Shown: in pieces, positions 1-64,000 of the stretch
Layout: every line of letters begins with the position of its first letter
Numbering within the stretch: position 1 is the stretch's first letter
NCBI GenBank assembly: GCA_965285935.1
Contig: OZ260662.1
Span: 17,980,001-18,044,000 of the forward strand
Direction of reading: 5' to 3'
DNA: 64,000 nucleotides
Source of the DNA: Ophelia neglecta
Lineage: Eukaryota
Notes under the pieces: generated by a model
The model's input: the letters and a program-made list of their open reading frames with translations, nothing else
What the model was told of the DNA's origin: nothing
Database searches by the model: none
Translations under genes and position numbers: made by a program

Positions 1-309
1 GGAGATCAACTCCAGAGCACTGTTTTTAAGCTGAATATCATTGAAACCAAGCGATGAAGCATAAGGGGTCTGCCTTCTTATCTAGACATATTGATAATTC
101 GCCGGGCTTGCTTTCATAGAGTTTGATTTGAACCAGTCAATTGCCACATTTGCTTTCTGCTCCCGAGTGTGGGCTACCATGTCCTGGCTATCCTCAACAA
201 CTGTGATGGCATTGTCATCAGCATAATTTGAGAGTCTAGAAGCTTCCATGGGGAGAAGTAGGTCATTCCTGAAGGAATTGAAAAGGTCTGGCCTGACTGA
301 GCTATTCTA
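1..309 (-). mobile_element. Decayed non-LTR retrotransposon (CR1/L2-like) reverse transcriptase fragment
   Basis: The minus strand translates SVRPDLFNSFRNDLLLPMEASRLSNYADDNAITV...AIDWFKSNSMKASPANYQ*, matching the LINE RT pattern GP.LF..F.NDL...YADD...WF..N.M..NP. YADD is at 214-225, followed by a stop. Confidence 0.85.
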
Positions 310-2209
310 CAAACTGCCCCTATCCCCCATGCTGCAGGGCAAAATATAAACCTAAGTGTAACATAAATAGGCTCTGATTGGATGGTAATCAGTGTATGTT
401 TAACATTTGTAGGTCCTGTAGAGCGAAATGGATCAGCTCAATTCTAATGAATAAAACATTTATTTAACTATGTGTCCAAGGGAATTGATTCATTAGCTTC
501 TATTAATTAACTCTATGAGGGCTTGTCCGGGGTCTATGGGTGCAAGAGTACAATAAGGTCAGGAAGCGTAGAAACACTGATTCCCCCGAAATAAGCCGAC
601 CAGTCGTTTTCTTGGGTGAAGGTCGCCACCTTGCGGAGAAAAGAGCAGGTCAGCGCATAACGAAATACAGAAATACATGCATACTCTATAGGTGGCACGA
701 TTTGTGGACAAACTCTTAATTCTAAATGTAGGTTTAAGTCCAGAGTCTCAACCTGGTCACAGATGGGAAATGTACTTAAAGCTATTGGCTCAAGCACAGA
801 TTGGTGACCTTTGAATTGATTTATGGCCTTCGAATATGTGAATTGAAAGTTAATTTACTGATTGGATTGAGAAAACCATTGTAACTCTTATGTGTAGACT
901 GCGATAGGTATTTGAGGTGCCACCTCAGTTAGTAAAACGCTTATCTCCCATTCATCATTTCTCTCACAGCATCCTGTCTTTTTTCTGATTGATCAGTGGT
1001 TTGTACTCAGTGGCTTGTACGGAATGTTTACTTTACGATAAGACCGCGGAATGATACAAAGCATATACCGATTTGTCACGTGACAATTTAAGCAGCCAAT
1101 CACAACATATAGAACGCGTGGGGTCCACAATTTACTTAAAGCATTGCCGACAAGGGGTTTGGCCTGGGGCCTGTAGCCCGATAAAAAGGAAGCTATATGA
1201 CAGTTCCCATCTTGATAAGTCTCCCCCCCCCCCCTTTCCATTGATTCTGGTAAAAATTCAACACCTTTTTGTTCGGGAAAACGCTAATTTACCTTTCTTA
1301 GAAAACAGTTTTTTTCCAAAAAAAAAACATGGACGTTTTCAACAGTAGCTCTTTTAAGGTGAAGAAAGGAAATGCTTAGTAATTCCGTTTGACAGAGTTA
1401 TTCGACCAGAGAAAATACACATTAACTGCTCAGGAAGTGCAGGCCCTGGGGTTGTATGCTCCCATGAAAAAAAATGGTGGCTAACTTCGCGCATCGTTTA
1501 TTCCCGTGAAGCAGGCTTATTCCGCGCACGGTAAATAATGGGCGAATTTACCCTACTTTAATCAATAGGTAAAGGTGATACTCCGAAGAGATCGACCCCC
1601 CCCCCCCCCATGTGGGAGGGAAGATCAACCACACACACACTTCCGTTGTTTACTGAAGTTCTTTGTGGGCACAAAGATGAACGGTCCCCTATTCTGGCCC
1701 ACTGCTACCCTGCAATCCCAGAGGTGTCCTCTTTAAGTTCACTCTGAGTGCATGCTGTGACCTGGTTCGACCACCATATTATACTGAAACCCAATCAGAT
1801 CCACTGAAGGCTAAGATAACGACTATCTTGATTAATGACGGGTCCCGTAGAAGGAGCACACCCCGCTGGTTCCAGTACGTAGCCCAATTGACCGGCCACT
1901 GGAGCAAATAATGTGTCATGCATATATTCATTTGAGGAGACAATACATTTTGAAGCCCCTCGAACACGAGAGAAGTTAATCGAGGAACTGGAGGGGGAGG
2001 CGAAGGTGGGATGGGGGTAGGGTAGGGAGGGCAGCGGGAGTGAGGCATTGTATCCGTCGGTTTATGCGGAATTCTGCCTTATTTTCGTTACAGAATTGTG
2101 TATTGAATTCAGCCCTCTGTCGGGGGCATAGACCCGAGTATCCCCCCCCCCCCCCCACACACACACACACACTTTGTATGAGGCTCCCAAAGCGCATTAG
2201 CTAACTTAA

Positions 2210-2612
2210 AGCCGACATTTCAGTTTGCATAATTTCAACTCATTTCTAGACGCATGCGCTCATTGTGGGCCGAATTCGAAAGAGATCCATAGAGATAAAA
2301 TACAGATATGGTGTGCCTGGTAGACAGCCGGCGTTTGACGAATAGCCAAATCATGCCGAGATGATAGACAGAGACGCTTTGCCGAGAAACTAAAGCATGC
2401 CCGCCTATAAGAGCCTGTGGATTATAGTAGCTCCCGGCAGGCCACTGTTCGCGTCGTCTGCTTGCGTCTACGATTAACGGGCAAAAGCGAGCTTTTCAAC
2501 AGGCAATTTGGTTCTTTGGCATATGAAGTTCTTTGATTTCGGATGAAACATTGGCTAAATAATCGGCGTTATGTGTGACCCTTTGAAAATTGAATAGCAG
2601 TGCAGGGTATCT
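2210..2612. mobile_element. Possible TTAA-flanked non-autonomous DNA transposon (Kolobok-like)
   Basis: A CpG-rich 403-bp block bracketed by TTAA|AG... and ...CT|TTAA (TTAA at 2206-2209 and 2613-2616). TIR identity beyond the termini is weak. Confidence 0.35.
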
Positions 2613-3225
2613 TTAAAAATAGGGTAAAATGTATATAATATACAGAGCAGATGGGACATATTGATTTATTGGGTCATGTCTGGTAAAGTAATCATATAGA
2701 CATACAACCTACTCGACAGGCTAGTTTTATTGGTGGGAAGAATACTGTAGCAGAAAGGACTTCGACAGATGGGGGTATCCTCCCAGAAAGTGATCCGCTA
2801 CTGAACTCAGTAGATATAGATATATATATATGGAGAGAGAGAGAAAGAACCAGACTTTAATTTAAAACATTCTAACAAATGAGCATTTCTTCGGCAAATA
2901 CATTGTAGCAAGTTGCCTCGAAACTCTGTCCAAATTTTACTTCACATGTTTAGTCTTAGTGTATTCAAACACCCATGATAAGTCAACAGCCGAAATAATT
3001 CTCCCTGCAATGAACATATTTTGCTACAATTCTCTTATCTAAACCCCGTCCCTCCTTCTAAAAGTGGAAAAATACCCCCCCCCCCCCCCAACACTCCCTT
3101 GCTGGTAGATAATAATGGACGTTCTCCTGTACATTGGCAGTTACACAGATGAATTGAAGATCCATGAACGCCCAGAATGAAAACTAAAATACAAACGAAT
3201 GAGCAATATAAAGTAAAATACAAAC

Positions 3226-3764
3226 CCATGAGCGGAATAGCCAAGGAAGTCCGCGGAATATTGTCGGCTATCATCAATAGAAAGACTGTGAATGCTAGTA
3301 GTACAGATATCCCAAGGGAAATCTTCTCACCCGCGTCCGGAGGTAATAAGAACCCGATCATGATCAGGACGCTGAGCATGAGACACGGCAGGACAATATT
3401 CATGATGTAGAATTTGTACCGTCGCTTTAGGTGAAGTGTGAAAATAACATGTGGGTATCCCTTGCCCGGGCAACATTCCAGAACGGTGATGTTCCAGTGT
3501 GCCGAGGTGGCATACACGTGCCATTCTCCATTTAAACTAAAGTCGTGGGTACTGATGGTATCACTGGCGTTGGTAATGTTCATTTTACTACTATAGTAGC
3601 TATAGGCCCCTATCAACAGAGGGCAGTGCTGAGCGTCGAACGGGAAGTATTTAATATCAATGTCACAGGTGGTTCGGAAAATACCGCCCGGCTCCCAGTG
3701 GAGAGACCCGTCGTAATTCAGCAGCACGCGGATACGGTCGAAGTCTGGGATCAGCTCATCGGCC
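3226..3764 (-). CDS. nAChR-family subunit, coding exon 5 (loops E/B/F/C, Cys-loop, M1, M2, M2-M3 linker)
   Basis: Acceptor ATTTCAG| and donor ATGG|GTTTGT, 539 nt. Contains the Cys-loop CDIDIKYFPFDAQHC (C-x13-C), vicinal CC (ECCPGKGY), M1 (FYIMNIVLPCLMLSVL) and M2 (GEKISLGISVLLAFTVFLLMIADNIP). The supplied ORF 3035-3775 overruns into intron at both ends. Confidence 0.96.
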
Positions 3765-3898
3765 CTGAAATACATTAAAATAATCAGTAGATAAATGCGG
3801 CAGTGTTAAGTTACCCGAAGTCACCTATCCAGTTACGTTTGTGCTGCGTCTAGAATTCTAGCACGTTTTACATAATCAAATATATTCAGCGAAAACTA

Positions 3899-4430
3899 TC
3901 TATACTTATAAAATAACGAGGTCCGAAACCTTTGTTTTTGTATAGAAAAATGAGGCTTTGCGTCTCACGACCCGCAATATTTATGACATTGTGTGACAGC
4001 TTACAGCTCATACTTGTGCAATTTTGTTTCTGAGATTCATCGGGACGCTACAAAGGCAAAAATGAAGTAAAAAGATAGCTTGTGATGGGAGGCGAACCAG
4101 CCATCTTTTTCCTGCGAAAAAACTGTGCCATAGCTTACAAGCCTAGCGCCTAAACCACTAACCCATAGAGGCCGGTAGCGATCCACAATATACTTATAAA
4201 AGTTGGTCACATTTCCTACTGAAATGTTATTGATGTTTATATGTAGGCCTGTTCTGTTTTGTACAATTACCCGTTAGATACTTGTTGGAGTAGCCAGGGA
4301 ATGTATACCATACTATTGCATATATGAAAGCAAACGCGATACCGTAATAATGATCGTGCTCATGTAGGGTTTGCAGTAGTACAAGCAATAAACGATATGA
4401 TATTTAAAGGTGATAGAACCTGAGACCTAG
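3899..4430 (+). mobile_element. Non-autonomous Helitron-like element carrying an antisense tRNA-like/SINE head
   Basis: Inserted between A(3898) and T(4431). 5' end TCTATACTTATAAAAT, 3' end CTAG preceded by a short hairpin AGGT-gataga-ACCT (4408-4421). The minus strand has A-box-like TGGGTTAGTGG (~4155-4165) and B-box-like GGTTCGCCTCCC (4087-4098). Confidence 0.55.
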
Positions 4431-4959
4431 TGGGTACGATGGGGTGGTAGAGAGGAGGAGGGTGGTTTAATTTTAAAGGTTTCTAATTTTATAGGCGTAT
4501 TAATTTTCTATTATCCAGAAAGGGCAAGGCTGGGGTAGGTGGGGGTGGGGATGCTGACAGAGCAAGTTAGGGGAGTGTCGGGAACAAACAACGATGACTG
4601 CGGATGGTTGGGGGAGGAAAGAGGAGGAGGGTACATAGACGGGTATTTTGTTAATTATAGATGCGATGGGTTGTTGAGTGGCTATATTGAGGTGTAGGCA
4701 TCGAGTCGTTGCATGTGAAAAAAACCTGCTGTTAGGAGACCGGGGGGGGGGGGGGGGGTCAAAGTGAGCAAAGCGAACGGGTCTTTCCAGTTGTATAAAT
4801 TCTTTCCAGCCTCTAAATAAACTATAGCATTTGCGTATGAACATGCACCTTTTCTAGCACGTATTTATTGTCAAACCATTTAAATACCCCCCCCCCTTGT
4901 ATTCCCATATATAGTGTATGACAATAATTATTCAATAAAGAAATCTCCAGTCTACAGAC

Positions 4960-5069
4960 CCGTTCATCACAGCCAGCTCCGGTAGCCACAGCTTATCCGC
5001 CTTTATAATGATGTCAGTGAGGTTGCCGAATTTTTCCGGGTCCCACATGAGGCGGTCGTCTGTCCACTC
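4960..5069 (-). CDS. nAChR-family subunit, coding exon 4 (EWTDDRLMWDPEKFGNLTDIIIKADKLWLPELAVMNG; loop A)
   Basis: Acceptor TTTTCAG| and donor GG|GTCTGT. 110 nt, the size of the equivalent nAChR exon, with W-x-D-x-x-L-x-W and W-x-P-[DE] motifs. Phase 2 joins exon 5 (GG+G = Gly). Confidence 0.95.
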
Positions 5070-6806
5070 CTGAAAAGGCCAAACAATGAATAAAACGGTT
5101 GTATATAATGTTATCATAAAACAGCCATGATGGTGTCCTGGTGAGCTAAGCCAATAAAATTGGGTTTGGTACATGGTTAGTCGATAAATGGATATAAACT
5201 GGTATAGCATATAGGCTTGTATGCATAAAAAACGTTTTAAAGCCGTTCAAATGAGCCGAGGCATGCCTGTTCATTTAGAATAGGATCGGTCCACTCATGG
5301 GGAAAGGGGTGGAGCTGGCCCCATCCACACCCTACAAGTGCGAGGTCCCCCATTTCCGAAAACTGGTCTTTCTCCATGCTTAAGGGGCCCTTGTCCACTT
5401 CGACCACCACCATGTAAAAACTCTGACAAGAGGTCAAATCAAGCGGGGGAACAGACCGTTCGACTGAAGTTGCCGATTCCAAGCGTGTTCTGCTTGAACA
5501 TTCACTCAAGTATCAAAGTTTAAAAGTATTTACAAAGGATATTGAATATGTGATATACAATAATATTTTTTCTTCAGTGCCCCCGATATGCTACACCTCA
5601 CAAAGCCATCGTCTACTAACTCCATGGTTTGTAGATCGAGGATATTTTCGAGAGTATTTTTCTTCCAGGAGACAAATGAGCGTTCAGGGCGAAATGTGTA
5701 ATCTATATCAAAATCCTTGGAGGATACATACAGTATATGTATACATGTCAATGCACAATACGGCATTACCGGATGTGTCCGCACACGGAACCTCGGTTGA
5801 TGTGTTGAATAAACGTTTGAATAAACGAGATATATTCAGGGCCCACTATAACACGGTAGAAATAAAATGTTGATATCATCAGGCCGTTTCGCCAGTGTAA
5901 TTCATGCCTTGTTCAGACCTCTGTGGTCTTTTTAATGTATTTTTTTGCCAATTCATATTCTTGCTGAATTCAATAGGGCTTAATATCGCACAATTTTTTG
6001 GGAAATCTTGCAGTTGTATGGATCTATCATAAACCTCAGGCGTATAGACTATATTGGGCACAGGGGTGAGAGAGGAATGGGGTTTGGGGCGGGATTTAGG
6101 CGGTGTGCGGTTGGAGGGGGGGGGGGGTTGTCAGGAACAGGGCACGCCCCAACCCGTCTCCCCGAATTTCTTCTGAGAGCATTGAATATGCGAGGTCGGT
6201 GTCCCTATCTCTATCTCTCCCTTAGCCCCCACCCTCTCCTAGATTTATAGTTTCACCACTTTTCTTCAAATAGTGAGCATTCTAAATCCATTTTACCCAA
6301 AGAGCTAAAAATTAGAGATTTCGCTTTCTGGAATGTTCCGTTGTGAGGGCATCTTCCCTGGAAACTTTTGCAACAATGCAGGAAATGTTCATCTTATTAT
6401 TTTAGGTTATTTTTGCATCAAAAAATGCACCCACGCTCTTAGAATATAAGAAGTTTTTCCTGCGAAAAAACAGTGCGAACTACGTATGGATAAATTTTAT
6501 ATATAATGGTTCTGAATCGCTAACCTTTCCACGTCTAATGTACCTTGATCCCGTCTTACACTAGCAAATCTATAGCCTATAAAACGTGAATTCAAATGGT
6601 TTGGAATCAAGCTTAGCATTGGTCTTGTTAGCACCGAAAGTAATTGTGAAATCAGACCCATGCATTACGCCGACATTAACGTCAATTATATAACCCTCCA
6701 TTGATCAAACAGCTGGCGAGCTACGAACATCCGTCTGAAGCTTGTTCCTTATTTACTGTTGATTTTGTGCCTGAGAAGAGACTTGCCCAAGTGCCTTGGC
6801 TCTAAT

Positions 6807-6950
6807 CAGTGGCGGATTCAGGGCTCCCCTACCCCCCCCCCCCCACCCCATTTGCCAAAAGGTAAGCCTGGACCAGGGCCTATTTCTGGACCCACGCAAG
6901 GTGGTTTCAGAGTGTTGGTAAGGAAGACAATATAGACATTTGCAACGGGT
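6807..6950 (+). mobile_element. Truncated 5' half of the same CAGTGGCGGAT MITE family (second copy at 10395-10498)
   Basis: CAGTGGCGGATTCAGGG terminus plus internal CCAGGGCCTATTTCTGG..CACGCAAGGTGGTTTCAGAG.GTTGGTAA..GACAAT..AGACATTTGC shared with 11347-11575. Confidence 0.75.
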
Positions 6951-7944
6951 CTGATAATAGAGGTGATCTTTAATGCAGGTTTTACTTTATAGGACGAATA
7001 AAGGGCTCGAGAAATTTTCCTGCACTTTTAGCAGTATTGAGATATCTTGCTTCGCTACGTAAGTGGATAAGATGTTGGGCTTTAAGTCATAAATTTCACG
7101 AAAACGACCTGGATATCGTTAACCAGCTCACAGCGCCCGGAGCCGTATTAATACTGTAAGGTTCCTGATAGTCACGTGACAGTCAGTGAGCTTGATAATA
7201 TTGTAACAGTAAGGCATGTACATGTGATGCCTCGTGTTTGTGATACCCCTGTATATATTCATAACAGGATGGATCATGCAGTACCACCTATAACACCCAG
7301 TTAGCGAAAATATATTTTTTCGTTTTTCTTGGCGTACATATAAGAGACAACAAAATTGTCCACACAAAAAATGAACAGCGATCGAGCATACTGTCTTTCC
7401 TCGGCCGGAAGGCTAAATTAAAAGACGACCATTTAGCAGGATGACTAAGACATGTAGATATTCTGAAACCTATTCAAGGTTAGTGACAGGCATTCTTGAC
7501 ACATTCCAACCAGATAACTCTCAATTCTTTTTCAGCTTTCACAAATAATTCGACAGATGTCCGACAACAAGCCCAATAGTTTATTTTTACCTGCTATTTT
7601 AATCCTTCACCGAGCAAACTCACTCCCCTATTATCGTTGCTCTTTTATTTCAACCCTTTTCGAAGAGTAAAGGTGTTAGTTGAATTGCCCAAGTCAACAA
7701 ACACCTATGAATTTCAAATAAGAATTTGAAATTGTGGATTTGGAATTCCGTTTAAGTTAAAGTTGTCCTCTATGACCAAGTCTAAAAATGTGAAATAAAT
7801 TAATCCGGCCTATATTTCAATATATATATATGTATACTACTATGAGCTCTGGCTGCCTTAAAAACACAATAAACACTGTGTTTAACTCTTACAGTGTTTT
7901 TAACAGTGCTACTGAACCGATCTTTTTTAGCGACCGAGAAATAG

Positions 7945-8035
7945 AACAATGGTTGAGTCGGCTAGTTGAGTTTGGTGCATGGCGGTACTACAAATGATGT
8001 GGGATCGAGTCCCAGCCAAGTCAACAAACACCATT
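7945..8035 (+). mobile_element. tRNA-derived SINE head remnant (duplicate at ~11602-11692)
   Basis: A-box-like TGGTTGAGTCGG (7950-7961) and B-box-like GGGATCGAGTCCC (8001-8013) at tRNA-like spacing. No intact cloverleaf. Confidence 0.45.
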
Positions 8036-9775
8036 GAATATATATATATATTCAAATCCTATTTTACCTACCGTGCATGTATTAGACGGTTTTCTCGGTT
8101 AATCTAATTAATTAGGTCCACTGGGTGTTTCATAGTTACATTATTCATTAGCCTACCCGTCTTTATTCATGCTATAAAGTCCTATATAACCATTTATCCG
8201 TTTTCTTTCCTTAAGGGAGTGAGGTCTTCTTATCCACGTAGGCTCATATACGTATAATCTGGTACAATGGTGCCCGACCATATAGGGCAACTGAGAATTC
8301 CAATTACGGGGAGTGCTTTGGGGCCTCACCATTAAACTGCTTTTTAAGTTCTTACTATAACATTTTTACCTATATGAAAGCGGCCTTCATATAATCAAGA
8401 GTCAAGGTTAAAGGATACCGTACGTAAGACTAGTGTCCTGTTAACCCGCCAGGTCTCATGAATTAATGATAAGTGTAAAGATGATTGAAAAGCCTGCGAT
8501 CTTCCATAGCAGTTCCAGTAAGACCCGCCACGCGACCCACGCTCGAAAAACATTCATGTTATGGACTGGCGGGACTTGCGTTTTTTCAAGTAATCTGTCG
8601 CTCTTGTGCTCTATAGCTTTTCCACTTGTCAATTTGCTCCATGGTTACAAAAACAATCTAATGCTTTTAGAGTCTATACTCTCTGTGGCCTATGCAGAGA
8701 GATGCCAAACCGTTTTTTATTTATCTCAATGTTCAAGAAAACCTGACGGCTAGAAAATTCATTTGTCTTCCTGTGGATGCTTTGGCTTAGATTCTGCGCA
8801 ACATATGCCATTTTACTGGTGGTTTTGGGGCATGTCGACAGACCAGGATTAGCCTTACGGAGAAGAGGGTGGTATTGACTAGAGCCAAGTATATTTCAAA
8901 TGTCGTTTCAATGCTTATACCAATGGGGGTAGTTAGGAGGTTCCCATGCAGTCCCCAGTTTTAAATATAGGCACATTGTAAAACATTTTAAAATCCAGAT
9001 TTTTCATATCAGGGAATACGTTTTTTGATAAATTTAAAATGAATCCCAAGTCACGGGAAAAGGAAATGAATTCCAGCTCATAGTAAATGAAAATACTTGA
9101 TCCCGAAGAACGGACAAATGTCAAATCCCGACTCAAGAATAGTCTTAAAATCTAGGAAAACGGTCAGTGAAAAGGTCGGTTTTAACTCATTTCAACCTCA
9201 CCTACACCACCCCAATACCCCAGACACTTTCTGGGAATTAACACCCCTTCCGCATCCTTCCTTTTAATACCGTCATCCCTTCACAAGAATCTGACCGCCA
9301 CTGCAGACGACAGGGCAATTTTGCTGCTACTGACATGAGCATCAATTTGAGTCACTTTTGGATGCTATGCGCAAAGTACAGAAGAAAGTTTCCCTGTCCA
9401 AACGTAGGATAATTTTACATATCCGGCCCTATTTCCTGATGCGGCAGAATACAGTGACTTAGAGTTTAGTGTCCATTTAAGACTATGGGAATTCTTACTT
9501 TGTAGTTGAGGGAGGGGACAACGTACACAAAAGTACACTAAATCCCTTCCCCCTCCCCCCTCCCCCGGCTGCTCCTCGCCACATTTGGAAATTTATGAGA
9601 CAAAAAAGTGTTTTTTAACTTCCGGAAATAAAAGATTTTTTGGGGGGGCCAAGGTCAGTAAAAAAAAACGATGTTCTTTCGCAACAACAATAAATTGTCG
9701 CGAAAAACTACATAACATAATGTATTAATATAAAATTTGAAGAAAAAAGTTGTTTGATAATAGTATATATAGTAA

Positions 9776-12700
9776 TGAGAGCATTGAATATGCGAGGTCG
9801 GTGTCCCTATCTCTATCTCTCTCTCCCCCCCCCCCCCCACCCTCTCCTAGATTTATAGTTTCACCACTTTTCTTCAAATAGTGAGCATTCTAAATCCATT
9901 TTACCCAAAGAGCTAAACATTAGAGATTTCGCTTTCTGGAATTTTCCGTTATGAGGACATCTTCCCTGGAAACTTTTGCAACAATGCAGGAAATGTTCAT
10001 CTTATTATTTAGGTTATTTTTGCATCAACAAATGCACCCACGCTCTTAGAATATAAGAATTTTTTCCTGCGAAAAGAGTAAATTTTATAGTTAATGGTTC
10101 TGTATCGCTAACCTTTCCACGTCTCCTGTACCTTGATCCCGTCTTACACTAGGAATTCTATAGCCTATAAAACGTGAATTCAAATGGTTTGGAATCAAGC
10201 TGAGCATTGGTCTTGTTAGCACCGAAAGTAATTGTGAAATCAGACCCATGCATTACGCCGACATTAACGTCAATTATATAACCCTCCATTGATCAAACAG
10301 CTGGCGAGCTACGAACATCCGTCTGAAGCTTGTTTCTTATTTACTGTTGATTTTCTGCCTGAGAAGAGACTTGGCCAAGTGCCTTGGCTCTAATCAGTGG
10401 CGGATTCAGGGCTCCCCCACCCCCACCCCATTTGCCAAAAGGTGGGCCTGGACCAGGGCCTATTTCAGGAACCACGCAAGGTGGTTTCAGAGTGTTGGGC
10501 TTTAAGTCATAAATTTCACGAAAACGACCTGGATATCGGCGGGACATTGTTAACCAGCACACAGCGCCCGGAGCCGTATTAATACTGTAAGATTCCTAAT
10601 AGTCACGTGACAGTCAGTGAGCTTGATAATATTGTAACAGTAAGGCATGTACATGTGATGCCTTGTGTTTGTGAAACCCCTGTATATATTCATGACAGGA
10701 TGGATCATGCAGTACCACATACAACACCGAAAATATATTTTTTCGTTTTTCTTGGCGTACATATAAGAGACAACAAAATTGTCCATTCACACAACAAATG
10801 AACAGCGATCGAGCATACTGTCTTTCCTCGGCCGGAAGGCTAAATTAAAAGACGACCATTTAGCAGGATGACTAAGACAGGTAGGTATTCTGAAACATAA
10901 TCAAGGTTAGTGACAGGCATTCTTGACACATTCCAACCAGATAACTCTCAATTCTTTTTCAGCTTTCACAAATAATTCGACAGATGTCCGACAACAAGCC
11001 AAATAGTTTACTTTTACCTGCTTTTTTAATCCTTCGCCGAGCAAACTCACTCCCCTATTATCGTTGCTCTTTTATTTCAACCTTTTCGAAGAGTAAAGGT
11101 GTTAGTTGAATTGCCCAACTCAACAAACACCTATGAATTTCCAATAAAAATTTGAAATTGTGGATTTGGAATTCCGATTAAGTTAAAGTTGTCCTCTATG
11201 ACCAAATCTAAAAATGTGAAATAAATTAATCCGGCCTACTTTTCAATATATATATGTATACTACTATGAGCTCTGGGTGCCTCAAAAACACAATAAACAC
11301 TGTGTCCAACGCTAACAGTGATTATAACAGTGCTATTTAACCTCCCCTGGGGCGGATTTAGGGAGGGGGCCGAGGGCCCGCCCTCCCCCCTTTTGCTAAA
11401 AAGTGGGCCTGATCCAGGGCCTATTTCTGGGCTCACGCAAGGTGGTTTCAGAGGGTTGGTAACGGGGACAATCCAGACATTTGCCAACTGTAGACATATC
11501 TGTTGCCAACAAATCATAGGTCAACCCGGGGAAATATGCCCCCCCCCCCTTCCTGAAATCCTGGATCCGCCACTGCTCCCTTTCTGGCGACCGAGAAATA
11601 GAACAATGGTTGAGTTGGATCGTTGGGCATGGTGCATGGCGGTACTACAAATGATGTGGGATCGAGTCCCAGCCAAGTCAACAAACACCATTGAATTTAT
11701 ATATATTCAAATCCTATTTAACCTACCGTACATGTATTAGACGGTTTTCTCGGTTAATCAAATTAATTAAGTCCACTGGGTGTTTCATGTTTACATTATT
11801 CATTAGCCTATCCGTGTTTATTCATGCTATATAGTCCTATATAACCATTTCTTAGTTTTCTTTCCTTAAGGGAGTGAGGTCTTCTTATCCACGTGGGCTC
11901 ATATCCGTATAATCTGGTACAATGGTGCCCGACCATATAGGGCAACTGAGAATTCCAATTACGGGGAGTGCTTTGGGGCCTCACCATTAAACTGCTTTTT
12001 AAGTTCTTACTATAACATTTACCTACATGTATATATGAAAGCGGCCTTCATATAATCACGAGTCAAGGTTAAAGGATGCCGTACGTAAGACTAGTGTCCT
12101 GTTAACCCGCCAGGTCTCATGAATTAATGATAAGTGTAAAGATGATTGAAAAGCCTGCGACCTTCCATAACAGTTCCAGTAAGATCCGCCACGCGACCCA
12201 CGCTCGAAAAACATTCATGTTATGGACTGGTGGGACTTGCGTTTTTTCAAGTAATCTGTCGCTCTTGTGCTCTATAGCTTTTCCACTTGTCAATTTGCTC
12301 CATGGTTACAAAAACAATCTAATGCTTTTAGAGTCTATACTCTCTGTGGCCTATGCAGAGAGATGCCAAACCGTTTTTTATTTATCTCAATGTTCAAGAA
12401 AACCTGACGGCTAGAAAATTCATTTATCTTCCTGTGGATGCTTTGGCTTAGATTCTGCGCAACATATGCCATTTTACTGGTGGTTTGGGGGCATGTCGAC
12501 AGACCAGGATTAGCCTTACGGAGAAGGGGATGGTATTGACAAGAGCCAAGTATATTTCAAATGTCGTTTCAATGCTTATACCAATGGGGGTAGTTAGGAG
12601 GTTCCCATGCAGTCCCCAGTTTTAAATATAGGCACATTGTAAAACATTTTAAAATCCAGATTTTTCATATCAGGGAATACGTTTTTTGATAAATTTAAAA

Positions 12701-13467
12701 TGAATCCCAAGTCACGGGAAAAGGAAATGAATTCCAGCTCATAGTAAATGAAAATACTTGATCCCGAAGAACGGACAAATGTCAAATCCCGACTCAAGAA
12801 AAGTCTTAAAATCTAGGAAAACGGTCAGTGAAAAGGTCGGTTTTAACTTATTGCAACCTCACCTACAACACTTCAAGTCCCCAGACACTTTCTGGGAATT
12901 AACACCCTTTCCGCATCCTTCCTTTTAATACCGTCATCCCTTCACAAGAATCTGACCGCCACTGCAGACGACAGGGCAATTTTGCTGCTACTGACATGTG
13001 GCCACATGCGGCTGTATCGTTAGCTAATGGAAAAGCATCAATTTGAGTCACTTTTGGATGCTATGCGCAAAGTACAGAAGAAAGTTTCCCTGTCCAAACG
13101 TAGGATAATTTTACATATCCGGCCCTATTTCCTGATGCGTCAGAATACAGTGACCTAGAGTTTAGTGTCCATTTAAGACTATGAAAATTCTTACTTTGTA
13201 GTGGAGGGAGAGGACAACGTACACAAAAGTACACTTAATCCCTTCCCCCCTCCCCCCTCCCCACTCCCCGGCTGCTCCTCGCCACATTTGGAGGTTTATG
13301 AGACAAAAAAGTGTTTTTCAACTTCCGGAAATAAAAGATTTTTTTGGGGGGCCAAGGTCAGTAAAAAAACGATGTTCTTTCGCAACAACAATAAATTGTC
13401 GCGAAAAACTACATAACATAATGTATTAAGATAAAATTTGAAGAAAAAAGTTGTTTGATAATAGTAT
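9776..13467 (+). repeat. Segmental tandem duplication, copy 2 (~3.7 kb)
   Basis: Same start and end sequences as copy 1, separated from it by 9 bp (ATATAGTAA). Explains the paired ORFs 8466/12127, 8933/12594 and 7128/10550. Confidence 0.95.
11347..11575 (+). mobile_element. MITE with CAGTGGCGGAT-type termini
   Basis: Left end CTGGGGCGGATTTAGGG, right end TCCTGGATCCGCCACTG (reverse complement CAGTGGCGGATCCAGGA). CTCCC is repeated on both flanks (11342-11346, 11576-11580). Absent from the equivalent site in duplication copy 1. Confidence 0.8.
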
Positions 13468-13905
13468 TCAACAACCCCCCCCCCTCCCCCCCCTCCTAGG
13501 GGACCCAAGAAAAAATATAATCCTTGTATACCCTGAAATTTTCACTGTGATTTTTATCACCGTTAATGTTGAAACAAAGATCCTATATGAACTATGAAAC
13601 GGGAAGTTTCCATTTCCGCCGTAAACTATGAGTAGATCCATGGCCTGAATACATCTGCACACAATATTATTTAAGTTTGTATGAGCCATGAATAAGTCAC
13701 TCCTATTGACCTATATGACCTCCCCCCCCCCACAGCCCTGAGGCCTGACCCCCCCCCCCTCGCCAGTGGAAAAAGCTGCTCCTCGTGCATGACTAAATTA
13801 GACCAGAGAAGTTTATAAATTAAGGTTACCCCCTCCCCCTCTCCCCGTGGAAATCTGCTCCCCGTGCCTTGCTAAATCTGACCAAAGAAGTATATTCATT
13901 AAAAG

Positions 13906-14131
13906 GGCTATTGATTACATGCGGAAGTGCGGAAGCTATGCTGACGCGGAGGTCGTTGGAATTTCAGAATGACAGGAAACAAAAAAGCGTCAGCAAGGCT
14001 AGGGTTAAGGCTGAGGGTTAATTTCAGGGTTAGGAAAAGGGTAATGGACAAATTTAATAGGTATAGTGCTCTGCTCTAATTTCGGGCTATACCTCGGCAA
14101 GGCTCCGTGCTTCCGCTTTTAAACAAAATCC
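13906..14131. mobile_element. MITE with ~40-bp imperfect TIRs, 8-10 bp TSD and internal TTAGGG-like repeats
   Basis: Left GGCTATTGATTACATGCGGAAGTGCGGAAGCTATGCTGACG vs right reverse complement GGATTTTGTTTAAAAGCGGAAGCACGGAGCCTTGCCGAGG. Direct repeat CATTAAAAGG at 13897-13906 and 14131-14140. Confidence 0.75.
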
Positions 14132-14148
14132 ATTAAAAGGTTACTCAC

Positions 14149-14193
14149 CGCAATCACCAGTCCGGTAGTTGTCAGCACCTGGCTTCTCTCGTC
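14149..14193 (-). CDS. nAChR-family subunit, coding exon 3 (DERSQVLTTTGLVIA; loop D)
   Basis: Acceptor CTTCAG| and donor GCG|GTGAGT. 45 nt, phase 0/0, equivalent to the conserved 45-nt DEKNQVLTTNIWLQM exon of nAChR genes. Confidence 0.95.
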
Positions 14194-16911
14194 CTGAAGT
14201 GAAATCAGAGGGAAGGTTTTGAGTGTTTGGTCCTCGGATATTATAGGCTTAGGAACGCATCATTGAATAACTGGGCAATATGATAGGATTGGAACTATTC
14301 TCATCACCCAGGGTGGCAGGTGTTATAAGGATGTATGTATAAAAGGAGGATTCATGGAGCCCTTTAATAATCAACATGTTTTCTTTATAAAATGAAAACC
14401 GACTTATTACAGTTCCATTGTATTTAATTGTTTCAAAGAGGCAGCAAATTCCAATCAAATGACCAATGCTTTGAAGAACTGAGTGACTCTGGTCATGAAT
14501 AACACCACGGCAGCACGATGACATTTTAATATGATGTAAAAGTATTAGTTCATCTGACACCACCTACACGCCAGACAAACTATTATCAATAAATGATTAC
14601 ATAAACAGCCTAAAGTAAAATAACAGGAAAAATGATAGAAAATTATGCAAGTAATGATAGTTGATAGGAGGGGCGAATGTCAGTATTGTTTTGTCAGCAT
14701 GAAAGTTAGTCACCGAAATAGGTTTTGCTAAACCTCCCGGAGAAAAGGGATAAGAAGTCTAACATGGTTTTACAAATGTTTTGTTGCTAATTAAACGAGA
14801 AGTACCAATTCCTTTTTACACCAAAACGTAACATTTGTGTTTTGATTTACGTTTGTTTTAGCTGTTTTTATGTGCTAGGTGTTGTAATCGGCACAAGGGG
14901 GCGGCACAGTCTGTTAATAACATCACAATTGACTGACATTCCAATAAAAATGAAATACCCAGCTCGCAAAAACTGCCAGGTCATGCCTGAGTTTACATAA
15001 GAGCACCCGGAACCGGATGTTAGACGCACGCACATGCGCACTCCAATATTACACATACGAATGACGTGTAAGTATGTACACCACGACATTTTAACTATAT
15101 TAAATATTTTTGAGAAAGGAAATTATACTGAACAAGTTCCGTACAGGTGCTTCACAATAGTTTTGTAAAAGTACATGGAGTCTAAACAAATTTGAGTACG
15201 AGGGTAGGTAAATCTATTATGTATAAAATGCCGCCAACAAATAAACCGGACGAGGCGATGGGCGGCAACACAAGACATAGAGTTAAATGTCAACTCACCG
15301 ATGACGCAGTCTTTGCGAGCAAAACGTGTAAATAAGAAACTTAGTACAGACACAAAATGATTTTAATTTATAAAAAACATAACGGATCAGGTGCAGCCAG
15401 ATATTAACGAGGACAAGCCCCTTTTCACAAGCCTCCATTTTAAATGAAGCTTGTGTTTTCCGCGTTTTATAGGGGAGTGGAAAATGACATTGTGGCCTAT
15501 GCAGCGGAAGATTCGACCAACTCCAATAGGTGTATGTATTAAATCGTTATGAAGAATGAATAAGATTGATGAATACTCAACATGCTATGATAATTTAATG
15601 ATACAGCCTAATTCAATTGCGACGCTTCTAATCATGAAAATACGACAAATCAAGTGTATGTCTCATCATTAGTTTGAGTGCTGAAAAATAAATTGTTTAC
15701 GACAATCCAGTTATCCAACTTGGACTTTTCATAATGTTTTTTTTTAAATGTAGCCGAGAAATCCAATCGAGTAGCCTAGAAATTTGGATTTAGCTTTAAC
15801 TGTACACAGTACGTTTAGTATATCCCGAGATGCATTGGGCCCGGTGAGTATGCATCTAAAGGTAGTAAACAAATTAACATCAATTTCGTCACATCATATA
15901 AAGCCTGAACTTGGCGAGGCAGACAGTTTGAACAATACCACATTGAGATATTATTATACATTGACAAAGAACCTAGCCCTAATCCAATAAATTCCCTTAA
16001 CGGCAGCAGCTTTCCGTTCCGAAGCATTATATTCGGACTTTATATGGCCGGCCATCAAAGCAACGCTTGTTATTTCGGCCATTCGTCTGCTGTACAGTTG
16101 ACAGCGTTTTTATTTGGTATACAAACTGTATGAGACGCTGCCCTGCTTTACAGTGTGATGGAACACCGCACAGAGATTTACGGCTGGTCCACAAGGGGTT
16201 ATAAAGGCCTTACGACCTGGGAAGTGCTCGCCCTTCATAAAGTGACGAAGCTATGGCCCGGGAACTCATAAATATTGCAGTGAATGGCGAAGCAGAGAGA
16301 GCAAGACGAGACGCATTTCAATAGAGCAGGTGTACATTGTCGGTGATCATTTAATTTAACACAATGCTCGAATGCTAACTGAGTTGACCCAAATTGAAAA
16401 GTTTGCAAGAGAATATTCCCTATCCTCTCGAATATAAGATGTCTTCATTGATTGCACAATTGAGGCATGACCAGGATGGTAAGCATTGCAGGCAAGCCAC
16501 AGCTACCCTGGCATCAGTTTGAGCCCATACATTTTTCATGTTGGCTCATCTTAATGTGTTTTCTGTGCTATGCTGCAAAATTGAAGTCGTTTCACAGAAT
16601 GCATTAACATTAAGGAGGTGAGCTAATAGAAGCACCAATAGATAACTGGTGTGGTGGGGTATGGGGGGGGGGGGTAGAACATTTGTGAACGAGAACATGT
16701 TTGTCGACCACATTTGGAAAAAAACCCAACTTTTGAAAAACTAATTATTTAAAAGTCATTCAAAACCATAACCTTCTAAAATATATTCCGCATTTGTCCA
16801 AAAATAGTGATGAAAATAAGTTTTATGTAAAAAAGAAATTTTCTAGGCAAAAATAGGCAAACGACAGTTTAAACATTGAATAGACACCAATCTGCCGGGA
16901 AGAAAACTTAC

Positions 16912-17060
16912 CAGCCCGTGAATTCGGAGTAGAACAAAGTCTATCTCCACCCGGACAGGTTCCGATGTGTCCATAACGGCACGTGCTACTGGGTCGTAGT
17001 CATGGAATAAATACGATAGGAGGCGCTCTTCATGGGTAGCGTTCCTGAACAGGTACTTGG
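16912..17060 (-). CDS. nAChR-family subunit, coding exon 2 (KYLFRNATHEERLLSYLFHDYDPVARAVMDTSEPVRVEIDFVLLRIHGL)
   Basis: Acceptor TGTTTGCAG| and donor CTG|GTAAGT, 149 nt. Encodes the N-terminal helix (EERLL..LF..Y) and beta1 typical of nAChRs. Confidence 0.95.
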
Positions 17061-17444
17061 CTGCAAACAGGATATGATGTCATATTTAAAATGACATCCT
17101 CGATTAATTTCGATTCATTTTCTACTGATTATTAAAGGAATTTTATTGTGAAATAAATGAATGAAAAAATGATACATATTTTAAATTATGAATTACTGCG
17201 TTATTATATTAACTGATAGGAAACATAGTATAACCAATGTTTTCAGCTGAATCGTAAGTTTGGAATTGTGTGAGTGACCTTTTACTTCTATATGCATAAA
17301 CCAAATTACTTGACAAAAGAATTTGAGATTATAAATATGCTGTCTGCACGATTAAAATGAACGCACCATTAGATAACTGGTGGGGTGGGGCTGGGGTCTA
17401 GAAGATTGTTTTCAAAAAAGGTTATATATAAATATATATATATA

Positions 17445-17801
17445 CAGTGAAACCTATGAATTAAGACCACTAAAGGGACTGGAAAATAAAATGAAACCTG
17501 TGAATTAAGACCACTAAAGGGACTGGAAAATACTGATCTGATTTCAGAGGTGGTCTGTTTAGACATGTTATTTAACATTGAAAGCATACAAAATGATCCT
17601 CATTTAAGTGGTCTGAATTGGCAGGTGGTCTGATTATAGAGGTGGTCTTAAGGCAGGTTTCACTGTACTGGTCTGATTTCAGAGGTGGTCTGTTTAGACA
17701 GGTTATTTAACATTGAAAGCATACAAAATAATCCTCATTTAAGCGGTCTGAATTGGCAGGTGGTCTGATTATAGAGGTGGTATTTAAGGCAGGTTTCACT
17801 G
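17445..17801. mobile_element. Tc1/mariner-type (pogo/Tigger-like) MITE with internally duplicated ends
   Basis: TA|CAGTGAAACCT ... AGGTTTCACTG|TA. The 3' ~136 bp, including the TIR, occurs twice (ending 17665 and 17801) and the 5' ~41 bp occurs twice (17448, 17492). Confidence 0.9.
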
Positions 17802-20800
17802 TATATATCAGATAACGTTAAATTTACTTGGAGAAAAGGAAGGCACAATCTTTTTTTCAAATAAAGCCACCCCCACCCCGGCCCCCACCATATATAATGG
17901 TGCACCCCTTTACACGTGTTATGGTCCAAGTAGCTTACAGTATTACCCTGCCAACAGTGCCAATCATGTTTTAAGTTATAATTAGTAAGGAACTTAACTA
18001 TACCACTGTAGGTAAGGCATAATTGCTTATGCTACACTATAAGGATTGATCAAAATACAATAAAATACATCTACAATAAAACAAAGCTATGCTTCTAGGA
18101 CGACAGTATTATTATTATTATATCTAAATAAGATAAGCGTTATTCATAAGGCAAGAAGCGGATCGTCAGCTTAAAAATTGATTACTTAAGCAATTTATGA
18201 TCAGCGATGGAGTTTTGAAAGACGAGACACTGAATAAACTGGTTTTTGCACACGTCCTTTTCCTAGACTCAAATCTAAGAGACAAAGCTAGTGTGCAAAA
18301 TCTATTGTCATTTCCTGGATTGAGTGCTCAACCTTTCAGAACACCACCCCATGTGTAGAGGTATAGTATCGCACTTAGGCTGATTGATGGGGAAATGTAA
18401 ACTGTATGCATTTTCGTTAATTCCGACTTGCAAGTCACCAGCAGCGAGCTATTTTACGATTTAGGGGTCAGACAGCAGGTGAGGGATCGCCCAAGTCGGC
18501 CTGTGTGGCTTATAATTAGAAGGGTAAAAGATGTTTAAGGCCGAGATTCGTCCGCTGCCAGCCCACTCTAGGGCTGACAGTCATAACCGATGTCCACTTT
18601 TTGAGGTCACTCAGTGGAAGGTCCATATTTACCAACCTTACCCAAACCCGGGATTCCGCCCGTCTTGAAACCGTAGTATTTTTAAGTTTGGCGGTGTAGA
18701 AACTCCAGTATATTTGGGCTGCGGTATAGAAATCCTGGTTTATTACGTCTGCCCGTCCCCAAATACTGGTATATTCCGTCGGCTGGGACTTAACTGCCGG
18801 GTGACCTAATAATCTTGTACGCCTGATATAATGGCGGAGAAAGTATGACTCGTTTTATACATAACAGTGAGCGAGTGTAATCACTTGACGCACGGGTTGT
18901 GCATAAGGACGGGGAACGTGTTTTTCAACACATCTAGCCAGACACGATAACTTTAAGAAAGAAACGGCGGTGAAATCCACGCCTCGGATCATTGCACCGG
19001 GGTGCAGCATTTGGATTCCAGGGGTATTATTATTATTATTTAACAAAAGCAACAAAAAGGCCAGTTACCACGAACAAAAGAACCAATAAATATGCACCCA
19101 AAACTGCCAGTTTGGCTCGGAAATGGAAAGCCACCAGGAGTTACACCGAAATTCAAGCGGTAGAATTTTTCAGCTTGTATGCTCACAAATATCGTGTACG
19201 ATTGGTTCAAATCGCGAGGGGGATGAGAAACCCTTTTCTGATTGGCACAGCACCTTCAAATGGTCTTCCAATCATCGAGTGAAACAAGAATCTCTTCAAC
19301 GTTTATCTATCGTGATAAACAATTCGAAACGAAATGTCAACACACATTTTTGCACACTTTTTTGCGCACTTCGTCTACTAATCTCGGGATAAACGTACCC
19401 TAAAATTGGTACTAGTTTATACTGTTTAATAACTGTTTGAATGCGTGTAGTCTTACGTAGGCATTTTTAAACCGCGGATGATCTAAGTAAATTGGGGAAT
19501 ATTTCCAACATTTTTTAAGACACTGTCGCGTATCTTTACCAATGACTGATTAGAACATTAGGCGTATAAAATCTCCATATACATATATAGGTCATTCATC
19601 TTGACTGAAAGCAAAAAAGCGGGTAGTGGAACTCGTTTGCCAATCAGAACTAGATGAAAAGCAACGCTGTATTTAAGTAATACCACATCAGCGTTGACCA
19701 TTATTTATATAAGCGCTCTCAATTTTTGTTCTCTCCTTTTGCCCCGAGGGAAACTAACACTTCGAATGGTGAATTGGGTGGGGACAAAACATGCTTTACT
19801 TTATCACGAGCACAGCTTATATATTTTCGAATCGCATTGGCATGTGCTGATTGGATGCTTCTACTCCGGTGCTGCACAAATGACAGCGTGGCAGCCATTT
19901 GTTCTCGAGATTTGAACCAATCAGCAACGATTTGTGAGCAGATCGGAGAAACGCTAGGGTTCTGTAAAAGTGGATATTCGTTTAAAGTAAAAAATAATCA
20001 GGCGTGGACGGAAATGATTGTTTGGTCCATTGAACTTATCAGGTACAGGGGGAAAAGGGCACAGAATTAATGGGGTCTCTTGTGGGATAGGGGATAGGGA
20101 GGGGATAATGACATTTTCGATGAGACTAGACCTGGGTTATCCCCTCCCTCTCCCCTTGGTCAACTTCCGGTGAATAATGACCACCTCCTCTCGTATGTAG
20201 TCGGATCAATGCTCGGGTATAGCTCTCCAATAGCTCCAGATATAAATTCCAACACAATCCCATGCCTAATTTAGAGATATTCACAAAATTAGTTACGACT
20301 TGACGAGAAGCCATTGAAACTTTTAAGCCGTAATTATCGAAAATGCTTATTAATTTGGGAAATTAGCCTAAAGGACGCCGCTTAGAACAAGGAGTTCACG
20401 ATGAGAGGTTTCTTAACATTAGCTGTAAGTAGTATCAGACGAAATGACAGGCAAAATTTGCGAATTAAAAAAACAAGGGGAATCAACTTTGTCGTTCTAC
20501 AAGAACCTACAAAGGCGCCTCAAAGGTGTAGGGTGAGTGTCCCTTGTCAGCGGATTCGGGATACTAACCCCTGGCCCTCCGTGGGACGGGACACCCAACC
20601 AACCCCTTTCCAAATAAAGGCACCGCCACCCTTCACCCACCCTCTCTGTTAACGCTAGTCTCGGTCCACCATTGATAGTGTCTATAGAAAAATTCTTACT
20701 GATAGCATTTAGATTTTCCTGGATTGTCCTGGCTATACAGAAGTGATTAAGTGAAAATAAACACATATTCAAGATACAGAGCAATCAGCAATTCACAAAT

Positions 20801-21733
20801 AGAATGGCAGAATAACGAATTGTGTGAGAGTGAAATATTCACAATAAATTAGTAAATAGACGGACAAATAAAAATAAAGTGCCAGATTAAAATGAAAAAA
20901 AAAACAATAGCCTACGTAGAAAATGGTCCGGGTCAGAGGAACCGATGTTGTAGGTTCCATCTGTAAAAAAAATATACACTAACTATGTACTATAAAATTA
21001 ATACGATAACAGAATATAAAGATTTCTTAACAGGTGTATTAAATCAGCGGTTCATACTTTGAAGGTCCATTGGATAGTGGACACCCGCAGTGAGAACATA
21101 AAGCAAAAATATAGAAGACAGTTGTATCGTGCAAAGAAAACTTGGTAACTGAATATAAGCTTTGGTTGCAATTTCAGTTGAACAATTGCAATCTACATTT
21201 CGTGATTACATATACATCAGTGAATTCCTATCCTAAATCGAGCTAATGTAATGGAAGGATGAGCCTAATATTTGGGCAACGTCTTCAATTTTCCACGAGG
21301 ATGATTTAGGACTACACAGCGAGAACTAAATTGCATATATCAGTAATTTGCAGTGGGCATGGCTTAATGCACTAGTCTGGATAGTGCTGCAAAAACCGAT
21401 ACTCTCGCGAACTGTCGCGGACCTCGCATATCAAACACGTGCATTTCGTAGCACATTTGTGAGTGCAATGTGAGATAAGCATATCCTATTCCTGACGCCG
21501 CTGTGACATTATATATGTGTATCTGTCTATTGTTAGTGTTCAATGAAAGATGCTCTTCTGGTGTATGTACAACACAATCAACCCTACGTACGTGATTCCG
21601 GATTTGATTGCGTGCCGCCGTTTATAAACAACACAATTATATATAGATTTAATTTTAACATACGAGAAACCATAATGATGCACAGCAGAACAATTATAAC
21701 TTCCCCTCCACACAACTAACGTGTGTTTAATTA

Positions 21734-23449
21734 GGGAGCGTTCATTATTTATGGCCGGGGGGTGGTAAATTTTTGAAATGAGTACGTCAAAAAAAAATTG
21801 CCCCCCCCCCCTGGAAATAGGTGGGAAAAAAATTGCCCCCCCCCTCAGAAATAGGTGGAAAAAAATTGCCTTAACAAATTACACTGGTACGGATACTATG
21901 CTATGTACTAGGAGAAAATACACACTAATAAAATATTATTGGCCTTTCTACATATACTGTCCCATGTATTTAGTGCATTTGTCAATGACATGTATTTTAC
22001 AAATTTAGTATTACTTTTTAGAAAAATGAGATTGTCAGACAAAGTTTTTGTCTTACAATCTGCACCTTTAGTGGCAGAAAACATTGTATGTGCCTTGTAT
22101 CTTCCTGTTGTATTGTCTGGATGTTTAAGTGACTAGCCACAACAGATACTGCCATGGTTTCACCTGAGGACTAAAAATTCAGCTAATGTGTACTGTTTGT
22201 CTTGGGGGTTGAACACTGATTATGATGAGATGGCTCAGCCCTAAATACACCTTCAAGAACATGGTCACTCATCAAATTTAGCCAATCACCACACCTCTAC
22301 CGGTATTAAGGATGCACAAAAGTGCCATATATATGTGTGAAAATCAACATTCAAGTCCAATTCACTGGTCTCCACTTTGCACCAATTAATTGAAATTGAA
22401 CCTGTGACCAAGGAGACAGAAGCACTTGGTAAAGCTTATAACTGATCTTGTCAATGCGACCAGGGTACAAGGCATCTGTCTTTCAACACTCTCCTTCCCT
22501 TATTCCTAGACTTAAGACAAATGATTCTATTTAATTTCATACTATCAACCATTGTCTCACCTGATCATTTGATTAGTCAGCTACATATCATATTGTCAGA
22601 CAATATCAGTCATTGTCTCACCTCAATCCAGACATCACACTGATCAATGGGACTTTCAAAACTACCAAACTAACAAAGCAGTCTCAACTATCTGTTTTAG
22701 GTTTCAGCTAGCATGGCACTTAAGTAAGATGTGGAAATTTTAAGATCAGTTAATTCAATTAATTAACTTTTTCTTAAAAAGGGTTCTAAGGGGAAAGTTA
22801 TATATAAATATTTATCATTGTAATCACAAATGTATTTAGGAATATGAATACATTAATTTTGAAATGTATTCGAATACGAATTTATATTGGCTTTTTCAGA
22901 ATGTATTCGAATACGAATAAAAATACAGCATTTTTGTATTCGAATACATTTAAATACGAATACGAATACTGAATACGAATACTCCATGTCTGGATTAAAC
23001 AGGACTGCATGGCTTATAAACAATGTGCACATTTATAAATACGAAATAAATCATTCTCTACCTTATGACTTGTTCAGAATTCGGAGTCATGAGTTTGATG
23101 TATCTTTTCATGCCAAAAGAGTTGTATCTACCTGCTATTCATGTGTCAGTACTGTTACTATACAGTATTATTATGTATAAATTCTAGAATTTGTCTAAGT
23201 ATGATCATTTGCATTAGCAGTTTCACTACACACTTTTGTACAATATATATTTCTATAAAATAGCTACACAAAAGAGTCAATAAGAAATACGTGATAAAAC
23301 GCTTCACCTGTAAAAAGGGTTAAAAAAATTGCGCACCCTGTGAATAGGTTAAAAAAAAAGTGTCCCCCCATGGAAATGGGTTGAAAAAAAACCGTCCCCC
23401 CCCCCAAATTTACCAACCCCCCCCCCGGCCATAAATAATGAACGCTCCC
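21734..23449. mobile_element. Non-autonomous PIF/Harbinger-like transposon (1.7 kb)
   Basis: 29-bp perfect TIR GGGAGCGTTCATTATTTATGGCCGGGGGG, extending to TGGTAAATTT. TTA target duplication at 21731-21733 and 23450-23452. Three subterminal AAAAAATTGCCCCCC..GAAATAGGT-type repeats near each end. No transposase ORF. Confidence 0.9.
22835..22992. mobile_element. Nested terminal fragment of another DNA transposon with GAATAC repeats
   Basis: A cluster of GAATAC/GTATTC units ending ...GAATACTCCATGTCTG (CAG terminus on the reverse strand). No partner TIR found. Confidence 0.45.
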
Positions 23450-26400
23450 TTAGTGTATATAGCTAGGTTCGAAATATTGACTGCACTAGTATTGTACCTA
23501 GCCCTCAGTAATATAACTAGATCGAACTAGGGGTGATAAAATTTATTATATATAATATGTATTTTTGTATTTCCATACTCACTGACGTGCTCAATGCTGA
23601 CAGAACCGTCCGATCCCCCGGACCTGGTCCCCCCAGCGCCTCCGAATCCGCCCCTGTCTCTGTTTCTGTCGCCCCCTCCTCGGTTCTTGTTCACCCGCAC
23701 CTTCGCCCCTACAAAACAAGACACGTTTATTTGAAAGGATGGAAATGTGTAACATATTGCTTTGGAAGTAATGGGACAGTTGTCAGACTTGTTACTTCTT
23801 ATGAAATCTGACAAATGAACAGAGGTTTGTTTGAATTAGACAAGGTAACATATTAAACAGTGAAGGCTGGTAAGCAGTTAGAGGCCTGGACATGCGCAGT
23901 ATTTGTACCAATTTAGATCAAGATTTAATCTAGATTCTCATCCTCGGTATGTTCGCTGCGCTTCGTTATTCTGTTAGACAGCATGATATTGACCTAGAAT
24001 GAGTCTACCTATTCTAATAAAAACATTGACATTAATCATATATGACAAACATGTTTGGCTGTAATTCACCGGACAGTTTCCAGCGCTGTCAAACTTAATA
24101 TATATTACTGCGCGTCTGTTTGGGTCAATCATATTTTAACTATACGTGTGGAAGCTAAGGCCTCCTGCAGTAAATAAACTACACGTTCAGCATCATAATT
24201 CTGTAACACATTAATATATAAATGTGACGGTGTTTACTGAGGCGTAATTTTTCATTCTTTAAATTTTGTTTTAGTATTCGGTTTCAAACATGAAACATAT
24301 CATAATGTATTTCTTTTTTTCGTATACTGTGTGTTTTAATTCATTGATGTTTGAATACATTAGGTTAAAAGCACTCTTCGTCACCAAAGGTAATAAATAT
24401 CATAATTATACATTAACTATTCTCGGAAAGAAACTTGTATTTTTCAATATTTTTTCTTTTGTCCAAGCTTTATTCAATTGTTAGAACCAATGTATCTTAC
24501 TTATAGTTGACCGGTATACATTTAGTATTTATATTATGCGTACGATGACGACTACTAGTTTGATAACTGTTGGATTGTGTATCGTCAATTAATAGTAGAC
24601 ATAAAGGGAGGGAGGGTGGAGGAGGGGGGGGGGGTACCCGACCCCCGGCGCCTCCCATATAGCATATGAGGATAATAATGATAATTATGCCAAATCAGCT
24701 AAGTTATGGCATTTCACTCTTAACTTTCCAGGGATTGGTCAGAACTAACTTAAGCAAATTTGGTCAATTACATTTAAGTTTTCGCCTTTAATACTAAACA
24801 CCAATAGCAATAAATTAAACTGGGTTTTTAGCTTCCAATGTAGGTCCTACAATGCTTTAAAGGCTTTCGCATGTCAATATGGCTATTGGCGACAATAAAT
24901 AAACGAGGTTTCGCGGATCACGTGGATACTGTCAGGTGTAGCCGTACTGCTAATGCGACTGTCTCTACCAGGCGCGAGCGGAGAAACATTTTTCGCCAGA
25001 AACAAATTGAATATCTGAACTTACACTTAAATGGACGAGAGATAACCATAATGGTAAAATTGCATGCTCCCTCAAGACCGTGTTTAACAGTTTGTGAGAG
25101 TTATTAATTAAACTGTGAAATGGAAGTTCTCCCTTTACTGATTACGCTGAATTTAACGTTTCCAGGCAATCACTTCACGGGCTAGTACTTGATCAGGGTA
25201 ACTAATTGCCAATGCCCAATCACGTTTCTGCGGGATTACAAAGACGGGTTCCGGAATCAACACAGCGAAAACGCCTCGCTGAGCAGACTGCCAACCAAGT
25301 GGACACTGTTCAAAACGAAACGGACGGTCCATGGTGCACTCTCATTGCAGACGCACGGGTCACGTGGTCTAACAATACCATAAAACAAAACACTCAGTTG
25401 GGCTTTTTGTATTGACAATAAAACCTGTAATTTAAGTAGCGGGATTGATTTTCTGCCAATAAAATAGCAATTTATTTAATTAAATCAATTTACAAGGCAG
25501 ATGCGTGGCCTGATACCTCCGATATTGCTCTCGCTGTTGTAACACATGGACAGTTTTATTGGTGTGATTTGATTTGCGACAGAAACCCAACACTTCTGCC
25601 ACTGTAAAGAGTAGCGCGTGGCCAGTTTTCAATTGCTGGGACCAGACTCAGGAAAATTGCTTTGGCTAATATATAGTTTATCTCTGGATCAGAACATATC
25701 GGAAACACTCAAGGTCAGAGGGAGGCGAGCCCAAAGGCTCGGATATGTGTTATCTTCATTACTCATAGGCAGAGCTATTTCGTCGACGAGGGATGTTTTC
25801 TATCAGATAAATGGCACGGGACTCAATCGGTGCCAGGAAGTTCCGTTGAGGGACACCCATAAATTTGTGTCTGTGTGTGTGTGGGGGGGGGGGGATGGGG
25901 TAAAAAATGTTGACAACTAATGTATTTTTTCTCGGACCAGCTTCTTTTATAGGCAAGCATACATAGGGAAGCATGCATGGACCTGAGATACCAAGTTTTC
26001 TCTCTCTCCGTAAATGATCACCTAATTTTTATTTCCTAAAATTTCATAGCGACAGGACTTAGAAGAATAACAGCGGAGAATGTACTTTATAAGCAAATGG
26101 CGGAACTACAGTGACGTCCAATGGATGAGGCAAAAGTTTTCGCCAGCCGGCTTTACCAATTATTACGAAGTCTGCGTAACTACTAACAAGACCACTGGCG
26201 TAGCATCCCTCCCCAAATTTTGCGAATGGGATGTCCCTAAGTAGCCTAACACCGCGACGGCTGTTTCTCTTTCCAGTAAGAGGTCCGCGGTCTGTATACT
26301 GGCTCAGTCCGCACATTGTGACTGCATATCTACCCTACACTGTACATATCAGTCTTGGTATATGAGTGGAAGATTCTGATAAAAAACTTGGATTGAAAAA

Positions 26401-28931
26401 TGCATAGATCAAATCTGCTTTACTCGAACCATTTATTTTTATGCATTTCTCGCGATACGTCACCGTAACGTTACTATTGCACTTATGAATGTGCATGCCA
26501 AATTTCATGCTTGTATCACCATTTGCACGATTTTTCTATTATCCGCTCTACTAACTGGACAAGAAAACCTTTGAGCTCTTTACCTACTTTCATTTCCTTT
26601 GTATTCTATATACTAACTAGTTAATCCAAGTCTATTAAACATGGAAACGTTTTGACAGTGTATGTTTTACCCAATTTTCCCCGATTGTCGCTCAAAGTGG
26701 TAATACATGTAGATAGCCTCCGTTGAACCTGAGTGCTGAGAAGGACCCCGTGCCACCAAACACCCAGTCAAGAGCTGGCCTGAATACAAAACATCCCTGA
26801 ATGAGCAGACATTTGATTCATGGCTCTTCAAGCCGCGCTTTGTCAATAAAAGGACCCGTCGGGAAGCAGTAACAAATCATGTTCTGTCTTATAATAGTCT
26901 CTAGAGTATCATGTGAAGCTTTAAACAGCTGTCTTGACATGTGTTATTGTTGTCATAAAGGAAGCTCCAATAAGCTGTAGTGTGATGGCGTGCTGAGTGA
27001 GAAATACTGCCAAATCGCTCAGAATAAGGCAATACGTCAGTGTCCCATGGGTCCGGGATGACACGTGATAAGGGGCGAGAAGACGGACGAGATATCCTTT
27101 GTCATTTCACCGGTAAATAAAGACCGGCAGGTGGAACCCACAATGGATTTGTTTCCATTTCGGCTGAGGTCAAGAGCTTTTAAAGGCTCTAGCAGAAGCA
27201 GGGGCAAGTTGAAGAGCATACAAATGATGCTCTTCTACATATAAGCTTATAAGCATAGTTCCGGAACACTTACAGCATCCAAATTCTTGAGTGCAGTCAG
27301 GTCTAAACTAAACGTATTACATGTAACAGGCGAGTACGGCAGACATGTGATTCACAATGAGAACACCCAGTTTCACAAATCTGATTTAAAGCAATTTTAA
27401 TTCTGGCATTCTGATAAAATCTTGAAATGAATTATATCTTATTACTACTTTTAATTTACTGTTGATTCTGACAAAGTATCATTAAAATAAGTTAGCAGGC
27501 GCATTACATAGGAATACAGTAAATGCTTAATTAGCTCAGAAAAGAACAAGAATTTGGCTTGAAATACTCGTGTCAGATGTACTAATGGTTATTTATAAAC
27601 ACATCACATACGTTATGTATAAAAGCTTTATCTAAATGTTGATTAAAAATAATTTTTTGCTATCTGCTGTTTACTGTTGCAATCAACTGGTAGATGGTCG
27701 TCGCAAGACCTGATGCTTTCCAGGAAAGGTCTTTCATCATGTTTTCTACTGAAAAAGTATAACGTTACTGACAGATTTCATATCGACTTGCAATCTATAT
27801 AATTATTCTATATGTCGAGTGCCCTAATATAGTGTTATGGCAGTTAGGTGTGGGGTTTGGAGCAGGGTTCTCACATATAACGAGTTCACCTAAAGTATCT
27901 AAAAGAAACGGCTAACCTAAAGAAACCTACAAAGAGTGAAATTATATATATACGAATGCCACAGAGACCCAATGATATATGTAAGATACAGTCGCATCCT
28001 TGTTTTTAGATAAAATTAGCAACGGACGTATCCATGGCTTAAGTAGTAAGGTGTTTTGGGAATGTATCAGAAACAACTATAAGGTAAGATGGCATGACAA
28101 AGTAAAATATTTGTTGCATCATATGGCTTAAGTACTGCATGGGACAGCAACGGATCGGAAACTTTAATATGTTTTTATCTGATGTTAAAACCAGGCTGTT
28201 ACAGGATTCAAGAGACAGCATGTTCCTTAAAATTATCACAGCTAGAAATGTATAACATACAGCTTAGATTGTACAATCAAAAGTGAACACGAACGACATA
28301 CATCGTAGATCGGGGTTGTCAGATACCAATGCCTTAACCAATCACCAGATGTTTAGCACGTGACCACCGGTTACGTATTGAGACAGGCAGCTGGACGGAA
28401 CCGAGGCTGCCGGCAGACGACAGAGTTTGTCTGGAGTGCAATGAGATTGAAGACGAGCGGCACATGCATGGTTCTAGTTTGCCCGCTTTATTCTACTCTT
28501 CGTGACCATTATATCGACCGACTTTTAATAAACTACTCTGGACTGTTTTTGAAGCAGAGTGTGTAAAATTATTATAAATTTTGGGAACAGCCAAGACACG
28601 GTCATGAATGATAAGCACAATGCCTCATGCTTATATATGGTAATTACAATTGACTTTTTATTCACACGACTTTACTGCTACCATATATATAAGTCACATT
28701 CGTAAAATGTGTGCAGACACATGTGGGAGTCCCCGGTCTTGTATCCCTGGTATTTTAAACCCGGCGTTCTGGCAAATTCTAGTTTTTATTACGTCCAACG
28801 GCCTCAACATCCAGGTTTAGTTCGTCCTTGGGGTCTTTATACGTAAGGGTTTCGAGTCAGGTGGATTTAACAGCCGAGGACCAAATATTATTCTGCCCCG
28901 GCCACTGTGCCCTCTCTTAAAGCGATGTTTC

Positions 28932-28990
28932 TGGCAAGAAGCGGCCGAGCTTTGAACTTTGTGGCAAGTAGCGGCCGAGCTTTGAACTTT
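28932..28990 (+). repeat. 30-bp tandem duplication
   Basis: TGGCAAG(A/T)AGCGGCCGAGCTTTGAACTTT x2. Confidence 0.9.
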
Positions 28991-31017
28991 ACAAAGGGAG
29001 CGATATGGCTGCGTGGCGGGGCTATAGAGTTTCTGACGGGTAGGAATCAGCTATGGCATGGACGATGACGGATGGCAGTGTTTTCAGGGAGCAGGGGGGA
29101 CCCGGGAGGGGGGGGGGGGGGTATGGGATAGCTGGTCTTACCAAGGGGGAGGGAGGCATGTCCATACAAGCATCCAACTGGAGGGGTACCTACATCTTGC
29201 CCTTGGGATTCACACCAGGACCTGGTGCAGAATTAAAAGTATGGACCTCAACCTCCCAGACGCCCGCCGGCTGTGTATCCCTATCCCTGGCCGTTTTTCA
29301 CCACCATACACTTCAGCAGATACATCTCTTGGCGCGGTTTGCATAGACAATCAATTACAACACCCCGTTGCTTAAATAAATGTCTCTCCTTGTCAATGAA
29401 TAATGCACGAAGGCCTCTTTATTTATATCTGTTTTTTTTCGGGTGCGTACATCGCTCAATCATTGCAACTAGAGAGCCGAGGTATATTAATAACAACGGA
29501 TTATTCTGTAGATATACAGTCAGCCCACGTCCCCATTAATCCAAAAAAGTGAACTCAACCTTTACCTTAATGAAATTGACAAATGAATAATGATATAATA
29601 TTTTCGAAGTGAACAATGTCGTACCTTGTATTGAAAACAGGCAATTAGTGAAATAACCTTTAAGCTCGTTTTTCGATAAAATGCCGAAAAAGCATGTCGG
29701 TGTGCAACAGGACAAAACATATCTTTTTGGAGATGTCTGGCAATATTTTTGTTTCATTTCCACTAGAAAATAAGTGACAACTCCACTGTCCCTATCCTAT
29801 CCCTATCCTAACACCTTAATAAATCTTATGGGTTGTTCCTTTCAAAACAACTATAACACAGGTTGCTAGGAAGTTTAATGGTCATGGTGAGGCGGAATAC
29901 AGTGATCTGTTATATTACAGGGGTCAATGCCAAACTTGTTAGGTCGTGCTGACAGAGATAAAGTTATGTGCTTTCAGCTCTCTTCCGGAGCGTGTTGTCC
30001 CTTGGGTCTACATCAAGTATCGACTCCGACAAAATTGCAGGAAAAAAACGATGGGTAGATAGACTAATTTAGCGTCTAATTATCCAGACAAATGGCAACC
30101 CAGTGTAGCAGGGCAACAAGCTCTCTTAGCCCGACCCCACAGGGTGTGACCTTGACTTCTGTATGCCAGTGGTAGCGTATACAACATGAAATGTACAACA
30201 CACTAAGGATGCTTTCCTTTTAGAGTTAAATTAATAACAAACTATGTGCTGTGTAAGTCTATGTTTCTTGGCCTACCGACTTCTAAGGCTACGGGTTAAT
30301 CATCGGCCTCGATTCTGTAAATTTAACGGTCGGATAATTGGGTTGGGCCCTGGCTTTGCTAGTATTAAACCTGGTCAAACCACCGGAATTACAGGATTCC
30401 TAAAACATTGCCATTTTATCGAATTGCTGGCTTAATACTGTATGCTGGCAATTTCCACTAAGCCGTTGACCGCAAATCACAATTTAGCATCTCGACCCGG
30501 AGGGAGATGGCGGCAACGCAACTGAAACAGTTTAGCTTTTCTCATCAGAAACTTAATCTCGGTGGGGCGGGTCTTTCCTTTAAAAGTGACACAAGCGCAT
30601 GACGAAGTTTTCTTTTATTTCGCAAAGGTCCCCGAAGTAGTCTACAGGCGATAGCATGCGTTAAATGTGTAGCATTATCAAAATCATTAAATATCATTTC
30701 AAACTCCGCTCCTTGTGCGTCCAGCACTGGTGGCATTACGTTCGGCTCTTGCGGTCTCCCTGCTGACTAGTTCTTTCAGCCTTGGACAACAATATTGGTT
30801 ATGTCTTATCGGCGAAAAACAAATCACTGCTGTGCCGCGTAGCCAGGGGCATTAAGAGGAAAAAGGGAATAATAATATAGCGCAAAGGCATTATTGAAAA
30901 ATCAAATCTGATGTGAGTATATCCCCTACTATTCAAAGCACACCGTAATATCTGGCATTGTACTCCCCTATCCGCCATTAATACGCTAGTATATTTAAGC
31001 GCCAGAGGTTTTGAGGA

Positions 31018-31122
31018 GGCCCTTGTGTGATTCATAATATACATGGATAAGAATATGTTTTCATTTGCTTGGCCCTTGTGTGATTCATAATAAACATGGT
31101 TGAGAATATGTTCTCATTAGCT
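31018..31122 (+). repeat. 53-bp tandem duplication
   Basis: GGCCCTTGTGTGATTCATAATA.ACATGG.T.AGAATATGTT.TCATT.GCT x2. Confidence 0.9.
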
Positions 31123-31305
31123 CGTTTTTTGTATCTTTGCCAAATACTGTTAAATATTTAAGAAGAAAATATATCTCCTAATATGTCAAAGACACAAATC
31201 AAGCGAAGCGGATCTATGGTCCGGGATTGGATATGCGTTGTAAAGCTAAAGAAGGAAAACCTTCTCACTGCGTAATCGTTGACAGAAACTTCTGTTATTC
31301 ATATA

Positions 31306-31483
31306 CAGTGAAACCTGTGAATTAAGACCACCAAAGGGACTGAAAAATATTGGTCTGATTTCAAAGGTGGTCTGTTTAGACAGGTTATTTAACATTGAAC
31401 GTATACATCATTGTCCTCATAGTAGTTGTCTGAATTGACAAGTGGTCTGATGATTGAGGTGGTCTTTAACGCAGGTTTCACTT
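31306..31483. mobile_element. Tc1/mariner-type MITE, single-unit copy of the 17445 family
   Basis: TA|CAGTGAAACCTGTGAATTAAGACCAC ... GCAGGTTTCACTT|TA, 178 bp, colinear with 17445-17665. Confidence 0.9.
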
Positions 31484-34400
31484 TACTATGTAAAGCAATT
31501 AAGAGTTTACGTCAAATAGCAGAACTTCTATTATCCGTTTTACATGTAACGTGTTACAGCTTTGAAAGTTTAGTTTCGGGCGCTATTCAGTTCCGTATGA
31601 CAGAAAATATGGTTAGAATTTTCTACGAAAAGCCTCCGCCACGATACATGTATGTGCAATACTGCGGTAATTATACGCGCGGATTATTTAATTATGCGTG
31701 TAAATTACGGGTCAAGCATCGCAAAATTACGCTAAGCAATTTGAGTATCAGCAAGGCAGCCGGTCGTTTTCACATCACCACTATATCGCTCCGCCCTGAA
31801 CCCGGTCACTTTACTCCCGCCGGATACCGTAACATGTGCCTGGACTACTTTCGACCAATTATACTCACGTGCGATCGTAATATCATTCTTTCATATTACA
31901 TGGCAGTATGAATACATCGACTGTTCTTTGGCTAGGCTGATAACGGAGGTATTGAAATATCAGCTGCTTTCACATTTACATAATGAAGTCCCCCTTTCGG
32001 CACGCTATATGTCAAAGAGGCTGACTTCACATCGTCGCTCAATTGACATCAATAATGAGGCACGTCCAACGGGCGGCTTTAACACTGAATTCGACTTGGG
32101 TGTTGTCAGGTATAGCGTGAGTGGCTGAGTAATATGTGCCTTCAAAATCACCTCAAAATGCCAATAATATCTGCTAGAAACATGAAGCGCGATGCATATT
32201 TTATACTGGTTTGACACGGCTCCTTGGATTAATAGCTATAAGGACATGGTGTAGCCTGGGACCCTGTCGTGGATATGATGATAGATGGCCAGGTGCCGGC
32301 CATTAATCCGCGGTGCTCGGCGACATTCCTGGGCCAAGACAACGTCCTAGCCTGTTTATTTTTACGGCTTTGTGCCAACATCAGGCACAATGTGCTATCT
32401 TAAATCAAAGTTTGATGACGTCGGCCTGTTGACGCTTCGGGTGAAAAAACGTGTGAGCCCCAGCTATTCAGAAAGGCAATGGCAATATATTTGGTCGATA
32501 TGGAACAGCTTGCACACTTAGGGGTTTATTATATTGTACTTGACCAATGTACTTGAGCAAAAACACCCAGAAAGTCCATACGGTTTATCTTCCGCCGAAG
32601 CAGCGTACAATAAAAACGAGCTAGGTGCGCCGGTCGATTGGCCACGCAGAGCGCCTCTTGGGCACGTTCGATTACTCCGCCGTGGGTAACGAACCGGAAG
32701 TTGATCGATGTCTATATAGCAGGCGCAATGAGGCCCATGGTAGGCGATATGAACCCATCTGCAAGATGCCTGCTATAAATCAGAAAATAGTCCGGCGCAG
32801 CGGATGAATATCGTACTATTTGTGATCGATTGTCACGCATGGATGTGCCGTACAGTCCGCAAAGGATAGAAATCGAGCAAAAAGAACCCATCTGCTAGTT
32901 CCCTCTGATTAGCATAACAAAATAACAGCAAAATCGGACTATTTCACCGATGAATGGAAGAAAAAATCATAGGAAAAAAGCTATAATGGTATCCTGCAGC
33001 TTGTATGGATAAGCAGTTTGCCGTATAGCCCTTTTTGTTATCCTCAATGCAGATTTGTCACATGCTGGTGTTGGAGCGAGTGAATATCCGGTATTACCGG
33101 AGTTTAGATTGCGCTCAAACAGACAGCAATGAGCGTCTATCAATCAGATACTGACCTGAATTCATGGTCATTGCGACAATTTCCACATTCTAAAAGGAGA
33201 GATAAGCCTTTGAAGGAAAAAAAAACAAAATCCGTCGGTCGATAAAACAAGGCCAAACCGAGAATCTGTTTCACACCTCAGTGGAACTGGCATGCTTTTG
33301 AGCAGGAATCCCATTCAGGTGATTTGAAAACGCTGATACTTTTATAGCTATGCACCACACATTCCCCACATTGATGTCTTTTCTGACAGGTGCTTTTCAT
33401 AGAAACAAATGATGTATATTACCTATATTGTAAACTTGATATGCCAATTATGGTCATGAATTATTAATATAAAGCGAAGTTCCATTAAATTTCTGGAGGG
33501 GGGGGGGGGTGGTGGCGGGGTATCTGTGTTTGTTTAGCAAAACTCGAGTAAAACTATTACTAATAGTTTGTAAGACGAGGGGTATGACAATTTTCATCCC
33601 CGAGGGTGTAATTGTTTTATTAAATTTGTTAAATTTTGTTATATATTTAATTCTATTTATTTGCTCTATGATTTTTACAACTAATCCTCAGATTAGTAAC
33701 ATTTGAAATTTTGTTGTAGATATCGCGTTCATGTGTTGTTAGAAGGGTTATCCTGAATGCGGCAAATTATTTAAATATTTGTTCTGTGTTCCTCTTGAGT
33801 ACATTTGTAATTATTATGTTGTTTACAACAGGATGATTTACCAACTTAACTGCCCAGCTGGTTTTGTTCATTATCTGCGGTGTTTTGAACAAACTTCCTG
33901 ACGCTCATCAAAAAATGATTGCATTCTAGGCTTTTACAGACATCATAACTTATCGCAGCGTAAAAAAAATGAAAGCCTCATGCAATAACTTTGTTTTTCA
34001 GTGGATTTCTGCCGCTCTAGCTTCGACATTAACACTCGCAAACTGTAGACATTTGTCATTATCAAAGACCTGCCTCCGGTTGACTCAATGCTCCATAAAA
34101 CCCGATCACATCTGTCTTTGAGTACGTTTGTCTGGTGGTTGCAAGCTGCTTACAAGTGGAAAGGCTCGCAAGGCCGTAAATGAAGACATTATCGATCTTT
34201 TCAAGAAAACGGTTTTTTTCACAGACTGCTAGAATTTGAACAAATTGTGTTCATAAACGTGGTGAAGATAAGGAGCTTCGACGAATCATTGATTTGAAGA
34301 TGAATGGCATTTGAATATTATATGGATGCAACTCTAAAGACCAGACAAACCATTCAACATGAATGGGGCTGCTTTATTAAATCGATGTTGCACAAAAAGA

Positions 34401-34853
34401 AAAAATCAAATCTATTTTAGAGTTTGATTTGTCTTGATCACTGTACAAGTAGTTGTGTGCAACGATGCGTACTGTATACCAGATATTGTTCGCGAGCACA
34501 AATATTCGCGAAAGTAAAGAGCCAAAACATGTCCTGGGCCATTGACTTCAAGTATTCTGCAGTTTGTAAGAACAAGGTTAGGTAAAAAATAACTTACATT
34601 ATTCCATCCCTAGATATAAAAGTTCGTTGGGACGAAAAATCATTTCGAGGGAAATATTATTTCAATCGACAGAAATATTAGGAGGAAAATAAGTAATGTG
34701 AAATTCTTTTGACTTAGCAATGTCCTTTTCATGCCTCTGCACAGCGGCACTTTTCACTATTGGTACAGATAACATGATGCAAATAGGTTTTCCTGCCACT
34801 TCCAGCACCCGCTTCCTGTTCCACAATATTATGTGCACGGAATGTGAGATTGC

Positions 34854-35635
34854 GTTGTGCAAGATAACCCAAGAGACAATTCATTAGATATAATAAAAGA
34901 AATTGGGCAATGCTTACATATATCATTCATTTAAACTGGTTCACAGTAGTTTCTTGATTATTTTAGAAACAATTTATTTACAATAAAATGTTCAAGGATT
35001 TTTTTAAACCTCAAGTAACACCAATACATATAAAAATGCTGTACACTAATTGGATACGAGTTTGAGGACGGAACATACTTTAATAACGATTCTATATCAT
35101 GACCCAAAAAGGAGTATTATACTCAGGTCTCATAGTTGAATTGACAGCATAAACGTAATATGATTTCAATAACAAAAACAATAGGCTTTTAACGCTTTGA
35201 ATACTAATAACAGACCACATTGATCCAGTCACCCGGAAAGAAAAATTGACAGAAAAATGTGTACATTGAAGCAGGCAAACTTAAATTACAAAGGGGGTCT
35301 GGAAAGGCCCCAGGCCATTGAAAAGAGTTTTCATTTTTTCACCCGCTGATGTGAGAAGATACTACTTAGCTACCTAAAGAACTGTGACGCCCCGGACGCA
35401 ATTAGTGTCAATATTCGAGTCCATTAAAATTTGTGCATATTGCCTTATCTTTGCATAAACAACTGTCATGAGGCAAAACTATGCTATGTGCGACAGCCCA
35501 TGTTATGACCATTGTTATTACACGGTTTGTGTGCCATTGAGTTCAAGAAAGTACTGTGAACCAGTATAATGCATAGCATTACCCAATTTCTATGATAACA
35601 TCAAATAAATTGTCGCATGGGTTATCTTGCACCTC
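34854..35635. mobile_element. Foldback/non-autonomous DNA transposon with ~95-bp TIRs (Sola-like)
   Basis: 34854-34957 (GTGCAAGATAACCCA..GACAATT..AGAAATTGGG.AATGCT..ACTGGTTCACAGTA.TTTCTTGA) is the inverted copy of 35543-35635. The right terminus reads GAG on the reverse strand. The 4-bp flanks are TTGC and TTGA. Confidence 0.75.
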
Positions 35636-36759
35636 TTGATGTAAAAAAAACCAAATATCTTCTCATAATTAATGGCTATGAAATATACCTGGCCTTATTT
35701 TTGTGCCGTTTTCATTACATAAATCCTTGTATTTATCATGACATGGTATAGCACTGATTCCATCTAAGCATGTGCTTGATTTTGCCTCGTCGTAGAAGTG
35801 TTATGTCTTTAGATTACAGTTTGTTCACGAGGATCGGATTTGTAAAATTTATACTTTTGATACAATTATTAGTATAGTTAAGGTAAGTCATTCTGTGTTC
35901 TTTTCTGTCTGTTTCTTGCAATTTTCTAACTGTTGCTTTTCCGGACGGATGCGCAAGACACCTGTCCGCTGCTACCTATTCGAGGCGGCGGAGGGTCATC
36001 TCGCCTACCTGTTGGTTTTTTGGTAATCTTCAGACATGCTTTCTCATATTTCGTGGATACGTACCATGAATTTATGAACGTTTTTGGGTGATTAACTTGA
36101 AACTCTCTCAATTACATTCTAAACTCTTCGGATGATATTGAAAATCTTATTCTTGAAAACCGACCAGGTCGATACACAAATTTAAAGCTGAAATATATGC
36201 TGCAGATTTGAGTAAAACATTTAACCATAGTGAAACGGTTGATTCTAGTGTTAACTACACGTTTCTGAAGGAGGTACAGCTAAATTATTATTTAATTTAT
36301 ATTTTTAGCTGCAATGTGTAAAATATGATAAACATAAACATACAATATCAAACTAGATTACTCAAGGTGTAATTAGACCCATAACATTGAGTCATACTTT
36401 TTAGGAAGGTAAAATAAACTTTGAAAATACTATAGATTCTATTAGATTGAGAACTATCTTAGCACGTATAACACCACACTCAATCGGAATATTAACTAGC
36501 CAAACAGAAGCATTACGATTTCCGTTTTACAAAGAAATAATATTATGAATACAAAGGCAACCATAAATGATATCTTAAATAGAACAACGAGGAGAAAACT
36601 GTTTCCTGATAACTTTATGATATATGGAATTTTCGAATTGCAAATGAATTCTACAAAGGGGGCATCCAACTCACAACTTCTTTGGATCAAATATTCACTG
36701 TTTACATATATTTAATTAACCCTTGCTCACATGGTTTCCCTTTTTGCCGGTTACAAAAG

Positions 36760-37400
36760 TCGGAGTAATTGTATAGCTGCCTATGCAAGATGGATATTCA
36801 TCGAGGCTTTTAAACACATTAATACTGAATAACTTATGCATTAACTCTCTTAATTATTAATCAGTCTTTGGCTACATGATTTTTTCCCGGTTTACATAAA
36901 ATCCATGAGGTGTGCCTCCTCTATTAAAAGGATATAAATACTCTCTTTGACAAGTATCGCCTGATATCAGTTTGCCTAACTATATGTATGGTATTTGAAC
37001 GAAATATATTCAACCAATTATACGAAAAGTTATACGAGTTAGATAAGGGTGAAAGCCCAATAAACATGTACAAGGATTTGTTAAGCGTTTGATAAGCTTA
37101 ACCATATTATATTACTTTATAAACGTAGCCATAACAGCATTACTCACACCTCATTGTCACTTCTTTAAAGTTACTTGAGCAATTGAAAACAATATGTGCA
37201 ATTTGATAATATCAGCTCTACTCTCTTTGGCATCTCGACTGGGTAGGCACAGGGCTCAGTTTTTGGCGCAATTCGTGATTCATTACTCATTTTTATATAC
37301 ATGAACAGTATCAGTTCTGAAAGCAAACTTTTCATGGCCATTATCTTCGCTGATGATACCACACTGTCTAGGTCCAAATTACCGCACATAGGTGACATTT
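36760..37400 (+). mobile_element. Decayed non-LTR retrotransposon (CR1/L2-like) RT fragment
   Basis: Frame-disrupted translation IINQSLAT*FFP ... DKYRLIS ... LDKGESPINMYKDL/AFDKLNH ... SYLSN*KQYVQFD...STG*AQGSVFG...IIFADDTTLS, with FADD at 37346-37357. Contains multiple stops and frameshifts. Confidence 0.9.
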
Positions 37401-37757
37401 AGAGACATTTAGTATATCATTTAATTAAATTTTATTATAGACTGTCCCTCATAAAATATTTTGATAGTTTTTATTTGTATCATGTTGCTTATATACATGG
37501 TTACGACACAAGAAACAAATATTTCCGCTCTCTGGTAAACCATGTACTTGCAAAGAAATGTGTAAGGTATAGTTTTACCAGTGTTGAATGAGGTCCCTGA
37601 TGCAGTTAAAAGTGAGCTATCCACTCACAGAATACACTGCTTTCAAACTACGTTCAAATGTTTCTTATCGAAAAATACGACATGTTTGTCAAACTGTTAC
37701 CACCAGCCCAGGCCAGCCCAGATGGACGTTCCTGTCACTAAGAATTAAGAACCTTAC

Positions 37758-37824
37758 CTTTTCCCCAGACGAGCGTCAGACAGGACAGGAGGAATATGTC
37801 TGTGATGTACGGTCCAAGGTGCAT
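37758..37824 (-). CDS. nAChR-family Cys-loop channel alpha-type subunit, coding exon 1 (signal peptide MHLGPYITDIFLLSCLTLVWGK)
   Basis: ATG at 37824-37822 in a good context (AGGATG). 22 codons + 1 nt with a hydrophobic core and a VWG signal-peptidase-like site, ending in the strong donor AAG|GTAAGG. Phase 1 matches the next exon (G+CC = Ala). An acceptor TCTTTCCAG| at 37872 implies the exon starts at 37871 with 47 nt of 5'UTR. Confidence 0.8.
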
Positions 37825-37837
37825 CCTGTCTCTGCCT

Positions 37838-37843
37838 CTACAT
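37838..37843 (-). promoter_or_regulatory. Minimal uORF (AUG-UAG start-stop element) in the predicted 5'UTR
   Basis: The minus strand reads CCTG-ATG-TAG-aggcagagacagg-ATG. The stop ends 13 nt before the main start codon. Confidence 0.5.
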
Positions 37844-40800
37844 CAGGGGCAGCCCTCCTGCCTCCTTGACACTGGAAAGACACACACAATTATAACTTTA
37901 ACAGCAATGATACCTCTACACCAGGGCAGGCCGTCTGCCCATTTTATGAGTAACGCTCATGCACCTTATTTGATAGCATGCATAAAACAAAAACATGAAT
38001 AACAAATTGCATTATACGTATTCAAATAGGCATCGAGAGAACCTTGAACGACATTATCAACCTTCTATAAACCAGTGATAGTTTAACCTTTATCCTATAA
38101 AAATTGTTATTTCAACCAGTATCATTATCATTAAATAAATAATAGTATTAGTATTATAACAATTATTATTAGAGGTAACTATTCGTGGAAGTGATATATA
38201 TGCTAATAATGATATATAACTGTAAGCCAATATAATAATTACCCTCTGATTATGCTTGTTGTTTGTACTTTGTCGTTATTATACTTTTATTCGCATCATA
38301 TTTATTTGTAAGTAGTATTTTCTACAGATATAAATGTATACATTTATAAGTACATGGATTGTGTTATGGTACGTTAATGTGTATAAACAATGCATTTAAC
38401 ATGGGAATGCTGCTCTTGCAGGGCAAACATCGTTTGACTAAAATTTGGATGGCATTAAGAAAAGCCTCTTGAATGGCCGCTTTCAGCTAGCTAATACGGG
38501 GCCCCGAGTATAATCTGACTAAATGCTGCAATTTACAGGATCTCTGTGGAACGTAATAAGCTGGAACGGATTTTTATCCACCCCTCCCCTCCCCCCAAAA
38601 AACAGACACATACGACCACCGTCAACAGGCTTTACAGACTACAAAACCATACAAAATGTTACTTGGGTTCGGCATACTATTGAAGAGTTGTATGTTGCAA
38701 CCCTGCACCAATGAGCACGCCTAATGCCTCCCTGATGCCATTGCAATACCAAGGTAAATATACCACCACTAGGTTATGGGCACCATTAAAAAATGAGTTC
38801 ATTTCGCTTCACCAGGACAAATTGAAAAATGCTGATTGAGTCCTTAAAGGGCGGCAGCCATTTTATTATACTTCATGGGTAGCTCATCCGGTTTACCTGC
38901 ACACAAATTACCATAAACAAGATATTACAGGAAGGTGATCTCAAATCTGTTCAGGTGTAGACACTATCAGAAATAAATGGCGAATCATTTATGGAAAGGC
39001 CGAATGGTCAACGTAAATATATACTATTATAAGAATATAAACAAGAATACGCATAACCCGAAGTGGCTAAGGCAAGCACATATGGCAGGTGATATACCAG
39101 ACCGGCGAATCAAAATGAACAGACCAGAATAGCAATGCAGAACAGAAAAACTCGATGTCGACTTCATGTCGCCAGATCATCCGTTATCACAGGACATACA
39201 GGCTCGTACTGCTCAGGGTCTAGACTCCATATTTAGCAAGCACAAGACACACATTTACACATATAAAACAAATGTGTCCACTCTTCCTCACACGACGCCA
39301 GCTCAAAACAACACAAGACATAAAATATCACAGCGGAAGTAAAAAGAGAAAAAACAACAATAAATCTCCAACGTGGATAGTGATGCTGCTGTACGCGAAA
39401 TAAAAGGGATCGTTTGTTAGACAAAAGAGAGCTACAAATCAATAAGATTAAAGATGTCAGACACACAGGAAATTTTCTTTAATCAATAAAACTCCATATG
39501 GCAAAAAATGTACTGCATAAGGCGGCCTCGAAAATCTGGTTGGGCTTTGTGTAAACGGCGTATGAAAAGCAGTGAGAAAAGTAGCATTGGCCTTTATGTG
39601 TATATTACTATGAAAATGATGTTAACCATATATGCACCAATCTACATTCGATTGGGATCAATGGCAGAATCTTCGATTATTGAAATCAGTGATATTGAAT
39701 TTTATTTTGATACCAATGCCGCTTCACAGTTTTGGCTGTCGCTGTTTCTATTAATCCTCTGGCGCAGAAGAATCATGTTCTTGACATACAGCTTGTTAAT
39801 CTGTTTATTTTCCGATGTCACCCCACAGAACTTTCCATCCAGGGAAACTATTATTGAAAAATACAGTCATAAGTAACATTACCGCAAAAGAAGAACAAGC
39901 CAACCAACATAATAGTAAGAAAACTTGATATTATAAACACTATATCAGACGGCAGGAAGGAAGCGAATGCAGAAGATTATTTATTGTTTAAAACACCGAA
40001 AGTGAGTTTTACGAGACATTGCATGAAATTTCAGGGGGGTGGGGGGGAGAATGTGTGGACTTTCTACATGTTTTATTCACACTAGGCGACTTTGTATTTG
40101 ACTGCTTTCAAAAAGCATCTGCCTATATCTGGGGAAAACCATTTGAGTTCCATTCTAAACAGAATAGAAAACATACCCCTCCATTATTGGTCGAATGAAA
40201 TACACATTAATCCACGAATAATTGTGACAGAAGATTTTCATAGGCAGACCCTAATATATTTCGGCCAGTTGTCATTGCGGCTTGGACACTTAATCACTTG
40301 TATTTTTTTTATTCGTATTTTAATGTTTAGTTATTTAGAGAGGCATTAGAACAAATAGTATATGCCATGTTTTTTGTTCTCAAAACTAGTCACGAGTCAA
40401 ATAGGGTTTGGGAGTAACTATATATATATATACATACTTAAGAGTGGTAACTTGTATTTGTAGTCAATAATTGCATCCTTAAGGAATGTTGAAGTTAAAT
40501 ATTTCTTATTATTTGAACAGCCCCTTCAGTGTACTACTGACTTGATATTCTATCAGATATAACAATAGTATCGCTATTTGTTCTCTGACTGCATCTACGT
40601 ACGCAGCTTGGCATAGTAATTACAACCGAGGGACTGAATGTCTAGTACAGCTTACCTTAAGCCATTCATGAATATCTCCTCTTTAATAAGCATTGCCATC
40701 ATAATCCGTGATCCACGAGGGACAGATAACATAATCTGCCTACCCCCTGCATTAGACAATGCACCCATTGAGGTATCTGTACTGGTCTAGCGTTTTCAAT

Positions 40801-43800
40801 GGTAACTTTGTTACGACCTTCACAGATAATGCTCATTATGCTTTATCGACATTGACTACTTGAATTTCTGTCATATAATGAATTAGAGCCGATCAGTTTA
40901 GAGCTGATTATAACTGCATGAAAGTTCAAAAACGTATAGATTAACTATTGTTCTCCATGTATATTGGGAAACCCGTATGAAAGTACTCTTTTCATAACTG
41001 TTTTTTTACACAACTCCTGATCTACATATTGCATATTCAGTACAGGTAGTATAGATTTTTTTTCCAAACGTTTTTCGAGAAACAAAAGATTAATGGTTGT
41101 ATGTTTTATCACAAGGAACAATAATTATGCATGCAACATATAATGAGGATTGTAGGAGAAGGTATTGATTGAATTGTGGTAAATGGGCCCATAATAGGCA
41201 GTGGGATCTTCAGAGGAACTATTACGTGTAAGAATGTTTATGGATAACAAATGGAAAAGCGACATTTCTGGCCATAAAAGGCAGTTTTCTAAGACAAAAG
41301 CGAGAGCAGATCATTCCAAAGGCGGTCTGAATTGTAAGGTAGGAGCAACTTTTCCCTCTCCTGTTAAAAAACATGATCTAATTTTTTTCTGATTTCCGAA
41401 TCATAGAGTTTAGGGTACCTTTATTTCACGACAATAACTACCTTCCTATATGGCTAATTCCAGCGTTCCTGCCTCTTGGTCGATAAGTGTCTCTGCTTGA
41501 CCATATTTCAGCTACTTTAACCTTCACTTGCATTCTAGCATGAAAGTATTCATGAAGATTTCCCTGTTCGAAGCCCCCCCCCCCCCACAACCCCCCCCCC
41601 CTGCACAAGACAAGAGCACAATTCAGATATTTCAGAGATATTTGCCAATTGATTAAGCCTAGTCAATACGCTTAGATTTCATGCCAGCCATGCTTAATGA
41701 AGCCTGAAATTTAACCATTCTAAGTATACACGAAGGGAAAATAAATATAAAGGCAAAATAAATATAAATAAACTAATCCAAGGAAAACACACCTATAGGG
41801 GCCAAATAAGGGAATACAGAAATTAACATTTAACTATTTAACCTATTCCCCATTTGAGTCTACTTGTCTCCTATGTATTCATTTTGGTACTCTTATGAAA
41901 CTGAGGAGGAGGAAATTCCCAGGGTCAAGGCAGTGACAAATCACACAGGACACGGCGACATTGTGTTAATTTGTGTTCTGCTTGTTGTTTTACCCATTTG
42001 GTTAATTTGCCTGGGTAATGCCATCTGATGCAAAGCAATGCACATTGTTTAAAATAGTCAAAAGGTCAATTTTCTTAACAGTGTAGCTCTCACTGTTATC
42101 GAGCATTATTTGCTTGGCCTTATTCACATTTATATATGAACATGGGAACACGAAACTAACCCTCGAATCGGGGAAGATTAGAAATAGATTTCTAGGTTTT
42201 TCACCATGATTCCTGTACTAGGGAGTTCGGAAGCGTAGGCCCTGCACAGTATGATAACAACACTTTAGAATGAAAGCCACGCCATTAGTAATCTTCCATA
42301 GGCGTAATGAAAAGTTCATTACGAACCATGATCTTTGGGAGACCACACGCCGGCAACCTAGTATTTTATATATTTTGATTGCTGCATTCCTTCTGACTAG
42401 GAAAAGCAGCCAATATTATCAGATTATCATGTGCCCTAACATCAAACCGTCAGACTAGCAAATAATAAACTAAAATTCATGCTTACTGTTCATTTTTAAT
42501 ATTAATGTAAGGCTGGTGATTAATAAATAGGTCTTCAACTTGTGCTATTGATTGCATATAATAACACTATGATGTAGCAGCATTTGTATTATGTTATCTC
42601 GATCGCCATCCGAGTTTCTCCACTTTCAAATATAGTGGACCTTACGGGCAAATCAAACTCTTCATAGTAGAACATTAATGGAGTTGATCTAGACATCTGG
42701 ATTCGAAGTGGTATAGTACATGATTACTATTATGTGATCAAACTGGGTAAAGATTACTTTAATAGCGTTCAACAAAAGGCATAAGCATTTTATATCCCAC
42801 CTGGAGCTCCGTAATAATATAAAACTTAGTGCCTTTACGGAAAATGTAAAGGGTCTAGAAATGGGTCTATGACAATTATATTTGTCTTAAGCAATTCATT
42901 CCATTTTAAAACCGGAATGGATATCTGATAAACAGACCCAAATATTGATAGGTAATCAATGCATTAGATATAGTCACAAAAACCGTCAAAGACAAGGACC
43001 TAACGTGGTATCGCTTCGGTCAGATTAGTAAAAATTGCCTATGTCGGTTTGGAACCCATGTTACTTCGATTCGTTTCCATTCAGACAGAGAGGAGCAAAG
43101 GAAACCAAAGACATAAGAAAAATAAGCGCGGATACCCGGTAGTTTATTCAACAAAGAAGGCTTGAAAAATGCATACAAACCATATTTTGTAATCAGGAGT
43201 AATATATGAAAGGAGAGAATGCCCCTCATATAAAATACATGGTTTTCTCGAGTCGCCTCGAGACTCCGATGTGTCTTAGCTGAAACTAATTTCCTGAGCA
43301 CGCTCCAACAGGTTATTTTCATGTGATCAGTCACAACTTGAGACGAACGAGCTTTATGGTTATTCTGAGGTATAAATGATATAGAAGTAAAATGGCTGCC
43401 TCCTCGACGATGGTAAGTGCCACACTCTTTCTTTTGTGACTTTGACGCCTTATTAAACCTTCTTAAATAAAAAAAGTTGGTGTTGACAATAAGTAAAAAA
43501 GGAAAACGTAGAAAGATATTATGATATAAATATATAGTCGAATATAGTGTTTGACTCTGCTGTCAAGCCGAATATTTTAGTGAACAAAAATGTCTAATTT
43601 GACAAACAGATTAGTAAATACCTGTTAACACCAAACAAGCCTGCGTGCAAGAGCCAAAGGATGGAACAACTATAAAATGATTAAAACCCCAACATATATC
43701 AGCTATAGGTTAATCGACACAACACAGTTGGAATTGCGAAGCAGGGAAAGAGCGGTCAATTAGTGTGTAACAACAGCATTGCGCAAATAAACCAAGAATT

Positions 43801-46800
43801 TTTTTACAAACATTATCGTTTCTTAAATTATAAGCATTTTATACACTTAAATCTAGACAAATTGGCTGCCAGATTAGTTAGAACACAGCTGGTCTGCATA
43901 GTTTCCCATGTGTTCTCATAGCAGTGATCCCACCAGTCGAAAAGTGCACTCAAGCAGCAAATGCGATTAAGCGTCCTGCGACTAATTATCAAGAGCGATG
44001 GGATGCGGCTAAATGTGGCTCTCCCCGATTCCTGGATAATTATCTAAATAGTTGGGCTTATTTCACACCGGCAAGCACTTCCCTGGAATAGTGCAAGGTC
44101 CTAGTATTATGCTAATCTTGTGAAATATAATACATGAAATATGCTATGCCCCAGCATGGAGTCGTTAGTTAAACGTCGCAGTGAGTACTTTATTCATCAT
44201 GACAACTCAATTTCGGGCCAGCTCTGTCAATTACTAGTTTATATCATGACCCCTGGCAGTTTACAGTACGAATCCATCTAAACATACATGAGTCTTACTC
44301 TTATTACTTTCACTGGGTCATTGTGCAAATTGCTCAATAATCCTTTAATACGCGAACTGATACCGGATGGCAAAATAGACCACACATGCATCGATTTCTA
44401 AGCCGTCGATATGTACCCACGCTCATGCAGTAATGAGGGAATTAAGGCAATATAACTTCTGAAAGCCGCTCAAAAAACTAGCTGGTTTCATAGTTTTAAA
44501 CGCGACTTTTTATGGCTAAGCATTTAGTTCCTTCCCTTTCAATATGGTCTATGTCAACGTGCATTTAGATTCAAAGACTATTGGTTAAAATTGATACAAA
44601 TACAAAATAAATATTCATAGCAAAAAACTGGCGCACTGGTGGTTTCTTTTTGCTCTTGTATGCTCTAAAGACGGGTTAAATCCACAATAAGTATTTGGAA
44701 TTTCATAAGGGGTTTTAGGCCACGTTGCAACTTAAAGATTTTTTTTTGTGCAATTGCCATTTAAATTGTTAGTTCATAAAAAGTTGATGTTATAGCTACA
44801 ATTAATGAATTAATGCTACATTACCACCCTGCATGCATTGCAACAAAAACACATTTTTATATAAAGTTTACGGAAAACAGAGTGCTTTATCTTTTTTTTT
44901 AGAAAACAAAGGAATTGAATACCCGGCAAACATAACCATCAAGGATAGTTCATTCTATCCGTCCTGCATAATTTGGAACACGCTACGCATATCTACACCA
45001 ATTATCAGCTCCCAAATAATACAAATAGAAAACATACAACCTGAAAGCACTTACAATAAGTAGTCAACAGTTGTCCATGGTGTGATCCAGAACACAAAGC
45101 AAACAAGAAAGGGGCATGCGCACTGTTTGCCTAAACAAGCCACCCGCCGTGCACGAAGATTGGCACGCGACCGGGGCCAGGCTAAAACTTTTCTATGGCT
45201 CTCTTTCAGCGCCGACGATACAGCGCCGTAGACAGGGACCACATTAAACACAAAATAAGAGAATGTTGAAAAAGCACTAAAGGAGATAATCGTATTAAAT
45301 TTACTCATAATACAATATATATAATATAACATGTTGACTATATAAGGTGCACCCGCCATGCTTTTTTTCGACTGAACATCTGCAGCGTCGATATTTCATT
45401 CTTACGAAGCAGAAGCACAGAAAAGCCCCCCCCCCCCTCACAGCAGATACTTATTCATTTCAATAGCAAAATACATCTACTATCATTTTACTAAGTGACT
45501 TTCTTATAGCCCTTTGGTTACATGCTCATCTTCTTAGAAGGAAGAGATTATCTAAATCGCATGTTTCATATTTTTGCGAAGAGTAGATGCAACTGGCTGT
45601 CAAATGAACTAATCATTCAAAGAAACGACTAGTATTTATATGATGCAACATGTCGACAATATGTGGAAAAATAACATGATTCACGGGGTTTCCAGATCGG
45701 GAAAGATAAATATGTTGTACGGATAATTAATAATAATATTACGACCGCCTTCTTCCTAATTCCCATTTCTCAGTCTGCTGTCCTTTACTCTGTTTCTTTA
45801 TTTTTGTGTCTCTGAGTAGCTCACAATTTCTCTTTCCCTTTCCGGCAATCTGTTTGTCTCACTTAAAACCCACTGTATACACTATGTATATTCTCGAATG
45901 AGGAATATTGCAAAGCTGATCAATAGTACAGCAGGTCAGTGCTTGATATTTAGCTATAAGCAAAATTGGTCATTTGCAATGAACCTAGTAGTTACTTACA
46001 GCCAAGTCACTGGGCACATATAGTGACAGCCTTAGCATAGAAAGGCAAATTTACTAATTGCCTCAAAATCATTTCCTTGCGATTAGCTTACAACCTAATA
46101 GAACCTGTTTGATGACAAAAATAATAAGTCAATATTAGGTTTCAATCATTGATAATGTAGTCGGGAATTATTCAAGTGTAAAATGCAACCGATCACTCCA
46201 GTGTGCTCTAGATATCATATATACGCAAAATAAATGATAATTATATCAAAGATGTACATCAATCTCTCCCCAGTCTGATAATTATCACGTGTGGATAACA
46301 TAAAACAGGACGCCCGTATCGTGAAGAACAAGATTTGAAACCTGGCAGATACTGAAACTGATAGTTAATCAATTCCATACCATTTAAGTGGTCCGAAATC
46401 TTTGTATTGAACCGTCAGTTGCAGGCCTCAAAGATCAATGTCAATATCTAACTGTAAATAAACTAGTGACGAAACTAGAGACGACACACACAAAAGGCTA
46501 CCACTCTTATTAACAATCAGGAACTTCATGCAAAATAAGTAAACTTTACCCTTCATTGTCACCGAGTACATACAAAAACCTTGGTATCGCTATATCTCTG
46601 AAGAGATACTACCAATTCCACTAAATATAATATTCCACTAAATATATACCTTTGCGGAAAACCTTAAAGCGACGATTCTAGTTCAATCCTCATTATCGGT
46701 TACCGGCTGATTAGCCCTTCAATATCGGCCTATCTTGCATGGCGACAATCTGCTCTGCTCAAAGAGTCTGTCAATGAATCAGCATCAGTTGTTAATAAGC

Positions 46801-49377
46801 ACTATTCCCTTTAGAGCCAGCAATTCCTATTTCGTGTAAAAAATTTGACCGAGGTATTCCACCGGGGTTTTGTCTCTATTTATTTCGTTAGACAACGTTG
46901 TCTAGCTTGGTTATTTTGCTTTTTGCCTTAGTATTCAGGTTAGCTCGGTGAGAATTTTGCCAATGAACAGTTAATATTTGTCCGTAACCTACCAATGGTC
47001 TTTCCAAGGTTGTGCGAAATTTAACAACTACTGTTTAAATACAACTGTACGAAGTGCTGCCGCATTTATAGTCCGCAGATCTGGAATGCTCATCGATATT
47101 CCCAACATTTGCTTTATATATTTGTGGCAGTCTTCTGGCATTTGAAATAGCATACGCTTCGCTGTCTGAAAAGTGTCCAAAGTAATGATTTGAGTTCTGT
47201 CAGTAGAGGCGCAGGTATATCAAATATACAGATGTACTCAACATCAGTTTATCTAAGTAAAATGACAGAGGCTTTAGGGACTTGATGATCCTGTACAAGA
47301 CTCCACTAGGCCAGTTGAAAGGCAATAAACAAAATGTGACTCCCATATGATTAATGGCGTTTATCGTATCTTTGTTTATCAACGAAGCAGAAATGGTTTT
47401 GAGTGATTTATACTGGTCACCCTAGGACTACAGGCTATGTGCTTCTGCCTAAAAGTTACCTGGTATGTCACAGGTGCACCTGTGCAGTCAAAATATAAGC
47501 GTAGTTAACAGTCCAGAGTCAACATCAATTTATTGCACTGGTGAAGAGATATTTAGCTATTTTCCCATATGAACAACAAGGACATTCTAAACTCTGCATA
47601 AGATATGTGTTGTTGAGAGAATGTCGGACATTTTGTATCAATAAAAAGTTTTGTAGAATAATTTACCATGTACTAGACACTCTTATAAAATATCGTATAA
47701 TAATAAAGCATTGCATACGATGATAATACCATCAAAGCAAACCAATAGTTACCTTACTTAAAACGGGCTTGGATATCCAACAGACAAACAAAATCATTAA
47801 TCAACAATTAATCCGTTCCGATATCATCAAGAATTGCAGGCAAAAGGCCCATACACAACAATATACCAGTCCCCAGCTCCCAAACAGCAAATACACCTAT
47901 AATGAAATAAAAGAAGAATTCCACTGTCACAGCAGGAGAAAGCCGTGCATTTTAGGTGTATCAAGTTGGTCTGATATCCTTGCCACATAAACAATGTTGT
48001 AAGCTGAATTACTTCTGAGTGATTACTATTATTACTATAACCGTCTTTTAGACATTTTAGTTCAGGAACAACGTTAAACGTACGTGGTACATAGGTATAA
48101 TGTTTGCTGTTGCTGTAGGGTGAATTTCAAGAATTAAACTCGTATTCGTACGGACATTTATGTACACATAACAATAAGTACTGCCTCTGCATACTGTTTA
48201 CCTTTATGCATTATGCATTATATACTATGAGTGCGCACTAGCTGATAAAATTACCAATGTACTAAAATTTAATATATTACATTGCGGTTATAGGACACGG
48301 TGAAACAATGCCAATACAATGTTTTGTGAAATCCCGCTCCTGTTAAACAAATTTAATTTCATTTCTAAACCAGTTATATAGTTGACATTGGTATACTTAT
48401 AATTTGTCCGCACATTTTTACCCCTTTGAAAGATTGGGTCCGTGTGTGCGGCCAATATTGCTACCGAGTCGTATAGCGGCGCGAGTTACTTTTGTTTCCC
48501 TGCTTTATTGCTCATATTCACAAAGCGACTTCATTCGTGGTCATTTTGGCGAAAGCATAGCATGCAATTATGCAAACAAACACTGGCCCATACTCTTGCT
48601 TGACCGTGCATTAATATTACCCATTAGAAAACACAAACGGGTTAAATAACGGGTTTGGATACCAGGAAGAACAAGCCAACTCATTAGGAAGAAAAGGTCT
48701 GAAAACATCAGGAACGCGCAGCCACATCCATCACTAATAAATCAATCAATCTCCATCTCCCAAGCAGTAAACAAACATTTAACAAAATAAAACATTCCAA
48801 AATAAAATATTGATATCACTAGTAATAATAAGTAGCCAAAAAGGTGCGTTTGGTTTTTCGGCATAGTTGATTGTTATATAATAGCTGTTATCTGTGTGTA
48901 TCATTCAAGTTAAAAACCAATGATAAATACATACAACCTGGGGAATCCCTAGCTTTCCATTGACAAAGAATGAAGATTCAGGACTCAGCTGCTGTGAAAG
49001 TTGGGATTGCCTACAGCGTTGTGTCGGTAGATTATTAAGAAGACAGCAGTCCAGTCCTGGAACGGCTGTAACAGATTTGATTGCTTACACTGTGGTGTCG
49101 TTTCATTAGCAGGATAACTACTTGAAAAAGCTGGAGTGCCTACAGTTTGTCAAACGAGGCTCAGGTCATCCACAATTTGTCATAAGATATTTCACACGTC
49201 GGGCAATGAACTCGGAGATTCGCTCGTAGATAAGTATTGATTAGATAAGCTAGAAACCAAAGTTTATTAGCGAATATATCTTTTATGATTGACAGATGTT
49301 TTATGATTGACTAGGGTCAATGAACCTTCCAGTGTTGTTATAGGATAGAGTTTGTATTCAAATTGCGATGGTATGAG

Positions 49378-50295
49378 GATCGATCAATCAGGGCCTTATT
49401 CACATCTTGATAGTATGATGCAGCATCACGGCCGTATTCACACTGTGTTATTTAAGCTCGATCAGGGCTCTATTCGCATTGTGTTAGCAAGATGCCCGAC
49501 CATGGTCATACTCACACTGTGATAGTAGGATGCTACATCACGGCCGTATTCACACTGTGATAGTATGATGCTACATCACGGCCGTATTCACTCTGTGATA
49601 GTCTGATGCTGCATCACGGCCGTATTCACACTGTGATAGTTAATGCTGCATCACGGCCGTATTTATACTGTGATAGTGTGATGCTGCATCACGTCCGTAT
49701 TCACACTGTGATAGTTTATGCTGCATCACGGCCGTATTCACACTGTGATAGTATAATGCTGCATCACGGCCGTATTCACACTGTGATAGTATGATGCTGC
49801 ATCACGGCCTTATTCACACTGTGTTAGTTAATGCTGCATCACGTCCGTATTCACACTGTGATAGTGTGAGGCTGCATTACGGCCGTATTCACACTGTGAT
49901 AGTGTGAGGATCCATCACGTCCGTATTTACACTGTGATAGTATGATGCAACATCACGGCCGTATTTACACTGTGATAGTGTAAGGCTGCATCACGTCCGT
50001 ATTTACACTGTGATAGTATGATGCAACATCACGGCCGTATTCACACTGTGATAGTGTGAGGATGCATCACGACGTATTAACACTGTGATAGTATGATGCT
50101 GCACCACGGCCGTATTCACATTGTCTTATGATGCTCGGACAGGACCGCATACACCCTATGTTAATTAAGCTCGATTAAGGCCGTACTCACACTGTTAGTT
50201 AAGCTCGATCGGGGCTGTATTCCCTGTGTGCTAGTTAGGCTCGATCAGAGCTATGGTCACACTTTTCAAGTATGATGCTCGATCCGGGCAGTATT
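49378..50295 (+). repeat. 38-bp minisatellite (~16 homogeneous units plus degenerate flanks)
   Basis: Consensus TGATAGTATGATGCTGCATCACGGCCGTATTCACACTG with period 38. Core ~49510-50125. Flanking units drift to an AAGCTCGATCAGGGC variant. Confidence 0.95.
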
Positions 50296-51110
50296 AAAGG
50301 AAGTTGCTTCATGGCCCTATTCTGTGATTTATTCTGTGTATTATGCTCCGGAACGTCCCCATGTTATTGGCAGATCATCCATTAAACCGATTATGATCGT
50401 AATGTATTGTATGTAAACAGTAATGCTAATGCCATGTTTGGGGCTTTTATATTGAATGTCACTTAACATATATACACGCAATGTGCATTATTTTTGTTAA
50501 TACATTGAATGCATTGTATACTAGATTGAGTTAAAAGGACACTGCATGCATGAGGACTATGCATATGAGGCTTGAAGAATCCCCCAAAGCTTATATGTAA
50601 TATTATACAGCACTGATTCATGATATAAAGAGTTAGTCTCCGAGTTGGTCCCATCCATTCAGGGGTCTATGTGTAGCCTTGGTGTATGTGAATTCCCATG
50701 AGTCGGTATCGAGAAGAGCAGGGGCTTCAAGGATATTTATCTTGTTTTCAGCTTGGACGGCACCATTAGCGCTATTTGCTGAGATAAAGAGCAGATGGGG
50801 AACATATACCGGTCGCCCTTGTGATTGTTTATTACAGTAAGCCACCGAACAGTCATTGGAGGCGATAACTTGCTGTAGATTTGCTGTACTCGCTTAATCA
50901 CCCGCCATCTAGATTTACTTTATTAATGCTGGCAGTCCTTTGTTTATATATTGAAATAGGACAAATTATGATATATAATTTAAGTGCTACAGAAGCATCG
51001 TCAGATTATATGAGAAATGTAACATAAAGCGTTATTGGGAACCTCCATATATTTCCATACATATTGATAGTGACTACCTGGAACAGAACATAGAACAAAG
51101 AGACACCTCT

Positions 51111-51171
51111 GCAGGTGATCAAGGCCGACACCTGCTGATCTGGTGCAGATATTGTATATAGCACGCAGCTG
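51111..51171. promoter_or_regulatory. Cluster of three GCAGSTG class-A E-boxes (candidate proneural bHLH enhancer)
   Basis: GCAGGTG at 51111, CACCTGC at 51129 and GCAGCTG at 51165, all within 61 bp. Confidence 0.3.
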
Positions 51172-54100
51172 TCAGGCTACTATTCAGACCTCTACCAGTT
51201 GAAGGAATTGACAGTACCTTCGATGTTGGCAGGCTACCACTAGCAGGCGGCAGGTTAAATATATCGGCTGACCTTTCACCATATCGCCTGGCGGAGAATG
51301 CGCTTTAGGCCACTTTCATTGCTACACGAACAGGTACGCTCTAGAAAAAAGTATCACGCCCAAGAAAAAGTAGAATGTTGAGGAACAAGATTATGAAAAT
51401 TCAGCTTCAACATTTCAACATCCAAAGTTAGGTGTTAGGTCAATTTACAAGTGAGAACTGGTGAACAAGTGAGGATGGTTTACGCAATGCCCCCCCCCCC
51501 CCCCCTCAGCACACATATGCACACATTATATCAACTGTCTGGTACAAAGTTCACTTGTCGAAGTGTTCATATGATAAGGTTTTGACTCAGACAAAGTAAG
51601 TGGATATACGCAGACAAAACAAAATCGTTTTTTCGAGAATGGTTATTCAAATGGATCCGAATTTAAAATAAACGAGCAGCGGCAAACAACCAAACTTCTA
51701 TCCTAAACTCAATACCATTATAAACTCTCAAAACCGCACTCGATCATTATTAACCAAAAATGAATGGCAACGAGACTCATGTTAGCTATCGAGCAGGTGG
51801 GCTGAAGAACATGTAATGGGTTATCCGAGTAAGGACCTGCTGGCAGAATTTATAAACGATCGGCCGCTGCCTTATAAGTGATTTAATACACCAGGGCTTA
51901 CTACATCAACAATCAGTTGTCTGGTAAGAACGATACTTTAGCCTTCACACAAACATGTGAAAACGCGATCAGCAGAAGAGCCATACTGTTACCAACAAGG
52001 CCAATATGTAGATTACTGCTATTAAACGTGCGACCAGTGTGTAAGCCATTCTTTGCCAAGAAAAACACATTTTTCTCTTGACCGATGAATGGCTTGGATT
52101 GGGGTGTTGTGTGTATAAAACTGTCACGTTAGACAAAGAGAATGTCACAGTTAGAGTAAACTAAGAAAATAATAATATATGTTGATTAACTAAAATCTCA
52201 AGTATTTCGCTGTTCTATCAGCTGATGCATTCGTTTAGTTTTGCTAGATAATAATAGTTAATTGACTCTTAATCAATTATAATATAAAAGTCAAATTCTA
52301 TTCAAACTACTATTATATCTATAATGTCATTAAATAATTCATCAGCTGTAGCTGAAATACAAGCAAACCTAGGCAAAAGAGTCTCAGGACAAATGTAAAA
52401 CCTCCAAAATGTTCTCCATGTTAAAAATTGTTGTGTTGTTTCACGACGAACTAGTTTTTGTTTTGGAAACATTTGTCGCCACTGTTTTGCCGTTGTTTAT
52501 GATCGTGTGCGTCAGTATACATGTTAACCATAACCACAATGCTATTAATTGTGGTTAAACATAGTATAAACACTTTCGTCTGTGGATTTGGCACTGATTA
52601 TTTATTCCCGCGATAGGGACATTTCGCGACAATTCCCTGGCCGCGAAAACTCCTGATTTACGGTGAACATATAATGTTGTTGGCGTGCAGGATCATTTAA
52701 ATGCTTTGGATATTTAAACCATGCACTTTACTGCAAACTAAAGTAAATATTAGTACCTCTAAAATTCAGTATAACTGACTTTTTTCCCCATAGTAACAAG
52801 ATGGAAGATTGATATTTCTGTTGATTTAAGTAGACACCTAACATTTAAAGCACTAGAGCTTGCTACCAATTTGAAACATATTTATACTTACTTCTCACTC
52901 ACAACCCTTGCTTTCCTCTTCAAGCTTAAAATAGTTTTTTTTTCCATTTTAATGATTATATTGTTAATTTGAAGCCGTGTATGTAATGACAAATCTTAGA
53001 CAAAAGCAGAAATTTGTTTTTGTGATGTGTAATCCTTTTTAAAAGCTGAATCAGCTGGACAAAGAAACATAAAAGCACCTAGTCAAGCAAATTTGCTTCT
53101 TTTCAATAAATTGGATGTGCTGTGATCAGGACGAAATGCCACCCACAGACGAAAATGTCAGGATGCTCAGCATTCTTCTACACGTCACCAAATGGGACAA
53201 CCTTTTGAACATTTGACTTTTTTATTGGTCGATATATTGAGCTGCTCTTGTCAAAGGCGCAGAAATCAAGGCCCGCTGAGTGGGTTATTCCTAATGACCC
53301 ATGATGTTTCTGATGAGGCCCGTTCATGAATTGATCCCTGCAAACCTGTTTTCTTTACACCAATCGATGTTTACACGGCGACCTGCCGAATACAACATAA
53401 TTGTCATGAGTTTAATAAATCAATTTATTTGGGGAAAAGGTAGTAAGGCAAGGCCTATTTCAGAGGTTGAAATACAATTTGGCTTCGACCGATTTCTATC
53501 TTGGAGCGCCATACCATAGAAGTGCATGTGCAACAGGGAATAATAACAGTACATCAATTTATCCCTACGCTACCCCCCCCCCCCCCCCCCTCTCAACCCA
53601 AATATCCTACAAGATGCCTACTTCGTTAAAATTGTAAATTCAGTAAACACTGATATATATTTTACATTAGGTGAAAAAATAATATATAGAAAGAACAATT
53701 GCTTTTCATCATTTTCATTACTTTCACTATCATCATGATTGTCAATCAAAATTCCGTGTCATTAATGCATAGGGTTGTTATTTGCCAGCCCAACAAATGT
53801 CCATTACTGTGCGTACAATTGAAATTAACCCTGCTGTCACCAATGCGTTCAATCATAATTTCCTGTGTCTTTCGAACTACCGCTATTTATTTAAGTAATG
53901 GTGCTAGATGCTTTATCATTCTCGGCGAGATACGTAATGTAACGTTGGTGTCAACGGGCTAATAAAATTAGCATAATCCAAAGCTCCAATGAGCAGTTTG
54001 CTGCAAAAGAACACACTGGCGGCACAATGCTTTGATGAAATTAGCTCGAGCAAACCATCTCCTTTATAGGTTTTTTAAATCCTACTGGTATAAAGTTTCT

Positions 54101-54649
54101 CCCAACTAGCCATCCGAAATTTGTTTTGTATCTCCATATCATTTGTCATTTTTGCAAGCCAACAGAGTAGCCATATTGGTTATAGACTAGTATCTGGCAT
54201 CCTAGCTCATCAGCGGTATGGTGTAAGTTAGCATACTCGTCAGGTGCTATCGTATGGCACAGCAGGTGTTGGCAATAATCGTCGTTGACCTTCCTATTGA
54301 CGTAGGAACGTAAACGCTGCTTGTATATATGCGAATCGACACAGAGTCCTGCAAACCCAGGGCATTTAGCAAATAAGCTGAGTAACATTATCGGGTTAAT
54401 AACCTGGAATATGGCAAGGCCCAGAGATCCTTAAGTACGTGACACCTGATAAGTTAAAGATATCTCACTGAACTATATGACTTTTCGTTAGATAAGGCAG
54501 ATGTTTTACCCAGGCTACTCATTTATGCAGAAAAAATATGCACAGTAAATCGTACGGGTTGGTTTTGTGCAATGACATTAATATTCGAGTTATATTCGAG
54601 TAATATTCAAGTAATATTCGAAAGAATCGCCACGGCACTGCTTGTGTTA

Positions 54650-54871
54650 GTGTTATCTTCAAACCAGCTAGCAAACCCACCATGTGACATCAGTTTGGAA
54701 TAACTGTACTGCACTGATAAAAGGTGTTATCTTCAAACCAGCTAGCAAACCCACCATGTGGCATCAGTTTGGAATAACTGTACTGCACTGATAAAAGGTG
54801 TTATCTTCAAACCAGCTAGCAAACCCAACAGGTGGCATCAGTTTGGGATAAATGTACTACACTGATAAAAG
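54650..54871 (+). repeat. 74-bp tandem repeat x3
   Basis: GTGTTATCTTCAAACCAGCTAGCAAACCCACCATGTG.CATCAGTTTGGAATAACTGTACTGCACTGATAAAAG starting at 54650, 54724 and 54798. Preceded by an 11-bp (A/T)ATATTC(G/A)AGT x4 array at ~54580-54621. Confidence 0.95.
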
Positions 54872-57800
54872 CTAGAATATACAAACAGGTGATCTTCAAT
54901 TAATCAGAAGGTAAGTATCATCTTGTGATTGGGTAGCAGACACACCAGACAGCGTTAAATAGGGTTGATTCGGGGTCTTTTTGGCGATTGGGATGATGTT
55001 AAAACCAAGACGCATTCGAGGTTGGTGGGAATCTAGTTACGCCTTTAATCCACGACTATCTGCCGGCGATCTAAGGGATGATGCAAGTGAGTAATAGATC
55101 GTAATAGTGAATATACTATCTGGAACATGGCTGCGTTTTCCAATAGACTGCTTGATCCTTTCAACTACATACATATCTCTAGCTGCCGGTGTGCGGGGCT
55201 CAGGGCTCCGTTTATCAATACCTTCAGGTAATGTGTCAATTGAGTTGGCATGTGTTTGACTACAGTGGACTAACATTTGGATATTGATCATTAGCATGGT
55301 ATATAACTGGGCCCACCTGAATGAATGTAACGGCATTTCTGAAATTAAGACGAGATTAAGGCATTTCGCAATTTAGATATATAAAACATTTGCCCGTAAA
55401 GTAAACACGGTAACTATGTAACTAATGTTTTTGAGCTATCTATTGTAATTTAAAGACTGCAGGTAGAACTTCTCAGATAGGTACAGCACTTATTGTTATA
55501 ATCATGGGAAAGGGCGAGAGTTATTTAAAGGTAATGTGATTAACGTTCGTTTTCGCAAATTAGCTTTCGCCCTAGTCTAATTGGATGTTTTTCAATGAGA
55601 AACAAAACTAAGCTCATTTGGCACAGATACTATTCAAACATTAAATGAGCTCCATATTTTCTATGTTTATTACAGGATTAATTTTAGTCAGTGGGAAGGC
55701 TAACACCTTATATACGTCAAACTGTTGGGAAGGCTGTCAAATATGGCAGTTAAGACGAGCTTAAAAAGCATCAATGTTAAATGGAATGGAATAATCGTCG
55801 TAGATGTGTGCACGATCAATTGAATACTCCAAAAAACAGCACTGCCCCTTGTCTCTATGAAATATATATTCGTTATGGTGCAGTACCGAATATTTGCAAG
55901 ACGTAGACATACAAATAAATAGATGCCAATGACCAAGATATAAATGCGAACGTCATAATTAACTTTAAACCTTGGTGCTATGATATAATTTATTCTAAAA
56001 TACTCTAAGAACTACTCCCCCTCCCCTCATCACACCAGGCCCTACCTACTTAATGTAGCCATACCATTGTAGGTATTACAAAGTATATATCGCATGATCA
56101 TGGATGACAATGCAGGCACACATTTTCTTGGTATTTGTTACGTGTTTCAAGGTGACAGGTTGTATTAGCGCCAGACACTATCCATGCGGGTAATCACCCT
56201 TGATATTAACAAGCGGAAAATGCAAATGTAGGCTTTGGTGGTGAGTATAAACGAATTTGAGCTTCCGACACAATGGAATGATACATGCATTAATCAAGCT
56301 TGACTAGTATGATTTCAGCTAGACCCATTAAGGCAATTTGTTATCTCTGAAAGCACTGGCTAGTGCTGTATAATTCAATTTCAAAGCTAGAAAATAATTG
56401 AATTCGTTTTATTTGCATAATAAAAACTGTCCCAACTTTAACTGATAGTCGCAATGGGAGAATTTATCTGAGATAATGCTTGTAAATGTGGTGTGATAAT
56501 ATAAATAGGCCGTTTATCTGTGCCTCAACTGTACCTTTCATTTTAAGCTGAGTCCACCTTGTAGTGAGACCAGACACACAGAAAATAGAGCAATCCCTAT
56601 GCTGGCAAAGGTCTGTTTTATCGATTACTCCGAATTTGAACTGTGTATTCCTTGAAATCGAATTGAGGTTTTGATATACACATGAAGGCGTTTGATGCAA
56701 GAACTTAAGAATCATTTATCGTTTTATCATTATATATAAATTTTTTAGAAAGGGAAGCGTAAACAGCGACAAAATTTTATGTCACACTGTTGATGGCGAT
56801 GACCCAGGTCACCCCGTCTCCTGTAGAACGCATCATGTAATATAGCTTTGTAATGATGTCTGACATCCAAAGTCATGTCTACAAATGCATATATGATTTT
56901 TTACAATATCAGTGAAGTTTACAGAGCTTCTAACTTAATCATAATTAGAATGTTGTATACCCAACGGACAAACCTAGATATTCCGAAGGAGAGTGTAGAT
57001 TTTGTTAAAGCAAGTGATTCACATATGAACGAATATGTTTTATGCAACAAAAGTGCTAACAGGTCTTATAACACCTGCGTGCTCTTAGATTGTATACCTA
57101 ATCATATAAACTATAGATTACAACTAACTAGCAAAACATAAGATTGCGTATATAGACTTTTGTATCCACATTCTAGCATGAGCATTAAAGAATATTTACG
57201 TTTTTGAACTGTTTAGTTCAATGAAGCCATTGTTTTTCGACATGACATATTATCAATCTAGATTAGTAAAATATATTGAACAGAATGTTTTCCTAGATAG
57301 AGTTTATATGAGTAAAATGGCAAGGAATAGCGTAGCGAAGTGTCACTTACAAGTCCAATGGGGTAGTAATTATAATGTTCTAAGCCTTGAGTGTATCCAT
57401 TGGACAGCTGAAAACGTGCATGTGGATGTCCACCGCTTACTATCTGATGCTTCGCTCCCGCTTCTATACAACGAGTGAACTATCGCTCGAATTGTTAGCC
57501 GCTCGAGTACAGCCAATGTTTATCCAGCTTCCAATCTGAGTTACGTATTCAGTATTTCCTGATGGTTTAGTTGTCTTTAAACTTGTAAGTAGTATAAAGA
57601 CATATCCATCTAAATCAAAGATAACATGTATAGTAACATTTAGCCAACTGGCTCAATCCACATGGGTTTTGTCCGCTAGTGTGTGGAGAATTAAACCTGA
57701 CTATTCCCTCTGACAACAAAACTATATGTTATCCTATCCTAGCTCATGTAACATTTACTAATTTCACAAGTACCCGACCTTCACATTCTGACATTCCACA

Positions 57801-60800
57801 CATGCCTTTGATTGAAGGCCAGTGTGCCTGCAATATTGACAGTGTACCGCCGGGAATAAACAATGCATTAGACAGAGAAGGCAAACGTTCTTACTGAAGC
57901 TAATAAATAATGCTGTTGTTAGTCAGGAAAAGCTTCACTTCCATTGATTAGTGTCGGATATTATAAACTTAGGGCCGATGAAAGATTTTTGGCTCGGCCA
58001 AAATAAAAAGCCATTTTATTCTGCTCGCACAAATGTGAAATCGCCGTGGAATATAACTCAATTTATCCTTGCCAGAAGGACACATATACAAATAAAACAA
58101 CAAATAAACGAAAGGTTTGTTATTGTGCGTTCAATATTGTCGTACACATTGGGACAAATGTGGCACACTTTATAGGTTACAACCGACTATCTTATCAATT
58201 GACATAATCACCTATTCATATGTGTTATTAAGTCATATGTATAACATAACTACTCGTCAGGTCACTCTCCTATATAGTGCAGAGATATTTCATTTCGAAT
58301 TAAGACGTCGACCTTCTAGTTTCATTCAGCTTGAGCACATTTCATGTAGAAGGTCCCCTTCCCTATTTTAATCCATGAAGCAAAACTGTTTATGTAAATG
58401 ATCAATACATGTGGAAAGCTGTATTGCTAACCCGGGGGAGAGTTTCTTACCGAGGAAGTATAAGATTTGATGATAAAAACATATGAAAGAAAGCTACTAT
58501 AATCAAAACTAGCAATAATTGCTATTGTTCCATCATGAACAAGGCAAAGACGTGGCATGTATAGGGTGTGTAAAAATCAGTTGACATGCCGATGGAGAAT
58601 TTCCAACATACTCCAAATAGCAAAACCCATCTAGCATTACATGGAACTTCTGTAAATCAGGAAATCATCTCCACTATTCACTATAGCCGCGAAATTTTGG
58701 ACGATTTCAAGCTCGAGAACACTTCCTATATTCAATCATCCCCACTTAGTCCTTAGACTTAAGCTTCTTCTGGTTTCTGATTATTTCAGACCAATGGAAT
58801 GGCTTATTGCTGATCAATGGTTTGGCTTTGATTCCACACTCGTTTCTTTTAGTGACGAAATTTCATATCGAAAATATATTTTGTATAGGGCTTGTCAGAG
58901 CTTCCATCAAAATGTGGTTCATTTGGTAATACACTTAAAAAAGTCCTGCATGTGTAGAGGATGGACCTAGACATAGGGATTTAACCTTAGTCCACTATAA
59001 ATTCTGTCACTGCTTCAGTATGTTCTAGCAACATATATTACACACTGACACACTGACATTTTTTTTATATATATTTATGAAAATGAGATATTCCACGCCT
59101 GAATGGGCATTTGATTCTACCCATACGGCGTTCATTAATATGTGTATCTTAGGTACTTAGGTAACAACCCCCTTCCACGCCCTATTATGACTGGCGAAAT
59201 ATTCCTCCGCACAAAACTCTTGGTATAAAATATCACTGCCAGCCATAGCATTCAAAATACATTTGTTGATTTTCACACCTGTTCGGTGAATTGTAATTAA
59301 ATATTTGATGAATGATGGTTGCAAGTCTAACGATATTTCACAAGCTACATGTCTCAATTAAGTAAGGACAAATCCAGATGCTAAGGGTAGAATATACTCA
59401 TCTGGTTATACTTGATGTAGCGGGCAAAGCTGGTAACCAAATCTAAAATTTTAACGACTGATCAATGTATAAACCATACAACAAAACAACTACTTTGGCA
59501 CATATTAGAAGGTAGAGCGATGTTGAATATGAAAATGTAATATTCCAATAATCTTGTATAATCTTTGCCATAGCCTAGCTATATATCAGGGCATCGAAAG
59601 AAACGTTATTGCACTGACAGAATCAGCGTTATTTCTCAAGGCTGGAAGTAGTTGATAAGGTTCGGAAAGACGTGAGATTTCAGGCGCGAGCTAATGATTG
59701 ACACTATTCACTGCCAGAAAGATGCCTGGGCGTTCATCATTTTAAAAGCATCGCGGCCCCAAACACTGAGATCAATGTATCTATTTGATTTGTTTCCAAA
59801 TACAAGCAGCTATTGAATATAACATGGTTTAAACACCGAAGGTGTCATACAGGACACGGACGGCGTTTTAGAGTATTAGAAAGCTTCTGAACGATATATA
59901 TATATGTATTTGTTTGAGAGATTTTTTTAAAGTTTAAGGGACTGAGAGATGTATACACGTTTAAACCGAAATAAACCTGAACTAAACGTCGGCAATTATC
60001 TTGTATGTGTCTTGATTCCTTTTCCCTTCTTATAGCCAGCTGCATGGACAATTATCAAAATTGCCATTTGTAAGTCATATGGCTTGTACTTGGGGTCAAG
60101 ACCCCACTTCAAGGCAAGAAACAAAGCCACGATATGTAAAGTATACGATCAAAACGAGGGCCCAGTTTCTAGAAGCTGTCTTAAGTTTCGGTATTAGCTT
60201 AGCATATAACTGATTAGCTGAGACTGCTTTAATCGTTGTGTTTCAGACAAGTACCCCTGGACCAGGATTAGGCTTAAGACTAAATCCAGCAACAAAAAAA
60301 GAACCGCTTAACACATCATGAATGATTAATCACTTTAATCCTGATTTTCTACGGAAATAAAATGAAGGGTGCCTCCAGATTTTCAATCATGAAAATAAGT
60401 GCCATAAATTATTTACTGTAATGAGGATTCCGAAAGGGTGAAAAATGAGAATCCATAGGCAGATTTATGCATTGGGGAAATACTTTGTATTCTATACCGG
60501 CAAATGTTTTCTTACTACTTATGATAGATTAATTTGGTTTCAATGAATGTTTATAAACTGTGCATACTATGTTGAAGTAGCGCCATACACCTTACGGATG
60601 ATTATCCCGTTTTCCCTTTGTTTTCCAACAGGACGGTACACCTGGGGTATCGGTCATGTACTCATTGGCGCTTTATTATAAGAAAGCAGTTTGTAGAGGC
60701 TTCGCAGGGACCCGGGAGACAGTTACATTCAGACGATTCGATGATAATGTAACCATAGCGACTTTTTATATGCATTGAATGATATAGCGCCAGCTGTATG

Positions 60801-63800
60801 GACAATTATCAAAATTGCCATATTTCATTCTCTAATGGTACAGTATTCAGTCGACAACTCTGCTCGTCTTGTCTTTTATGTATTAGCAGCTTCCTTTATA
60901 GCTGTGTTTATTGTTTATTGTTTATGCGTTGACGTCGACATATAATACCCGGGGTTAAAACCCGGACAGTAAAGAATATGTTCTGTGGCTCCCACTAAGA
61001 TGTAATAGTAGATATTTCCGTTTGTCCTTTTTTTAGCTTTTGATCATTCCAACATTTCAGACAAGATGCTAAATTGAGGAGTTTCTGAACGGTTTTAATG
61101 TTTATGAAACGACCATGAACAACATGGACCCGATTCCATCATGGCATACATGGTTTGGGTAATACAACCTCATGGGATAAAAGATATTTTGATTTTGAAC
61201 AAAATGACCTGATTATCTCGAAGAAAGACGTAGGCGTCGTGGGATGCCGTTGTAAAAGTTTTGAGAGTTCCCTTGCTGCAAATTTCACGGACTACATTTA
61301 CTAACCCTAAACTCAAACCAGGCGACATGTCTTTAAACACAAGTATTAATCGTCGGACGCTATAGAAATCCTGGTATAGCAGGAACACATTTGGGTAATT
61401 CTTGGTTATTAAGTCCCCCAGTACCAAACACTATCACATGCCCGGCATCTTGTTTTCCTACGGCTTTGAGTTGAGAGTTACCTTTCAGCCAGGGGATATA
61501 GTACTCTAATACACAGGTATGAAGGTTCTAAGACTTTCTTGTTTGGAAGGCTCTTCACAACGTGAATAACCATGAGTTCTTGGAACTTGAAGTAAGTGCG
61601 CCAGGTCCACCCATCTGGACATATTGCCATTATCATTTAAACCTGCTTTCGAGTTATTGGTATACGTTTAGTAAGTTGGTAAAACATAGACTTATTGCTT
61701 CGACGAAATAATTTTATTGTAGGATAAGCGTTCCGGAGATGATTCTTCCCCAAGCAGAACAATAAAACGAAACTCAACTTCAGCATCATAACGGCTGCGG
61801 GTAACCTTATATAATTATGTGATTGCGCCATTTATTAAAATCGAACCCCCCCCCCAAAGATAATCCCAATTAACCTATGTATATATAGATACACGTAACC
61901 AGAATCTGCTTTATTATGTAATGGCTGAAATTGAGAGGATTTGACAAATCTGATTTTATTGAAAAATATTTTGAATGACTTAAGACTTAAACAATGACGA
62001 AGAGTTGTAGCACAGAATGATAACACTAAAGGGTAACATTTCATCTGTCCATAATCTTACAAATTAATATCCATTTCGATCAAGTTGTACAATGACAGTT
62101 AACCAAATCCTGTTGCCGTACTGTCATTACAAGGTCTATACAAATTTTATATGCTGGACAGGAGAAGTGCATGTATGTATAGAGCGAAGGAAAGTTTATT
62201 GGGGTGATCTTATAGCAGAGTCCTAACACATATCACATACCCCAGGCCAAAGTAAAATGGGGCTGCACCTGCTGTTTCATTACTTGTTCTACCCGGGATT
62301 CAAAGCTCAACCGGTGAAAATATCTGCCCCCTTGTGTGAACTGTGATTCTAAAGCTAATAGTAAATACTCTCAACCCCTGGACACCATGGCGGTTCAGTC
62401 AGAATAAAGATCATATGCATCCAACTGCCATTGAAATCCTACCTCAGCTACAAGGCACATTTAACCACATTCAGCAAAGACTGTACGAATCGTTTGCCCC
62501 CCCCCCCACCCCCCCCCTCCTCAGTTCTTCATTAGTGTATGACCCATGATTGCGGAGGTGGGGGAAAAGATGCTCAAACTGCCTGAAGGCAATTCTTGAA
62601 GAGCCATCTCAGATCTTCAAGGCCGGCCTCGCCAATCGGGCGTAGTGGAGCGGTGCCTAATGAAATGGTTGGGACTTCGAACGCATGGACTACCTGCTCC
62701 AGACGCATTAGAGTCGACGTGGTGGCTTTGGTAAAGTGCTAACCCAACTGACACTGAAAGGATATAAGGCTAAATGTCAAGTTTCCATCAGCCTAAGAAC
62801 TCAGTTATAGACAGATAGAGTTACGAAGAGCAATGTGATGGCGCTCCATGAACGGGCCTTTCACCCTTACCTAACGTTCACGCCACTAACCTGTGGGCGT
62901 GCTTAATATATTTGTAGTTTCTTATACAGGCCGACCTGCTGATTATTGCCGACAGTTATCGACTTATTTTCCTATTTGAAGTATGAAATAACACAATCGT
63001 TATAAAATAAATAATTACAAAAATATAAATTTAAACGACATTGCATATACCCAACTGAAGAAAAGTTTCCGCAGTATATGTTTTTTCAAACGAAGCCGAA
63101 AATGTTTTTTGCCCCTTCTACACTTGATTCTCAGGTTTATTGACCAAGCCGTTGCTTGAACCGCTGTTAGCCTACCCCATGTTATTATTCATAAATGTTT
63201 TGACAGCATAATTGAAATTATACGGGATTCTTGGATACAACATTGATTCACTTTCAAGCGTAATGCAATTTGTCAGCTGGTATTGTAATCACAGACGTTA
63301 CTACTTCAACAATCACGCAGCTAAATTAGTGATTTGTCCGTGATTCTCCCTTGCTTGAAGCACTGTGCCCAGAAAAAAAAAGTTTTGCCATCTTCATGAT
63401 ATCGCAATTTGTTGTCATATTTTATACGCCATGAAAACTTAAATTAAAAGTTTGCATATACGATTACAGACAATTTGCCATAATCTGCTTTCTAATTTAT
63501 ATTATCAAATATGCATTTATTGAATAATACATTTCTATTGAAATGCCCGTTCAAATACATTGCCTTAAATTACATTTTGCCTTGCTATGAGAGCGCACTT
63601 GTTTGAATAATTCGCTCTTTGTGAGTGTCATCCGAAAGGTAATTTCTCTGTTTTGGTTGACTGTTTAGTACTACTAGAGTATATTTGTCAACAAATATGG
63701 GCAGGAGCCTATCGACAATTGATAAGTGGCAATTGATGGGTCTCTTCTGTTTGATTCTGTTCATATTAATGTTAGTTTGTTATGTTATCGAGGTCTGCTG

Positions 63801-64000
63801 CAGCTTAATGTTTCTGATCATTAGTGACCTGTTGAGTTAGTCTTTACCACATTCCCATTTGTTTTTCCTGCTCAGTATATATTGCCAGTAGAAATACTGA
63901 TTGCTTATTTAAGAACAATAAGCAGTTTTAGCACTAAAAACTGAGATTTAAGTAGCCAAAAAGAATTATCTTCCTGAAAACTACATATTTCTAACGCTTA

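Follow-up and report, generated by a model that had tools for sequence, protein, structure and literature searches.

A conserved annelid nicotinic-type receptor subunit gene with a probably retuned agonist pocket

Channels of the nicotinic acetylcholine receptor (nAChR) family have been retuned to choline or betaine in nematodes, where the DEG-3 group and the betaine receptor ACR-23 belong to a nematode-specific clade. Lophotrochozoan genomes contain hundreds of nicotinic-type genes of unassigned role, mostly recent duplicates that evolve fast and are difficult to prioritize. Non-canonical pockets as such are already known from these expansions, in which they are numerous; among oyster alpha subunits, the principal site is non-canonical in 20 of 33 (PMC6896357). 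The cephalopod chemotactile receptors (CRs), such as CRT1 and CRB1, are nAChR-derived cation channels in which the cholinergic signature residues have been lost and which are unresponsive to acetylcholine (ACh) (PMC11526382, PMC10338036); they form an expanded family whose pocket sites are under diversifying selection (PMC11526382). Among annelids, Alpo4 of Alvinella pompejana is an orphan nAChR-like receptor with a cryo-EM structure, for which wide screening yielded no ligand; its aromatics F103, W159, Y199, Y205, and W65 are in place, but the vicinal cysteines of loop C are absent, and a 16' Met constricts the pore (PMC10338036).

The locus described here lies in a 64,000-nt window (the whole stretch of DNA analyzed) of Ophelia neglecta (GCA_965285935.1, contig OZ260662.1, positions 17,980,001 to 18,044,000). 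Judging from sequence comparisons, it is probably an intact, maintained gene for a pentameric cation-channel subunit with a retuned orthosteric site, a member of an annelid-specific, nAChR-derived subfamily of three types, A, B, and C. The gene occupies the minus strand of the window, to which the positions below refer, and consists of GT-AG exons with matching phases. Exon 2 (16912..17060) encodes the N-terminal helix and beta1 (…EERLLSYLFHDYDPVARAVMDTSEPVRVEIDFVLLRIHGL); its donor GT is at 16911-16910, and its acceptor (cag/cc) is tentative. Exon 3 (14149..14193, 45 nt), covering beta2 and loop D, reads DERSQVLTTTGLVIA, and exon 4 (4960..5069, 110 nt) covers loop A (EWTDDRL...WLPELAVMN); we take the sizes of these two exons to be the same as in vertebrate CHRNA7. 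Exon 5 (3226..3764, 539 nt) carries loop E (HWEPGG), the Cys-loop, loop B (IGAYSYY), and loop C (TVLECCPGKGYPH), and its 3' part, which ends at 3226, encodes M1, M2, and the beginning of the M2-M3 linker up to a phase-1 donor (GT, 3225-3224). The first part of intron 5 fills positions 1..3225, and the intron continues for ~9.6 kb beyond the start of the window. Exon 6, the last one, follows outside the window (G000:C2:17970416..17969833, equivalent to L003:2416..1833) and encodes M3, a 115-aa cytoplasmic loop, M4, and the stop codon. The preliminary description of this DNA had named disruption of the M3/M4 exons as a sign of a pseudogene; exon 6 is open, intact, and in phase, and its acceptor (tttcag/TG) completes the phase-1 codon as Val. 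The coordinates and pocket codons given in that description were all correct on the minus strand; the replacement of the usual RP by RA and the LLRI motif, which it also reported, are real but reside in exon 2, beyond the range that it had assigned to the gene.

Single exons served for all searches, alignments, and trees, in most cases exon 5 with its 179 aa. Together, the peptides of the exons span both Pfam profiles of the Cys-loop superfamily: on Neur_chan_LBD, exons 2, 4, and 5 cover profile positions 1-37, 56-91, and 102-216, respectively, and on Neur_chan_memb, exon 5 covers positions 1-57 and exon 6 positions 61-232. The scores were 78.7 and 69.2 bits for exon 5, 35.4 for exon 4, 51.7 for exon 6, and 18.7 for exon 2, which on its own falls under the cut-off. 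The Cys-loop (3623..3667; C-DIDIKYFPFDAQH-C) shows the C-x13-C spacing with FPFD that marks members of the superfamily, and the gating motifs are conserved from DERSQ in beta1-beta2 through FPFD in the Cys-loop and RR before M1 to PRTSLAIPL in the M2-M3 linker. The M2 pore helix (3263..3328) has the -1' Glu (GEK), the 9' Leu, and a 20' Asp and contains no Pro insertion, as is typical of a cation-selective pLGIC at the sequence level, and PPDAGEKISLGISVLLAFTVFLLMIAD matches GEKISLGITVLL of alpha-7; by these residues, the pore is of the cation-channel type.

Residue equivalences in the agonist pocket were derived from the HMMER alignment of exon 5 to the solved alpha-7 and alpha-3 chains, its best solved-structure matches (E ~1e-41; identity, 38-45%), and from a multiple alignment in which the canonical references have W/Y/W/Y/CC/Y in the corresponding columns. 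The Cys-loop, the vicinal cysteines, the -1' Glu, and the 9' Leu are shared with the alpha-7/ACR-16/alpha-9/10-like subunits; the aromatic box differs from that of the alpha-7-like subunits at four of its five positions. The W55 column of loop D holds Leu (CTG, 14160-14158), next to an Ile in the Q57 column; the Y93 column of loop A holds Met (ATG, 4967-4965); the W149 column of loop B holds Tyr (TAT, 3604-3602), a change specific to type A; and the Y188/190 column of loop C holds Leu (CTG, 3481-3479). At the loop C tip (3455..3481), this Leu is accompanied by the vicinal Cys-Cys that defines an alpha-type subunit (TGT TGC, 3475-3470, aligned to the alpha-7 CC) and by the second loop C Tyr (TAC, 3457-3455), the sole unchanged position of a box that reads Leu/Met/Tyr/Leu/Tyr. 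The box of a classical ACh-gated nAChR is, then, absent, and the residue alignments and conserved motifs bear out the earlier observation that it was lost on both faces of the pocket while the gating and pore motifs were kept.

By monophyly and signature, the gene represents, in this genome, an annelid orthogroup here named type A. Exon 5 is 82% identical to Capitella CAPTEDRAFT_104243 and 78% identical to Helobdella HELRODRAFT_70180, two orthologs that are listed by NCBI as "hypothetical proteins" and are uncharacterized, and type A is also found in many metagenome fragments. A literature search with the two locus tags found no paper that mentions them, and the A/B/C trio appears to be undescribed. 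Both orthologs share with the gene the RA, LLRI with its Arg, Met93, GAYSY, the loop C Leu and Tyr, and the pore. To the question raised earlier of whether orthologs also share the complete L/M/Y/L set, the answer is that nearly all do: the set is common to Helobdella 70180 (whose loop D is the same as in the gene), to two metagenome contigs (L053 and L054, with exon 3 peptides 100% and 93% identical, respectively), and to >10 fragments. Capitella 104243 keeps M/Y/L but reads TTTAGYLQ in loop D, a departure that may stem from the gene model or from an alternative exon. All type A fragments that span loop B have the Tyr there, Met occupies the Y93 column in all type A and B sequences, and Leu55, Met93, Tyr149, Tyr151, Leu188, and Tyr195 are invariant in almost all type A orthologs, the Capitella loop D excepted. 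The sister orthogroups B and C read L/M(I)/W/L, with the loop B Trp retained, and have Arg in loop C where type A has Gly.

The Cys-loop phylogeny that had been proposed as a check, built with IQ-TREE and without CR sequences, recovers type A (100/99), A+B+C (100/97), and a grouping of these with Owenia (95/86). The clade that contains the type A gene (100/98) is separate from the alpha-7/alpha-10/ACR-16-like and heteromeric groups, and its nearest relatives are annelid, followed by sequences from Patella, Lottia, Haliotis, and Lingula. Along this tree, the aromatic box was eroded stepwise: the A/B/C ancestor already had W55 changed to Leu, Y93 to Met or Ile, and Y188 to Leu, and the loop B Trp to Tyr change came later, in type A, with the residues fixed since then.

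Conservation of the replaced pocket positions across annelids indicates that the subunit is a working receptor part, with a ligand that is probably non-classical. The orthosteric site would no longer hold ACh in a five-aromatic cation-pi cage of the classical kind and would be tuned elsewhere, most likely to a conserved endogenous small molecule, with the Tyr of loop B, Tyr151, the Tyr of loop C, and the His/Glu of loop E as candidate contacts; type A may function by itself or with types B and C, which retain the Trp. Deep single-copy conservation fits such an endogenous ligand, and it would equally fit an accessory role, in which type A forms no agonist site and co-assembles with B and/or C, tuning assembly, gating, or conductance in the manner of vertebrate alpha5, beta3, or muscle beta1. 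We consider the accessory role rather unlikely, although several observations speak for it. The vicinal cysteines were repeatedly lost in type A (Helobdella, P0173, P0012, P0014, P0060, and P0121) and are retained in every type C sequence examined and in all type B sequences examined except P0156; their loss in several orthologs suggests that the principal face may not be critical. Moreover, A, B, and C are each present in the genome as single genes on C2 (at 17.98, 24.81, and 15.04 Mb, respectively), A co-occurs with B in Helobdella and with C in Capitella, and the best matches to exon 4 are non-alpha chains, namely muscle delta and beta3. Against this, the type A pocket residues are near-invariant, more so than is usual for a structural face, and W55 is replaced in types B and C as well, so that the trio as a whole would be without a canonical complementary face.

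Retuning to a different ligand, as favored here, also has to be weighed against a pocket that is still cholinergic, binding ACh, choline, or a quaternary amine through the remaining aromatics with altered affinity. The principal face of type A retains three aromatics (loop B Tyr, Tyr151, and loop C Tyr), and its pore and coupling elements agree with those of cation-selective nAChRs. In other Cys-loop receptors, Tyr or Phe at loop B can make a cation-pi contact, Tyr198 of GABA-rho being an example; amine ligands, including choline-like ones, therefore remain compatible with a retuned site. A cholinergic pocket is nevertheless unlikely, given that three of the four replaced box positions, the complementary Trp included, are now aliphatic and that the loop B Trp is otherwise near-invariant in the genome. 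Among 42 exon-5 sequences from this one genome (the type A gene, its paralog B, and 40 other loci), 40 have this Trp; the pocket substitutions go beyond chance for the nAChR family.

The analogy with environmental chemoreceptors, which the preliminary description had suggested, is weakened by the comparison with cephalopod CRs. Under this explanation, type A would sense hydrophobic external compounds, as the more aliphatic pocket (Leu, Met, Leu) might allow and for which the ACh-unresponsive, nAChR-derived CRs provide a precedent (PMC11526382, PMC10338036). However, CRs are a cephalopod-specific, lineage-expanded family with diversifying pocket selection (PMC11526382), whereas type A is a single-copy annelid orthogroup with a frozen pocket, invariant from Capitella to leeches, and shows neither expansion nor pocket variability; the genome contains one full type A copy and a 31-aa relic on C12. 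Conservation of a single copy over such divergences speaks against an octopus-style chemoreceptor, and the closest relatives, in the tree without CR sequences, are annelid and not cephalopod, which indicates an origin of type A independent of the CRs. We thus regard an environmental chemoreceptor as quite improbable. The comparison with Alpo4 gives the opposite pocket pattern, even though both are annelid orphans of the nAChR expansion; Alpo4 was absent among the best 60 of 108 solved-structure matches to exon 5. The sole contact with the DEG-3/ACR-23 group was a weak match of ACR-23 to exon 4.

The type A gene is, by the coding comparisons, an intact and selectively maintained subunit gene. 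Between orthologs, pS for exons 3-5 is 0.84-0.91 (saturated), compared with a pN of 0.10-0.13; because of the saturation, the Nei-Gojobori dS is not computable, and pN, pS, and an upper bound of their ratio are given instead. The pocket residues are unchanged despite turnover of their synonymous codons (CTG/CTT/CTC, TAT/TAC, and GAG/GAA). With synonymous sites saturated and nonsynonymous change at ~0.10-0.13, a decaying gene is excluded at the level of the coding sequence, and the neutral dN/dS that would have marked one gives way to purifying selection; together with the orthologs, these data uphold the initial reading of a maintained gene. A pseudogene or decaying duplicate is accordingly the least probable explanation by far, since each of the five recognized exons (2-6) has an open frame, canonical splice sites, and a phase that fits its neighbors, purifying selection is strong, and the terminal branch is short (0.087), even though a heuristic scan of 23 kb upstream (ATG, hydrophobic core, and phase-1 donor) yielded for exon 1 only one weak candidate (37824..37758), a sequencing-run search with an exon returned three DNA-type runs from one sample, probably the source of the assembly itself, and no RNA run, and the protein collections searched yielded no spliced type A transcript.

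In types A, B, and C, the cholinergic aromatic box disappeared before the diversification of annelids, and the new pocket has been under strong constraint since, which makes these genes unusually good targets for deorphanization. They also have practical merits: the genes are few, orthologs are present in the tractable Capitella and Helobdella and possibly in Platynereis, and the trio offers a clean internal contrast of Trp versus Tyr in loop B and Arg versus Gly in loop C. A ligand, if found, would represent a new ligand class on the nAChR branch, independent of the cephalopod chemotactile receptors. Tentatively, the trio could even constitute an ancient, annelid-wide fast receptor system for a non-acetylcholine transmitter or metabolite, with type A as a dedicated partner subunit; if so, deorphanization would lead to a new ionotropic signaling pathway across the whole phylum.

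Some minor features of the gene and its surroundings complete the description. The His and Glu of loop E (HWEPGG) were considered as a new ligand contact specific to A/B/C, and this specificity was rejected because the motif also occurs in sister paralogs and molluscan kin. The residues to which the partner-subunit reading of type A refers are the loop B Tyr and the loop C Gly, at the position where B and C have Arg. A retroelement-like ORF with a YADD motif (82..249) gave no Pfam match. Intron 3, in which no exon copies were found inside the two tandem units, contains at 6195..13262 two copies of a ~3.6-kb unit that are 91-98% identical.

Direct reading of the DNA shows a minus-strand Cys-loop receptor gene in the window, with exon 2 at 17060..16912 (acceptor tentative, donor GT), exon 3 at 14193..14149 (45 nt), exon 4 at 5069..4960 (110 nt), and exon 5 at 3764..3226 (539 nt). 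Every splice site is AG/GT, and the phases are compatible. The range in the preliminary description ends at the exon 5 donor, past M2, and the 3.2 kb from there to the window start contain no M3/M4 exon. The window corresponds to C2:17980001-18044000 on chromosome C2 of the genome (G000), and 20 kb of C2 past the window start was retrieved for the missing 3′ exon. A single terminal exon 6 (584 nt, minus strand) lies at C2:17970416..17969833, with an extended polypyrimidine tract and the acceptor CAG in front of it; the phase-1 codon left by exon 5 is closed by the first two bases of exon 6, yielding Val. From M3, the exon reads through a cytoplasmic loop of ∼115 aa and the MA/M4 region to a stop codon. 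Disrupted M3/M4 exons, named beforehand as an outcome that would count against an intact gene, were thus not encountered: exon 6 is open, in phase, and terminated. It is type A-like (type A, B, and C denote three annelid orthogroups of nAChR-like subunits), with ADYSKEWHEMAHVLDRLFFW and LLYPKY also present in the Capitella, Helobdella, and metagenome contig L053 orthologs, and no further exon 5-like match occurs on the same strand between exons 5 and 6.

The peptides tile the Pfam profiles in order, with exon 2 covering positions 1 to 37 of the ligand-binding domain (LBD), exon 4 positions 56 to 91, exon 5 LBD positions 102 to 216 and transmembrane (TM) positions 1 to 57, and exon 6 TM positions 61 to 232. 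For exon 1, encoding the signal peptide, a heuristic scan gave one weak candidate only, at 37824..37758 (minus strand), 20 kb upstream of exon 2, which reads MHLGPYITDIFLLSCLTLVWGK; its donor, GTAAGG, is in phase 1. All searches, alignments, and trees were run exon by exon, with no joined coding sequence. The sequencing runs containing the exon are of DNA type only and from one sample, with no RNA run among them.

In HMMER alignments of exon 5 with solved alpha-7 and alpha-3 chains (E about 1e-41), GAYSY faces GSWSY and TVLECC…GYP faces RFYECC…PYP. In a multiple alignment with Branchiostoma alpha-7-like, Aplysia ACR-16-like, Sciurus alpha-3, Oryzias alpha-4, and Patella alpha-10 sequences, the canonical columns R-P, Q, W55, Y93, W149, Y151, Y188, C, C, and Y195 read R-A, R, L, M, Y, Y, L, C, C, and Y in the window gene. 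The alignments bear out the four aromatic-box replacements, the RA, and the Arg of the preliminary description, whose codon coordinates are exact on direct reading of the DNA. The gating machinery is conserved, as it had also held: DERSQ, FPFD, the pre-M1 RR, and PRTSLAIPL are all retained. With -1′ Glu (in GEK), 9′ Leu, and 20′ Asp, the pore is that of a cation-type channel. A loop E His/Glu motif, HWEPGG, would face the pocket by homology; it is also found in sister paralogs and molluscan kin and is therefore not a clade-specific innovation.

Relatives were collected by searching a representative library with exon 5, followed by two word searches with full-length relatives returned; within these searches, the A/B/C family was found in annelids only. 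Type A, to which the window gene belongs, has loop B GAYSY and the pocket set L/M/Y/L (residues at the W55, Y93, W149, and Y188 columns of loops D, A, B, and C; the Capitella model departs from it in loop D). It includes Capitella CAPTEDRAFT_104243 (82% identity over exon 5), Helobdella HELRODRAFT_70180 (78%), metagenome contigs L053 and L054 (exons 3, 4, and 5, with exon 6 also in L053), and more than 10 exon fragments (73 to 91%). Type B (GAWAYY, L/M/W/L) comprises Helobdella 94890, Paralvinella, Dimorphilus 2509, and P0004, a full-length 520-aa protein from a 2-kb Logan contig that is apparently a transcript; type C (GAWAYK, L/I/W/L) comprises Dimorphilus 6450 and Capitella 123138. An IQ-TREE phylogeny of the exon 5 region (179 columns, without cephalopod chemotactile receptors [CRs] and nematode DEG-3-group sequences) placed the window gene within the annelid orthologs, so the genome almost certainly comes from an annelid. 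Support was 100/99 for type A, 100/97 for A+B+C, 95/86 for these plus an Owenia gene (V/I/W/F) just outside the trio, and 100/98 for a wider clade that further includes Patella, Lottia, Haliotis, Lingula, and Ridgeia sequences and is separate from the alpha-7/alpha-10/ACR-16-like and heteromeric groups. Down this tree, the pocket erodes stepwise: molluscan members have lost Y93 alone, the annelid sister group (Ridgeia-like) reads L/I/W/F/F, and A/B/C reads L/M(I)/W/L/Y, with W149 changed to Tyr later, in type A alone.

Selection was assessed by comparing exons 3 to 5 of the window gene with two metagenome orthologs. Synonymous differences are saturated (proportion, 0.89 to 0.91) and nonsynonymous differences amount to 0.10 to 0.13, so that dN/dS is well below about 0.15, an upper bound only, given the saturation. 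These orthologs share the L/M/Y/L set at a dN/dS below 1, the pattern that the preliminary description had proposed to look for. The replaced residues persist despite synonymous turnover: among orthologs, Leu55 is encoded by CTG, CTT, or CTC, Tyr149 by TAT or TAC, and Leu188 by CTG, CTC, TTA, or TTG; Glu119 is encoded by GAG or GAA. This shows that the new pocket itself is constrained. A decaying gene, already disfavored in the preliminary description, is excluded by the low nonsynonymous divergence against saturated synonymous sites, the synonymous turnover at pocket residues, and the short terminal branch (0.087).

The 762-Mb genome contains more than 150 exon 5-like nAChR matches, a lophotrochozoan-type expansion, and only one full type A copy. 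The window gene and paralog B were compared with 40 other loci over exon 5; of these 42 sequences, 40 retain the loop B Trp, and only the window gene, with Tyr, and a distant paralog, with Leu, do not. Paralog B (C2:24.81 Mb, L/M/W/L) is 70 to 71% identical over exon 5; in paralog C (C2:15.04 Mb, L/I/W/L), exon 5 is interrupted by introns. An isolated 84- to 93-nt relic of the exon 5 start (31 aa; 87% nucleotide and 77% amino acid identity) lies at C12:45801535-45801627, and on the opposite strand, at distances of 60 and 120 kb from the type A gene, are two more nAChR-like exon matches with ∼40% identity over M1-M2 (C2:17923612-17923884 and C2:17860192-17860476, plus strand). In sister paralogs L014 to L016 and L020 (C7:60629724-60630254, C7:60667390-60667923, C5:44889109-44889639, and C7:63189670-63190125) and Ridgeia-like P0169 and P0274, Gln replaces the -1′ Glu and the M1-M2 loop is two residues shorter (P--AQKVQIG); these channels may have altered ion selectivity.

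Judged from its sequence, the type A gene is intact and encodes a conserved cation-type pentameric channel subunit that no longer has the classical ACh box, and we infer that ACh binding in the classical mode is lost. The subunit could possibly be a partner or accessory of B and/or C. The vicinal CC is lost in the type A orthologs of Helobdella (P0161) and in P0173, P0012, P0014, P0060, and P0121, where the flanking Leu and Tyr are retained, so that the alpha signature is unconstrained in type A; every type C sequence has CC, as does every type B sequence but one, both types retain the loop B Trp, and just before the loop C Tyr they have Arg where type A has Gly. Binding of amine ligands is also possible, because a loop B Tyr can provide a cation-π contact in other Cys-loop receptors. 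By analogy with CRs, the preliminary description had suggested a possible chemosensory role. However, octopus and squid CRs are reported to have expanded within their lineage, with diversifying selection acting on the pocket (PMC11526382), whereas type A is single copy, deeply conserved, and invariant in its pocket; an endogenous, conserved ligand would therefore fit better than an environmental tastant.

Departures from the canonical binding residues have been documented before in alpha subunits of lophotrochozoans: in oyster, only 13 of 33 keep the full set of principal-site residues (PMC6896357). The annelid orphan Alpo4, whose structure has been studied, keeps the aromatics and has lost CC (PMC10338036), the opposite of the window gene, which has CC but replaced aromatics. 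Orphans that derive from nAChRs and have a rebuilt pocket are therefore a known kind. Capitella, Helobdella, Dimorphilus, and Owenia are represented in a tree of 649 lophotrochozoan nAChRs, which thus probably contains A/B/C members but does not single out the family (PMC10338036). Our literature search found the ortholog locus tags in no paper and no deorphanization of an annelid nAChR-like channel of the A/B/C kind; the conserved annelid trio and its Trp-to-Tyr type A member appear to be undescribed.

Most of the 9-kb intron 3, between exons 3 and 4, is occupied by two tandem copies of a ∼3.6-kb unit (6195-13262; 91 to 98% identical; start-to-start spacing, 3427 to 3696 nt), with no exon-like copies inside them. 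In intron 5, a short ORF at 82-249 (minus strand) with a YADD-type motif (…SNYADDNAITVVED…) has no Pfam match and is suggestive of a reverse transcriptase remnant. Finally, in L053 (an ENA metagenome contig; 2679-2999 and 5912-8680), exon 4 is present in two tandem copies, whose peptides share 86% and 81% identity with that of the window gene, and the small loop B exon is duplicated as well (GAYAYY and GAYSYY). Both pairs have the appearance of mutually exclusive alternative exons, whereas the window gene has single exon copies and an unsplit exon 5.
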